Origin: Ophelia neglecta
Lineage: Eukaryota
Assembly (NCBI GenBank): GCA_965285935.1
Contig: OZ260662.1
Location: 50,654,001 to 50,718,000, forward strand
Direction of reading: 5' to 3'
Length of the DNA: 64,000 nucleotides
Part shown: one piece after another, positions 1 through 64,000 of the stretch
Layout: every line of letters starts with the position of its first letter
Numbering within the stretch: position 1 is the stretch's first letter
Program-made: the position numbers and the translations under genes
Notes under the pieces: generated by a model
What the model was told of the DNA's origin: nothing
The model's input: only the letters and a program-made list of their open reading frames with translations
Databases searched by the model: none

Positions 1-388
1 CTGGTCGTAATAGATCTGCGAACGGCGATCTATCATGATGAATTCAGAACCGTTTGGCGACAGTTACCTAGGAGATCGGCGGTCTAATGCGCTTCCATCT
101 TATTTAAAAATATTGTAGGACTTTATGATCCTTGAAAAAGCCAACAGAACCGTACAAAGCGGTCCAGCCTGCCGCGCCTTGATGGAACTAAAAATGGTCA
201 TTTTTCATATACTGGATTCCTGCATTATCTATTGGTTGGGCAACGAAAAAACGGTGTTCTACGAAATGTTCGTATAGGTTGATAAAATCCCAGGAAATTC
301 TCTTCAAGAAATTAATTAAAAAAAAAAAAAACCTGTAAAAGACTCATCTCTAAATTCTGAGAGTTTTATTGAAGAAGAGGGTTGTTAG

Positions 389-1763
389 AAGGCATTTGAT
401 ACGGTCAACCATAAAACCTTACTATGTAAACTGTCTGCTTTGGGTGCTGATGAGAGGTGTATTCAGTGGTTTAAATCATATTTAAAGGAAAGATACCAAA
501 CTGTTGAGATTTCAGGGGCCGCCTCTGAGTCTCGGGAGATGGTGTGTGGAGTACCACAGGGATCCATTTTGGGCCCATTGCTTTTTCTGGTTTACGTGAA
601 TGACATGGAGTCCTCTGTAAGCTGTGGATTGTACTTATATGCAGATGATTCTGCCTTGGTTATAAGGGGTAAATCAGTGTCTGAAATTGAGACCCACTTA
701 TCATCTCAACTTCAGTCAGTAAAAAGCTGGCTTGTCGAGAACAAATTATCACTGCACCTTGGGAAAACAGAATGTATATTATTTGGTACAAAAAAGAGAT
801 TGTGTAAAGTGAAAAATCTACAAATTCTATGTGATAATATTCAAATCAAATGTCAGACTACTGTCAGATACCTTGGAGGATTATTAGATGAAAACCTAAG
901 GGGTGATGAAATGGGGAAAAATGCAGTTCGAAAGGTTAATACCAGACTTAAATTTCTATATAGGAAAAGCTCCTTGTTAAATGGAGACTGCAGAAAACTG
1001 CTGTGCTCTGCTTTACTTCAACCCTTTTTTGACTACGGGTGTAAGTTTTGGTTTTTTGGTCTGTACAAAAACACCTTAACAAGGCTCCAATGTGCTCAAA
1101 ATAAAATGGTTCGCTTTGTCCTGGACTTACCTCCAAGAACACATCTTGATGTAGCCCATTTCAGAGATTTGTCATGGCTAAATGTTCATAATCGGGTCAA
1201 GCACATGTCACTGGTGTTAGTTTTCCGCTGCTTGAATGGTCTTGCTCCACCGTATATGAATAATGTGTTTTCCAGGGTTAGCGACAGACATTCTTATGCC
1301 ACCAGAAGTAGTGCCCATGATCTTGTTGTTCCTAAGTGCAAAGGTAGAGCAGGACAATCTACTTTCATGTATAATGGTGCTACTTTTTGGAATTCCCTTC
1401 CGGGTAATGTGAAGGAAACTACATCTATCGCATCATTTAAAAGCAAGGCAAAGAATCACTTGTTTGAAACAATGTAATATAGTGGCTTTTGTAATTGGTT
1501 ATTTTTTAAGTAACTTGTAATTGTATTGTATGGTATATATTTATTTGAAGCGTACGTGTTTTTTGTAGTGCATTTCTAGCAGGGTGTGCATACACTAGTC
1601 AAAGGGCCAACATGGAAATAAGTTTCCATCACTGTGATGGAAGCTTTTGTTGTTACCCTTGTCTCTGTACAGTGTCGGTGACCGCTATTGTGTATTATTT
1701 AAGAAGACAGCTGCTTTGTTTAATGTTCTGTACCTGGACTAAATAAAAATCAATCAATCAAAA
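389..1763 (+). mobile_element. 5'-truncated CR1/L2-type non-LTR retrotransposon (RT C-terminal half, 3'UTR and tail)
   Basis: The frame is open 389-1477 with RT motifs KAFDTVNH, GVPQGSILGPLLFLVYVND and YADD, ending WNSLP...FKSKAKNHLF. It is followed by a 3'UTR, AATAAA at ~1742 and an (ATCA)n tail to ~1763. The absence of stops suggests a young copy. Confidence 0.93.
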
Positions 1764-1769
1764 GACAAA

Positions 1770-2265
1770 GTCAGCTGATTTAACATAGGTTGTCAGGTCC
1801 ACCACATCCCATCTCCGAAAGATTGGACGCATCAGAAAAAGTCTGACAACTGATGCCACGAAGAAGTTGGTTTAAAAGTACTTGTAACATCCGGCTGGTA
1901 GATTGGTTACACATACGAAAATACATGACCACATAACACAGGTCCTAAATAACCTGCACTCGCTTCCAGTGGAACACCGAACTGATTTCCAGTTTTCGTT
2001 GATGGGGTACAAGGCCCTGAATGGGAATGCTCCTGTGTACGTCTCCGAGCTGCTGCAGAGATACGAACCTTCTCTTGCTCTGCGGACTCTACGAAGACAC
2101 TACTCGGTGTACCGAAAACAAGACCATTTAGAACTGGTGATCGATCTTATAGATCTTACCGTCACAGACTCAGGAATTCCTTACTCATCAATTAAGTGAG
2201 AACTGCTTAGTCGGTCGGTTCGTTCAAAAGGAAACCCAAACCCACTTGTTTAAGCTGGCTTATGG
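1770..2265 (+). mobile_element. Older, decayed L2/CR1 LINE 3' fragment
   Basis: Frameshifted remnants of the typical L2 ORF2 C-terminus: LRKIGRIRKSLTTDATKKLV, HDHITQVLNNLHSLPVEHR, YKALNGNAPVYVSELL, FKRK..THLFKLAY. Confidence 0.85.
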
Positions 2266-2410
2266 AGACCGACAGTGTTGGTGTATTTGTGCATTTTTTC
2301 TGTGATAATTTAAATTCGATCCTTAACGTTTTAAAATAATCTCAGTGATGCATGTACATGGCAATTTGGCCTCAGCTCATGTTATACCGAAGAATGCGTG
2401 TGACTATTAC

Positions 2411-2630
2411 CCAGGACGGACGAGCCCAGTCAGACTGCCCTCTCCTGTACGATATCGTGGCATGTAAGTCGATAAAGCCATACGTTCACCATTGATATTT
2501 CCCTCTTGATGTATTTTTATCCTGGCGAACGGGATGGGTATATAGCTTAAAGGTCCCCTTGCTACATCACTGCAGTTGATGTCAATGATCGTTAGCTCTC
2601 TGAGCACTGCCAAGATACCGATGGCACGTT
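2411..2630 (-). other. Candidate exon of an unidentified (possibly decayed LRR-like) minus-strand gene
   Basis: Pyrimidine tract and CAG acceptor at 2631-2655, GTAA donor at 2407-2410. One frame is open across it (RAIGILAVLRELTIIDINCSDVARGPLSYIPIPFARI...). The protein is not recognised. Confidence 0.3.
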
Positions 2631-4400
2631 CTGGCCATACAAAATAACAAGGAAGTTAGTCGTACTCCGAACATCAACTGATATTAGCAACCCTAAACAA
2701 AAACTAAAGCGTATCATATTTGCAATTAAACTTCCTTATGCTGAATTCTTATTTTATCAACAATTTATATCAGATTATCTATTTAATTAAAAAAAGATAA
2801 AAAGGTTTCAAGATTATCGATATACAAATATTTTTCACGTGAAAAACTAAGGTAATTAAGTTTATTGGGATAGGAAGTGGTAACGGTATGGAGGGCGCCT
2901 CATCGAGCTTCAATTTTTAATGTGTCCAATCATGCCTCGTCCGTTTGACAAAAAGTTTATGGACTACATTTTCAGTATCCGGAAAGTAGCATAGTAGAGT
3001 TAGCATACTTCTTACACACGGCTTGTTTACGTATTGAAGAAGGCGGCCGGTGCCAAGACATACTGTGCAATTATTTTGGTAGAATTTGTTTTCATTTTGA
3101 AATATACACATAGGTTAATATTGTGGCCACTTTGACATTTGTCCATCTTCTTAGAAACCAAATTGCAGATAAAAGAGCTTCCGTTTTACTATAGAGAGGG
3201 AGATCAGATAGTAACCAAACCTGGATCGATACACATATTTAGAGCACACTAGAAATTGACAAGTATGGCTAATATGCAAGGTCATGAGAGATGCTGTTCA
3301 GTTAGCAAATTAGATCAAATTGTATAGGCTGTCAGAAAAAAAGGAAAACCACATTGTATTGAAATAATCGCGAGACCCTAAGTGTAAATCACGCTAACTC
3401 GCATTCAAGGAGAGAGCGCTGAAAAACGGAGCCCCTAAGAAAAAAGTCACTAAAACTAAACTGGTTATATAAGATTTGCAAGCGTTAGGTTTATCTAGAC
3501 AGTGTAAAGACAATAATAGGGCAACACCTTTAATTATAGGAGTATAATATACATGTTCATTTTTGCCCAACCATAGGGCAAAGGGAACAAGATGTGGGGC
3601 AAGACGAGACTCTTTGAGACAAAATGATCAGTTTCTCCTGAGTATTGCAACGTTTAATGCAAGTTGTAGTATGACCGTTATATGCCAACTGTAACAATAT
3701 GCTCCGGCCTATGGTTAGACAGCAGGCTGATCTATGCCCACAACCGTGTAAAAAACATCACATTAAAGTAATAACTTTGAAAAAAGTGACCCGTTTTTCC
3801 ATAGTTACGTATTTTTATGCGGTATTTATTTTCAGATTGCATTACCATTCACAATTATAACTAAATATACTTTCTATGTAGATATTCTTTTTTATCAATA
3901 TCAATATTTGATATGTTGTAATAGGCCTGTTTCCATAGAGCAGTTGTTCCAATATATTCCAATTTTTAACTGCTTCATTGTGTACAACCTATGTACTTAC
4001 TATGGTTTGTACAATGCGTATAGTCGTATTTTTAACGCATATATTCTAACTAAACATACTATAGTCATCAATTAAATTTCCTACAACATTCACAGAAACC
4101 CCCCCCCCCCCCCCTCCCCCCTTCATAGTCAGAGCAAAGTTCAAGTCACCAATGCGCATACTTATGACAGCGAACCAATTGCCCCTTATATACTTTTGTT
4201 GTATAAGCCGTCACAGTTTATATATAGATATTCCCAATCCGTGTATAAGCCTCCATACTTATATTATTCATATTGATTATATACTTGTCATTTCTAAGGA
4301 TATAAACGTAAACTGTCCTCGAGAGTTATATCAAAACAAATATGATTCTGTGTCGAGGAAATGTCGATTAGTGCACTGCTTAAACGCATGCCATTTATAG

Positions 4401-4700
4401 TTATCTTTGCTCAGGCGAGTTTATGATCCGATTACAAAAGGAAAGAAACCACACTTTAGCCAGCCAAGGGCACATTTTATAAACAAATAAGATTGGATTA
4501 CTTCAATATGTAGGTCACGGCGCCATTTTGAAAATTTCAGAAATATATCTCAGCTGCAAGTTTATGATCCGATCTCAAAAAGTAAGAAACCACAATATAA
4601 TCCATGCAATCAAGAGTACTTTTCATACAAAAACTTAGTTTTGGCCTGATTATTCTGATAAATTGTAATGCTCATGTACCAGCTGTTTATGGTTCCATTT
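4401..4700 (+). mobile_element. Fragment of a Helentron-type (HINE-like) repeat
   Basis: It starts TTATCTTTGC, matching the sub-terminal IR of the 60-61 kb element. It has two ~140-bp internal repeats (GTTTATGATCCGAT...AAGAAACCACA) and shares the motif TATCTCAGCTG. Confidence 0.45.
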
Positions 4701-5970
4701 AAAAAAAAAAATCTAAGTAAGTCGAGTGTATATTAGATCCATAAAAGAAGCGTTGACCTACTTGTCAATATGTACTTCTCTCAGTTTATTCGTCCGTATT
4801 TGAACAAGGAGGTTGAGAAAAGATCAACGTATCCGACTGGATACTTATTTAATTATAAAGTGTCCGTCTCTATCGACCTCGGCGTTCAGCACATAATAAT
4901 GATGATGGCCCTGCAGTCTGAGAAGTCATTGAATTCTATACTGTTCTACAAAAACAAACGACGGTGCACACTAAAACACGAACGCAATATAAACTGATGG
5001 ATGGTGCAAATGCATTAAGGTTCTCAGCAGTAATTTTAAATAGTGTAAACCGTACCCATACTACGACATTATGAGATTCACGGTGGTTTTGATGATTCTG
5101 TAACAGTGGCAGGGACAATTAAATGAGATAAGTCGCATACAACTTGTGACATCTCATTTCGGTCAGCGAGCTCAACATTGCATCCGGTTGCACCCCAAAT
5201 CACCAGACGGAGGTTGAGCAAAGTTTTGAAATGGCGAAAATTCAGTAATACGAACATTAGGATTATCCTTGTAATAATATTTCGTTTGGACCTATATTTT
5301 GCGTTGCATATCAGTTTGGGCAAAATAGGATCAAATGCATGAAGCCTTATAAACTACAACAGCAAGCCCTCGAAAATATAGCTCAGCTATGCGGCGGAGG
5401 AGATCTTCAACATAATACACAAGGGCGACGGGGGGGGGGGGGGGGGGGTGTGTGGGGGCGGGGGCGGGGGGCGGTTAGGACAGACGCGAAATCGTAAATA
5501 CGGGTTGCCCAGTCTTGCCCCGAGTCCCATCTTTCCCCGCTCTCCTACATCAATCATAGACATAAAGATTGCTAACCATAATTTCATATTTGTTATGAAT
5601 ACGCAGTGAGTAACTGAAAAGCATGCGAGACTCTCATGTCCATGACAGTGTAATGAATATCGCGCGCCTCTAAACACTCTGTTTGACTCCTCACAACACT
5701 GTTTATGCCTTCTCATGTGCACCACTTTGTTTTTGCCTTTGGATAGTAAATTGGGTGTTCTGAGGTTACATTAGTTGAAACCAACCTTTTAACATACAGG
5801 TTAAATACTAATTGTGTGTATTAAAGAAAACCACCACCGAAGGGATCATTTTTATGTACAAATAATAAAGCAACGTCACTCCCCTGCCAAGTTAAAATGA
5901 GTAACAAGACGCTACATTTATTATACCGTACAAAACTTGGATTTGATGCTGTTTATAGTTTAAAAGAATG

Positions 5971-6550
5971 AACTGCATTTTGTACTCCTAAAACAGTGGT
6001 TACCAAATTGTGCGCCGCAATGCACAGTGTTTGTGCTCAGTCCAGTACAGCATCGCATTACGAGCTGGTTAATGGTTTATGAGTATCCTGCGTGATCCGG
6101 GCATACAACCCTGTGGCTGAGTGGCTCTAAATAACAAACAACATATAACCAGGTAGTATAAAGGATTGTTGGAGATACGTAATTTACTGGCTTGATTATT
6201 GTCCGTAGATTTATTTATTTTTGAGAACTAAAGTAATTGGGTGACCGTGGGAGAAGGTTCAGCCAATCGTCAGATTTTGTTTTTACTTGTGTCACATGAA
6301 TGTACAGTCGTCAGACAATTCACCCGTTTCGTGACTTCTATTTAGCGGAAAACAGAATACTCTTTGCTTGATTAAAATCAACGTTGGAAGGTTTTCCTGG
6401 TTTAAATTTGACATTTTTTGTACTCTTTTAAGTGGTGGTTATCAAATTGTGCATTTCAAAAGCCGTGTCTGTTCTCATTACAGTATAATGTCGAATTACG
6501 TGGCTGGTTAAAGGTTAATGAGTATTCAGCGTGATGTGGCCCGAAAACCC
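5971..6550 (+). repeat. Diverged local duplication of ~140 bp (copies ~5971-6110 and ~6412-6550)
   Basis: Shared blocks TTTTGTACTC, GTGGTTA(C/T)CAAATTGTGC and ATTACG(A/TG)GCTGGTTAA(T/A)GGTT(T/A)ATGAGTAT...GCGTGAT. Confidence 0.7.
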
Positions 6551-7134
6551 TCTTCTTCCTCATTGACTCCGTGATACCCCTGTGTAGGAGACCATTTAAC
6601 AAGGAAGTGGATTGACTTTAATTCACATCGAGTACACGCATATCAGGAGTGGGGTTCTATACCTCCTTTATGTTTTATTACTTATGTAGGGATGCAACTG
6701 TTTAGTATTTTTTTCGTGAATGGAACTCCGTCTCTGGTATGCGTGTGTCTTGGGGTGGCAAATAAATATATATTTGGAGGCTAAGTATAATACGAATTCC
6801 CCCACTCCTTGGATTTTGAATTCGTCAACAGGTAAAGCTCTTTTTCTTCAAGTATATTTGGTGTCTCCCCGCCGTGCATTCTCCAGAGGGAGGCAGTACG
6901 CATAGAGATTTCCTTCTATCATCTCATCAGGTTGCATTTACAGCAGAAAGCCCTCATACAGAATAGGTTTTAAGGTTTAAATCTACTGTCTAAGTCAATT
7001 GGACGGCCTACGACCATGCCTTCCACAATCTCTGTATCAAACAACACGACGATGAAGTGTAGAGTTCTGATTTGCTATACCAAAGTTCAGAAAAAAATGA
7101 ACATTATGATACACATGTAGTTTACAAAATATTT

Positions 7135-7220
7135 AACCCCAGCAGCAGGATTCGAACATGCAACCCTCTGACCGGTCCACGGTCATAAGGCTATAGCACC
7201 TTATTACCACTGAGCTATTT
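7135..7220 (-). mobile_element. tRNA-derived SINE head or tRNA pseudogene
   Basis: Minus-strand Pol III A box TAGCTCAGTGGT (7206-7217) and B box GTTCGAATCC (7148-7157). The acceptor stem does not pair, so it is not a functional tRNA. Confidence 0.6.
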
Positions 7221-7429
7221 TTCATATTTTGTTGAGAGATTTCTGGACAATCAAACTATGGAGAAACGTTATGTCTATTGTCATTAAAAGTACGGGATTG
7301 CAAGAATTAGGCCTATGTCAGCCATTTATAGTCTGGAGACTTTCAGAAATAAGGTTTAAAGCATACGCTGCTAGAAAACCGTGTGCACAAGCTACTAATA
7401 ACGCACATATTGTCTAGGTGTAATTGCCG

Positions 7430-7650
7430 CTGCCTTCTGGTGGTGACGTCATCGCCAAAAGCAGGCCAAGCGACATTTGCTTTCTGGGCCAATGAGAGTT
7501 CATATGTGAGCGTGTCGGACATGCATTGATCACAGATTCAAAGTATTTTTTAGCACCACTAGTCTCAAGACTTTATGTTGCTGGCATAAAATGTGCCGCT
7601 TTTAATAGGGAAGCCCCTTCATGTAACCTTATAGGAAGTGACGTCATATG
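7430..7650. promoter_or_regulatory. Promoter-like motif cluster (CRE, CCAAT, ETS-CRE)
   Basis: TGACGTCA at 7444-7451, CCAAT at ~7489, and GGAAGTGACGTCA at 7634-7646. Confidence 0.4.
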
Positions 7651-9957
7651 TGAATGATTTTTTATTTCTTCTTCGAGAAGTTTTTCCCTCTTTTTTCTAT
7701 TCTTTATGTGAGGCGTTCCTTGTGTAATTTCAAACACAGGGGTTGAAGAAGCTTTACACAAGTAATCCATATATAGTAGACTCAAGAAGAAATGATAGAA
7801 AGTCCTGTCATGTTCGACATCCGGTGTAAGGGATTTCCATATCTCACTGTCTTGATCTTTGGGGGAGGTGTTTCACCTAAATTTAAAATAAACATGTACA
7901 CATTGGCTGTTCTTGGCAATATGTGCAAGGAAGCCCATACCAGTGTGTGAAAGAGTGCAAAATATATCTAAACAAAAAGGGTGGCTGATCCTGTACGACA
8001 AACCAATAAACCTCCTATACCAAATTGTATTTACTATACAACGAGCTGCCTACTGGCTTAGATGTATTTATGTATTGTGAACGCCTGTGTAGGTGTATAG
8101 CACGATACCATACATCTATTATTATAGGTCTAGGTGTATGCTAAATATATTTGAACTGCATGAAGCACCACAGTGAAGTATGGGCCTTGGCTGCTTTTTT
8201 TGTGCGTGGGAGAGCCCGACGAGAAATACGTCACAGTGTGTTAGAGGGCTTAGCCTATTCCTCCAAGGGTATATCAGTCTTGTAAGATGAACATTTAAAT
8301 ACATCACTCAATCTGTCTTGGTTACGAAAAAACAGGAACATTAATTTCTACAGCGAGGGGTTTCATATATAAAGAAAGGTAGTTCCTTGAGCGGAGATAT
8401 ACATAGTTTTGTAGCCCGTATGCGAGGGCTCTGCTTTAGTACAGCACCGATAACAATGATAAAATAGTGCATAATAAAACGATAACTGACTCAACGACTA
8501 AAAATAACGCTGTCCGTTCAAATTTGATGTAATCGATAAAGGAGTGAGACGATACTCCACGGGAGTCCGTGGTAAGGCAGGTACACTCCGGCCATTTTGC
8601 TTCAAGGTCTGAGGGTGCTTTCCAATTGAATATTCATTGGCCAATGTTGCCCCTGGGAAGGAAGTCTCTAAAAATGCAATATTGGCAGTCCTTCAAAGTG
8701 TGGTTAACTCGCGTCTGTGGACAGCACTCTTTGTTAATATGTGAAGTTGGAGGAATGGTAGTGGAAGGTTTTATACTACTCCAAAAAATAAAATTCTACT
8801 CTTGCTCGGCCAGTGTCTAGTCCCAGGCACTCGCGCTGACTCACTTCGATTTGTATGAATTCTGATTCACCGGCGTCCCTTCCCCGCATGCCTTCCGTAC
8901 TCTCAAAGGGTCGATTTATACGCCATTTAACCTGTCTGATGCCAGCGCACAATACCGAACAATCGTTGCACTGACAGGCAGCGGCTGTCGTCTGCAAGTT
9001 CGTCCACCTACAACTATAGATACGACTGCGAAAATCCTTTGTTTTAGTTTGAAAGAACGCCGAATGGGCCTAGAGCCATCCTTGACTATAGACTGATGCT
9101 CGAAGCAGGTTAGTGAGAAACAAATCGCCGATTTCAGGGGATATTTTGGGTTACTAGATAGATCGGGCCTTTAAGGAAATCTCTTCAAAGCAGAATATGG
9201 TGTTTACAAAGGGTCCATGTTTGTTATTAACTTAGTCATCCTATTATGCTAAACCGACTCCAACCCGCTGAGGCGAGATTTTGTATAAAGCACCCGGACA
9301 TGATCAAATAGACGTCTCTATATTTCCGAGCGACTAACAAAACCATGCTTTACCTCTTATATCCTCACTCCCTCCCCCTCCCCCCCCCCCCCCCCCTTGG
9401 CTACCGGCGTCCTGCAATGGCTATATGTGAAGAAACCAGGAGGAACAATCACTGAGACGATTAATTGTGGTAATTAACATACACCGTACAGGAGTGTTAT
9501 TAACTTAGGGAGAGTGGGCGGTCTTCGAGGCTATACATATCTTTATTTGTTTCTCTATTTATCCCTGCAAGGGATTAATATCAAATGGTGGGCGAGCTGT
9601 TCGTCCCCCTGGAAGTCGGCTGACTGTCATTCACCATGCCGCCCATATGATGGGGTTGTGCGCCTTTCTCGACTTTGTGTCTCTCAAGTGGGCCATCATG
9701 CACCGGTATATAACTACTAAGTCATTTCCTGTCCACGTCAACTTCTGTTGATATCACATGTGGCTCATGTAAGATCGGACAATGAGCAGATATCTATAGG
9801 GCATACAGAATATTGTAAGATCACAGCAGCTTTACCAATAAGACATCGCAGAAGAGGCGATGTGACTTTAAAGGCATATATTTTCCTCTGATGTCGGTAG
9901 AAGGGTAGTCCAGGTAACCTGTCCTGTTATGGGCAATATTCTGATATATGATATATA

Positions 9958-10141
9958 CAGTATAACCTGTAAATTGAGATCACCAAAGGGACTCAAAAAA
10001 AACTGGTCTTAATATGGAAGTGTTTTGTTTAGACAGATTATTATACATATAAAGTTTAAAGGTATTGTCTTCGATCAGAGATACGTTCTGTATTGACCGG
10101 TGGTCTGAATATAGAGGTGGTCCTTAAGGCAGGTTTCACTG
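9958..10141 (-). mobile_element. Tc1/pogo-like MITE, copy 1
   Basis: TA-flanked. TIRs CAGTATAACCTG / CAGGTTTCACTG. The interior matches the 12646-12818 copy in opposite orientation. Confidence 0.8.
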
Positions 10142-12645
10142 TAGTGTGTGTTTCACTTGTCTTGAACTTGCCATTTAAATTTATTTTTACTTGTACTTCG
10201 TCGGCTGTAATCAACAATTGAGATAAACAGTGGCGGGAATATAACAAGGAAGTCAATATTATCCCTTATGCAATTACTCCATTATATTAACCTTTTCTCC
10301 GGAACAGCTTGAAATGAAATCAAGCTTCCTGGTATGTGTCACAGTACAGTGTATAGAAATATTCTCACTGTGTGCTGGTATTGTTCAGTTTGGCGTTAGA
10401 TTTTCTCACTTCCATATATATAGAAAGTTCTAGAAACGTGTTGATGTAATGAGTTTTTTTTAAGCAAAGTGTGAGTCCAAGAGGAGTCGTATTGTAGAGG
10501 GTTTGCAATTGATTTTTTTCTTTTCGCCGTAAGCATTGTTTGAAATACGGTCACAATAATACTTCTTATAAGCATATAGGTCGTTTGGTAGGACCAAGAG
10601 TCTCTAGATACCCGCTGCATTTATCGCCATCTCAATATATGTTGTAGTCTTTTGAGAAAAGTCGAAACGAGGTGGGTCATCTTTTATTTAATATCCATAA
10701 TTACCACCAACTCACATGATACGTTTGTTAAGTGAGAGTTACATTTGAGCTAGGTCAGATTGCCTTTGTTGTAGTTTCATGGTATACCTATTACTTCCTA
10801 GAAACGAACAAGAATACCAACAATAACAGGTGCTTTATCATATAATGTTACTTGTAACTAAAGGCACTCAATCTTAAGTTTTCAGAATATATGGACTGCT
10901 TTATAGACATTTAATTCATATTATATATTTGAACATTTCATTATAAGCTCTCATTTTTTGAGGATCAATGAAATATTAATCTTATACTACGTATCTTGTA
11001 GCCAAATACGAATTCTGTCATATATACAGCCAAGAATCCTAATAGCTTAATATAGCAGTGAATAATACTAGAAATTTGCAAACCCTGATTGTCCTTCTCC
11101 AATCGGACATGCCTGACTGGATTCACCTATCACAAAGGATGTATTATGTGCCTTTGACGGCACGATTGAGAATATACAGTCACCACTTCAGTTTCGTGAC
11201 AATTGACGGTAGCTGTATATCCAATTTTCCAATGATATAGGCCCATGGTAATGTCGACCGTCTGTGGTAGAAGTGATCGCGGGTAGAACTTATGTACTAG
11301 CCGGCGATATGCACGAAACTGCATGCGGCAGAGTGTCAGCCCCTTCCTGTAGTCCAACCGGATGTTACTGCTACGACAGACATTATTTCAAAATCGGTCA
11401 TAAACCTCTTTTTTTCGTATGGATATAAATTTTAAACTGAATCGACTATGTTAATTTGTGCATGTTTGCTGGCAGCCCATCGATAGCGCTGGAAAATTGG
11501 CGTCTTTTTGGTAAATGGCAAAAGTTAAGCTTTCAAACCGGAAAGCAGAATGGTCGCGGCCTGTATTCGAGGACCCAAATCGACCATGTAAACATCATGC
11601 TAGTTATAGAGCTGCCATTGAAAACCTGTATAGAGTAGACCTACCATGCAAATATGTTCTTGTTATTGCTTAACCTACAATGCTATGTTCGGAAAATATA
11701 TATATACGTGTATTACAATTCACAACTCTCCATATTCTGTCAGGCAGGCGCGTGTGACTTAAATCAATGATTTCTTTTTATTTTAGAACATCGTTCATTT
11801 TTTTAACGGCAAGAAACCAGACGGCCTTCCAACCGGGGAGAGGTTCATAAGATGGCCGACTTGATTACATTGTCATTTTCAGCATATATTATGAAAAGGC
11901 ACGTAGTGAATATATATAAAAAATAAATACCAAGCATTGCTCAAGGCTGGGCTCTGGCCAGTAACAGTAACTTGCGTCGTATGGAACATGTCAGACATAG
12001 CTTGCTTATCATCTGTGGACCAGTATTATAATAACTCGCTTATTTCCATTGAATGTGTGTCCGTTTCCGTGACTGGTCGCAAAAATGTGGAAGTTACAAA
12101 GGTTGCTGTCCGCACCGCGCAGCAACCTTGCGACGTTAGCGAATGACGTTGCCCAAGCTCCCGCCCCGCTATGCCAGATAAGCTCAGAATCTTGTTTATA
12201 TGCTAATGATATGAACTTATTAATTGTAGGCTATTTTAGGTATACAACTCTGGTGTAATAAATAATTTATATAACTATACGCACGCTCCAAGGCTCTGCT
12301 TTATTACATTACCTAACTTCCTACCGGTTACAGACTCCTGCCTTCCTTGGAGTCATATTAGGATTTTTACCTTTTTATGGTTTTTCAGGTATAGATGCCT
12401 AAAAAGGGACGCGCATAAGCTGCCAGCCAACCTCAAGCAGGCAAAAACAATCTCGTATGAACCGGAAATATGTTAAGATAGACTGGCGTGCCTGTCTGCT
12501 ATAGATGTATACTGCCAGAAAACGACATATCCTTCTTTGCCCCAGTATTTTTATGTCCTAATGGGAAAAGATAAGACATCAGTCCACGCTAGGGTAAACA
12601 CCCAACTCTCCCCTACACCTACCACCCATCCCACCCGAAGGAATA

Positions 12646-12818
12646 CAGTGAAACCTGCCTTAAAGACCACCTATATAATCACACCACCTGCCAATTCAGA
12701 CCACTAATAGGAGGCCCATGATATTTCAATGTTAAATAACCTGTCTTAACAGACCACCTCCAAAATCAGACCACCATTGTCCCGTCCCTTGGGGGGTCTT
12801 AATTCACAGGTTTCACTG
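12646..12818 (+). mobile_element. Tc1/pogo-like MITE, copy 2
   Basis: Perfect 12-bp TIR CAGTGAAACCTG...CAGGTTTCACTG, TA on both sides, and internal AGACCACC repeats. Confidence 0.88.
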
Positions 12819-15800
12819 TATATTATTATTATTATATTATATAAATAAGATTTCCATATGCTCTCTCGTATATGTATGAAGTTAATAGCTCGATTAGACG
12901 TTTTGTGTTTGTACCTCCATAAATATAATTCGGTTTTATGAATGTATTGATTCACTTGAAACCTTCGTTAATTGAGCCAGTTGATTGGGAAGATATCTGG
13001 GTCACAAGCAGTTCTATGGAAAGACGTAGGGCAGCCATCTTTAATATTCCTTCAAGCAACTCACACGCCAATGTTAGGCTTTAGGTCTATATACATGTGA
13101 TTTTATACACTAGGTATTAAACTTCCCTCGGGGTAGCGCGGGGGGGGGGGAGGGAGGGGTTGGATGGGATGGCACTGCCATATTTATTATATGAACTGAA
13201 CCATTACATTAGTACATAAATATCGCCATCTTGTCAATTGTGCGATAAAGATCGTCATTTTACTTCTTAGTGCTATTTTAAGGCCTCCAATTTTTACCTG
13301 TGCTGTAAGGAGGGGCTGGAACCACTAAACTGGGTCGGGTTTCTCCAGAGAGGAGTAACCCTTTCGTGAAATTGCGAAATCACCATTGAGCCTTTATGTT
13401 TGTTTCCAGCTGAACTAAAAAAATGGGTCAAGACCCCCCCCCCTCCCCTCCGCCCGAGGGGGGCGGGATGTGCACAGGTAGGGTTCAGTTCACCTTGGAG
13501 TGATATTGCATGATATAGTGCTGTCCATTGATTATCATTTTTCAGGAGTTTTAACGGATGGTCATCGTTTTCTCGTACCTCTGTCATGGTCACTTTATCA
13601 CACGATCACTTGTCAATGTGTCACGAGAATAACCCGTCTCAAAACTAACCTTAGTCATAATTTTACCTAGGTAGCCTACTCCGTGGCGTGACAGGATATA
13701 AATAGGACGACTAAGCTCAGGCACGTGGCTATGATTAAACGGGTTAGAATGAGTCATCAGAGTGACAATACCAGATCTCCCCTACCTTCCAATGTTAAAG
13801 TCGTTTCCGTGTACTCGCCGATATGCCCGAGTTAGCCACTGTTTTCAGCGCTTATATGCCACAGATGCATTTCTGTGTAGAATGGGGCAAAACCCCTGAC
13901 GCTCAGGGTCCTTGACCTGTCAAGGACTACCTTAATGAATCGTTATCTAATATTTGATGTGTGATCCATTTAATGATGAACAATTTTAACATGTTTGCCG
14001 ACAGTTTAGTTGTATATCTAAGGGTTCAGGCATAGAGATATTATTGTCAGTGATATAAGTGTTATTTATATGTTGGGTAAGAGTTGACAGTGTTCGGATG
14101 ATCTTGCAAGGTTTCCCACAGTACATGGTTTGCCTAATCAGTGAAATCGCATATCAAACTGGCCCCAGAGTTCTCCAGTTTATTCCTTCGACTTTGTCTC
14201 TTGGCTGATGTTTTTCAGGCATCACGAAGTAATATTATACCTGGCCCGGACTTCATAAGAATTCCTTGACGTCACAGCTTAACGGAGTGTACACGTACAG
14301 TGTCAATTCGCTCGGTCGGTGAGCTGGCTTGTGCCTTCAACTAATGATATTCTGGCTCAAAATCATTTCGTGTTGTTTTGCACGTTTCTATTTTCGTACT
14401 AAACGTTTCCTTGATCTTCGTGTGCAAGGATTCGGGACTAGCACCATCCTCAAACTATTAAGTCGAGTGTTTTGTATATATACGGAAACGAAAGGCACGG
14501 ATTTATTTATTGTTTTTTTTTTCCGGGGGAAAGGGTGTGTGTGTGTGGCGGGGGGGGGGGAGGATGGGGGTGGGATTTAAAATACATTGATACAAAATAC
14601 CGCCATATGAAAATAGAATTCTTTATATACCGTTTACTGGCACGATACAACATTATAAATATTAGATATCAAAGAGACCACTTTTAAGCTTTTTTGACCT
14701 GTAGGAAGCTGATTAAAATTCCAAATGTCCAAAATCTGGAATGATACTAGTATATTTTGTTACCTTGGATGTATAGCCCCCTTTCGAAGCAGTCCTGATT
14801 AAAAGCCAACAAGTTTTCCTCCGGGAAGTCCCTTCCTCGGAATCCGCCCTTACTGAAAACCTTAAAGTCCTATATCCTGAATTTTCTCGTTATGGAGACT
14901 TATAAGCGCCTCTTCCGGTAAGGGTACTTATAAGACCCCCCTCGGGAGGCTTTAACATAATCTCTCGAAAACCCTTTCATTGATTATGTTTGTATGTTTA
15001 GTATAGGTTTTTAATGAAATCAATTTCAGATAATATGCTTGAATACATCTGAAATGTTAGCAGACTAATCTGGCTTCATAGCCAAATGGAATAAATCTTG
15101 AGTTTTTACAAAAGAGCTTCTTTGCTCTGTAGGAGCCCCGGTATTAGGCTTCGTAATATTTTTGTAGAGATGTTTCTAGTCTCAATATAAAAGCTAAAAT
15201 ATGCACAATTGTTCCTAGGAGCCTAGAATATACAGGAGAATGCTTGGCTTCAAAGGCAAAAAAGTATGTGAGAAAGTCTGTATCCATCGTGGGTCATAAT
15301 CTAATTAAAACGCTTAGAAATCGTGTTATTGTCGAGGTTATTAATTGTTTGTGCAAATCATCGGCCGTATAACCAGAAAAAGTATTCGTCTACATTTTCT
15401 AAACCAACTCTAGCTTGCGGCCCGAAACTTTTTTATCTCTTTATCGATTGAAAAATCCGTAATTTCCAGCGTTTCTCCCGCGGAATTCGCCTCCTGTTGT
15501 ATAGATCTACCTTAGCGAGTGCGCAATATCACATCCATAAATCTTGTAGTAAACACGAAGCTAAAGGGAAATTGACCAGCGTCAATCATAGAACTTAAAC
15601 TACAGGAAGGTCAAAGCAGCACGAGAGCAGTACAAACAGGTGATAAGTGCGCTGGCTAGGTGGCGCCACTTTGTTTTCTTGGCAAAGAAAGCCTCACTTC
15701 CGGCTGGCGCTAAGCTACTGCAAAATATGGTATACTTTGTCAATTCTGATGTCTCTACTTTCCAAGTTGAGGCCCAATCTTGGATCTTGTTCTTATTTCC

Positions 15801-17299
15801 CTTTCCAGTTTTTTGGGATTGGATCGTATTTTCAGATGCCAAGTGGATTGAAGACTTCAGAGGGTCCAAATCATAAAGCATTTTGGAAGAAATTTAAATG
15901 AAGGTTTCTGTTTGGCAGCTGCTCTCGTCGAAGCCATCGTGCAAATAAAGTTTCCAACAAATCATGATCTGTGCTTTTTTCTTCTAAATTGGGTTCTAAA
16001 TTGGGCATTTTTCAAATGTGGAAGTTAAACTTACATTGTTAGACTATATGCAGGAGGCAGGAATCGTCATTATTTAGAATCTGAACAGACAGGCTTAACT
16101 CGCGAATTTCCTTATTTTTTAATCCGTACTTGGCCTATATATGGTCATAAAAATTGAAATAAAAGACAAATGACGTTACCCGTTTGAACTTTAGATTTCA
16201 GGATTTAATAGTTGCTTTGGTATCATACAGACAATACAATTGTTTATTAACATAAAGATGATGGTCCCCGTTTTTATCTAGACACTGCCTCAGCTTTTAA
16301 TACATAAGAAATAGTCCGGAAATAAACGTATGCAGTTTTGCGATATATCAAGGTCGCCAATATGTACATCTATAAGCAGATCAAGTTTTATCAAGGTGTG
16401 TCGTTACTATAATGGCTCATAAAGATGAAATAAACCCTTAGCCAAAATATTTGCCCAGGTTTTACGAAATATAAAAGGCATATTGAAAACAAATGTCGAA
16501 TTTTGTGCAATTACGGTCAATATTGCTTCCTCATTAGCATATCTGGGAGTTTAAGGAATTGTGTGCCCTTGGGGTGTTATTTTCTTACGCCATTATGATG
16601 GAATAATTGTTCTATTAATAAAATACCTATGTATTTTAGAGCTATCATTTGAAAAGTGTGATGTAGGCAGTATTATGGTACATAAATGTCGCTCATTTGT
16701 ATAGAGAAAAGCAAATCTTATCCCTTATTGTCTGGATGATAGGTGCAGCAATTTTAGATGTTAGAATAAACACTCAGATGAAATAAATGTAAATGAATTA
16801 AAATTAAACGTTTTGAAAATAAGTTCAATTTGTGTACAATTACGGTAAAAAACGGTCGCTACTTTACATATGAAGGTTTAGATGGGGTGCCATACCTGCT
16901 GTTTGTGACCAAATTGGTCAAAGACAATAAAGTGGACCATATATGCAAAGGTTCCCCTGCTTTTGAAAGCTACAATGAGGAAACTTGGATAAGCGCCATA
17001 TGTATGAGCAATTACTGTAAAATGGCCTTTAATTAGCATATTATGCAGCGGATAAAGTTGCATCCAGGCCGGATCTGACCGGTAGGGGCCATAAGTGACA
17101 ACTGGTGTAGATGACAGCCTCTAAGATCACAATAGCCTGAAAGTAACTTTTCGAGGTTTGTTTCTAGTCTGTCAGGTTAGCTCGGCTCCTGCTTGCCTCG
17201 TGGTGTCTTGGAATGTTATTTTTGAAGCGCCGGGCGGCCATTGATCACTTTTCGTCATCTTTGACTGCGCAGATCGCTGACAATCGTCCTGCTTTTTTT

Positions 17300-17700
17300 T
17301 ATCTGTATTTGCTATATGAGAGTAATTTGATGACGTAGCCGTTATTTTTCTTCTCTTGTGAAGTAGATAGGATTATGTGTGTGTGTGTATGTGTTTGGCG
17401 GCTGTGCTCAGAGAATACAACGGGCCGTACGCTTGACGGTGTACGGAAGACGGTCGAAGGTTGGGCGATTTTATATTGATTATCTGCATGTAAAACGTCA
17501 CACTCACCGCTCTGCTAAGACTGTCGGTCTACGACTAAAATGGCGACCAATAGACTGTAAGACTTGGCACTATACGGTTATATCGTACGTCTGGCTCGTG
17601 CTAAGCCTATATCGTCGCAGACTAACTTCGCCTCATTTATATGATCAGTGAGGCAGTCTTTTACGGAATTCGTCTTTTCCTGTATTTGCCTCTGGTAAGA
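17300..17700 (+). promoter_or_regulatory. Probable BCOR promoter and non-coding first exon
   Basis: CpG-rich stretch with TGACGT at ~17331, a YY1-type AAAATGGCG at 17537-17545 and a donor TG|GTAAGA at 17695. It lies 7 kb upstream of the first coding exons. Confidence 0.45.
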
Positions 17701-18052
17701 ACATTGGTTCTCATCTTCCTCGCTATCAGTTACTATATATAGAAACCTACCGAAAGAAAATAATGGTATTTGGGTCCTATTGCAAAATGGAATGCGACGA
17801 GTAGTATCAAAAAAGCAGACAACATTGATTGATTTCTGCTGATGTCCTTCCTAAGCCTTCATTTTATGTGCATGGCCTAATCTTTTCAGTGCGGGACTAA
17901 ATATTGGTAGGCCTAAACTATAGGCCTGGGGGACAGGCTGTGATTCCCGACTATCAAGTCTATTCAAGAGAATATTCTGGTGAGAGCAGGCCATTGAAGT
18001 ATATATTACTCCGAGAATAACCTTATCTCTGCACTAGTCTCCATTTGAATTC

Positions 18053-18224
18053 ACCAGGGGTGGAGTTCTGGAAGGTTGGAACTTAAGTTTTTGACTGAAG
18101 TCAGTGAATAACAATAATTTTGCACACGTTCTTGTCTAAGACTCAACTCTAAGACAGGAACGTGTGCAAAACCCTTTGTTATTTACGGACTTTAGTCTCC
18201 AAACTTCTAGAACTCCACCCTGGT
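18053..18224. mobile_element. Fold-back MITE (Harbinger-like termini)
   Basis: ~26-bp TIR ACCAGGG(G)TGGAGTTCT(G/A)GAAG and a 20-bp inner inverted repeat TTTTGCACACGTTCTTGTCT / AGACAGGAACGTGTGCAAAA. Confidence 0.85.
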
Positions 18225-18674
18225 ACTCGTGAAGTCGGCAATTTGAATCGCTCCGTGGACATCAACTTAGAAATAAGGACGATTTCTCTTTTATAGACTT
18301 TCCTTTACACCTGCACGTGGTCCGGAGGCTTGGTATCTTTTTGGATTAACTACATAAATTGTGTTTACTTAATCAAAACAGCTTCCAAACAGAAAGGTTG
18401 TTTTATAATCATAAATAAGTCTATACAAGAATTATCCCCCTCCCCGGTCCGTGCCCGCTTTCCAAATTCAGGTTTAGTTGATTTACCCCACCCCTCAGAT
18501 GCCCCACCCGCCATCGGAGCCAAAACCAACCTTCATATACGCATACAAACAAATAGTGCATCCCTCGATCATAAATATTGCAGTACATAGGGTATATTGT
18601 CATTTCCTGCACCTGTCCATGCATACATCTGGAGCAGTTATAGTGGGTTGTTAGATAATACTGTCGATCAGACT

Positions 18675-18797
18675 GTCTCGGGCAGAGTATCAGTATTTTA
18701 CTCGATATGGTAGCTGAATTTCTCCTTAGCTAGTAACTCAACCTGTTCCCCCAATGTCCTAGTAAACGATATTCAGCTATACCCTTGCCCGACAGTG
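18675..18797. mobile_element. Degenerate palindromic MITE
   Basis: Imperfect IR CTGTC(TC)GGGCA..GTAT / ATACCCTTGCCCGACAG, plus a perfect TAGCTGAAT / ATTCAGCTA pair. Confidence 0.45.
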
Positions 18798-20902
18798 TGT
18801 CGGATGTCCACCTTATGCATGGTGCGTGAGTATACCATGCATATATACCATGTTTAATGCCAATCATGACAATTCAGTCCATATGATTGGTACAAAAATA
18901 TATCTCTCATAGCCAACAGTTACTGTCATTAGCGTGGGGCAAATGTGAAAGCTATGCCTTTAGCGGAAAGGGAGAAAATCGAATCGCCATTTTACCACTG
19001 TTAAGCATATCAGGCCTCCCAGTCTATCAGATTACAAAATAAGGGTCTAGTGTGATTCCGACATCCGACCGGCCGTATCAATAGGGGATATCTTCTGTGG
19101 AAAACTAGCCCATTAGGTAAAGGTAAATTTGATGGTAAAAACGTAAAGATGAGTCAGCTCTAACCCGCTGTGTCATATAAATCACTATTTGTGACTGCGG
19201 TATCAAAATAATAACGTTATTTCTTTCTCTACACTGAGGCATTTATCACTATTCATTTTGGGCTCGGAGTTCAGATATATATAATTATGGTTCAGGCCAA
19301 TGAGGCTGGTCACGGGACCGCTATTTGTCAGGAATCGAGGCATAAAACACTTCAGTATGGGTACTTTATATATAATACCGGCCTGACGTGGTCTGTATTT
19401 TCATTTGTTTCACCATTTGTTTCACCATGACGTATCAAATCCAAAATCGGTCTTTCAACAACAAATATACTATTCATTTAGAGGCGATTTGTAAAATCGA
19501 AAAGTGTCTTACTTAGGCAAGTATATTCTTGTAGCTATGTGCTCGCCTTTTGGACTTTATATACGTCAGCACAGCTAGCTAGATGCAACAACCATTGTTA
19601 ACGATAAATCACACAAAATAGATATATGTATATAAAAACAATGCAGTGCGCTGAAGGCTGGTTTTCCGTTTCCATTATTATATCTTTATGAGCGTCTAGA
19701 CTAAAGAATATTAACCATACAAAAGCCCTCGAATATTTATTTGAACACAAAGGTGATAAGTGTCGAATGACTGCTTGATTCACATATTTTACAACCTACC
19801 TGGGCTTAAATTTACACAATTTCAAATTGGATTAATTTTTGTCGTTTGTAATGTTTGGGCTGGACGTTTATATTTGTCGCCCTTCGCCATTGATATTGTG
19901 CCAGGTCAGGTTGGCCATGACTGTTGGTAGGTTACACGCCCATGTGTGTGACCTACATGGGGGCTGACTACGCAACAGGAATGAATCAGAAACGAACGGT
20001 GCGCCGTCCTATCAACGTATGTGGTTTATAATACAAGACAGTCACTAACATACTGGCCTATACTCCTGACGGTGGTTAATCTTGTAGGCGATTGTCTAAG
20101 ATCAGACGACACTCAAGTATCACGTGTAAAAGTAGGCCCCCACGTACCAGTCAGGCCAAGTCGACTGGATTTGTTATGGTAGGTCCATATCTAAACTATA
20201 TAAGAACATTGTTCTGAAATGAAGAGAGCTTATTGTTTTATTTCAGTATAATATTAATAGTTTGCATAAGGCCTACTCTGTATAAATACGCTAAATGTGT
20301 ACATATAGTCCAGTTTGCCCTTGCGACCTTTTTTAGTGTACGGACCTGGTCCGGGTATGGGCTATATTTAGACCGTCAGAGTTACACAGTCGTTTGAGTG
20401 GGACCGTGAAGGTAGTTTCAATTTTATTAGTAAACTATTTTCCTTATTAGGCCTATTAAATAAACAGTGGCATTGTGTCAGTGATTCAGCATCTTCTCCA
20501 GTGTCGTGACTCTAATACTTTTTTTATTGAGTATTACGAAAACGCATTGAAAGATTACGGTACGTTATATGCAATTCCGACAGCCTTACTGACAAATTGT
20601 TGGTTTAGTATTTTGTTTACCAAATATGGTGTTTTTTTTCGTTACGTTAAGTGTGAGTGGAGTTGTTTTATTTTGTCTAGTTCTAATGCAGGTAAAGTGA
20701 TCGCTTGCCTGGTGATCGCTTTGCTTAATACTCTTCTTCGAATGCTGTGTGATTGGTGAACATTGCAGTACAATCAGTGATTTAAGTATACGCCAAATCA
20801 TCTAATCGGCTAGTCTCTTCAATGTTCGTATATTAAGTGTTGTAAACGCTTGTGGTGTTGAATATGATTCCGATAGATATTAACTTATATTCTTTAATTC
20901 AG

Positions 20903-20951
20903 AAACGCGTGTGCCACAAGTGCGAATCGCCCTCGAAGAAAAACGCTCTAG
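20903..20951 (+). other. Candidate BCOR 5'UTR exon
   Basis: TCTTTAATTCAG acceptor and AG|GTAT donor bracket a 49-nt GC-richer segment. Confidence 0.3.
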
Positions 20952-23900
20952 GTATCTTTTGGAATGCATTGTTGTAAGAATTCTTTATGACGTATCGGCG
21001 TTATCTACTAAGTCACTCTTTTCGATAGATTATTTCAAGGTCTTTGCCTTTCCCCAAGTGTTCACTACAGTGTACGACACTGACCCCACGGCAGGAACGT
21101 AATATCATATAGCCGCCAAGTTGAGTTTTGTAACGATATTGTGTGGTGTAAGCATATATACATGTGGGCATGCATACTAAGGTGTTGCCGTCGACAACTG
21201 GAGCGAAACTTTGTATTTCGGGTCTACAGTACAGTATTTATTATTATATTGTTTTTGTCTTGGACGATGGGATAGTGGATGACAAAAATGGATGAGAAAG
21301 GACACATTGTTACCGAGCAGGTTGGCGATTTTCTCTATCAATAAAGAATGACGTAGAATTTAATGACGACCCTGTGTCTGCCCAATTAGGTGTTTACTAA
21401 ATATAGTTATCTGTATATGACGTCACCTACGGTTTGGCCCCAGTCGGTATGCTGTTCCTCATATTCATTGCCGCTTATGGTATGCTTGTTTTGGCTTGCG
21501 CGTGAGTATGTTAGACCTTACAATCAGCTTTTCCCCTAATCGATAATAAGAACTGGGTGACTGGTATATACCACTTATTTATATCGCGAGCTCTGTTTCT
21601 GTTTACAAACAATACAGATTTGACTATCATGCATATCTTAGTCACCAAGTGCCAACTGTTTTTTGAACCGCCTCTTTTTTGAACTGCCTCTTATACAAGG
21701 TTGAAGTATGTGTTTCACATAACTAGTATAAATACAAGGTAGGCATATTATCATAGTATTAAGATGTTGTTATGTTATATGACGTATAATAATAAATACG
21801 ACGTATACAGACGAGAGGAATTGAGATATTCTAAAGGGCCTGATTTGCAAAACCCGATCTTTTTTTCGTTACGGATTGTCTTGATCTCACAGATTGTATA
21901 CCATGAATACTGGGCAAAAAATGTACATACGTACATACCGAGGGTATTGATTTAATAGTGAACATCTAGTGTTGTATAGGCATCGACACCAGACTTGTTA
22001 ATTGATCCTTGTAATTACGTATTAATGGTGTTATATACGAAATAGTTCGTCAGAGATATATTTTAGCATAATAATGTGATCTTCTGACTTAATCACAGCG
22101 GTGCTTGCATGTGCACAATTATAAAAATCAATATAGGAACACAAAATATGATGAAGGTTTATTTGACTTTATAACCGAGGTGGTCCTTATAACAGAATAT
22201 TACAATCTATTTAAGATCGGTTCCATATATGAAATATTGTAGACAAGGGCTCCTTTGATATTCATCTTTATGGTGTGTTTACTAAAGCACAAAGCGAATC
22301 GTTCATTTCCTGCAAGGTGAGTACGAGTACATAGATATGAACAGCGATCTAATTAAAGTGATGTTGTCAGCTTTGTATGCGCATCCTGTATACGTATGTA
22401 GAATTGTTGGAGTAATAGGCTGTCTAAGCTATAGCCGTGTGGTGACAACGCCCACAACTAACTACGACTTTTATAAGCCAATACGCGGTTATGCGCGTCA
22501 CGATGTGTCATGAAATCCGTCGTAATATTCCATCGACCAGCGTTGTACAGTAATAGTGTCCAGCGGTCAAGAAAGCTGTTTTCATCAGGGGGATATTATT
22601 TGTGACGTAAACTGGTATAGGACACTGCAGTGTTTGAGATCGATTAGCCAATGTCAAGGATGAAGGAAATTCAAATATAGATCCGTAGGTAGCCATGACT
22701 GTGTTTAGGACTTGTTTGATATGGTCTAAGATTTGATATTTTAACAGAGTTAGATGGAAGTCTAGAAGTTCTATTCCTTGTCTAGATTAAGATTATAAGC
22801 GGCGTTTGATTGGACTGTTTTAAAAGGACGCTATGCCTATAGTAACGGAAAGTGAATTTTCCAAATATAGGCTGATTGTTTCCCTAATAAAAAACCTGCG
22901 TTTTCGTTTACACGTTAGCTGTGATTCGTGGACGTTACTGTTCACATCACCAATGGTTTGACGTCAGCATTGTATACTTTTGTATCGGTGTGTTGGCTTG
23001 TGTTTATCGGCATTGTTATTTAATATTATCAGCAGATGTCGTTGAAAGTACACGCACGCATACACGTCGTGATATTGGCTCTAGCGATGTTAGCTACACG
23101 GCAACTGCTTGTATATAAAATGGACAAGTAACGTTACATATTAAGTTGTATTGCTGTATAGGTGCATGGGCAGACGACCAGTGCGCGTTTCGAGCGTACT
23201 GGCTATGGCCGACATCTGACTATACCAAGCATGGGAGAACCGTCTGTAGTTGTCACTGTAACACGCCCCTAGCTGTATGACGGAAGCCATTACAAACTCG
23301 GTGTGCATGTGACCTTCGGACTGTAAAGTGTGCAGACGATATAGATCTCGTTTGCACCGGGCAGGAAATTTTCTGATTGGCCATCATTCCATTGAATTAC
23401 ATCGTATAATTGCCCGTTGCTGGCCGATTCAAAGAGTATCAGAACCAAACCCAGAGGGACTGTTATTTCTAACCATACGTTTATATATACATTCAATATA
23501 TATATAACGGACTTATCAGTCGGACCCTTAACAAGAGCAGGTAGTGTTATCGCATTATTGTTGACTTTAGATTTTCACTTCTCGGTTTATATAGTATCCA
23601 TGGATAGTCCTATCTGAGTTTTCCAGTCGATACATTTTCTTATTTCACCAAGCAGTTCGTGAGAACATTCTTGAACAATGGGGCTCATTCTCACAACACT
23701 ATAATCTAATCTTATAGGCGTAAAGGTGGATGTACAAGCCTGCAAATGTCGTCTGTCTATACAGCGTAAAGGGCTTTTGGTATTAAATACAAGTATTGTA
23801 AAATTGAAGCGTATTTAGCTGGGCCAACGAGTAAAGGGATACACTGTTTTATCGTTTATAAACGCCATGTTTAAGAATAGCCATCGATTTTGTTTAAGGC

Positions 23901-24664
23901 ATACGGGCTTCTCAATCTGATCGGCACGTATAGCAATATGGCGCTATATCATCTATATGCCACCACAACAGTGAGGCTCGAAAACGCACAGTGTATTTAG
24001 ATTGGAGGCCCAATATTCTATTTTAAGTTAGCGCTTCGTAGCACAGCACTGTGTTGACTCATCAAGCAAGGTCACCGTATGTCCTTGAGATTAGCAGCTA
24101 GCCAATCGGTCGGATTGGTTCCCAGATCGAAGAATCAGCCGGGAACGGTCCGTCGTCTCATCTCATGCATGTAAACAGTTTTATGTTCCAGTAGTTAGGC
24201 AACAACATTATAATTGAACATAAACTATGGACAATTAGTGTGTCAGCCACCGTTGGGATCTAGTGGCTTAATTACTTAAGATCACCCTCATTAACGTTCG
24301 GTAAAAATGCGTATTAATTGTTATATCGATCGTTTCTTAGGTCTATTTATGTTTAATTAAACATATTCTATATAATAACCGTCGTCCGCGTTCAGACATT
24401 AAGCTCCTGGTATAATATTCAACTACCCCTGTTTTATTTAATTATGCTTAATTATGGTAATTGGGTTCTTGGTATTTCCACAATATTGGTCTAGTTTCCG
24501 TGCATGGTGGAGAACACTAGAACAACTGAACATGCTGTCGACGAGTTTCTGCTAAACAAGGCCTAGACATTAATGTCCCGTCTCGTGCATGGCCCGAGTC
24601 ATGAGACCTGTAGGTCTCCAAACCTAGTTCACAGGTGGCGTCTACTAGGCCAGCTGTTACCAGC

Positions 24665-24706
24665 ATGACCACTCATTGGATGGCCCGGGAAAATAGCTCG
24701 GTTAAA
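24665..24706 (+). CDS. BCOR: BCOR candidate first coding exon (MTTHWMARENSSVK); start uncertain
   Basis: First in-frame ATG after a stop at 24611. Phase-0 donors at 24701 or 24707 fit the acceptor at 24818. HWM loosely recalls the vertebrate BCOR N-terminal VHSWM. Confidence 0.4.
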
Positions 24707-24817
24707 GTAAATAGCAAGTTTGCGACTTCTCAGTGTTATAAAAACTTGCTATATATATACTATTATGTACTTCTCTTCCGGATAATACATGTATGTTTCG
24801 TCTCTTTCAGCCGACAG

Positions 24818-25822
24818 GTGATACCCTCATTGAAACTGACCGCGATTCGCAATAAGCTGAAGTTATCGAATGGAGCCAGCGTGAACAAGTCGCCACGGGC
24901 GGAAAAGAAACCTAAATCTTATCAACGACAGCGAAAGAACAGTGTAACCCCTAGTCCGACCAAAAAGTCACCAAAGGTCAAAACACTGAACAGAAAATTA
25001 ACAAGTCCTAACAATTTGGTAGGTAGTGCTGACTTACAGTTGAATCTCGGCGACTGTCTTACTAGGAAAAGCAATACAGTCGCAGAAGCGAAAGAACTAA
25101 CACCGGTAGATGAATCGACGAAGCCAACGTTGATTTCACTGCCTTTGGCGACACCTGGTGCCGAAAGTGAACAGTTGGAAAATGTTACCAGTGATAGCCG
25201 AGTGATTGATCATGACCCTTCTAACCAGACTTTAAATGTTGCCCTGAAAGTGTCTAAACGAGAGAAAAGGCGCCCTGTAAAATACAGTCCCGAACTATCA
25301 AGACCGACTTCAGGCAGGGGGAAAAATAAAACTCCCGATTCAGCCAAGGAAATAACTAATTCAAAAACAAGGCGGAGAGTGGACTTCAGTGATAGCCCAA
25401 CGAACGATGAACGAAAGAAAGACAAGGAAATAATAGACATCAGTAAAAATAGGCCGGTGGAGTCGGTACAAGACATTGAACCGCAAAAAAGTGATTGTGC
25501 GAATTCAGAAAACAGTGATCATAAAGAGGAAGCGAACGGGAGGGATTTCCAAGAAAAAGTTAAGCAAGTGAAAAACAATGTTAAGCCGTGTAATGAGGTT
25601 AGTAGCCAATCAGGTAGTTCCAGGTCTCGAGAAAGCTCAGGAGATACTGAGCTGACAAGAAATGGAAGTCCCGTGTTTCCTGAACGCACGAAAGGTACTT
25701 GTGTTTTGAAGAACTCTCATTCAGACATTGATTCGGACGTGTGCACGCCGCCCGGGTCTATGGTTGTCCCCTGTGATGATACCAATGTCAACGAGCACCG
25801 TCTGGCCGCTCGTATAGAAAAG
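24818..25822 (+). CDS. BCOR: BCOR coding exon (basic/acidic low-complexity N-terminal region); 5' edge 24811 or 24818
   Basis: Long open frame, tandem acceptors TTTCAG|CCGACAG|, and a phase-0 donor AAG|GTAGGC in frame with the next exon. Confidence 0.8.
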
Positions 25823-26282
25823 GTAGGCATTGTAGTGTCAATTTTAATCGTCATGCGAAAAAAGTTTGAATATTTGGAGAATAATACCCTTCTATTCGTG
25901 TTTCCGATATTATAAAACATTTGTCACATAGTTGAATTAATTGAATATGTTTAGTGCAAGGAATCAGGTCTAATCATACACTTCACGAGCTGTATTTCTT
26001 TTCCAAGGTTTGGCCATTAATAGCTTCTTCAATTGGCCATTTTATCAAATCTCAGAAATTGCCAGAATTATAGATAAAGCTGGTTTAAAGCGTATATTGG
26101 AAATTGGCTACAAAATCATGCAAAACAATTGGTTACTTTGTAGGAACAACCTTTGTCGTTTATTTCCTTGTTCTTAAAGTTTATGTATAAAAAATAGTGT
26201 CGAGTTGAACACCATTTATAGGCAATGCTTTAATATATTTTAGCAAATGCTATTATTGGTCCAATTTACTCGTTTGTTATAG

Positions 26283-26366
26283 GATACTCCAGACCCAGAA
26301 CAGGGGGGCAAAATTAGCTCTTCGGAACAGATAACTGTAGATCACACGACACCGCCACCTCCAGAG
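26283..26366 (+). CDS. BCOR: BCOR coding exon, 84 nt (DTPDPEQ...TPPPPE)
   Basis: TTATAG acceptor, GAG|GT donor, phase 0-0, open frame. Confidence 0.75.
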
Positions 26367-26496
26367 GTATAACTACCCTGCCAATAACAAGTAACAGAGA
26401 GAAGCGCTCGCCAGTCTCACATATTATATCGAATCATGTTTCATATTAAATGTGCATAACAATTTATTACCAATATGTTTTTGTTTCTGGTTGTAG

Positions 26497-29400
26497 ACGG
26501 CAATGACTGCGATGCCCCCTGTACTGACATCGTCCATACTGGAACGGACAGAATTAGTGTGTCATGAAAACGTGAGAGTTCAAAATATCCATCGAACTTT
26601 ATGGCCAAATGGACGCCGCAGCAAACCGAATAACAAGGTTGATAAGCAGCTGGACATTGCACAAGATGGTCCTCCTAAACAATTGCCCGGCCTGCTGCCT
26701 ATAACTGTGACAGGTCTTGCCGAACCCTCAATCAGAGGCCGGGATTCACCCAGAACTGACTATGACCAGGCCGAACGGCCAGTGTCTCCATTTGTGTGTT
26801 CTAAGCCAGTAAGTCCATCGCTGTCCAGCATGATGGTACCGGAAGTGAGGAGTGTCGAATCTCCAGCCAGCATTGCAGCAGCAGACGATGACTGTGCTCC
26901 TTTGGACCTCTCTAGAGGAAAAAAGAGAGACGTAGAATTTATTAATCTCGACGAACCTTTGGACCTTACAGTGAAAAAGAAGGCCCTTAACCCGCCTGCT
27001 GTCACAGCTCCATTCTATGAGGACCCAAATAAGGATGTCCCCATCCCATTTAGCGGGGCAAGTATCAGTTGTAATCGTGTTGCCCCTATGATACACAGAA
27101 CCCCTTCTCAGAGGAATATTTTCGAATCAAGGAATCAGACTCATATAAGAAAGGTATCTCCAGTCAGACCTCACATTGCAGGCAAGCCTGTGGTCCGTGA
27201 CACAAGTTATGGCGCTGGAGGTTATTCCCTAAACAAAACTACAAGCAATGCTCTAACATCCAAAGTGAAAAATGCTGCTACAGGAGTTAGTTCTTTTTGT
27301 GGTGTTGTGAATTCAAAAGGGATGGTAACACAGCCAAACTACGGTGATGTCAAACACAATAAAAATGTTCCAGACCGTCATTCAGTTCACACACATGAAG
27401 ACCGATTAAGAGCCAACTCGCCTTTTGCACAGGCACATGCAGCACTCCTATCGGGGGGCACGGTCATAAACACTTCAAAGGAAAGCGCAAGTCCTCGAGC
27501 GAGGTCCCCCGCCGGGAGATCTCTGTCCTCTGTTTCACTAGCAGCCCCCGTACTTAACGTTCCTACTTATCACCAAAGAACCAAAGAAGAGAGTCGGAAA
27601 GCAAAGAAAACATCCGAGCCGTTGCGAATTGCTATCCCCGGAGATTCAGTGTACGAGGCACCAAGAAACAGCAGTATACCAACGGCACAAGTAAAACCGA
27701 ACAATACGATGAACATCGTGGGTGAAGTAAGCATTAACCTGGACCGAGCTGCCCCTGCTACTGTGACCATTCACGGCGGCCTAGCGGGCAGCAAACCCCA
27801 ACACAAGAAAACCGCTCGGAAAAGTACTCGTGGAGAAATGAGCTCAAACTTTGATAAAAGACTGCTCCAACAAATGTTAGAGGGCACCTCGCCTCCAAAA
27901 CTGACTGTGGTCAGTCCGCCCAAATCCAGTACAAGTGACAGTGATATAGCCGCCCAGAATCCAATGCCATCTCCTCAGATGCCAGTTCTCAGTCCTCATT
28001 CCAGCCAGAACCAGTCTCCATCTGGATCTATGGCCAAAGATTACCCAGAACCGATTGAGAAGCACTCGCCAGCCTTGCCATCGACAATGGCTGCTCTCCG
28101 TAAAGTGTGTTCTGCGAGTTCTCGAGAAACGACACCAACCCTGGATAGTTCTGTGAATCTAACTCAAATCGAGAAAATAAAACATGAAAAGGCACGCGAG
28201 CTGTTGAATTCGAATTCAGCACTGGCGTCCCTGTTAGTGTCAGAAGCTATCAAACCAATCATTGGCGTGGAAATAAAGCAAGAACCATCAGATCATGCTG
28301 ACACCAGTGAAGCCATAATGCCTGATTTTTCGAGTGCCACATCTCCGAAGATCCGATCTCGGAAAACTCTAAAATCAGCCAAGGCAAAAACAGCGAAATG
28401 CCAAGTTGCAAAGGAGTTATTGGATAAATGTACATATCCCTCCGCTTTTGCACCCGTCTCAAAGTTTAGCAGAAAAGCGTTACAAAAGTCAAAGCGTTCT
28501 TTTTTCACGGGCTTTGCGTTTAACTTCAAGAAAGTGGAAGAAAAGAAAAGGAAATATGACGTTGGTAAATCTTCATACTACCAGTGTCATATACTTGGGA
28601 AACAACCAAAAGATGTAAATGAAATTAATAATACAAAAAACAGTTGCCCGGCGTCTCCTGTGAATCCTTACTCCAAAGTTTCTTACCTTGTGCCGGACAA
28701 AGGTGACGATTATGTCCCGTCCTTTGACCTTCCCTTCTCGGACTGGAGAGATCACCTGTTCAAGTATAAAAGAGAGAAATTAAAAATGCCAACTAAATTA
28801 GTGTACGTTCCTACAAAAGGAAACACGCCAAAAAAATTCGAAGATTTTACCACGCTTATTTCTGCAACACCTGCTCAGGGTTGCCATAGCAAGCGGAAAT
28901 TATCGACAGCACAGTTTGTTGAGAGTGAAAATGTCAATTCTCACGTGCTATCGGCCATTAAAAAGGAATGTCCCACTACAAGAAAGTTCGGCGTCATCGT
29001 TGAAAGACGGGCGTGGTTACTCGAAGAGCGAGGAGATTTAACTGCAAGTGACGAAAGGCTGGGCAAGAAATTGAAAAGAAAGTCGGAGTCTTCAACAGAT
29101 TCCACCCCTGTTAAAAGAAGTAAAATTACGGAGAAAAGTCCTGAGAAATCGGGAAGTCCAGATGGGGATAAACCTAGAATTTTCCTGAAGATTGCAAACG
29201 GGAAAATAATCAATTCATGCGTGCCAGAAAAAACGTGCAGTGAACCCAAAGAGAGCCATGATGCTGCAAGCGTCACATCGTCAGAATCTCCTACCAAAAA
29301 AGGAACGCGGGGACCTTACAAACAAAGATACAGCAGGGTTCGTCTGGAGGAGACTTATCCTCAACATATGGAAGAGTTAAAAACATTCCGCATGGGCGGA

Positions 29401-30384
29401 GATTCGGAAGAGGTACCGTCTGAGACGATGGTTGAAGTCTGTCCGCCTCCTCGAGAGATGCTTGTGACACTGGAGGATGCCACGAATGCTATAGAAGCAT
29501 TTAGACCCGACTTGATTCCCCATGTGCCAACTTCGTCCCAGTTGAACGATTCAACTGGCACAACGTTGCCTGGGTCTACTTCTTGTCCGTCTACACCCAA
29601 TACTATAATTTCAAGTAACAATATAATACCCCATGGTACGAAAGGCGAGTTGAGTTCCACGCCGAGGAAGCAGGACGATGATAACGCCCTTGCTAGTTTA
29701 GTCAGACGTGTCAAGTGTCAAATACTTGGCCAGGTGTCCGAGGAATTGATGAAAAAGAAGAAAACGCAAATTCGAAGTTGTCGTTCGCCAGTTGTAATTA
29801 ATAAGAATAAACTTTCTCCTTGCACCGTTGTTTTAACGAGAGATACACTACCTGAAGCGCCAAAGTCCCCAAAAACTTTGGAATCCAAGAAAGACGAAAG
29901 CACGGTCAGTATTGCTGGTCGTAAAAAGAAACCCCGCCCCTGCACCTCCTCCTCACCCAACGACTCACCGAGGAGGCTTGCCCGAGATCTTGCACAGAAG
30001 ATTAAGAAAGTCTCCCCAGCCCGAAAGGACAGGAAAAGTCTCTCTCCCCTCAAATCTTTGTCTGACCATTGTCAGAGTCCAAGGAATTCCCGAAGCAGCT
30101 CACCAGTTAAGTCGTCTGCTCTCTCTCCACGCAAACTTATCCGTTCTCCGAGGCGAGGTATGGACAAAGGGTTGTCTAAGTCTCCATCTCGTGGCGGTTC
30201 CCTTTGGAAATCGCCGAGAAAGAGAGCAGCTGAAGCAGCCAAAGCTAGAAAGAAGAAACGGCGTTCCATACTGGATGAGTTGGCAAATTCTGAGGGTTAT
30301 GTCGCTGACAAACAAATGAAGAAGGGGGGTGAGAACCTATATGCTGATCCTTCCAAGCTGGGGAGAGAAGAAAGAGCACTGCAG
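26497..30384 (+). CDS. BCOR: BCOR giant exon (3888 nt) with PLDLS and PLDLT motifs and the conserved LANSEGY...LYADPSKLGREERALQ block
   Basis: 1296 open codons between a TTGTAG acceptor and a CAG|GTTAGT donor. The terminal block matches vertebrate BCOR IANSAGYVGD...LYADSSQLSREQRALQ (recalled). Confidence 0.93.
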
Positions 30385-31628
30385 GTTAGTATATCGGTTG
30401 TTGCCTGCCAGCCACGTGTGTTTTATCCGTTATCTGAGGCTTGAGGCATTTGAAATTGAGATGAAAGTTAAATGTATTTTTCTTCATATACACGATACAC
30501 ATATTTTACACAATCAACTTCGAAGCCTCGATGTTTGTAGTACTAAGATACCCTCTCATTCCTTACGGGGTGGGCTTGGGCGAGTGTGGTGTCCTACAAA
30601 AACTAACCCTTGTGCCAGAGCTCATATATTCATAATTTTCATAAGCTGCCCCAGCTGCAGTCTAACATTTGAGACCTTGTGGACTGTTCACAACAACTAA
30701 CCATATTAAACAAATATTTATCAGTTTAAGGCAGGAGGGAAGTTGAGAAGCCTTCCCCATTACCTATCTATTATTGTTTTTTCTATTTCGTATAAAAACC
30801 ATTGGTGGTTTATTCACACTTTCGGCGAATTCCTTATGAAATTAAATCTGGCTAGGAAAAATGAAACAGTATATCTTAAAGATTATCAGCCTACTATTTG
30901 CTCTGCGGCCAGCTTTAAGGTCCCAATTTGCGTAAAGGGGTCCTGTATAGGGCATCGCAGGCAAGGGCATATCCATTTAAAAGTTGGGGGGGGGGGGGGT
31001 GTTCGGAATTAAGATCAAAATTCCTGATGGTGCAGATCATCGGAATTCGACCCCAGTACCTGTCAAACTAAATCAACACTCGATAGAAGAGCATACATTG
31101 AAAACAGGACGAGTCTTCAGCTCGGGTTTAATCCGTTAAGCTCCCGAATTAAAATTTGGGGTTTTTTACCTTCTGAATTAAAAGGTCAAAGCAAAATATG
31201 TTCAGTTTCGCCATTGTAGGTCTGGGTATAAAGAGTCGGTTTTAGATATCCGGCCAAAAAATAAGGTTAGTTTCAGAAATCCTGCATCACTGATCGCAAA
31301 CTAGATCACATCCCCACGACATTGTGTTCAAAGATTTCCAAAACACACAATCACGGATCTAAAGCGCCTAGTTTTTAAAACACGGAACTTTTGTGTGTGT
31401 CTGTGGAGGGGGGGGGGGGGTCAGATCAGGGGTTATACCCCGTGTCACCATATATGGAACTGGAAATCATTCATGCCTTCAAATGCCTTCCAATTGTCGG
31501 AAAGACATGCCACTTGGGACGAAAATAGACATTTAACTGTTTTGAACGGTTTTTGTAACCATGAATTGTGTTGATTTAATTATAAATTAAAGTGTTGTCG
31601 CTTATATTGTTTCACTTATTTCCTCTAG

Positions 31629-31782
31629 CGTGCTTTGATGCAGTTTTCTGAAATGCAACTTAAGAATGAACTGGGCAAAGAGAAAAAGAGGGTGCCGAAA
31701 GTTGCTCCTCCTCCACACAGTCAGGCCAGGCAAAAAGCTCGACAACTGAAGAAAAAAGCCATGTTAGGATCCAATAAATCAG
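31629..31782 (+). CDS. BCOR: BCOR coding exon (RALMQFSEMQLK...)
   Basis: CTCTAG acceptor, CAG|GTAAAT donor, phase 0-1. Continues the motif matching vertebrate RAMMRFSELEMK. Confidence 0.92.
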
Positions 31783-32036
31783 GTAAATATATAATATTTG
31801 TCAGTTGTAAATGGAGGCTCATGTGCATTATTGAGGATAAATCTGTGTACCAGAATTAAGACTGGTGTCGATAACTGTCAAACTGATCTCCAGGCGTCAG
31901 CAAATCAACAACAAGCTGGTGACGTAGGATAAACGCGACCCTATACTCATGCGCGAGCATCTGGTCATGTTCGAATTCAAAGTGCCAACTATCATACATT
32001 TCATCCCTTGATTCCTTTTTCGGTACCTATCTTTAG

Positions 32037-32108
32037 CCATGAGTCGTCCAACACGGCGACCAATCGAGTTCCGACCACAAAGACCGACCACTCGGTTGCA
32101 GGCGGCTG
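32037..32108 (+). CDS. BCOR: BCOR 72-nt cassette or alternative exon (AMSRPTRRPIEFRPQRPTTRLQAA)
   Basis: Pyrimidine tract with TTTAG acceptor, G|GTAAGT donor, symmetric phase 1-1, in frame with both neighbours. Confidence 0.6.
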
Positions 32109-33341
32109 GTAAGTTGCACAAGTCACGTGGCTGTGATCACGTGGATCAGGTGACCAAATTGTGTACGAGTGTTGATTCGTCGTGTGATTTTGCTATCGTT
32201 TACCATCATAACATTATGTTGAAGGTGCACTCTTACTTATAGATTTAATCCATGTCTCTTTGGTGTTTACTTATTTTCGTGATTCCTACATTCACCTTGC
32301 TTCAAAACTTGTTAATATCTCCTTGACTTCGCATGCAATGAAATATACTGATTTGAAAATGTGTGACTCTGGTTTGTGGAGTACTAGGCCTATAGGCTAT
32401 ATAATCTGGATGTGTGTTTGTGTTTTATGAAGTAATAAAAATATATGTATAAACCAAATTAAATAAGCTTTTTTTGGACGTACAATTAATATTATAGGAC
32501 TGTTATATTATAGTTAAGGCGTGTTAGGTTAGTATGTAGACTGCCAGGCTAGGCATAGGTGTATAGACTAGAAATCGATTATTTGGTTACACGACATAAC
32601 TAAACCACATTGCCTTAATGTACCTTTAAATGTCCATATATTGAACCTCTATACACGTAAACTGGTACTCTATATGTCTTCGACACATTACAAATCTCAA
32701 AGTGAGTGATGTGTACAAAAGTGTTGTTTATTAAACTGTATTTCTCTTCTTTTTTTTGTTAACACCATATACGTTATAGACGTGTTCGCACAACCCGTAT
32801 CTCTATTTGTATTGTCAATATAGACTACAGTCTAGCTAAGTATGAACAATTCTTGTACATAGACATGCGTACATAGTCCGCCGTTTCTTTTTAGCGCCAA
32901 AATTAGTTGTCGTCTGTTTCATTGTTCTGACAGATTTCGTTTGATATTTTTTCTTTTATATAAACACATTGCACCCTTTTCAACATTTAACTTTATATCC
33001 CGTCACTGTAAAAATGTCTTAATTAGGAGTGAATGAATAAGAAAGTTAATGGTATAAAGGTTTATATTGATGTATTTACTACTTGGCAAAATTTAAACTA
33101 ACCATAATGCAAATGGCGTTCAAATATAGTATGTAACTAATCAACTGTATTTGATAATAATAACCTGAGACATAGATGTCATTTATGTTATTTATGTCTC
33201 TGTATTAATACGATCTAATATTATGTAGCAAACTCATTGAGTCTATAACTTGGCTTACAAACAGGTCGATGGTTGCTTTACAATTTTGTTTTCATTTACA
33301 ATATTTATTGATGACTTGACTTTTATGTTTTCTTCCTGTAG

Positions 33342-33856
33342 CTGTTGAAGGAAGACGCAAGCTAGAACGTATGTACCACAAAGATGACGCTTATGAGCAA
33401 GCGCTGAATAAAGATGAGCAACGACGAAGGCAAAGCCGGGTTAAGAAGCGTTCTAAACTACTAATGAACCAGTTGTCGGTAGATGGCGACTGTGGAGACT
33501 TTGAGAAGGCAGAGCCTTCTGGTCAAGTGGCAGACGACCACCACGAAACGACAGAAGACGACGACTTACCTGTGATAAAACCAGCTAAGAGAAAAAAAGC
33601 ACTTGGATTTATCTTTGATTGGCGATCAAAGTATCTCGGAAAATCGCCAAAAGGAAAATCTATTAAAAACAGCAAAGGCGTTAAAGCAAAGAATTCCTTA
33701 AGGGCTTCTTCGCCTCCCGAGAATAACACTCAAAATGATTCCTGCAATGTGTATCTTGGTGCTAAAGACAGAGCCTCGTCAGAGGAAGAATATGACTCCG
33801 ACTCAACTGTTTCATATGAAGATTCGTCTGCGGAGGAAGAGGAAGAAAAGAACACT
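33342..33856 (+). CDS. BCOR: BCOR coding exon (basic and acidic linker)
   Basis: CCTGTAG acceptor, ACT|GTAAGT donor, phase 1-0, open frame. Confidence 0.88.
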
Positions 33857-34193
33857 GTAAGTATATGATAAACCTCCCTACTGACCACACAGCCCCCATG
33901 GAAAAATATAGTTAGGAGAGTTACCTGAATATATTAGAGCACCTTACATGTGAATGTTCCAACAAAACAAGACAAATATACGATTTCACTGTATTTTTTA
34001 AGTTCAAGTTATTCTTTGTGCTCCTTGGAGTTAGGTGAACAGCATTTTATTTAAAGTACGGCTCCACTTACTTTTTCTAAATTTGCTTTATTTTCCCAAC
34101 TTTTCTTCACTCAGAGCTGGTCAACTTTCATTTTTTTACCTCTGTCATTTTTTTTTACCTCTATGTTATCGAGTATATTACATTACCGAATAG

Positions 34194-34331
34194 GCGAACG
34201 AGTGTTATGAAGAAACCTGCAACGGTGTTCCCGAAGACAAACTTGACATTCCATTAGAGGTGAAAAAGTTAAACATCTGTCACAACACGGGAGAGACCAT
34301 TCTTCACAAGGCAGCCAGACTGGGATATGAG
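34194..34331 (+). CDS. BCOR: BCOR exon, start of the ankyrin region (PLEVKKLNICHNTGETILHKAARLGYE)
   Basis: Matches BCOR [27 protein letters not shown] (recalled). AG/GT boundaries, phase 0-0. Confidence 0.93.
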
Positions 34332-34689
34332 GTGCGTCAGAAAAAACTATCTGTTATAACTCGTTGTTATCATCGTTACAGTCGAGTCAACGTTCGCTCT
34401 TTAAAAGCAGTAAACTACTTCAGTTATGAACTAAAGCCTGGGTTCAACTTTATTAGGTCCTTGTTAGTTTCTAGAGTAGAAACTGAGTTGTCACACAAAA
34501 AGAGTCATTTGAGGTCTGACAAAAGCTGAATTTTACGCACCCAAAGATTAGTCAGAATGAAATAAGTCGACAACGGAAGCAATCACAAATTCTACTTTCT
34601 AAGTTCGGTCTCATTTTCATGTCAGATCTATTCTACTCTGCTCAGTTCAATACAGACATATCATATTTCAATATCATTTACATCTATAG

Positions 34690-34859
34690 GACGTAGTTCT
34701 ATGGTGCTCCCAGCACAACTATGTGGAGGTGAAGGCGCGAGATAACGCTGGCTACTCGGCCCTGCACGAGAGTTGTGTGCCAGGTCACCTGAAGGTGGCG
34801 CGATATCTCCTTGAGTACGGAGCAGACGTCAATGTGGCGTCCCGTCTTGATGGCGTAAG
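34690..34859 (+). CDS. BCOR: BCOR ankyrin exon (DVVLWC...RDNAGYSALHESC...LLEYGADVN)
   Basis: Ankyrin consensus and the BCOR-type RDNAGY.ALHE motif. Phase 0-2. Absent from the ORF track and translated by hand. Confidence 0.95.
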
Positions 34860-35037
34860 GTGCGTGCATACTATAAACAACAATCTCACAATCCTGTAAA
34901 CACGGTGAATGTCTTCTACTCTTCTGCGATTGTTCGGTTTTAAGTAAGTTATTATCATGACAATAAACAAATTGAATCACATTTCTGTCACCCTTAACAT
35001 ATTGTTTGGTGATAACGTATATACCCATTTGATTCAG

Positions 35038-35183
35038 GCCTTTACACGATGCTGTAGAGAACGATCATACGGAGTTAGTACGTCTTTTGTTGTCCGCCGG
35101 AGCGGACCCCACTTTGTCGACCTATTCCGGCAAGTCTATCCTCAAACTAGCCCGTACCCGAGACCTGAGACAGTTCTTACAAG
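35038..35183 (+). CDS. BCOR: BCOR ankyrin exon ([32 protein letters not shown])
   Basis: Near-identical to vertebrate [32 protein letters not shown] (recalled). Phase 2-1. Confidence 0.96.
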
Positions 35184-35736
35184 GTAGGTATCGCGAACCT
35201 ATGAAAAGATAAGAGTATGTTTATCAAATATATTGTAAGCTTTCCAAACATGTTTACAAACAATTGCGATTTACAATAAACCTATTCGATAAAAAGTTTT
35301 TATAAGAAAATGGCACAAATGCAAATCAAAAGTTGGCTGAAGAAAATGCTTTTGTAATGCAACAAAGAGTCAATTATTCCTTGTTTCTTGCAAACAAATA
35401 AAATATAAATGCAAATATCACTGGTATGATACTTACTTGGATTTGTATGTTGAAACTGTTGACATGTGAAACAGAGAACATCGGGTATTAGGAGGTGGAA
35501 ATTCTCTTTCAAGCCTAACGGCCGAACTCCTTAATGGAGGAACATAAGTTTTCCTTTTTACACCGGCATTTCTGGTAAAGTTTCTTAAACCCTGTTTCTT
35601 TGCGGGTAATATTTAATGGTCGGAGAAAGACAGGAGATATTTCAATGCTCTCTGCAAAAACTGTCTTGCACCACGGAATACGTTTAGGATCGAAGAGCCA
35701 GTTTGGAGCACGAGGACTTGACTATATACGTATAAG

Positions 35737-35986
35737 CAGGGTTCTACACTAACTTTTTTCAGCACTTGCCATGAGGGCAAGTAGCACCATGAAATTACTT
35801 GCCCGCACCATAGGCTCACTGTCATAAAAATATTTGTACATATAAAATATACAAGATATCAAACAATTGGCGATTTGGGGAATTTTAGCTGGTTGCCCGA
35901 CGAGAAGTTAGTAACTAAAACCTTTGTGCCCGCAAGCACATTTGAGGTGCCCCGGGACGTCGGGCATTAATTATTGTAGACCCCTG
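35737..35986. mobile_element. hAT-like MITE with a 5-bp target site duplication, in a BCOR intron
   Basis: TIRs CAGGGTTCTACA / TGTAGACCCCTG (1 mismatch). ATAAG directly repeated at 35732-35736 and 35987-35991. Confidence 0.8.
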
Positions 35987-36398
35987 ATAAGGGGCATGAT
36001 CGTCTGGGTGCAGAAATGGCGGCATATAAGCACTGTTGGCTGGCATGTTCATAAGTGTCTTTAATAACAGTACCGAAAAGACATAATACGTGAAAATGTA
36101 TACAGGAGGCGCAAATATATACAAAATGTACAAGAGGGTGCATTCTGTCATGTCAGACTAGCAGCTATCACCAGTGTGTTCTACTACACCTCACCTCTAT
36201 GGAGTTATACCGTACCTGGCCAGAATTCGAAATAGGAAAAGAAAAAAGTACATTGAAAAGGAAGAACTAGTAACTATATATATTCTAGTAGGTTTGTTTG
36301 TGTGTTAGGGGGTGTTTCAGACTGCATGGGTCACATTTGACTTCAGTAAAAACTATGTATATTGTGTTATAGGTAATTTTATTATCGTTTTGTTGCAG

Positions 36399-36657
36399 CT
36401 TATCTGATGGATTTAAATGGCCCAACAGAGATGGAGAGAGAAACGGTATGGGATTTCGAGTTCGTGAGTAAGGACCCTGAGGTGTCGGCTAGTCAGTGTG
36501 CTGAAAACGAGCCGACTAGTGATAAGTCAGAGTGTGGTTGTGATGTGCTCGCCGACCTCCCTAGTGACGATGAGGACGATGCCAATTTACTGGAGTTTGA
36601 GTTCAGTGAGGAGCTGCCAATTCAAAGCTACCTGCTTTGTGTGGATGAAAAGAAGGG
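36399..36657 (+). CDS. BCOR: BCOR exon, linker and start of PUFD (AYLMDLNG...WDF...EFEFSEELPIQSY)
   Basis: Matches BCOR YLNDLQG / WDF / FEFEFSE. TTGCAG acceptor, GG|GTAAC donor, phase 1-2. Confidence 0.92.
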
Positions 36658-37144
36658 GTAACAAACTTAACATGTATCCTTACTAACATCATAGTAACCA
36701 ACAAACTGTTACAAGTCCTATATTATGTAACTACAGTAATAGTTGCCCGTGGTTCTGGGCTACAACAATAAGCCATGTGAATTTAGATCTCTCTCCTTAC
36801 TTTAAATGAGCAATTCATCAGTCAAACTAGTGCAAATCTCACAAATATTACCTTCGGGATCTTTTTGATATTAATTTATTCCTTTTTTAAGCTGTGTTTG
36901 ATTCACTTGTATCATTAAAAAGTTGCAAATGTGCACACATTATCTGGGTCAATTTATTTATATAGTATACCTATGTTATATGTCCTCTTTATTGTTGTTT
37001 TCGATTTATGTACAACATGAGCTCGTCGGTGTGCCTGTAAGGTTTATAATGGAAGAAACAAGATATATGAAATCCCCAAGTCAGCGTGTGGTAACTATCG
37101 TATTATAGGGATCTGATTAATAATATAATATGTCGTCGTTTCAG

Positions 37145-37745
37145 GCCCGAGAATTACCTGGTTTTGTCGGATGTTATTTACCGACTTAAAGTGTCGGACT
37201 ATCGTCTGTGTAGCCTACACGGGTCTCTTCATATAGAGCATATTACTTGGAATGAGTTCTGTACTCAGCTGGAAATGTCACAATTAGCCATGGAGCCCCG
37301 AGAAGACATACGGCCTCTTGACAGTAATGAAATGATGGATTTTGTCAAATTGGACAGAAAACTGCAACAGCTATTGGGAATGGACGTTGACACGTGTAGT
37401 GTACAGGACATACACGAGGAGAACGGACACGACATCGCAGCAGACGACAAGACTTTGAATGTGAGCATTTGTAGCGAGGATCTCGAGGGCATCGGAGGAG
37501 ATTCCTGTTTGCCATCTCCGAATGACAGCATACCACCTCTGGGGTCGTACATATCTCGCACGGCGTCAGGGGACCAGTCTATTAAGCGGGCTGGCCCGCT
37601 CCCTGAACAACAGGAACTAGCCTATGACAGCGTCCCTCCAACTCCCGGTGTGGGGGTGATAAAAGAAGCTACCACCCCCGAAGAATGCTTCGCCCAATAT
37701 CACGCAACAAGAAGCGAAACATCTATGGATACCTGCATGGAGTAG
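37145..37745 (+). CDS. BCOR: BCOR last coding exon: PUFD domain plus acidic tail
   Basis: GPENYLVLSDV...LQQLLG matches PUFD GPRNWLLLSDV...LLG (recalled). TTTCAG acceptor and TAG stop at 37743-37745. Confidence 0.92.
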
Positions 37746-38629
37746 ATCGTTTTTATTGTTTGTTCTTGTTTATTGGTTACAAATTACCACACCGTTTTAG
37801 AAGCGCCATGTGTAATCTTAACTGTGTATCACTGCCAAAAAAGTAGGCCCTAGTTTTTAGTTTACTACTCTCCCTTAGGTAATAAACCCCCGCCGTGGGA
37901 ATATAGGGCATTCTAATTGTGTCCTGAAGTTTTAATCATTACACCTATTTCTAAGTCAATAGGATTGCCTATTCAAAGTTTTGGATGCATGCTACCTGTA
38001 GTAAATTAAAGTTTTATTTCGCCTATAAATGCAATATAACTCGTTTAAACGCACTCAACTTTTATTAAGCACTTAATATATAATAGGTCTGTTCTACACC
38101 TTCATCGTAATCAAAGAACGCACAAGAGCGAAAAACATTTACGGTGTTTCATGGCATCGGTGACTGGCATTTGTCTCAATATTATTATTCGTTACGTTAA
38201 CAGCATATACTTAAAGTGCTTAGTGGTCAGTCGTGGAAGAATATAACTATTACTTGTTTGACATATATTTATAATACCAGCTATAGTAGCAAATGGAGCA
38301 AGCCAATGCATCTTGTTCTATGTTTTCGTTCAGAAAGAACTGGACAATTGGTCTCGTTTTCCTTATTTTCATTCCTAGGCTTTCAAGTTATCCTTGACTG
38401 TACGTACGTATAAGTTACCGATATATTTATATATATTTATATATATATACCTGCCGGACACTCGAGTAAGAGCATACGAAATATATATGTTAAAGTTTCG
38501 TTCCAAAGAAATCGACGTATTCAGGTAGTTAGGATGACTGTTCATAAGTTTGCTACACTAGATTAAGGTCCTAAGAGCAATCTTGTATATTGTGTAAATT
38601 ATTTATGTACATATTGGAAAATTAGTATA

Positions 38630-38635
38630 AATAAA
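38630..38635 (+). terminator. Candidate BCOR polyadenylation signal
   Basis: AATAAA after an AU-rich 3'UTR containing TGTA motifs. A more proximal AATAAA lies at 37881. Confidence 0.4.
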
Positions 38636-41600
38636 CACCCGTTGATCTGAGCATGCACAAATCGCTTCACATTTTCATTTTTTGAAAATAGGGTGTTTGG
38701 TCTTACCATGACTATCACAGTTTCAAACGATTTTAAGTAGGCCTATTAATGGATCGATTTAGGATCAAAGAACAATGCTTATCTGATCTGTTTGGTACAC
38801 CGGCCAGGCGTTTGTAGTCGTCTGCTCGTGTAAACGTGTGTATAATACGTGTAAACTCGAGGCAAACGACCTTTGTATGATAATTAACAGATTAACGAAA
38901 CTAAAAACATGCACTAACGTATGTGTAGACATTTCAAGTGCGCAAAGGTATTGTCCTCTATTTATCTGCAGGCTAATCACATGTTTACCTAATTAATCTG
39001 TATTAAAGACAATGTTCAGTACATTTTATTTGGATACAACTATAAATCCTAAATAATATGGGAATTCCAAGGTGCAGATAGAACAGTATTCTTTGGTTTA
39101 TCTCTTTGGTCTGTCTCTTTTTGGTAGAAATAAGGATAGTCCTCAAATTTAATACAATATTAATCCGGAATTATTAATGCTTGCCAACACTCGCCTCTAA
39201 CGACTATAAAGAGCTTCATAATTAAGTTTCTGCAGTCCTATTAATAAAGGGGATTATATTTAAGTTAGTAGTTTGAGTGTCGCCAACCTTGTGCTGGTCA
39301 CTTCTCAAGCCACCCTGAGTGTTTTTATACCGCCTGATTCAGTATATTTTATAGGGGTTCCCCCTCACTGGATGGCCACTAGTGGTTAATAAGCTTGTTA
39401 CCCAGATAAAAACATGGCCCAGTCTCTACCGTGTCTCGTGGAATGCGCCATTTAATAACTTGTGTCATACAGTGCAGTAACATTACACAGTCATTCTTAG
39501 TAACAAGCTTGTTACCGAATACTGCCCCACCAATGCCCCTAAAAGACCCACAGCTCCAGGGTCAAAATAACCGTATGATAAATTTCATAACACAAATTGC
39601 ATTTTTAATTAAATCACGGAAAATAACATCTCCGAATTCGCAGGGGAAAGCAATGAATTGATATGAATATGAATTAATATAATATGAATAAGTTCTTTGA
39701 GATATTTAAGTTTAAAGTTGATTTCTATGAAGAATCATTTCTGATTCATATATGCAGTTGATAAAATAGTTACATAAATACACCACAATAATATTGCATG
39801 AAGTATATATAAATAGGTAACACAAGCTAGCAATGCGACAAAAAACATTTACGTCAGTGTCTCTATATCTTTCCCCTGCGTGGGCTCACACAAGAAAAAG
39901 AAAAGCGAATAGGTCGCAGAACGACCAGAGAGCACAACTACTGTTAGCTTATAAATAATGTATCTTTTTCAATGTGACTACAGGTCAAGTCTGAGATTAA
40001 GAAACAGCTTTATTAATCCCAGGTCAAAAAGATTGTAAGGACATACCTTCAAGCAATCCACTCTCTGAACAAATAAATCATTAAACATGGCTTCCAGCCA
40101 TTTAAATATTTTCGGGTCTTGTGATTGCATTAAATAAATAAAATAGAGTTCCTATACTAACAAGACTAAAGCCAGGCCAGCAATTAGATAATTTATTAAT
40201 ACCATATTGGCAGGTATTGGCTTAGTTATAAGTGAATTCATCCCCAATACCAGAGTCACACATAGTACACATGCGATTATCTGTAGGGATAGTCAAGAGT
40301 TTTCCCTGCCAATTTCAGTCCCGAGACGATGTGAGCTAAACATTTCGATATTTAAAGTCAAGCAGTTCGAGATAACTAGGTGCTCCAAAATAATTTTTAA
40401 GTTTGCAGTAAGTACAAAGAATTGGGGCCTTTGTCATAGATTGTTTCCAATAGGCCACATTCAAGTTTGGCCTTTAACTAAAAATAATTGACAAATGTAA
40501 ACACATCGCCCGATCACAGTGGACAAGTCGAGTACATACAACCGAACTGGCTTGAATTAACAACATTCATTGCCTTGTTTATCCATGTTTTGACACCTAA
40601 TTGCTCAAGTTATTTTGATAAAATTAACAACAGTTTCAGTAGACAGTGTCACGACGAAGGAGGTACCTAAATATTTGTGTATGAAAATGTATATCATTGT
40701 AGTATTTACCACATTCACCATATACCAGTATAGCCAGTGTACAGGTAGATCATTTGAAACCAAGTTTACGTTTGAGATACTGCAGATGCACTCTTTCCAC
40801 AAGAGAGACACCACTATTCGACACCCCCCCCCCCCCCATAATTCATAGCTAAGCAAAAGTAGTGGGCACACGTAAGTAGTGACGTCGCTATTTTTAATGG
40901 ATGCTTGCCCAGGTCCCTGCATGGTGTATCCCTGATATCAAATACATTATAGGCCTAGATTTAAATGCCCGGTCTCTAATATATTGTTAATTGTCTTGAA
41001 ACATGTCGCGAGAGAACATCTTTATGTCATTAAAAAAGGTGCATAGATATTATTATTTTCTAACGCGCTCGATAGGACTTGCACATAAAAAGGAATGTTT
41101 AGTTTTATGATACAAATCATTCAATGAATCCATTATTTTGTCATGAAGACCCAAGTTAATCAAATTATGGGAGAGAATGTGCGGTCTGTGATGTCAAATG
41201 CCTTAGAGATGTCTACGAAGCATGAATATATGTTTTGCCTAGGGCCAGTTGTCTATAGATTATATTTAGACTTAAATATATTAACAGAAGTACTGTATGT
41301 TAGTTTTGAAGGAAGCCAACATTAAATTTGACGATTCTTCCCAGTGTTTCGATGACAAATTTGACCCTCCTGTGATCAATTACTTCAACAATTTCCCCCC
41401 TACTGGAAAATGGTTATTGACCTGTAATTCTTTTACATCTGAAACTATTGCTGGATTTGGGCAATGAAAAATTCCCCTGACACATTCATGAAGTCTCTTC
41501 CGGGTTCCTTCTTAACAGACCAGTTGTTTTCGCGAACGCTCGCCCATGCATAACATTAGCATCACTTCAAAACATATTAAAATGCCATAATTGTAGTAAT

Positions 41601-42038
41601 GGCAAGCCAACTCCAGTTTTTCCTGCTTCACCTGTCTTCCTTGTCACGCCTCTCTGTTTATAGACTTCTACAAATAGCTCGATGTATTTTTATGCAATGT
41701 CTGGCTAAACAGCGTAGATAACATAACTATGGCGGTATGCTGTCTAACTTCCGTATCGGAGAAGATCATGCCTTAATATAAATAGATCTTATTTAGAGAA
41801 TTGATGCTTGCCTTGATTGTAAATGGACATAATTATGGACATATCTACCCAAAAATAAGGAATATATGAATTATATGAATTCGAGAGAATGCAATTGGGA
41901 TTATTTTTGATTATCAACTTGACGTGTATTTTCATAGTTAAATTGCAGCGGCAATATTCTCTAGATTCCTTGAGTGAGAGTTTAGAAGTGCATTGTGGGT
42001 ACCGATTGGCCCACAGGCACTCCTTACCAAGTTCGTTG

Positions 42039-42118
42039 GTGGTGGAGTGGGGGGTGGGGTGGGGTGGAGGGGGATGGGTTGGGGTGGAGTGGGGGTGGGG
42101 AGGGGGTGGGGTGGAGGT
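42039..42118 (+). repeat. G-rich (GGGGT)n-like tract with G-quadruplex potential
   Basis: About nine runs of 3-5 G within 80 bp. Confidence 0.8.
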
Positions 42119-44344
42119 CTTGTAGCTGTCAGGCTAGCTACGTATGTCGTAGCTCCAGGGACTCAGTAACGAGCACCAGGCCCAAATATCGTCTCAAAAT
42201 GTTACCATCCGATTTTAAAGCAAAACGTCTTTGCGATCAAACGTTCGATGACATTGTTATTCACATGGTATATTTTTTTGTGAAGCCTTTTCGGCCGAAC
42301 GTGATGTGTGTTGGTCGGTTGGACTGAGCGCACTTCCTGCTATCATTGAAGTGTATTTGTGTAATTTGAGTGAGGACGACCTCGTAGAACACCTTCTCGG
42401 ACACATACCTGATGTTTCACCCTTCGCACCCGACGAACAAGATATATTTATGGATTGGTCCGTCAAAGTATGGCGAACAATACCAAAAAACACTTGGAAC
42501 TGCGACGAATGTAAAAAGCTGTGCTTTTGTAGATAAGTAAAAAAAACGACGCTAATAACAGCTTCAATATAGGCCTACCGCATATCACATGGACATAATT
42601 ACGTAATATATTTTATCATAGACCCGAGCACGGACTTATAATACTATAGAAATGCCATGCGGTATATGAACTTTAAGGTAAATAATATAATGTTAACACG
42701 CATTGGCTAAAAATTCCAGACTTCTCTCGTGAAAAAGTGCTACTGTTAAATATACCTGAACATATTTCTTTATATATTGTTAACATATTGTCTAATTCAT
42801 TGCATATTTCGTTCCTGTACTTGGTACTCTTCATATGGAGGTAATAAGTTAATATATATATATATCATAGATTTCAACAGATGTCAACCCATGAGAAAGA
42901 ATTTTTATACTTCCCATGAGTCACATTAACTGCGAATTACAATATTTGTGTCATGCGTCACCCGTGGCTCATGACCACATTTTTCCAGGAATATATATAT
43001 TAAGGGCCTTCCATGCGTCATATTTCAATTTACTACTTCGCATGAGGTATAGAAGCAGATATACATTAGAAACACAAAAACAGGTGAATCTGCTGCATTT
43101 GTGTATTACTTTAAATTAGCTTTGCTCTGTTCAGCAGAACCACGGATGTCGTTAGCAGAATGACCATTATGCAGGCACCTAAACGGGTTTATCATAATAG
43201 ATACATGTTTATCTGTGGGCCTTCCTCTTTATGACATTGTTGCGTGTTGTTGTGTGTATGTTTTTTATGCTGACAGCGTACACCAATACGTATAAAAAAG
43301 GTGAATACGCGGCCAAAATACAAATCTCTCTGCAAATTACCGTGATGGTGTGGTGTACTATCTTCAAACTACTACAAGAAGGGTATTTTTTGGTCATATG
43401 GGATATGCAGAACATGAAAAAGATGTTAACAATAAAAAAAAGGTTGGACTTGGCCTCTTGGCTTTAATAATATACAAATGTGCCACCACGTTCCGCTGTG
43501 GAAATCTCAATGAATCATCTATGAATCATGGCAAGTTTACCGATACAATACACTTATGGTTTATAAATCCATGGCTATTTAATACAATGAATACATCCCT
43601 CAGACGACCCCTTGGTCCATCGCAAGAAACCAAATGAAATATCACAGGATCAAATTAGCTCTTCCTTTTATCATTAAGATACAATTTCGATCCTATTTGC
43701 TGAACCTGATTATTAAAGAGCTGATCCTTGGTGTCGGTTTGAGTCTTTATATCCAAGCATCTAGCCGTACTTTTCGCTTATTTATACTATATTACTATAT
43801 TTACCATCCTGAAGTACGACCGATATTTTTAGTCCGTGCGTCTAAAACATGTTTCTTGTCATATTTCAGCTACTAAATAAGATATCTAGGCAATATTAAA
43901 AGTTTAATATGCGTTTCAGGCAAGAGGCAGCACATTCAAGGTGTCTCTTGATCATTGGGTGAAATATTTACAAAAATTAAATATGGCCGCCATTTCATGA
44001 ATCGGATGATTTTCTATTTTCACCTTCAATCAATTTATCCTTTATGTCACCGATAAGCTTTAAATTTGATGCAATTTTTAACCTGATTATTAAAGAACAG
44101 TGTATTGTGATCGATTTGACAATTTATCCACGCCTATAGGTCTCATTATGGTGGATATCTTAACAGTTCTAATGCTTTAACATGGTTTTCGGCCTCGGGA
44201 AATCTGATAAAATGTTGTCTTCTTGTCCGCGAAAGAAGCCAGTGTTTGAATTTGGTATGTTAAAAATAGATTTAAAAATAGATATATACAGGACCACACA
44301 TTATTGTAAAGATTGATTTTAGTAATTGCTCATTTGCTTTTACT

Positions 44345-44420
44345 CTATATAGCGCCTTAGAACACGAAAATGGATTTGGCGCTTTATCAATTCTCAAAAA
44401 AAAAATAAAAAAAATAATCA
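44345..44420 (+). mobile_element. L2-type LINE/SINE 3' terminus
   Basis: Stem AGCGCC (44351-44356) ... GGCGCT (44378-44383) followed by an A/AAT-rich tail, the typical L2 3' end. Confidence 0.5.
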
Positions 44421-47029
44421 TATTCGAAACAGTGACCTAAAAGATAGAGCGGTAGAACCGACACTCCTCTCGAACAATCTTTATGAAGCAGTAGTAAGAG
44501 TAGTTTTATTGGGAGTAGCGCGCGTTTGTTCTTCGCCAATACACAACCATGCAAACACCAGGGCCGGGTTGTAGTTGTCAGTTCGTTTCAAAATATTTGG
44601 TCAGATAACAGTGTGTAAAGTGCAACATAAAATGGAAAACTTTGTTTTATGCTACAGAGGAGAAAATGATCATACCAAATTCAGAAACATATTAACTTCT
44701 TTAATTATATACATGATATTTGTGAACTGGTCAAAAATAATGACAACATTGAACGTTTGAAAACCAATAATTGTTAACAAAATTAAAAGCAGACTAGCAG
44801 TTTGCAAATCAGTTAAAACACAAATGGTTTGCTTTAAAGACATAACACCAGTATGGAATAAGTATTAAAGATAGTAGTTATGCCATCAATATGTACTTGT
44901 ATGCTAATTTGTCCTTTTGTAGACTTTTGTTGTTGTTGTCTATGCACATCATGTATCATGTGTTCTATTAAACAAATGAAATTAAAAAAAATCCGTTTCA
45001 ATACCTTCCAAATATTTTCAGATTTATTCCAAAGTGGACCAGGCAATATCCAGACAAAGCCGCTTAATCCATGATAATTGATGCGTCGTTTTGCTGAAAC
45101 GCGTTACAGTGGGCGGTGAAAAACATTTCGTATTGTTCGTGTTAGTAGTAATGGTAAGGACGTGAAAGATATTTCCAAAATTCCCCACTCCCAAACGCAC
45201 CAATAACAGCCAAATTGTTCCTGTGTACATCAAGGAGAAAAACAACAGCCAACACAACTCCTTCTGGCGCCGGTGGCGGCGCTGCGGCGGCTACTGGATA
45301 ACCTCGAGGTCCCGTTTTGTTTTCAAAAAAGTTGGGGGCCATAAATGTTTGTTAATTGAAGCAACTTGTAGGTCTAAAATAAAGTTTCAGTTTTTGCTAC
45401 TTTTAGCTAAACCTATCTTAGATACAACAACATCATTTAGGCAGATGCTGGCATAAGTTACTTTTCCCTTTCACCCTCAAGATTCAGAACAAGATATGGA
45501 TATTTATATTAAACTTCCTCCTCTTCCTGCTCTTCCCTACCACCGATTAAAAAGCTAAACAAAATGACTCTAACCAGCTGCCTGTATTACAGCTTTTTAA
45601 CAATATCATTCAAGTTAAAACGTTTCAATAAATGCTTAATATATATAAAACTAAAGCAAACCCATGCAACTAGACAGACGGTCTGAGCACATAATTGACC
45701 CCAAACTAAGGAATTCGATTGGAATTAATAACAGTATAAGGCCCCTCTAGTTTGGAAGTCCACTCCATCTTTCCGTAAGCAATGTTTTGTACTGCATACG
45801 TTAAAACATGTATAAAGCAATTTATCTTCACAACTATAATAAAAACGTAGTAATAATACAACTCTAACTTAGTCAATTGACTTTTTTGTGGTGTCTTTTC
45901 TTATCATCATCACTGTTTAGCTCCTTTACAATGATTCCTTTAAATTGGCGTTTTTATTTGTCATTTTGGTGTGTCAACAAATAGTCTTTAATTCCTGCTT
46001 GTTACTTTTATTAATTTAATCATTGTCTCCAGATTGTCTGCAAGTTTTATTTATTTTATTATGATGTCTGTTTGGTTGTGTCTTTTTTTCTATGTGTATG
46101 TTTTCATCGTGTTTTCATGATTTTTTTCTGTGATCGGCATAGTTAATCTTAAATTTATTATATATGTTCTTTGTTATTATTTAACATTTCCTTTTTTGTT
46201 TCATAAAAGTATCTTTTTCCTTTATTTTTTTAAATATGTTTCCTAACTTATAACAAATAACATACATTTAACGCAGACTTTTGGCCAGTTGTATATGATA
46301 TATTGATATCTTCTAATGGGGGCCTAGGTACAAAGAAAATATGTTTCATCGGGATCCTTCACTCGATATTCTTTGAACGATTCGAACCACACATTGTAAT
46401 AAAATTGCAAACAGTTTATATCCATTTGATATGCATTGAATATAAGTCATATTTTCTTATTCATTAACCATGAATTTAAATTTAACTGTCAAAATAAATG
46501 CATCACAATTTAATTCAATAATACTTATTAAGATTTAACCATAAATCCATTTTATTAAAACGAAACTTTGAAATAAGATATTCGGATTTCTTTCATAAAA
46601 AGGTTAGGGTTCGGAGATGACCGGCTGAAGTATGTTTCATTCCCAGTCAGATCTAATCATAAATCTCCTTAAATTGCTAAAATAAGGATGACATGTTTAA
46701 GTTGCTGTGTCTAACTTCATAAACATTTCTCTCTGTTGGCCTTATTGTCTCTGCGAGAACGTCATGAATTCAGAAAATCCGATAAGATGCAAATATGTGT
46801 GGTATCTTATAGCTATGTTTCCTAATAGCTCCCAATACATGTTTAAGGCCTGACTGCTCAGATTAAGAAGTTAAATATAGAAGTTATCAAGAAGAATAGC
46901 TATTTCGTTTGGCAATGCTATGGTAACTAAATATATTCTGATTTGCACCAATAGTTAATATAAGTTGCAGCCCTGTCACTATCAACTTTGCTACGTTTGA
47001 TTCGTTTTATAACTGAAGTAGTATAGGTA

Positions 47030-47215
47030 GTAGTGTCCCGAGTACGACTTGAAAAAAACCTGGCCTAAACACCCCCATGCGTGCAATATAAAGTCTGAGG
47101 CTCGAAGGATTTGAAAGTTATAGCCATTTGAAAAAGCGGGGGCGGCGACGACAGTGGCTGCAGCAGTGGCAGCGGAGGACATATATATCCCCCGAGAAAA
47201 TGTTGGGGGGGGGTA
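47030..47215 (-). mobile_element. Partial Helentron-type element end
   Basis: ATAGCCATTTGAAA as in the 60-61 kb repeats, then a decayed (GCG) microsatellite and a terminal CCCCC...GGGGG hairpin. A similar layout occurs at ~45200-45345. Confidence 0.4.
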
Positions 47216-48382
47216 AGGCGGGGGGGGGGGGGTAATTACGCCATTTTAGTCAAGAACTTTATGAATTACTGGTTAATAAGAAAGGGAATAATGCTGTACA
47301 TTCTCAAAGTAGTAAGGCAAAGTGGATCACTTAAATGGCTTCTCAGTCTAGTGGCTACTTATTTAGTTCATAGTCCATTCGCTAGGTATCAACATATTGA
47401 CTAGGCTAGCCTTGTCTATACCATGGCGCCCCCTGTTAACCGAAAATTTATTCATAGAAGTAAATCATGAGTCTGATTTCAAATATTTATTTCTTTACAA
47501 ATTTACAATATATAGGCCGAGGCCGACAAAACAGACGCATTGCAAACAACTATTTACCGATCAGTTTGTCACATTGGAATATTGTAAATTGTCATTTGGG
47601 TATGACTACACCATTTCATTTTACACAATTATATACAAAACCAAATAACTAATTTGTTCGAACAATATTCAGACAAGCTATCCATATTGATATTGGAAAT
47701 AGAGTACTCGACATCCTCAATCATTATACCAATACTCACACTTCATCAACATGGTGATTTTTATGCTGGATACAACACGTGCATTGGAAAAATAGGACCT
47801 AAATAACATTCAGTAAAATGAACCCATTATGTCTTGGGCCCATTGAATACTGATATTTAATTGATTATCAGGTACAAATCATTCAAAAAAAAAACTCAAT
47901 GTCAGCAAATGAAAGCACGCACAACTTTCATTCTTTTAAAGGAATATTCCTCGAACCGTCTGAATATTTCTAAGTATCTGCTGCGTCAGTCAGGATCATG
48001 CAGACAACGAGGAGTTATCTATAAATGTAGTGTTTTGGGCCTTGCTTTTCCAAAAAGCAGGCCTACAAGTCTCGCAGAAGCCCCTGCCATGCAAATTCTA
48101 TAAACCTATGTCCTCCTTGATATATTTCCACCACGTGCTTGCCAACAAGAAATTGACTTGAACATTATCTATTTATTTTAATACGGCAGCCGTCTGCTCC
48201 TTATAGAAGTTTCTGGATTTTCTTGTTGGGTCAAGTTGGAATGTAGAGCAATTTCCAAATGCGAGGTATGCGCCCATGAAAGTCTTGAAGAGTGAAGAAG
48301 GGCCATCCGACACACTCCCTGCGCAAGGATATACAATACGAAGAATAGTCGGCTAAGATGAAGGAAAGGAAAGGCGGACAAC

Positions 48383-48696
48383 TCATAACCCAAGCGCGGC
48401 CGCGTGTTTCTTGGCTTTCATCCGCAAGTCTGCAATACTGGAGTTTTTGCTCACAGCCAGACTGCTTTGAGCTAGCGCCAGATTCATGGCAGCGTAGTGA
48501 GGGGTAGGGTAGAACAGCATGCTGGGAATGGATACCGCCGGATGTGGTGGAGCAACGGCTGCCAATGCGGCTGCGTGCTCGAAGGGCCCTAGGTGCTGCA
48601 TGTGAAGACGATCGAACGCCATACGCATCGAGGGCATATTGACGTAGGGCGCCACCCTACAGCCTTCCATGGTACCATTCGAATTCATCAGCAGAC
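48383..48696 (-). CDS. SHOX: Shox/Shox2 last coding exon with OAR domain
   Basis: GLLMNSNGTMEGCRVAPYVNM (Shox-specific CRVAPYVN) and the OAR KNSSIADLRMKAKKHAAALGL*. The TTGCAG acceptor is phase 1, matching the upstream exon. Confidence 0.96.
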
Positions 48697-51600
48697 CTGC
48701 AATAGAAAGACAAAATAGAAATGATTACTTTTCATTTCCAAAAAAACAATAATAAGCTATATATTGATGTATTTCGGAACCCAGGCGTTTGCTATTACCA
48801 ACCGGAATAAAATCACATAATTAGTAATAATATTATATTTGTCAATTTTATACTATTACCCAATCATTCATGCTACCTGGGTAGGCTTTGTCAACTTCCG
48901 GCCAAGCTTTTTTATCATGTTCCAATTAAACGTTTGTGTAAGGGGAATATAAGAAGCAGCTTTTCATAAATTATTCTGCTCTTGCATGCACTGTACTTAT
49001 AATAAAATGTGTTAGCGGAGTCCTCAAAAAAGTACAAACTACTAAATGTTATAATTATGCGGCTGGCGTCATCCTTTGGAAGGGTGTCACGCGCTTTGAA
49101 ATTCCAAATTATTGCAGTGAAACCGGGTGAACAATACATTATAAATATTATTGGCAGGCACACAATGCTTATTAGCAAGAAATGAATCAAGCACCTGCCT
49201 GGCATTGTCAGTAATGCAAGCCATACTGTTTTATAACTCAGCTATAGCTACTCTATGTTCTGCTGAATTTTGCAGTCTTGTCTGAATTCGAAGGACAATT
49301 AATGGAAACTATGGCAACCCAGCTGTTGATTGGCAAAAAACGTGGAATCCACATGCAGACACCACTCCGACACAAGCGTAGAAATGGTAACAACTATTTA
49401 GCGTCTGTGGCTACAATAGAAACATCAAAATGCACTAATTAATTTTATTTGTTCAACGGTGCTTCCTCCTGCAGCATGTTTTTTCAGCCATATCTATATA
49501 CACGTATATGAACCTCTTGAAAGGCCACCTCTGTTATAAGACCACGTATCTGTTGGTCTCTCGTGATGGGCTTCACTTTGCACGGCACTTGACATGGCTA
49601 GGCCTAAATTGTGGAATATATTAAAGTACGTTCTTGGCAAAAAAGTTGCTGACGCCTCTTTTCTACTCGGCACATATATAACGGGGCAGGGGATCAATGT
49701 ATTGATAATGGCACTTATATATCAGCAGAAAGCGTCGTTGAATTTTAAGTCACGATTCGAATGAAGGTATGCTAGTCTACAGAACTATAAAGACGCTATA
49801 GACTTTTATACAATTATAATGTAGAATCAAACAAATACAACAACTTGTTTTTATAAATGCTCGGATTTTCTTGTTTCTTGCATTCTGCACTATCACAGCA
49901 ATTGAGGCAAAAAAACCTAACTCTTAATTAAAATGTTTACTGATACACTAATTTGTACTTTTGTTATCAGTAAATAAAACTTCAAAGGACTAGATGCCTC
50001 ATTTGTGAAATTGTAGCGCAATGGCCGGTAATTTGACAAGGTACGGGCATGCTCCGTCGCGTCGCCCGTCCGTTGTGTGACTGTCACTGAAAGCTCAACG
50101 TATATTTTTCTGGATTCAAACCGACACGGCGAAAGTTGAAAGATTCAATTAAACCTGTTGAACGCTACAGAACACTGCCAAATTGCTTGACATTGTAACC
50201 TCGCGTCGCCCTTATCGACCTCCGCCTTTCAGAAGACGGCATTTCCTTTGTGAAACTATTGTCGTTTTTATAAACTAGTTTGTTCCTTTTAATATTTTAA
50301 CCACCGTGTACTTATGCCAGGTGATTAAAGTCATTTGAAATGTTTTGTATTTATTTGTGAAAACGGGCCTGTTGATTTACAATGAACGAATGACGTCAGG
50401 GAGGGCTGTAGTTACACTGGGGATGTCTGCCCCCCCCCCCCCCCTTCTCAATGTGTTATCACAGACAGATTTACAGGAGAATGGGGGGGGGGGACAATGG
50501 AGCTACTGCTGTGATGGCTGCTTCGTCACCAAGGCGGGATCGGGGAGGGGGTGGGGTGGTGGAGTGGGTGGGTGGGGGGGGGGGTAGGCCACACCAAACC
50601 ACCCTCCACCCAAACTAGTGCCACCCACTCAACATGTCAACAGACCCCCTCTCTTTGTACAACTCGTACAAGTCCTTAAGCCGTCAGGTCATCAAAATTA
50701 TATATATATTCGCTACCACCTAGGCCTATAGCTTTTTATTATAATGTTAAAATTTAGAAAATATGTATAACTTTTTTCGAGGCTGCATGGTCTCATTTGA
50801 AGGCATGTAATCATTTGAACACTGTTACCTAAAGAAGTGTCAGCTAGTGCCAGTGGAGAGTAGGGTTTCGTCGAGATGAACTCGAGGTGTGCGATGACTG
50901 ATCGCCAGGTCAATGTAAACGACGACATGTCACTGAAATGCGGCGACCTGCTAATTTGTGCTTGATGACCAAGATGTCCCTCATTGACTGGGGAATTGTG
51001 GTCAATTGTTTCATTAGAGTCCTGTCAATGCCTTATACACACAACGCGCTGCTTGATAGGTCACAGGTCAGTCTAAATAGTCAATAATAACCCAATATAT
51101 TTGGCGCCCGACATGACGGGTGATCGTTTGGCGAATAATGGCCGCCCTCAGTCGAGATACAATTACATGTAAATGTGATAATCTATCAAGCCGTCGACAT
51201 CTCCCTGTGGTTGTGAAACATGAAAATAACACACTACAGCGGTCTCAAATTAGGGGAGAATGGACCTAAATTGCTTTTGATAAGACGAACGGGGAAAATC
51301 ATGGCAAACATGGCCAAGTATGCCATCATTATCGCCTGAAGCCAAATTGTAACTACTCATTGCGACATGTGCCGTCAAAAGTCATAATTAGAAAATTCAA
51401 AGACACTTAACAATAGCCTGCCCTAAAATCAGGGATACATTCTACTCGCGGAATGTATTCGTGATAGGATGGGACGTGTTCGGCACCCCTTTGAAGTCGG
51501 ACACTGAAGTCTAATTTCGAAAGTTTAGATGGTGCGGTAGATAAGAGTGTTACCTTGGCACTGTTTGTTCTCACTTTACCCCGCCGGAGAGGGATTCCTT

Positions 51601-54600
51601 ACTCTCAGCAATAGGAAAAAGTCATGGGAAAGTGTTTTGTATTTTATTGATCGAACAGTCAGGTAATAAACATGTTTAAAAATTATAGAGCGTATTACTA
51701 ACCGCGCCTGGTATTAATTTACCTTAAAACATGTCGGCATGGTGATGTCGTTTGGTGTACCGCCCAAAGGGGGAATATCTAGTAGGTTTTATGATTTTTA
51801 TATTCAGTTTCAGAACCTTTTGTCAATCTCGAACGAACATGCTTTTATGTCTTTAAATAATGTAAGGAAATCTCACAATAAGCACAATGTCCATAACATA
51901 CAAAAACTCATGAAAAGAGTAATGAATATTTTGTCATTCAGATTAGGACAGTATAAATATCTGCATGTAGACTTTGGGGTTGAGCTGGTTTGAAATGTTA
52001 AGCGATAGTGATTAAGTTAAACTCTCATTACTCACATGGTTCTGCGCTAAAACCGCGTAACGAGGCTTATATTCTATAATAGCAGGAATGTCTTACCACA
52101 GATTAATTTGTCTTGTTTACTTGCATGCCAAATTATAAAATCAGTTGAAAGCATTTGTTTCGATATTTTGCAATATGCACTGCTATATAAATGTAGGAAT
52201 TTAAGAAGAATATGCGGTATGAAAACTTTAATATTGTATAGTGAGACCATATAGTGATAATAATATAATAATATAATGATATTCATTGATTTCGTTGCCG
52301 TTGTCGTAATGTAAGAATCGATGATAGTAAAGTTTGCCGAAATGACAGGTTGCAATCTTGGGAGGAAAGATAATTGTTACCGAGAAGGCCTTAAACCAAA
52401 TCAAACCCGTAATGTAAGAATGTGTCTGATTATAATGAGAACGGAGATCTACAATGGGCCATTAGGCCTATACCCCAATAGTCCTATATATATGCTTAGG
52501 GCCTAGGCCTATATGTAAACATGACACAACTAAATGCGCCCTATTGGATTTGGTTACATATCATCAAACTCAGGTCCAACATCGAAATACAAAGACATCA
52601 GAGTGATATAATTTATAATAGGCCTAGGCCCTATAGGCCTACTGATATTGTTTTGCGATATAGGCCCCTAATTGCAAAATCAAGTAATTAGACAAACATC
52701 AGTGGGTCTAATGTTAAAAGATCAGACACAGGCTCAAATAATAAAAGTTTGGGTCTGAAATGAGATATTATGTGTATTCAAATAGCAAATAATGACACAT
52801 TTTGATATATTTAGTCATAATAGGACCTGTCTTATTTAAATGAATTGTAATCAGTCATTTATGTTATGTTAATAATGTTGTGTTAATCATTTAAGGCATT
52901 CCTTAAATCATTCACAGAAAAATTACTAAAGGCAGACTCTATAGATTAACTAGGAAACAATATATATAATTAATGTAACGTTAGTATTATACATCATGGA
53001 CACCAAAAAAATTATGCTTCCATCACTACGAAAAACGCCGATTCACAATAAATAATCTTGACACACACCACAACAACAGTCTTGTTCGTGTGATCAATCT
53101 AATCCTTATATTTATATATATACGGTGTAGGGATACCACGGGCGATGCGCCACTTTTTTTTTTAGTAAAAGGGATCTGTCTAAAGCAGTGGGTCTCACCT
53201 GTAGTGTTGCAAACTGAAAGAATAAGACATAATTAAAAGAAGTCTCGAGAACCAGATTTGTGAAATGCTGACGGAAAGTGAAGCATCCGGATGAATTCCT
53301 TAATAGCCAAACAAAGTTAGCTACAACGGATGTATGGCTAAAGCGGTTTAAACTAACCTCCCAGAAAATCTTCAATTGTGAGATTTATTTTTGTCTTTTC
53401 ATTCTCTAACATATCTCGTTATTGTTAGCAATATTTCAAAATATGGAGAGTATATCATTTGATAGCGTTGCCTGAGGGAACAATTGAAAGCTTTTTATTA
53501 GAATATCATAGAACCAACACATTTTCAAAGGAAGATATACAGCTGCTTGACTCATATTTCGTTAGTGGGCGCCATGGTTGGACGAGACAGAATATGTTTA
53601 GGCTGAAGACGCGATTTGTAGCCTTCATAATATATTTTTGTATATTATATATATACACAGATACTGACACGGCCCCATATCAATCCCGATTGTGTCTGCC
53701 ACTTATGGCGATCAATTTTTAATTCCCTGGTGTGGGCCTATAAGAATATTTCCTATTAAAGCCGTGGACGAAAATAAACATTTATTTGGCCCGGTAAGGT
53801 GAAATATTGCTAATACATGGATGCCGACTTAGGCTTTACACATCAATTCATACGCGCACAGACATGTAGAAAAAATTATCCTTAACATTACCATGCACAC
53901 ATATCCCAACATATAGCATGAAACAATAACCGAGCTTGTTCTGATATATACTGACATGCAGGTCGGAAGATCAGTTTTTGGGATTTCATGGTAAGAAGAA
54001 AATGTTTGTAAGTTCTGAGTCGCATACAAACTAAAATCCGACACGGAAAAAGGAAATGGTTTATTTGAAATCTCTGTGCCTGCATGCGACAAGAATGTAA
54101 ACTTGTACGCAAGTATAGCTTTATTAATTATTAGTTGATTGCGGATTTCTATCAAGGGGCCTGTAAGCCATGTTTAAAAAATACTCTTCTCCAAGATTGC
54201 TTTTTTTGTCGACAAATTATATCAAATTTACTCATCATTACTGAACATAAATTTTCATATCTTTGACTTTCTTGGTTGAACACAAAGCATTGTAAGCAGA
54301 GCTTTGTTAGTTATTAATTTGACAAATGCATTCATTATGCCTTCAATCCAATCCATATACGAAGTGACCACACACAAGTGGCTAGGCCAGATGTAGAAAT
54401 CTTTTGATGTGAGGCGCGATTGTTCCCTTTCCTTGTAGTGGCTCGGCAGAACGTGAGCCGGAATGAATGAGTGTATTTTTCACAATTGGGCAGAAATTGG
54501 CGGTCATGGTTTTAATTAATTAAGATTTGTGTGAAATAAGGCGTTAAAACATATTGAGTTAGCACGGCGTCTTCCCTAAGGGGAGGGGTGGGCCTTTCCC

Positions 54601-55099
54601 CTTGGCCCGCCTCGCCCTATTCGGATCTTTCCTTGTCTGGAGGGGGCGAACCTAGATAACAATAGGCCAGATGGACGGTGTTTAAAGGCTCGCTGTGGAA
54701 GCCTTGAGAACCGCAACCAGGGTAATTACTGTCTCTTGCATTCTAGACATGAAACAGGAATGAGAGGGTTGAGTCGCCGGCCAAGCTTCAGTTGAAGAGC
54801 TCCCATTATCGTTATATCTCGGCGCTATTGCCGCGCTAAATTACATGATTTGTTTTCGTATTAAGTCTTAGCAGACGACGGTGGCTGATTCTCATCAGGT
54901 AGCGGGTATGGCAGAGGTATTGGCCGTGGTCGGTCGCTGAATACGGCCTTAAGCCAGCGGCAAATTTCCCAACGGGCTGCTTCTTTCATTGCGCTGTCAT
55001 GTCTGCGCACTTCCCCCATTTATCTCCCATAATAAATTGACGGCGCCTCTTTTTGTGCCAGCCCCGCTTATAGCCTTAAAAGGTAAAGGACGAACAAAT

Positions 55100-55225
55100 T
55101 GATCTAATCGCATTAATAGACCCCCGTAATCAAATTAATTACGTGAATATGTCGTCAGAATATCAAACAACAGCCTGATAGATAGCACAGCCCTGTTCTC
55201 GGCCATTCGGCCTAATCGAATTCAT
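55100..55225. promoter_or_regulatory. Intronic cluster of paired-class homeodomain dimer (P3) sites
   Basis: TAATCGCATTA at 55105-55115, TAATCAAATTA at 55127-55137, and near-site TAATCGAATTC at 55213-55223. Confidence 0.55.
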
Positions 55226-55441
55226 TTGTAATATATTCATTAAAATTATATTCAATTTACACTGAATTCAAGCAGGAATGGCGCAAATGAATTGAACAAG
55301 CTCAGACGTAAAAGTTTGGTAAACTGCTCAATTTGAAGAAGGCTACATAAATCCAATGAGGAAGATTGCATTGTCGAGTCCTTATAAAATTAGCAAGCAT
55401 TAGGAAAATGAAATAGATGGTTCTCAATCGATCGAACTAAC

Positions 55442-55499
55442 CTTTCTGCATCTGGCTCTCCTGTTTTCTGCATTTTGCTCGCCGGTTTTGAAACCAGAC
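55442..55499 (-). CDS. SHOX: Shox homeodomain helix-3 exon, 58 nt (VWFQNRRAKCRKQESQMQK)
   Basis: Paired-like Q50 recognition helix. Pyrimidine tract with TAG acceptor, AAG|GTTAGT donor, phase 0-1. Too short for the ORF track. Confidence 0.96.
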
Positions 55500-58400
55500 C
55501 TATCCAAAAGAGAAAAATAAAAGTTGTGATTAAGATACATTAGATATATTATATTGATACTCTAACTCGATTTCCGCGGGCTAGATCCTTCGAGTAAATT
55601 GGATTTGGCCAAACCTATGTTAAAAGCTTCCCAGTAGATGAACACACTTGGCGCTCGAATCTCATTTTTCTTATTGCATTACACGCAAGTCTTTATTAAT
55701 TGTGATTCGATGATATTAGGTCGTAATTCCCTAATAAGAAAATTGCGCTATCCCTCATTCAAAATTATGTAGATTTTGCTTATATTTTTCGCCTACCATC
55801 ACATGTTAACTTGACCGATTGCAAATAGAAGGAAACTCAATTTCATTAACAAGCACAGAGAATTAAATCCTAGCCCTGGGCAAAATGAAATATAATGATA
55901 TTAACATGTTCTTAATGCCATCACCGACACAAGAGCCTTGCTAGTAAGCATCAATTCGTCATAATCAAGCTAAGAGGCTCCCGGCGTATCTTGGAGAGGC
56001 AAAGGATATTGAAAAATTCAACAATTGCTCAACTAAATAGATAATGTAATAATGTAAGGAATGGTAGTTAATAAGAAGGATTGAGTCTGTCCTCAGTGGG
56101 CGGGAAGTCCATATAGAGCTCAGGGAAAGCCATTATACACGCACAAGGCCCGCAGGGAAAACCTCGCTAAACTATTTGGTGCTCAGAGCAGCTTGTATCT
56201 ATTCTAACAAACAGAACTATAAACGATTGTTTTGCAGCAAGTTTATAATCTCATGCAATATAGTTGTTATAAATCTTATGCTGGTGAATGCAGTTTCTAT
56301 TGAAGAGAAAGCTATGATAACAATGAATATATATATATTAAAGTCAAACGTTTTAGCTTGTAAACAAAAATTAACATTGTAAGATTGGATATTTTTCAAT
56401 GGAGAGATGAAAGGCAATATTAGCTTCTTTTATTTAGCAAAATGTCCTGCCTTAAACGGTTATTGTGGGTCTGACTTCGCTGATATTCATAGCTCTGGGT
56501 CAAATTCTAGTGAAATGTGGAATCCATGTAGAGACCATGGAGCTATGAAAATGGAACCTCCCATGTCAACAGCCTGTGGTGAAAGACGAATTTGCCAAGA
56601 TTCCAACCAAACCGCTATTCATGCGGCGATATTGGCCCTATTGCCGTGCCACGCAAACTAGAATGAAAATAAACCGAGTAGTGTTATTCCTGTCAGTGAG
56701 AAATTTTATTTCCCTAACAAAAACGAGTTTAGCCCATTCCAAGAGCTTTGAAGCAGGCACCGCTCATCTTTTCCAGGCAGAATCTTGAACCCCAGAATAT
56801 GCAAAATAGACCAGGTCTCGGAGCTGCTGAAATTCTCCTCGGTAATTTTCGTAAAAACATGTTTAGCAACTATTTTCGAATGTTAAAATATTTTCAAAAA
56901 TAAAGTAGTGATCCGCATTAATAAAGCGTCATATAGTATAATTGATGCTAAGCATGTTTTAATGATAATATCCGAGGGGATTTCCACCGGCGCACGTGGC
57001 TTGGGGCCCTTTGCATTCTGGGGTTTGACATCTGTCTGGTAAACATATCTGCCTTCAAGATCTGGGAATAAAACTAGTTTTTGGAAGGAAACTAAGTGTT
57101 CACCGTTACAAGAATAATACTGATTACTTTATTGTTCCTTCTAGTTTGCGTGTACCAGCATTATATCGCCGCATCTACAGAGCATTAACCGGAATCTGAG
57201 CGAATTCGGCTTTCACCACAGGGACCAGATGGGACGTGCCATCCCCAGTCAAACAGAACGAACGGATATGACTTTAGAAACAGACCAAGAGCTATGAATC
57301 CTAGCGAGGTCTGACTCCTAGACTGACTCCATGGACCGCTTGTGTACAATACCATGCATACAGAATTATCGATTTACATTTGTATATTATGTTTTTAATC
57401 TTCAGGCCGATGTGTATTTATTGTAGACCAGAAAAATACAATTGTTGCATGGCACAAACAACCCAAAGACGGAAAGAATTGTTTGTTCTGCCTAATACAC
57501 GGTGTTATAAGGATGAATGGATGGTATTTCACCTGTGTTAAATGATGAATTGAACATATTGTAGGTATAATGGTATTATAGAAAGTGTCCGTTTTGTTGT
57601 TCTGTTCTGTATTCATATCTACTTAGCCCACTCAAAAGGCCAATAACGCCTACAAACTGGTATATAGTTTATTCAAAGAGAGACATTATTTAAAGCCTCA
57701 AGACTACTATCATGGGTTTTAATGGTTAGTTGATGCAAGTTTAATCATTTTAGAGTGCATGTGCATTGTACGTAGAACACTGCGTCTTTCAGTTGGAAAG
57801 CATAAGAAAGCTGCAGAAAATAACACGGCATTTATAGGATCAAAATTAAGTCCCCAATCTCCGGATGCAATGTTGACAATTTTAAACATGTATAAAAAAA
57901 TGAATTTGGGGCAAATAATGAATTATTTTGCGACATCTGACATTTTGATTTAGCAAAAAATGTAGAGTCCCATGGAATTTGTCTTTCTTGACAGCTTGCA
58001 GAAGCCACTTTCAAGGTTAAAAAGATCAACAAATTTCTTCAATAAACACATTTCTTATGTCAATTTTTATTTCATTTGAAATGGAAACATAAGAGGGGCA
58101 ACAGTATAGGTCTAAGCCCAGATAATAATCTCCAATTTTAATCCCACAACCGGCTTATATTGGGTAGACAAATCAAATTAAACTCTCGCGATACTACCCT
58201 TGAGTGTAATTGAATCTGATTCGATTCCAATGGATCTCCAAGCGATTGTGTTTGAAATATTTATGATATTTGTTTGACATCAAGGCTGACACCGAAGAAT
58301 ATCAAATTAATGGCGCAGAAACCGAGATTCTCTGGGGATCCATTGCCTAAATAATGCACGGTGTTTGTTTTATGGGCAGAAGCGATATGCGATCTTTTCT

Positions 58401-59405
58401 CAATAATTCCATCCACCTCCCTGTGGATTATGGAAACTATCTATAGCCCCTCTTAGGTAATATTGGCTCGGTGTTTTGATAAAAAGTATCCGGGCTATTA
58501 TGAAATTTGCTGCAAAAGGCCATCACGGTAATTAAAGAATATGACAGGCTTCATGGCAGTTTGCCGCGGGACTAGCCAGCGGCCGCATCCTCCTATGGTG
58601 ACGCACTTCCGCTGCCTACATATTCAACCCAGGCTGGCGTTGGGAGTTGCGACTTACAGGGCACCGCCCCGTAAATAATGAATGATTGATTGATATACAC
58701 AGCGACAAATTGAGCGAAATCAAATTAGTGCTAAAACGATAGCGGCTCTATATCTAATGAATTAGAGCCATTTCTGACTGAATAGCCGTCCGAGCCGAGA
58801 TGTATTTAATTCTGATTGGATTAGCACGACCAAGTATGTTACTAATATCTCAGATTAGGGGCTGGCAGCCGCGAGACGCCTCTAGCGGGCCAGAGGTGTC
58901 CCTTGTTCCCCACAGATCACTTTCCAGGGTATCTTCTTAAAACGAATTAGTCCCTAAATCAGCGCGGCAGCCGGGAGCTTCTTTGTTTCATCATATTAGA
59001 TCATTGTCGGGGAAGCTGTCTGTGGCTAGCGGTGATGTATTTAAGAGTAAATCAGTGGTGGTAGGGAGAGACCGGGGAATGGACCCTTAACCTGACGCAG
59101 AGCAACCCGCTCGGGAGCGTGCTAAACCTTCGGGAAACTAAACACAATACAGACTGCGTGTCCTTCTGAAGGCAAGGCCTACCAATTTGTGTTCGGGCCG
59201 TAGGGTAAGTCGACCGTATCTCGGACGCGATATTTGCACATATCACCAAGTTTTGAATGGGACATCTTCTATGCTAAACGGGTGATAGATGCGGCTCGTG
59301 CGAGGTATTATTTGAAATGGTTATTAAAAATCCTTCCTTTTGGCCACTTAAATAACAAAATATTTAAGAGAAGAATTTACAATATCAATGACTGAAGTTG
59401 ACCTT

Positions 59406-61783
59406 TACACGCGACCGAAAGTCGGCCATTTTGACCGAAAGTCGACATACCTGACATAAAGTCGGCCACTGAATATTAAATGCCCATGTACGTTCAAAAC
59501 GATTACGAGAGTTATAATATACAATATCAACGAGTGTTTTATAGTAAACCTGGGTCTAGGCCTATAGGCTATTAACACCTCAGTGGCCAATGACGTTTTT
59601 CAAGCTGGATAAAAGTCCCATTTAAACTACCGTTTATAATAGTTCATTGACTTGGTCAGACAGATTATTTTTCCTTTATTCAGACTTTGTATAGATAATA
59701 GGCCTAATATAGGCCTATCTATTGATGGTCAGAATCCATTAACTTAGAATTGAGTTGTGTATTTAGTATGATTTTTGTATAATGTAAGTTGTTTGATGTT
59801 GAATGTCTGTATTTGCTTAACTGAACGAAACTAAAGGACGGCTGATAAAGTGTTTTATTTAACCTAAACTTTAATACACGAAATAGTTCCTAAACTGAGT
59901 AACTTCGGAGTCTATGCAACATAATTAATCTTACTTGTGTCTGATATGTCTGTCATGATACAGGTTAAGGCCTAATCACAAATAAAAAAGTCAATATTTA
60001 TCACCCATTTAAGCATGGGGACGTCCCGTTTCTAGGGCAACTAGGCCTATAGTTCTTGTTTGACCAAATTAGCCTGTCTTGGCCTCTCTTTTTTGCCAAT
60101 GTGCCTTATAGTTCTAGGGCCAATTCTTTGCCGAGGGCAGTAACAAATTAAAGGTGTATCCTATCGGATACGATATCTTTGCCCTTCGATAGTTTCTCAA
60201 TCGTAATAAAAAGTTCTGCAAAATATAGATCAGCAAAACTAAGCAAATAATCTAGATGACTAAAGTATTTTAATCAAGAGCTTCTAACTGGCTACATTCA
60301 TGCCAAATTTTACAAAAAATAAACAGCTGAGATACAGCAATTTGAAATTTTCAAAGTCATGGCGTGACCTTGATTTTTAAAGTACATCAACCAGATTAGA
60401 TTAGTCCCAAGACCTTCTAATTGGCTGCATTCGAATTTTATAAAAATCGTTCAATAAATGGCTGAGATACAGGCATTTAAAAGTTTCAAGGTTACGATGT
60501 GACTTTGATTTTAAAAAGAGGTCAATTAGGCAATTTTGGTCAGAAGACTTTCCAACTGGCTACATTTGTGCCATATTCTATTCAAATTGTTTAATTTACG
60601 GCAGAGATATAGCCATTTGAAATTTTTTTATGTCATGGTGTGACCTTGATTTTCAAAATAGTCTATCTGGCTACATTCATGCAAAATTTACCGGAAATCC
60701 TACCATAAACGGGTGAGATACAGGCATTTGAAACTTCAAGGTCACAGTGTGACCTTGACTTTTCATAGTAGGTCAACCAGATTATTTTTATCTCAAGACC
60801 TTATCACTGGCTACATTCAGGGAACATTTTACGATAATCGTTTCATAAACAGCTTAGATATAGCCATTTCAAATTTTCAAGGTGATGGTGTGACCTTGAT
60901 TTTCCACAGTGAGTAAGCCAGATTATTTTGGACAAATGTTTTTATAACTGGCTATATTCATGCTAAATATTATGGAAATTGTTCAATAATCAGCCGAGAT
61001 ATAGCCATTTTTAATTTTCAAGGTCACGGTGTGACCTAGATTTAAAAAGTAGGTCAACCAAGAGGATATGACCTTGATCCATTGTTCTATTCTAGGTTCT
61101 CACCAAATTTCATCGAAATCGGCCACGAGATTCTTGAGATAACTTGCAAACAGATGCACAGACACACACACAGACAGACACCCTCACACAGACAGACACA
61201 AACACACATGACAAAAAACATAATTTTTGCCCCCTATGGGGCAAAGATAAATAGGTGAAAACAATAACATATATAGGCTTATAGATTAAGTATGATTTAC
61301 AATTGCCCTAACTAGACTAAAGTTAAGGCGAATGCGCCCTAGCCAGGTTTAGAATTTAAATGCCAGTGCCCTCGATGAACTAATAGATAATATTTTTTCA
61401 AGATATAAAAAGTTAAATTTTATTAAAGGGGATGGGGTTACATGAAACGTCCCATATAGGGTCAAAGTAGTAACTTGAAGTTGTTATTTGATTCACCAAT
61501 GACTTATATCCATGGTAACGGTTTTAGCCTTAACTGGCCCGTTTTGCTCGGATTTCCCCTACCTAAAACTAAGAGAGTAACCCCCCCCCCCCCCCCCCGG
61601 GGCCTACAGGCATGTCAGAATTGTATAGTGGACATATACCCATAGATTCATATGTCCCCAGTAGGGCCTAACGCATCGCGACCGAATGTCGGCCTCTGTC
61701 GAGTTTCGGTCACTGGTGGCCGAGTTTGTGTCAGGGACGGCCGACAATCGGTCTTTGGTATGCCGACTTTAGGTCTAAGTGTA
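59406..61783. mobile_element. Non-autonomous TIR DNA transposon (~2.4 kb) in the Shox intron
   Basis: ~65-bp diverged TIRs built of ACCGAAAGTCGGCC-like units (59406-59468 versus 61717-61783). Termini TACAC...GTGTA, with ACCTT repeated on both flanks. Confidence 0.65.
60145..61251 (-). mobile_element. Non-autonomous Helentron (HINE/pearl-like) element carrying a tandem array
   Basis: Sub-terminal IRs TATCTTTGCCC (60174-60184) / GGGCAAAGATA (61239-61249), a hairpin at ~61226-61245, and an (ACAG/AC)n microsatellite at ~61157-61208. It carries about six ~130-bp tandem units (~60285-61060) and a terminal stem-loop GTATCC-TATC-GGATAC at 60156-60171. Confidence 0.85.
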
Positions 61784-64000
61784 ACCTTGAACTAAAACCC
61801 TCTATCATCGTCTACCGTTGGAATATCCCACTCATTACTCTTTTATAAGATAGTAAATATAAATAAGTTTGTTTCTTTTATAATCTATAATCAGAATATA
61901 TATGAAAAATACCTCGGGCCGCCATCTGCAAAATTCGCATGTTGTGAAAATTTGTTCATATGAGCGCGCCTTCGGCGATAAACACTGACCTTTCATTGGA
62001 CCGCTAACCGCAAAAACTGTCGGGATATGATAGATTTGACGTCACTTTTTGAAAATTACCGGTCCGAATTACACGGGGGGTAGGTTGTTTACAACATAGG
62101 TGGGTTTTAGAAAGATATATTAGCGTTGAAAAATGTCCGACTTTCGGTACCGGCCGGGATTTCGGTCCACCTACCCTACAGGTCAACTAAATGTGGCCCA
62201 GGGACTGCGTTTTCAATTTTTTCACAGAAAACTAGAACCGAATATTGAATTTCGGATCTGTGTGGGCAGCTGCAAATTTCAACGTTCCCTTTAGTCTTAT
62301 TCTTTTCAAGCTCTGGCCAAATATTATGAATATTTGAGACACCCATGACACGCCTTTAACTGGATAGATATGGAAGCGACTTGTCCATCGCTTTGACACG
62401 TCCCCTATATAGATCTGCTCGCAGGATCAACTTCTAACAGTTGCCCGGATGATGGGCCATTCATCTTCCTTGGACTTGTCCGTCCATTCTCTAGCCTCTG
62501 GCCCCGGCCCTGCTATTGCCGAGTCCAATTCACACCCTTCACAGGTCTATATATAAGCCGGAAAATTTACCGCCTTCAATACTTCTTCGATCTGTCAGTG
62601 TGACTTATTGCCGATATGAGTGCTGTTGCTTGGGAGGTTTTTGCAGTGAAACACCCACATAATTCGACAATCGCTCAAGTGGTGTGATCAGGGTACAGGA
62701 ACACCGCTCACCGTACAAAGATGAATTATACACATTCTAACAAATGGACATCCGTTTTATTTGCCAGAACTACGCCACGTTGGAAATATATTGATATGAA
62801 CGTCATTAAATTGAAGTCATATCAATTACGTGGTGTAGCGCTTTGAGGGACTGATTGTGTTTGGAGTGACTTAGACCCCCCTGGAGCCCTCTACTGGCTG
62901 TAGGAGAATGGTTGAGCCTTTAAGCAGTGGCAGTGGCTCATCTTCAATGTATCTTAAAATGCGATCTTCGTAAAATGATATTTAACAACAGTAAGTGATA
63001 TATATATATGCGCTGTCGTGTGCTCTCGGTAAAAGGAAGCGTCATTTCATTTGCGCTATGACCGAACTAAACATGACCTCGAAAAACAAAATACTCAAAT
63101 ACAGCACGGGTTGCCCGAGTATACAAGTCATTGGGTCTGCCCTTAACAACTGCCCTTATCTCCGCCATACCAATAACCATTTATTCACATGGAATTGTAG
63201 CATAAGGTTCGCCTACAGGTTTTTACACACACCGTCATTTTCGAAAACTATCTTTTTCAAATGTGGTCTGAAGAATTCCAGGCCGAAACTTCATTAGAAT
63301 GTCGCTCTTTTACCTAGATACTGCCTAGGAGATACTTTTTTTGAAATATTGTCGGTAGCTACTTTCCATGTTGTTATTGTTTCTTAAATCAGAAAATTAA
63401 ATAGAAACAAAACTATGAATTTCTACCACTAAAGAAACCGGGAGGCCCTTGATCTGTACATAACCCTTCAGAGTATAAAGGTGGTTCAAGAGTCATTACA
63501 AAGTGTCCGATAATTATAGTAAATAATTTTGCTATCACCTTGTTACTTAATTAGCTAAGTCTTCAATTATTTCTTGCGGCCACAACGATGGTCTCTTTAT
63601 ATCACTAATTTTTCGACAAGAAACGCTGTGACAGAATGTTTAAATTACGGGTTTTAAAAATAGACGGCTCCACCCTTGGCACATTATGGAGCTCTCTCGC
63701 GTGCTTTGGCATTGTGAAAATTAGTTTTATGATGGGTATAGCTCTCATTTAACACATGTTTCCAAAAGGCACGCCACGGTAAGTGGATTGGTCAGGATCA
63801 AAGTCACACCAAAATGTGTTATTTGGGTCTGACTTGGTATATTTACTGCCTAATGAAAGACAGCCAGTGTCTTCAATGGAAAAATATAGTAGGCAGGCCT
63901 ACAATAAGAAGATAAAGCCTACTAATGTAGGAGATGAAGGCCTATGATAGGCCCTTGCATATATCTTAAATGATTAACTTTAGGTCAAGGAAACTGTTTG

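What the first reader, a model, noticed from the sequence alone, without database searches (positions are those of the whole stretch)
27805..27834. Histone H3K9-mimic peptide inside BCOR (KKTARKSTRG)
Seen: the giant exon encodes KKTARKSTRG, 8/10 identical to histone H3 residues 4-13 (KQTARKSTGG), including K9, S10 and T11, in a disordered region. Known: ARK(S/T) mimics in G9a/GLP, WIZ and LIG1 are methylated by G9a/GLP and read by HP1/CDYL chromodomains or the UHRF1 TTD, and CtBP complexes contain G9a/GLP. Inference: this BCOR has two CtBP motifs ~300 aa upstream, so it could be methylated and link PRC1.1 to H3K9/HP1 readers through a methyl/phospho switch. I do not recall this motif in vertebrate BCOR.
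Basis: partly seen in the sequence, partly recalled or inferred. Interest (0 to 1): 0.8.

Follow-up and report, generated by a model that had tools for sequence, protein, structure and literature searches.

The report
Conserved H3K9-like motif in BCOR
The histone-H3-like peptide is real, lies in the BCOR (Polycomb PRC1.1 corepressor) gene of a lophotrochozoan invertebrate, and its core ARKST is kept unchanged in three very distant relatives, so it is probably a working docking motif that imitates the histone tail, although methylation and reader binding are untested.

Summary
Window 27805-27834 (+) encodes KKTARKSTRG, 8/10 identical to this genome's own H3 residues 4-13.

- **Gene:** the peptide lies in a 3.9-kb exon (26497-30384) of the genome's only BCOR-family gene. 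Ankyrin and PUFD exons lie downstream, and two PxDLS CtBP-type motifs lie about 290 residues upstream.
- **Conservation test passes in a subset.** Three other BCOR orthologues are only 23-24% identical to this exon. All three keep ARKST, followed by KRLLQQxLE and SPPKL, at the collinear place. All five ARKST codons differ synonymously.
- **A second site exists.** Two further orthologues carry an even better H3 copy (ARKSTGG) at a different place. The window's equivalent there has decayed to ARDLA.
- **Limits.** The motif is absent from about 40 other orthologues: vertebrates, insects, mites, a cnidarian, Haliotis, Liolophura and Ridgeia. The KKT flank is not conserved. ARKS as a 4-mer is not enriched in the family.

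My reading is a selected short linear motif, most economically an H3K9-tail mimic. Confidence that it is functional is about 0.85. Confidence that it works by lysine methylation and a methyl-lysine reader is about 0.4. No paper in the searched library links BCOR to histone mimicry. It would be a new candidate member of a known kind. Interest is moderate.

The parts
26497..30384 (+). Giant exon of the single BCOR-family gene (1296 codons). It has no known domain and carries the conserved short islands listed below.
   Evidence: Open frame. Acceptor and donor read. Orthologous giant exons all end at ...REERALQ|GT.
26899..26970 (+). Two CtBP-type PxDLS motifs: PLDLS at 26899-26913 and PLDLT at 26956-26970.
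   Evidence: A double PxDLS recurs in P0001, P0005, P0011, P0013, P0016, P0027, P0028, Haliotis and Liolophura.
27805..27834 (+). The reported peptide KKTARKSTRG. The invariant core ARKST is 27814-27828, and the H3K9-equivalent lysine codon AAA is 27820-27822 (ORF residue 440).
27856..27921 (+). Companion part of the same conserved module: KRLLQQMLE, then SPPKLTVVSPP.
   Evidence: KRLLQQ is the second-longest invariant run in the 4-way alignment. See also alignment A1 and the profile search.
27979..27999 (+). MPVLSPH, the distal end of the island. Together with SPPxLxV it is conserved more widely than ARKST.
   Evidence: present in Q, P0011, P0028, P0002, Ridgeia P0005/P0018 and P0016.
29971..30027 (+). 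Decayed counterpart of 'site B' (RRLARDLAQKIKKVSPARK). In orthologues P0001 and P0014 this position reads RQVARKSTGG[VI][KR]K.
   Evidence: BLASTP alignment of the window exon with P0014. Context shown.
30250..30384 (+). Best-conserved island of the exon (KKRRSxLDELANSxGYVA...DPSxLxREERALQ). It was used to anchor orthology.
   Evidence: A vertebrate equivalent NSxGY occurs in Sorex and Spea BCOR.
34242..35197 (+). Three ankyrin-repeat exons (about 34242-34331, 34690-34869 and 35033-35197).
   Evidence: Pfam Ank 2e-7. tblastn with Ridgeia, Haliotis and Sorex BCOR.
36386..37391 (+). Linker exon (36386-36658) and PUFD exon (about 37146-37391), the PCGF1-binding domain that defines BCOR/BCORL1.
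   Evidence: PF16553 at 36.1 bits, above the cut-off. tblastn. Single copy in the genome.

Best explanation
KKTARKSTRG is the front end of a conserved, roughly 35-65-residue short-linear-motif module in the non-globular giant exon of this lophotrochozoan's single BCOR (PRC1.1 corepressor) gene. The module is ARKST, then 3-8 variable residues, then [DNS]KRLLQQxLE, SPPKLxV and MPxLSPH. The ARKST core is under purifying selection and copies the histone H3 tail around K9.

The most economical mechanism is inferred, not shown. The lysine (ORF residue 440) is methylated by an H3K9-type methyltransferase. A G9a/GLP-type enzyme could be brought in through CtBP bound to the upstream PxDLS pair. The methylated ARK(me)ST is then read by a protein that normally reads methylated ARKS on histones: an HP1-type chromodomain, or alternatively Pc/CBX, CDYL, MPP8, the EHMT ankyrin repeats or EED. 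Phosphorylation of the invariant Ser/Thr would release it.

Shown here: gene identity, motif presence, protein-level conservation, a second independent ARKSTGG site in other orthologues, and presence of candidate writers and readers in the genome. Inferred: methylation, reader identity and the switch.
For: 1. ARKST is invariant and collinear in four orthologues: the window, P0011, P0027 and P0028. These are 23-24% identical overall. ARKST is the third-longest invariant run of the whole exon, after LGREERAL and KRLLQQ.
2. All five codons differ synonymously between the window (GCT CGG AAA AGT ACT) and P0028/P0027. The conservation is therefore at protein level.
3. The window and the P0011/27/28 clade are separated by about 2.7 substitutions per site on a star-like tree.
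4. A second, non-collinear island in P0001 and P0014 reads RQVARKSTGG[VI][KR]K. These two proteins are themselves barely alignable. Across the 69 retrieved family sequences, ARKSTGG is seen 2 times against 6e-4 expected and ARKST 5 times against 0.26 expected. Its Ser codon is TCA rather than AGY, which argues for a separate origin.
5. The invariant positions A-R-K-S-T are those used by the writer and reader. TARKSTG is the minimal G9a substrate with Arg essential (PMC8541646). ARKS/T peptides of G9a, GLP and mAM are methylated by G9a and then bind HP1 (PMC2175347).
6. The genome has four HP1-type genes and SUV39H-like and EHMT-like Pre-SET exons.
7. BCORL1's PXDLS is a documented CtBP site (review PMC13703134). 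WIZ links G9a/GLP to CtBP (reference cited in PMC8541646).
Against: - The motif is missing from most BCOR orthologues sampled without regard to it: 14 vertebrates, about 20 insects, mites, Hydractinia, Haliotis, Liolophura, Ridgeia, P0013, P0016, P0033 and P0040.
- In P0002 the aligned segment has decayed to VHKKT.
- The residues matching H3 K4-T6 are not conserved (KKT versus VMV, VMC or LMC). The 8/10 likeness of the window peptide is therefore partly luck.
- The ARKS 4-mer is not enriched in the family (5 observed, 4.1 expected).
- ARKST is retained and lost together with KRLLQQxLE. It may be one half of a docking site for an unknown partner rather than a histone mimic.
- In ADNP, an ARKS motif matters for HP1-dependent localisation, yet no methylation was detected and the methylated peptide did not bind HP1 (PMC3022755).
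- There is no RNA, proteomic or modification data for this organism. The species of all ARKST-bearing orthologues are unknown.
Confidence: 0.4

Rival explanations
1. It is a conserved docking or regulatory motif that is not a methyl-lysine histone mimic. ARKST plus the KRLLQQxLE segment would form one bipartite binding site for an unknown partner. Alternatively, R-K-S-T is a basophilic-kinase (Aurora or PKA type) phospho-site, possibly with 14-3-3 binding. The likeness to H3 would then reflect shared use of the same kinase or binder, or coincidence.
For: - ARKST and KRLLQQ are kept together in four orthologues and lost together in P0002, Ridgeia and P0016, while SPPxLxV...MPxLSPH stays.
- The upstream H3-like flank is not conserved.
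- The ADNP precedent of a functional ARKS without detectable methylation.
- RKS/RKST fits basophilic kinase consensus sites (my own knowledge).
Against: - A kinase site or nuclear localisation signal does not need the invariant Ala and Lys.
- A second, independent island in other orthologues extends the identity to H3 (ARKSTGG, then [VI][KR]K as in H3 33-37) without any KRLLQQ-type companion.
- The protein has many other basic clusters that could serve as import signals.
Confidence: 0.35
2. It is an H3K27-type mimic aimed at PRC2. The ARKS lysine would be methylated by EZH2/E(z) and bound by the EED aromatic cage, as for JARID2 K116 and PALI1. That would couple PRC1.1 to allosteric activation of PRC2.
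For: - ARKS is shared by H3K9 and H3K27.
- Site B of P0001 reads ARKS followed directly by TGGVKK. This equals H3 25-28 joined to H3 32-37.
- BCOR is a Polycomb subunit.
- That EED binds trimethylated ARKS-type marks, and the JARID2 and PALI1 mimics, are from my own knowledge and were not checked here.
Against: - The residue after Ser is Thr in all six sequences, as at H3K9 (ST) and not H3K27 (SA).
- The window has no GGVKK continuation.
- Nothing was tested.
Confidence: 0.12
3. It is a chance resemblance in a Lys/Arg/Ser/Thr-rich disordered exon with no function of its own.
For: - The exon is rich in S (12.6%), K (9.8%), R (6.6%) and T (6.2%).
- The ARKS 4-mer is at expectation in the family.
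- Most orthologues lack the motif.
Against: - Five invariant residues with fully divergent codons across about 2.7 substitutions per site.
- Fixed position 9-14 residues before KRLLQQ in four orthologues.
- A second conserved ARKSTGG island elsewhere.
- Only 1 of 300 shuffles reaches 8/10.
Confidence: 0.08

Closest known systems
G9a/GLP automethylation site and mAM/ATF7IP ARKT motifs (H3K9 mimics read by HP1)
   Same: An A-R-K-[ST] core in a non-globular part of a chromatin repressor. ARKS/T peptides are efficient G9a substrates, and the methylated motif anchors HP1 (PMC2175347). The window's TARKSTR matches 6 of 7 positions of the minimal G9a substrate TARKSTG (PMC8541646).
   Different: The carrier here is a PRC1.1 subunit, not an H3K9 methyltransferase or its cofactor. 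Methylation and HP1 binding are untested. The motif is confined to some invertebrate lineages.
ADNP ARKS plus PGVLL module (HP1-dependent heterochromatin targeting)
   Same: An ARKS motif lies a few tens of residues before a short hydrophobic pentamer, and both are conserved. In the window, ARKST lies 22-27 residues before a conserved P-K-L-x-V segment.
   Different: ADNP's motifs lie in a homeodomain, and PGVLL is a true PxVxL. The window has PxLxV, so the chromoshadow consensus is not met. For ADNP, no methylation and no binding of the methylated peptide were found.
WIZ and the CtBP corepressor complex
   Same: A PxDLS-type CtBP-binding motif sits in the same polypeptide as an H3K9-like site. 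WIZ links G9a/GLP to CtBP (reference cited in PMC8541646).
   Different: BCOR has no zinc fingers and is not known to bind G9a/GLP. The link is by analogy only.
JARID2 K116 and PALI1 (H3K27 mimics in PRC2 accessory subunits)
   Same: A Polycomb accessory protein carries a histone-tail-like R-K site in a disordered region (my own knowledge).
   Different: Those are PRC2 partners, methylated by PRC2 and read by EED. Here the carrier is PRC1.1, and the +2 residue is K9-like (Thr).
Vertebrate BCOR/BCORL1
   Same: Ankyrin repeats, PUFD, a PxDLS motif, a giant central exon and the terminal NSxGY...RALQ island.
   Different: The vertebrate proteins sampled have no ARK[ST] and no site-A module. The window lacks the vertebrate BCL6-binding domain.

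Membership tests
BCOR/BCORL1 (PRC1.1 corepressor) | C-terminal PUFD (PCGF1-binding) domain | tested here: met
   PF16553 scores 36.1 bits against a cut-off of 29.5 on exon 37164-37742. There is one locus in the genome.
BCOR/BCORL1 (PRC1.1 corepressor) | Three ankyrin repeats upstream of the PUFD | tested here: met
   Pfam Ank 2e-7. The exons are 58-60% identical to Ridgeia and Haliotis BCOR.
BCOR/BCORL1 (PRC1.1 corepressor) | PxDLS CtBP-binding motif (documented for BCORL1) | tested here: met
   The sequences PLDLS and PLDLT are present. CtBP binding itself was not tested. Review PMC13703134.
BCOR/BCORL1 (PRC1.1 corepressor) | BCL6-binding domain (PF15808) | tested here: not met
   No Pfam hit on the giant exon. 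In one search, PF15808 is listed only for vertebrate proteins, so this is a vertebrate addition rather than a family-wide feature.
H3K9-type histone mimic (G9a/GLP substrate, HP1 ligand) | A-R-K-[S/T] core matching H3 7-10 | tested here: met
   ARKST at 27814-27828. The genome's own H3 was read.
H3K9-type histone mimic (G9a/GLP substrate, HP1 ligand) | Evolutionary constraint on the core | tested here: met
   Invariant in 4 orthologues at 23-24% overall identity, with synonymous codon turnover. It is absent from most other orthologues.
H3K9-type histone mimic (G9a/GLP substrate, HP1 ligand) | Accessible, non-globular context | tested here: inconclusive
   No Pfam or PDB relative and a polar composition. 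The structure-prediction job failed or was unavailable.
H3K9-type histone mimic (G9a/GLP substrate, HP1 ligand) | Lysine methylated by an H3K9 methyltransferase | not testable with these tools
   This needs an enzyme assay or mass spectrometry. Candidate SUV39H-like and EHMT-like genes exist.
H3K9-type histone mimic (G9a/GLP substrate, HP1 ligand) | Methyl-dependent binding by a chromodomain or other reader | not testable with these tools
   An intron splits the HP1 chromodomains of this genome after ...LLKWKGYPE.
HP1 chromoshadow ligand (PxVxL pentamer) | P-x-V-x-[LMV] with a central Val | tested here: not met
   The conserved segment reads P-K-L-[TAS]-V (PxLxV) in the window, P0011, P0027 and P0028. 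It is only a loose resemblance.
H3K27-type mimic (PRC2 substrate, EED ligand) | A-R-K-S core with methylation by PRC2 and EED binding | not testable with these tools
   The core is present. The +2 residue is Thr (K9-like), not Ala.

The most novel reading that the evidence does not exclude
In a subset of lophotrochozoans, BCOR carries a selected histone-H3-tail mimic whose position has turned over during evolution. Site A (ARKST-KRLLQQ) occurs in the window's lineage and one other clade. Site B (ARKSTGG[VI][KR]K) occurs in others, and the window keeps only a decayed site B. The mimic would be methylated by an H3K9 methyltransferase recruited through CtBP, or by PRC2. It would be read by HP1, CBX or EED, giving a direct physical bridge between non-canonical PRC1.1 and the H3K9me/HP1 or PRC2 machinery. 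No such bridge is described for BCOR in the papers searched.
Probability: 0.3. Interest if true: 0.75.

Novelty: new member of a known kind. Interest (0 to 1): 0.5.

Why it matters
Histone-tail mimicry is an established way for chromatin regulators and viruses to borrow histone writers and readers. I found no report of it for BCOR: five papers mention both BCOR and histone mimicry, all only in passing, and the 2026 BCOR review mentions no G9a, HP1, EHMT or lysine methylation.

A selected ARKST site in BCOR would point to cross-talk between variant Polycomb repression and H3K9/HP1 or PRC2 pathways in some invertebrates. It would also give a clean evolutionary example of a short linear motif being kept, lost and re-created at another place in the same disordered protein.

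The hypothesis can be tested with peptides. Its reach is limited because vertebrate, insect and many other BCOR proteins lack the motif.

Tried and rejected
- **First word-index search.** The search with the whole exon gave only one hit, because low-complexity words dominated. A search restricted to the C-terminal island added two more.
- **PDB searches.** The site-A module and the PRIFLKIANGKIIN segment (a possible AF9-binding motif) found nothing, so no AF9-motif claim is made.
- **Organism.** Expression could not be checked and read laying was not used. Accession numbers of the orthologue contigs occur in no paper, so their species stay unknown.
- **Trees.** The first maximum-likelihood tree did not finish in time. 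The FastTree version is star-like with long-branch warnings. I use it only for the P0011/27/28 clade and for branch lengths.
- **Complex prediction not used.** The single-exon chromodomains found are transposon or CHD types. Methyl-lysine cannot be modelled.
- **Rejected ideas:** DNA-level conservation (codons differ); a repeated module elsewhere in the genome (unique); a true PxVxL chromoshadow motif (central Val missing).
- **My recollection of an ARKT in mammalian BCOR** was not borne out. Sorex BCOR has no ARK.
- **Spliced model.** All exons were searched separately by reference.
Full report
**Observation.** Window 27805-27834 (+) reads AAG AAA ACC GCT CGG AAA AGT ACT CGT GGA, which is KKTARKSTRG. 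The other strand gives nothing of note. I then checked that against the genome's own H3 gene, whose N-terminus is ARTKQTARKSTGGKAPRKQ... (L019).

In 300 composition-preserving shuffles of the exon, one reached 8/10 against the first 40 H3 residues. The expected count of TARKST in the exon is 3e-4. That is unusual for one exon but not for a scan of many windows. Chance can only be excluded by conservation.

**The gene.** The peptide is residues 435-444 of a 1313-codon open frame.
- The frame is an exon. It has a pyrimidine tract and TAG acceptor just before 26497 and a CAG|GTTAGT donor at 30384/30385. Orthologous exons end at the same ...REERALQ|GT.
- The exon has no Pfam domain.
- Downstream exons carry ankyrin repeats (Pfam Ank 2e-7) and a PUFD domain (PF16553, 36.1 bits against a cut-off of 29.5). 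tblastn with annelid, mollusc and mammal BCOR places them at about 34242-35197 and 36386-37391.
- The genome (762 Mb) has a single PUFD locus.

So this is the one BCOR/BCORL1-type gene of the animal. PLDLS and PLDLT lie 286-305 residues before the motif. A double PxDLS is common in the invertebrate orthologues. BCORL1's PXDLS is a documented CtBP site (PMC13703134).

All exons were searched separately by reference. I built no joined spliced model.

**Relatives.**
- The giant exon evolves very fast. The word-index search found one relative (P0001). The exhaustive search found 16, mostly through the terminal island. A search restricted to that island found P0027 and P0028.
- Names exist for few of them: a Ridgeia piscesae (annelid) protein and a mite 'BCL-6 corepressor'.
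- A search that ignores the motif, using the ankyrin-PUFD part of the Ridgeia protein, brought about 40 named BCOR proteins. These came from vertebrates, Lepidoptera, Hymenoptera, a springtail, mites, Hydractinia, Haliotis and Liolophura.
- The species of the window is coded, and no RNA run exists. Other agents' notes call it a lophotrochozoan or annelid (unchecked). My best ankyrin matches, to Ridgeia and Haliotis, are consistent with that but do not settle it.

**Site A is a conserved island.** Three orthologues carry ARKST at the collinear place, between the PxDLS pair and the FFxxxAF and terminal islands: P0011, P0027 and P0028. In each, the same companion follows: 3 residues (8 in the window), then [DNS]KRLLQQxLE, then SP[PS]KLxV, then usually MPxLSPH.
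- In a four-way alignment, the window is 23-24% identical to the three others, which are 37-43% identical among themselves.
- Only 140 columns are invariant. ARKST is the third-longest invariant run of the whole exon, after LGREERAL and KRLLQQ.
- The codons differ at every synonymous position: GCT CGG AAA AGT ACT against GCC AGG AAG AGC ACC and GCG AGG AAG AGC ACG. The constraint therefore acts on the protein.
- On a poorly resolved tree, the three form a clade with full support. The window sits apart, about 2.7 substitutions per site away.
- The module is unique in the genome.

**Limits of that conservation.**
- Only A-R-K-S-T is invariant. The residues matching H3 K4-Q5-T6 are KKT in the window but VMV, VMC or LMC in the others.
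- The distal part of the island (SPPxLxV...MPxLSPH) is also present in P0002, Ridgeia and P0016. These lack both ARKST and KRLLQQ. In P0002 the aligned segment reads VHKKT...DKRTTH. ARKST and KRLLQQ are thus kept or lost together.
- None of the named orthologues has ARK[ST], including 14 vertebrate BCOR/BCOR-like proteins.
- Over 69 family sequences, ARKS occurs 5 times against 4.1 expected. The 4-mer is not enriched. All five are ARKST (0.26 expected) and fall into two homologous groups.

**Site B.** P0001 and P0014 carry RQVARKSTGG[VI][KR]K at a different place, between the WRDxLxxYK island and the terminal island.
- These two proteins are themselves hardly alignable outside the islands.
- ARKSTGG is expected 6e-4 times in the whole set and is seen twice.
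- In P0001 the sequence continues TGGVKK. This is H3 32-37, so the site looks like a K9/K27 hybrid.
- Its serine codon is TCA, not AGY as in site A. This favours an independent origin.
- The window's equivalent position reads RRLARDLAQKIKKVSPARK (29971-30027), aligned by BLASTP with P0014's KIRQVARKSTGGIRKFSPATK. It is a decayed site B without the lysine. P0011 has AKKST there.

Two islands with the same H3 core in different lineages of one protein family are hard to explain without selection for that core.

**Mechanism.** The invariant positions are those that matter for H3K9 enzymes and readers.
- TARKSTG is the minimal G9a substrate, with the Arg essential and a small hydrophobic residue before it (PMC8541646).
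- ARKS/T peptides from G9a, GLP and mAM are methylated by G9a as well as H3 is. The methylated G9a motif binds HP1 (PMC2175347).
- A kinase site or import signal would not need the Ala and Lys.
- The genome encodes four HP1-type genes (chromoshadow hits, each with an upstream chromodomain exon), an SUV39H-like Pre-SET exon and an EHMT2-like Pre-SET exon. The EHMT2-like match is weak, E = 2e-4.
- A CtBP route to G9a/GLP is plausible by analogy with WIZ (reference cited in PMC8541646).

I therefore favour an H3K9-tail mimic, but only at about 0.4. The co-variation with KRLLQQ and the ADNP precedent keep a non-mimic docking or phospho-motif nearly as likely. In ADNP, ARKS is needed for HP1-dependent localisation, yet no methylation was detected and the methylated peptide did not bind (PMC3022755). 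A PRC2/EED-directed (H3K27-type) reading is a minor variant. Pure chance is now unlikely.

**Not done.** Structure prediction failed or was unavailable. No complex prediction was sent. The other single-exon chromodomains are transposon or CHD types. Expression could not be checked.

**Novelty and score.** No paper in the searched library connects BCOR with histone mimicry, G9a, HP1 or lysine methylation. The kind of element, an ARK(S/T) histone mimic in a chromatin regulator, is well known. BCOR would be a new, still unproven carrier, restricted to some invertebrates. Interest is 0.5.

Noticed in passing
window 29971-30027 (+); P0001 residues ~1046-1062; P0014 residues ~290-306: A second H3-like island ('site B', RQVARKSTGG[VI][KR]K) occurs in two other BCOR orthologues. 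In P0001 it continues as in H3 32-37 (TGGVKK). The window's homologous stretch has lost the lysine (ARDLA).
   Followed up: yes
window 27892-27921 and 27979-27999 (+): SPPKLTVVSPP and MPVLSPH are conserved in more orthologues than ARKST itself, including Ridgeia, P0002 and P0016. P-K-L-x-V loosely resembles an HP1 chromoshadow PxVxL pentamer with Leu in place of the central Val. Its function is unknown.
   Followed up: partly
window 27151-27192, 28501-28527, 28744-28818 (+): Further short conserved islands of the giant exon are shared with distant orthologues: KVSPVRPHIxGxPV, FFxxFAFxF and WRDxLFxYK...VYVPTK. None has a known function.
   Followed up: partly
window 29173-29214 (+): PRIFLKIANGKIIN looks like the alternating-hydrophobic type of motif that binds the AF9/MLLT3 AHD domain in vertebrate BCOR (my recollection). 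A PDB sequence search found nothing, and it is not among the invariant runs.
   Followed up: partly
window 48386-48688 (-): The last exon of a paired-like homeobox gene on the opposite strand. It has an OAR motif (PF03826, 35.6 bits, E = 7e-9) near the end of a 101-residue open frame.
   Followed up: partly
window 24635-25915 (+) and 33371-33868 (+): Two more long open frames on the BCOR strand with no Pfam family above its cut-off. One is a 426-residue K/S/P-rich frame 0.6 kb upstream of the giant exon. The other is a 165-residue acidic, Ser-rich frame between the giant exon and the ankyrin exons. They may be further BCOR exons. This was not established.
   Followed up: no
G000 C9:11.23-11.41 Mb and 13.51-13.66 Mb; C2:7.25-7.32 Mb; C1:120.9-124.7 Mb: Large tandem arrays of histone gene repeat units, with H3 copies every 6.6-7.8 kb.
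   Followed up: no
G000 C1:144.27 Mb, 144.61 Mb, 147.76 Mb, 46.02 Mb: Four HP1-type genes. All have the chromodomain split by an intron at the same place, after ...LLKWKGYPE.
   Followed up: partly
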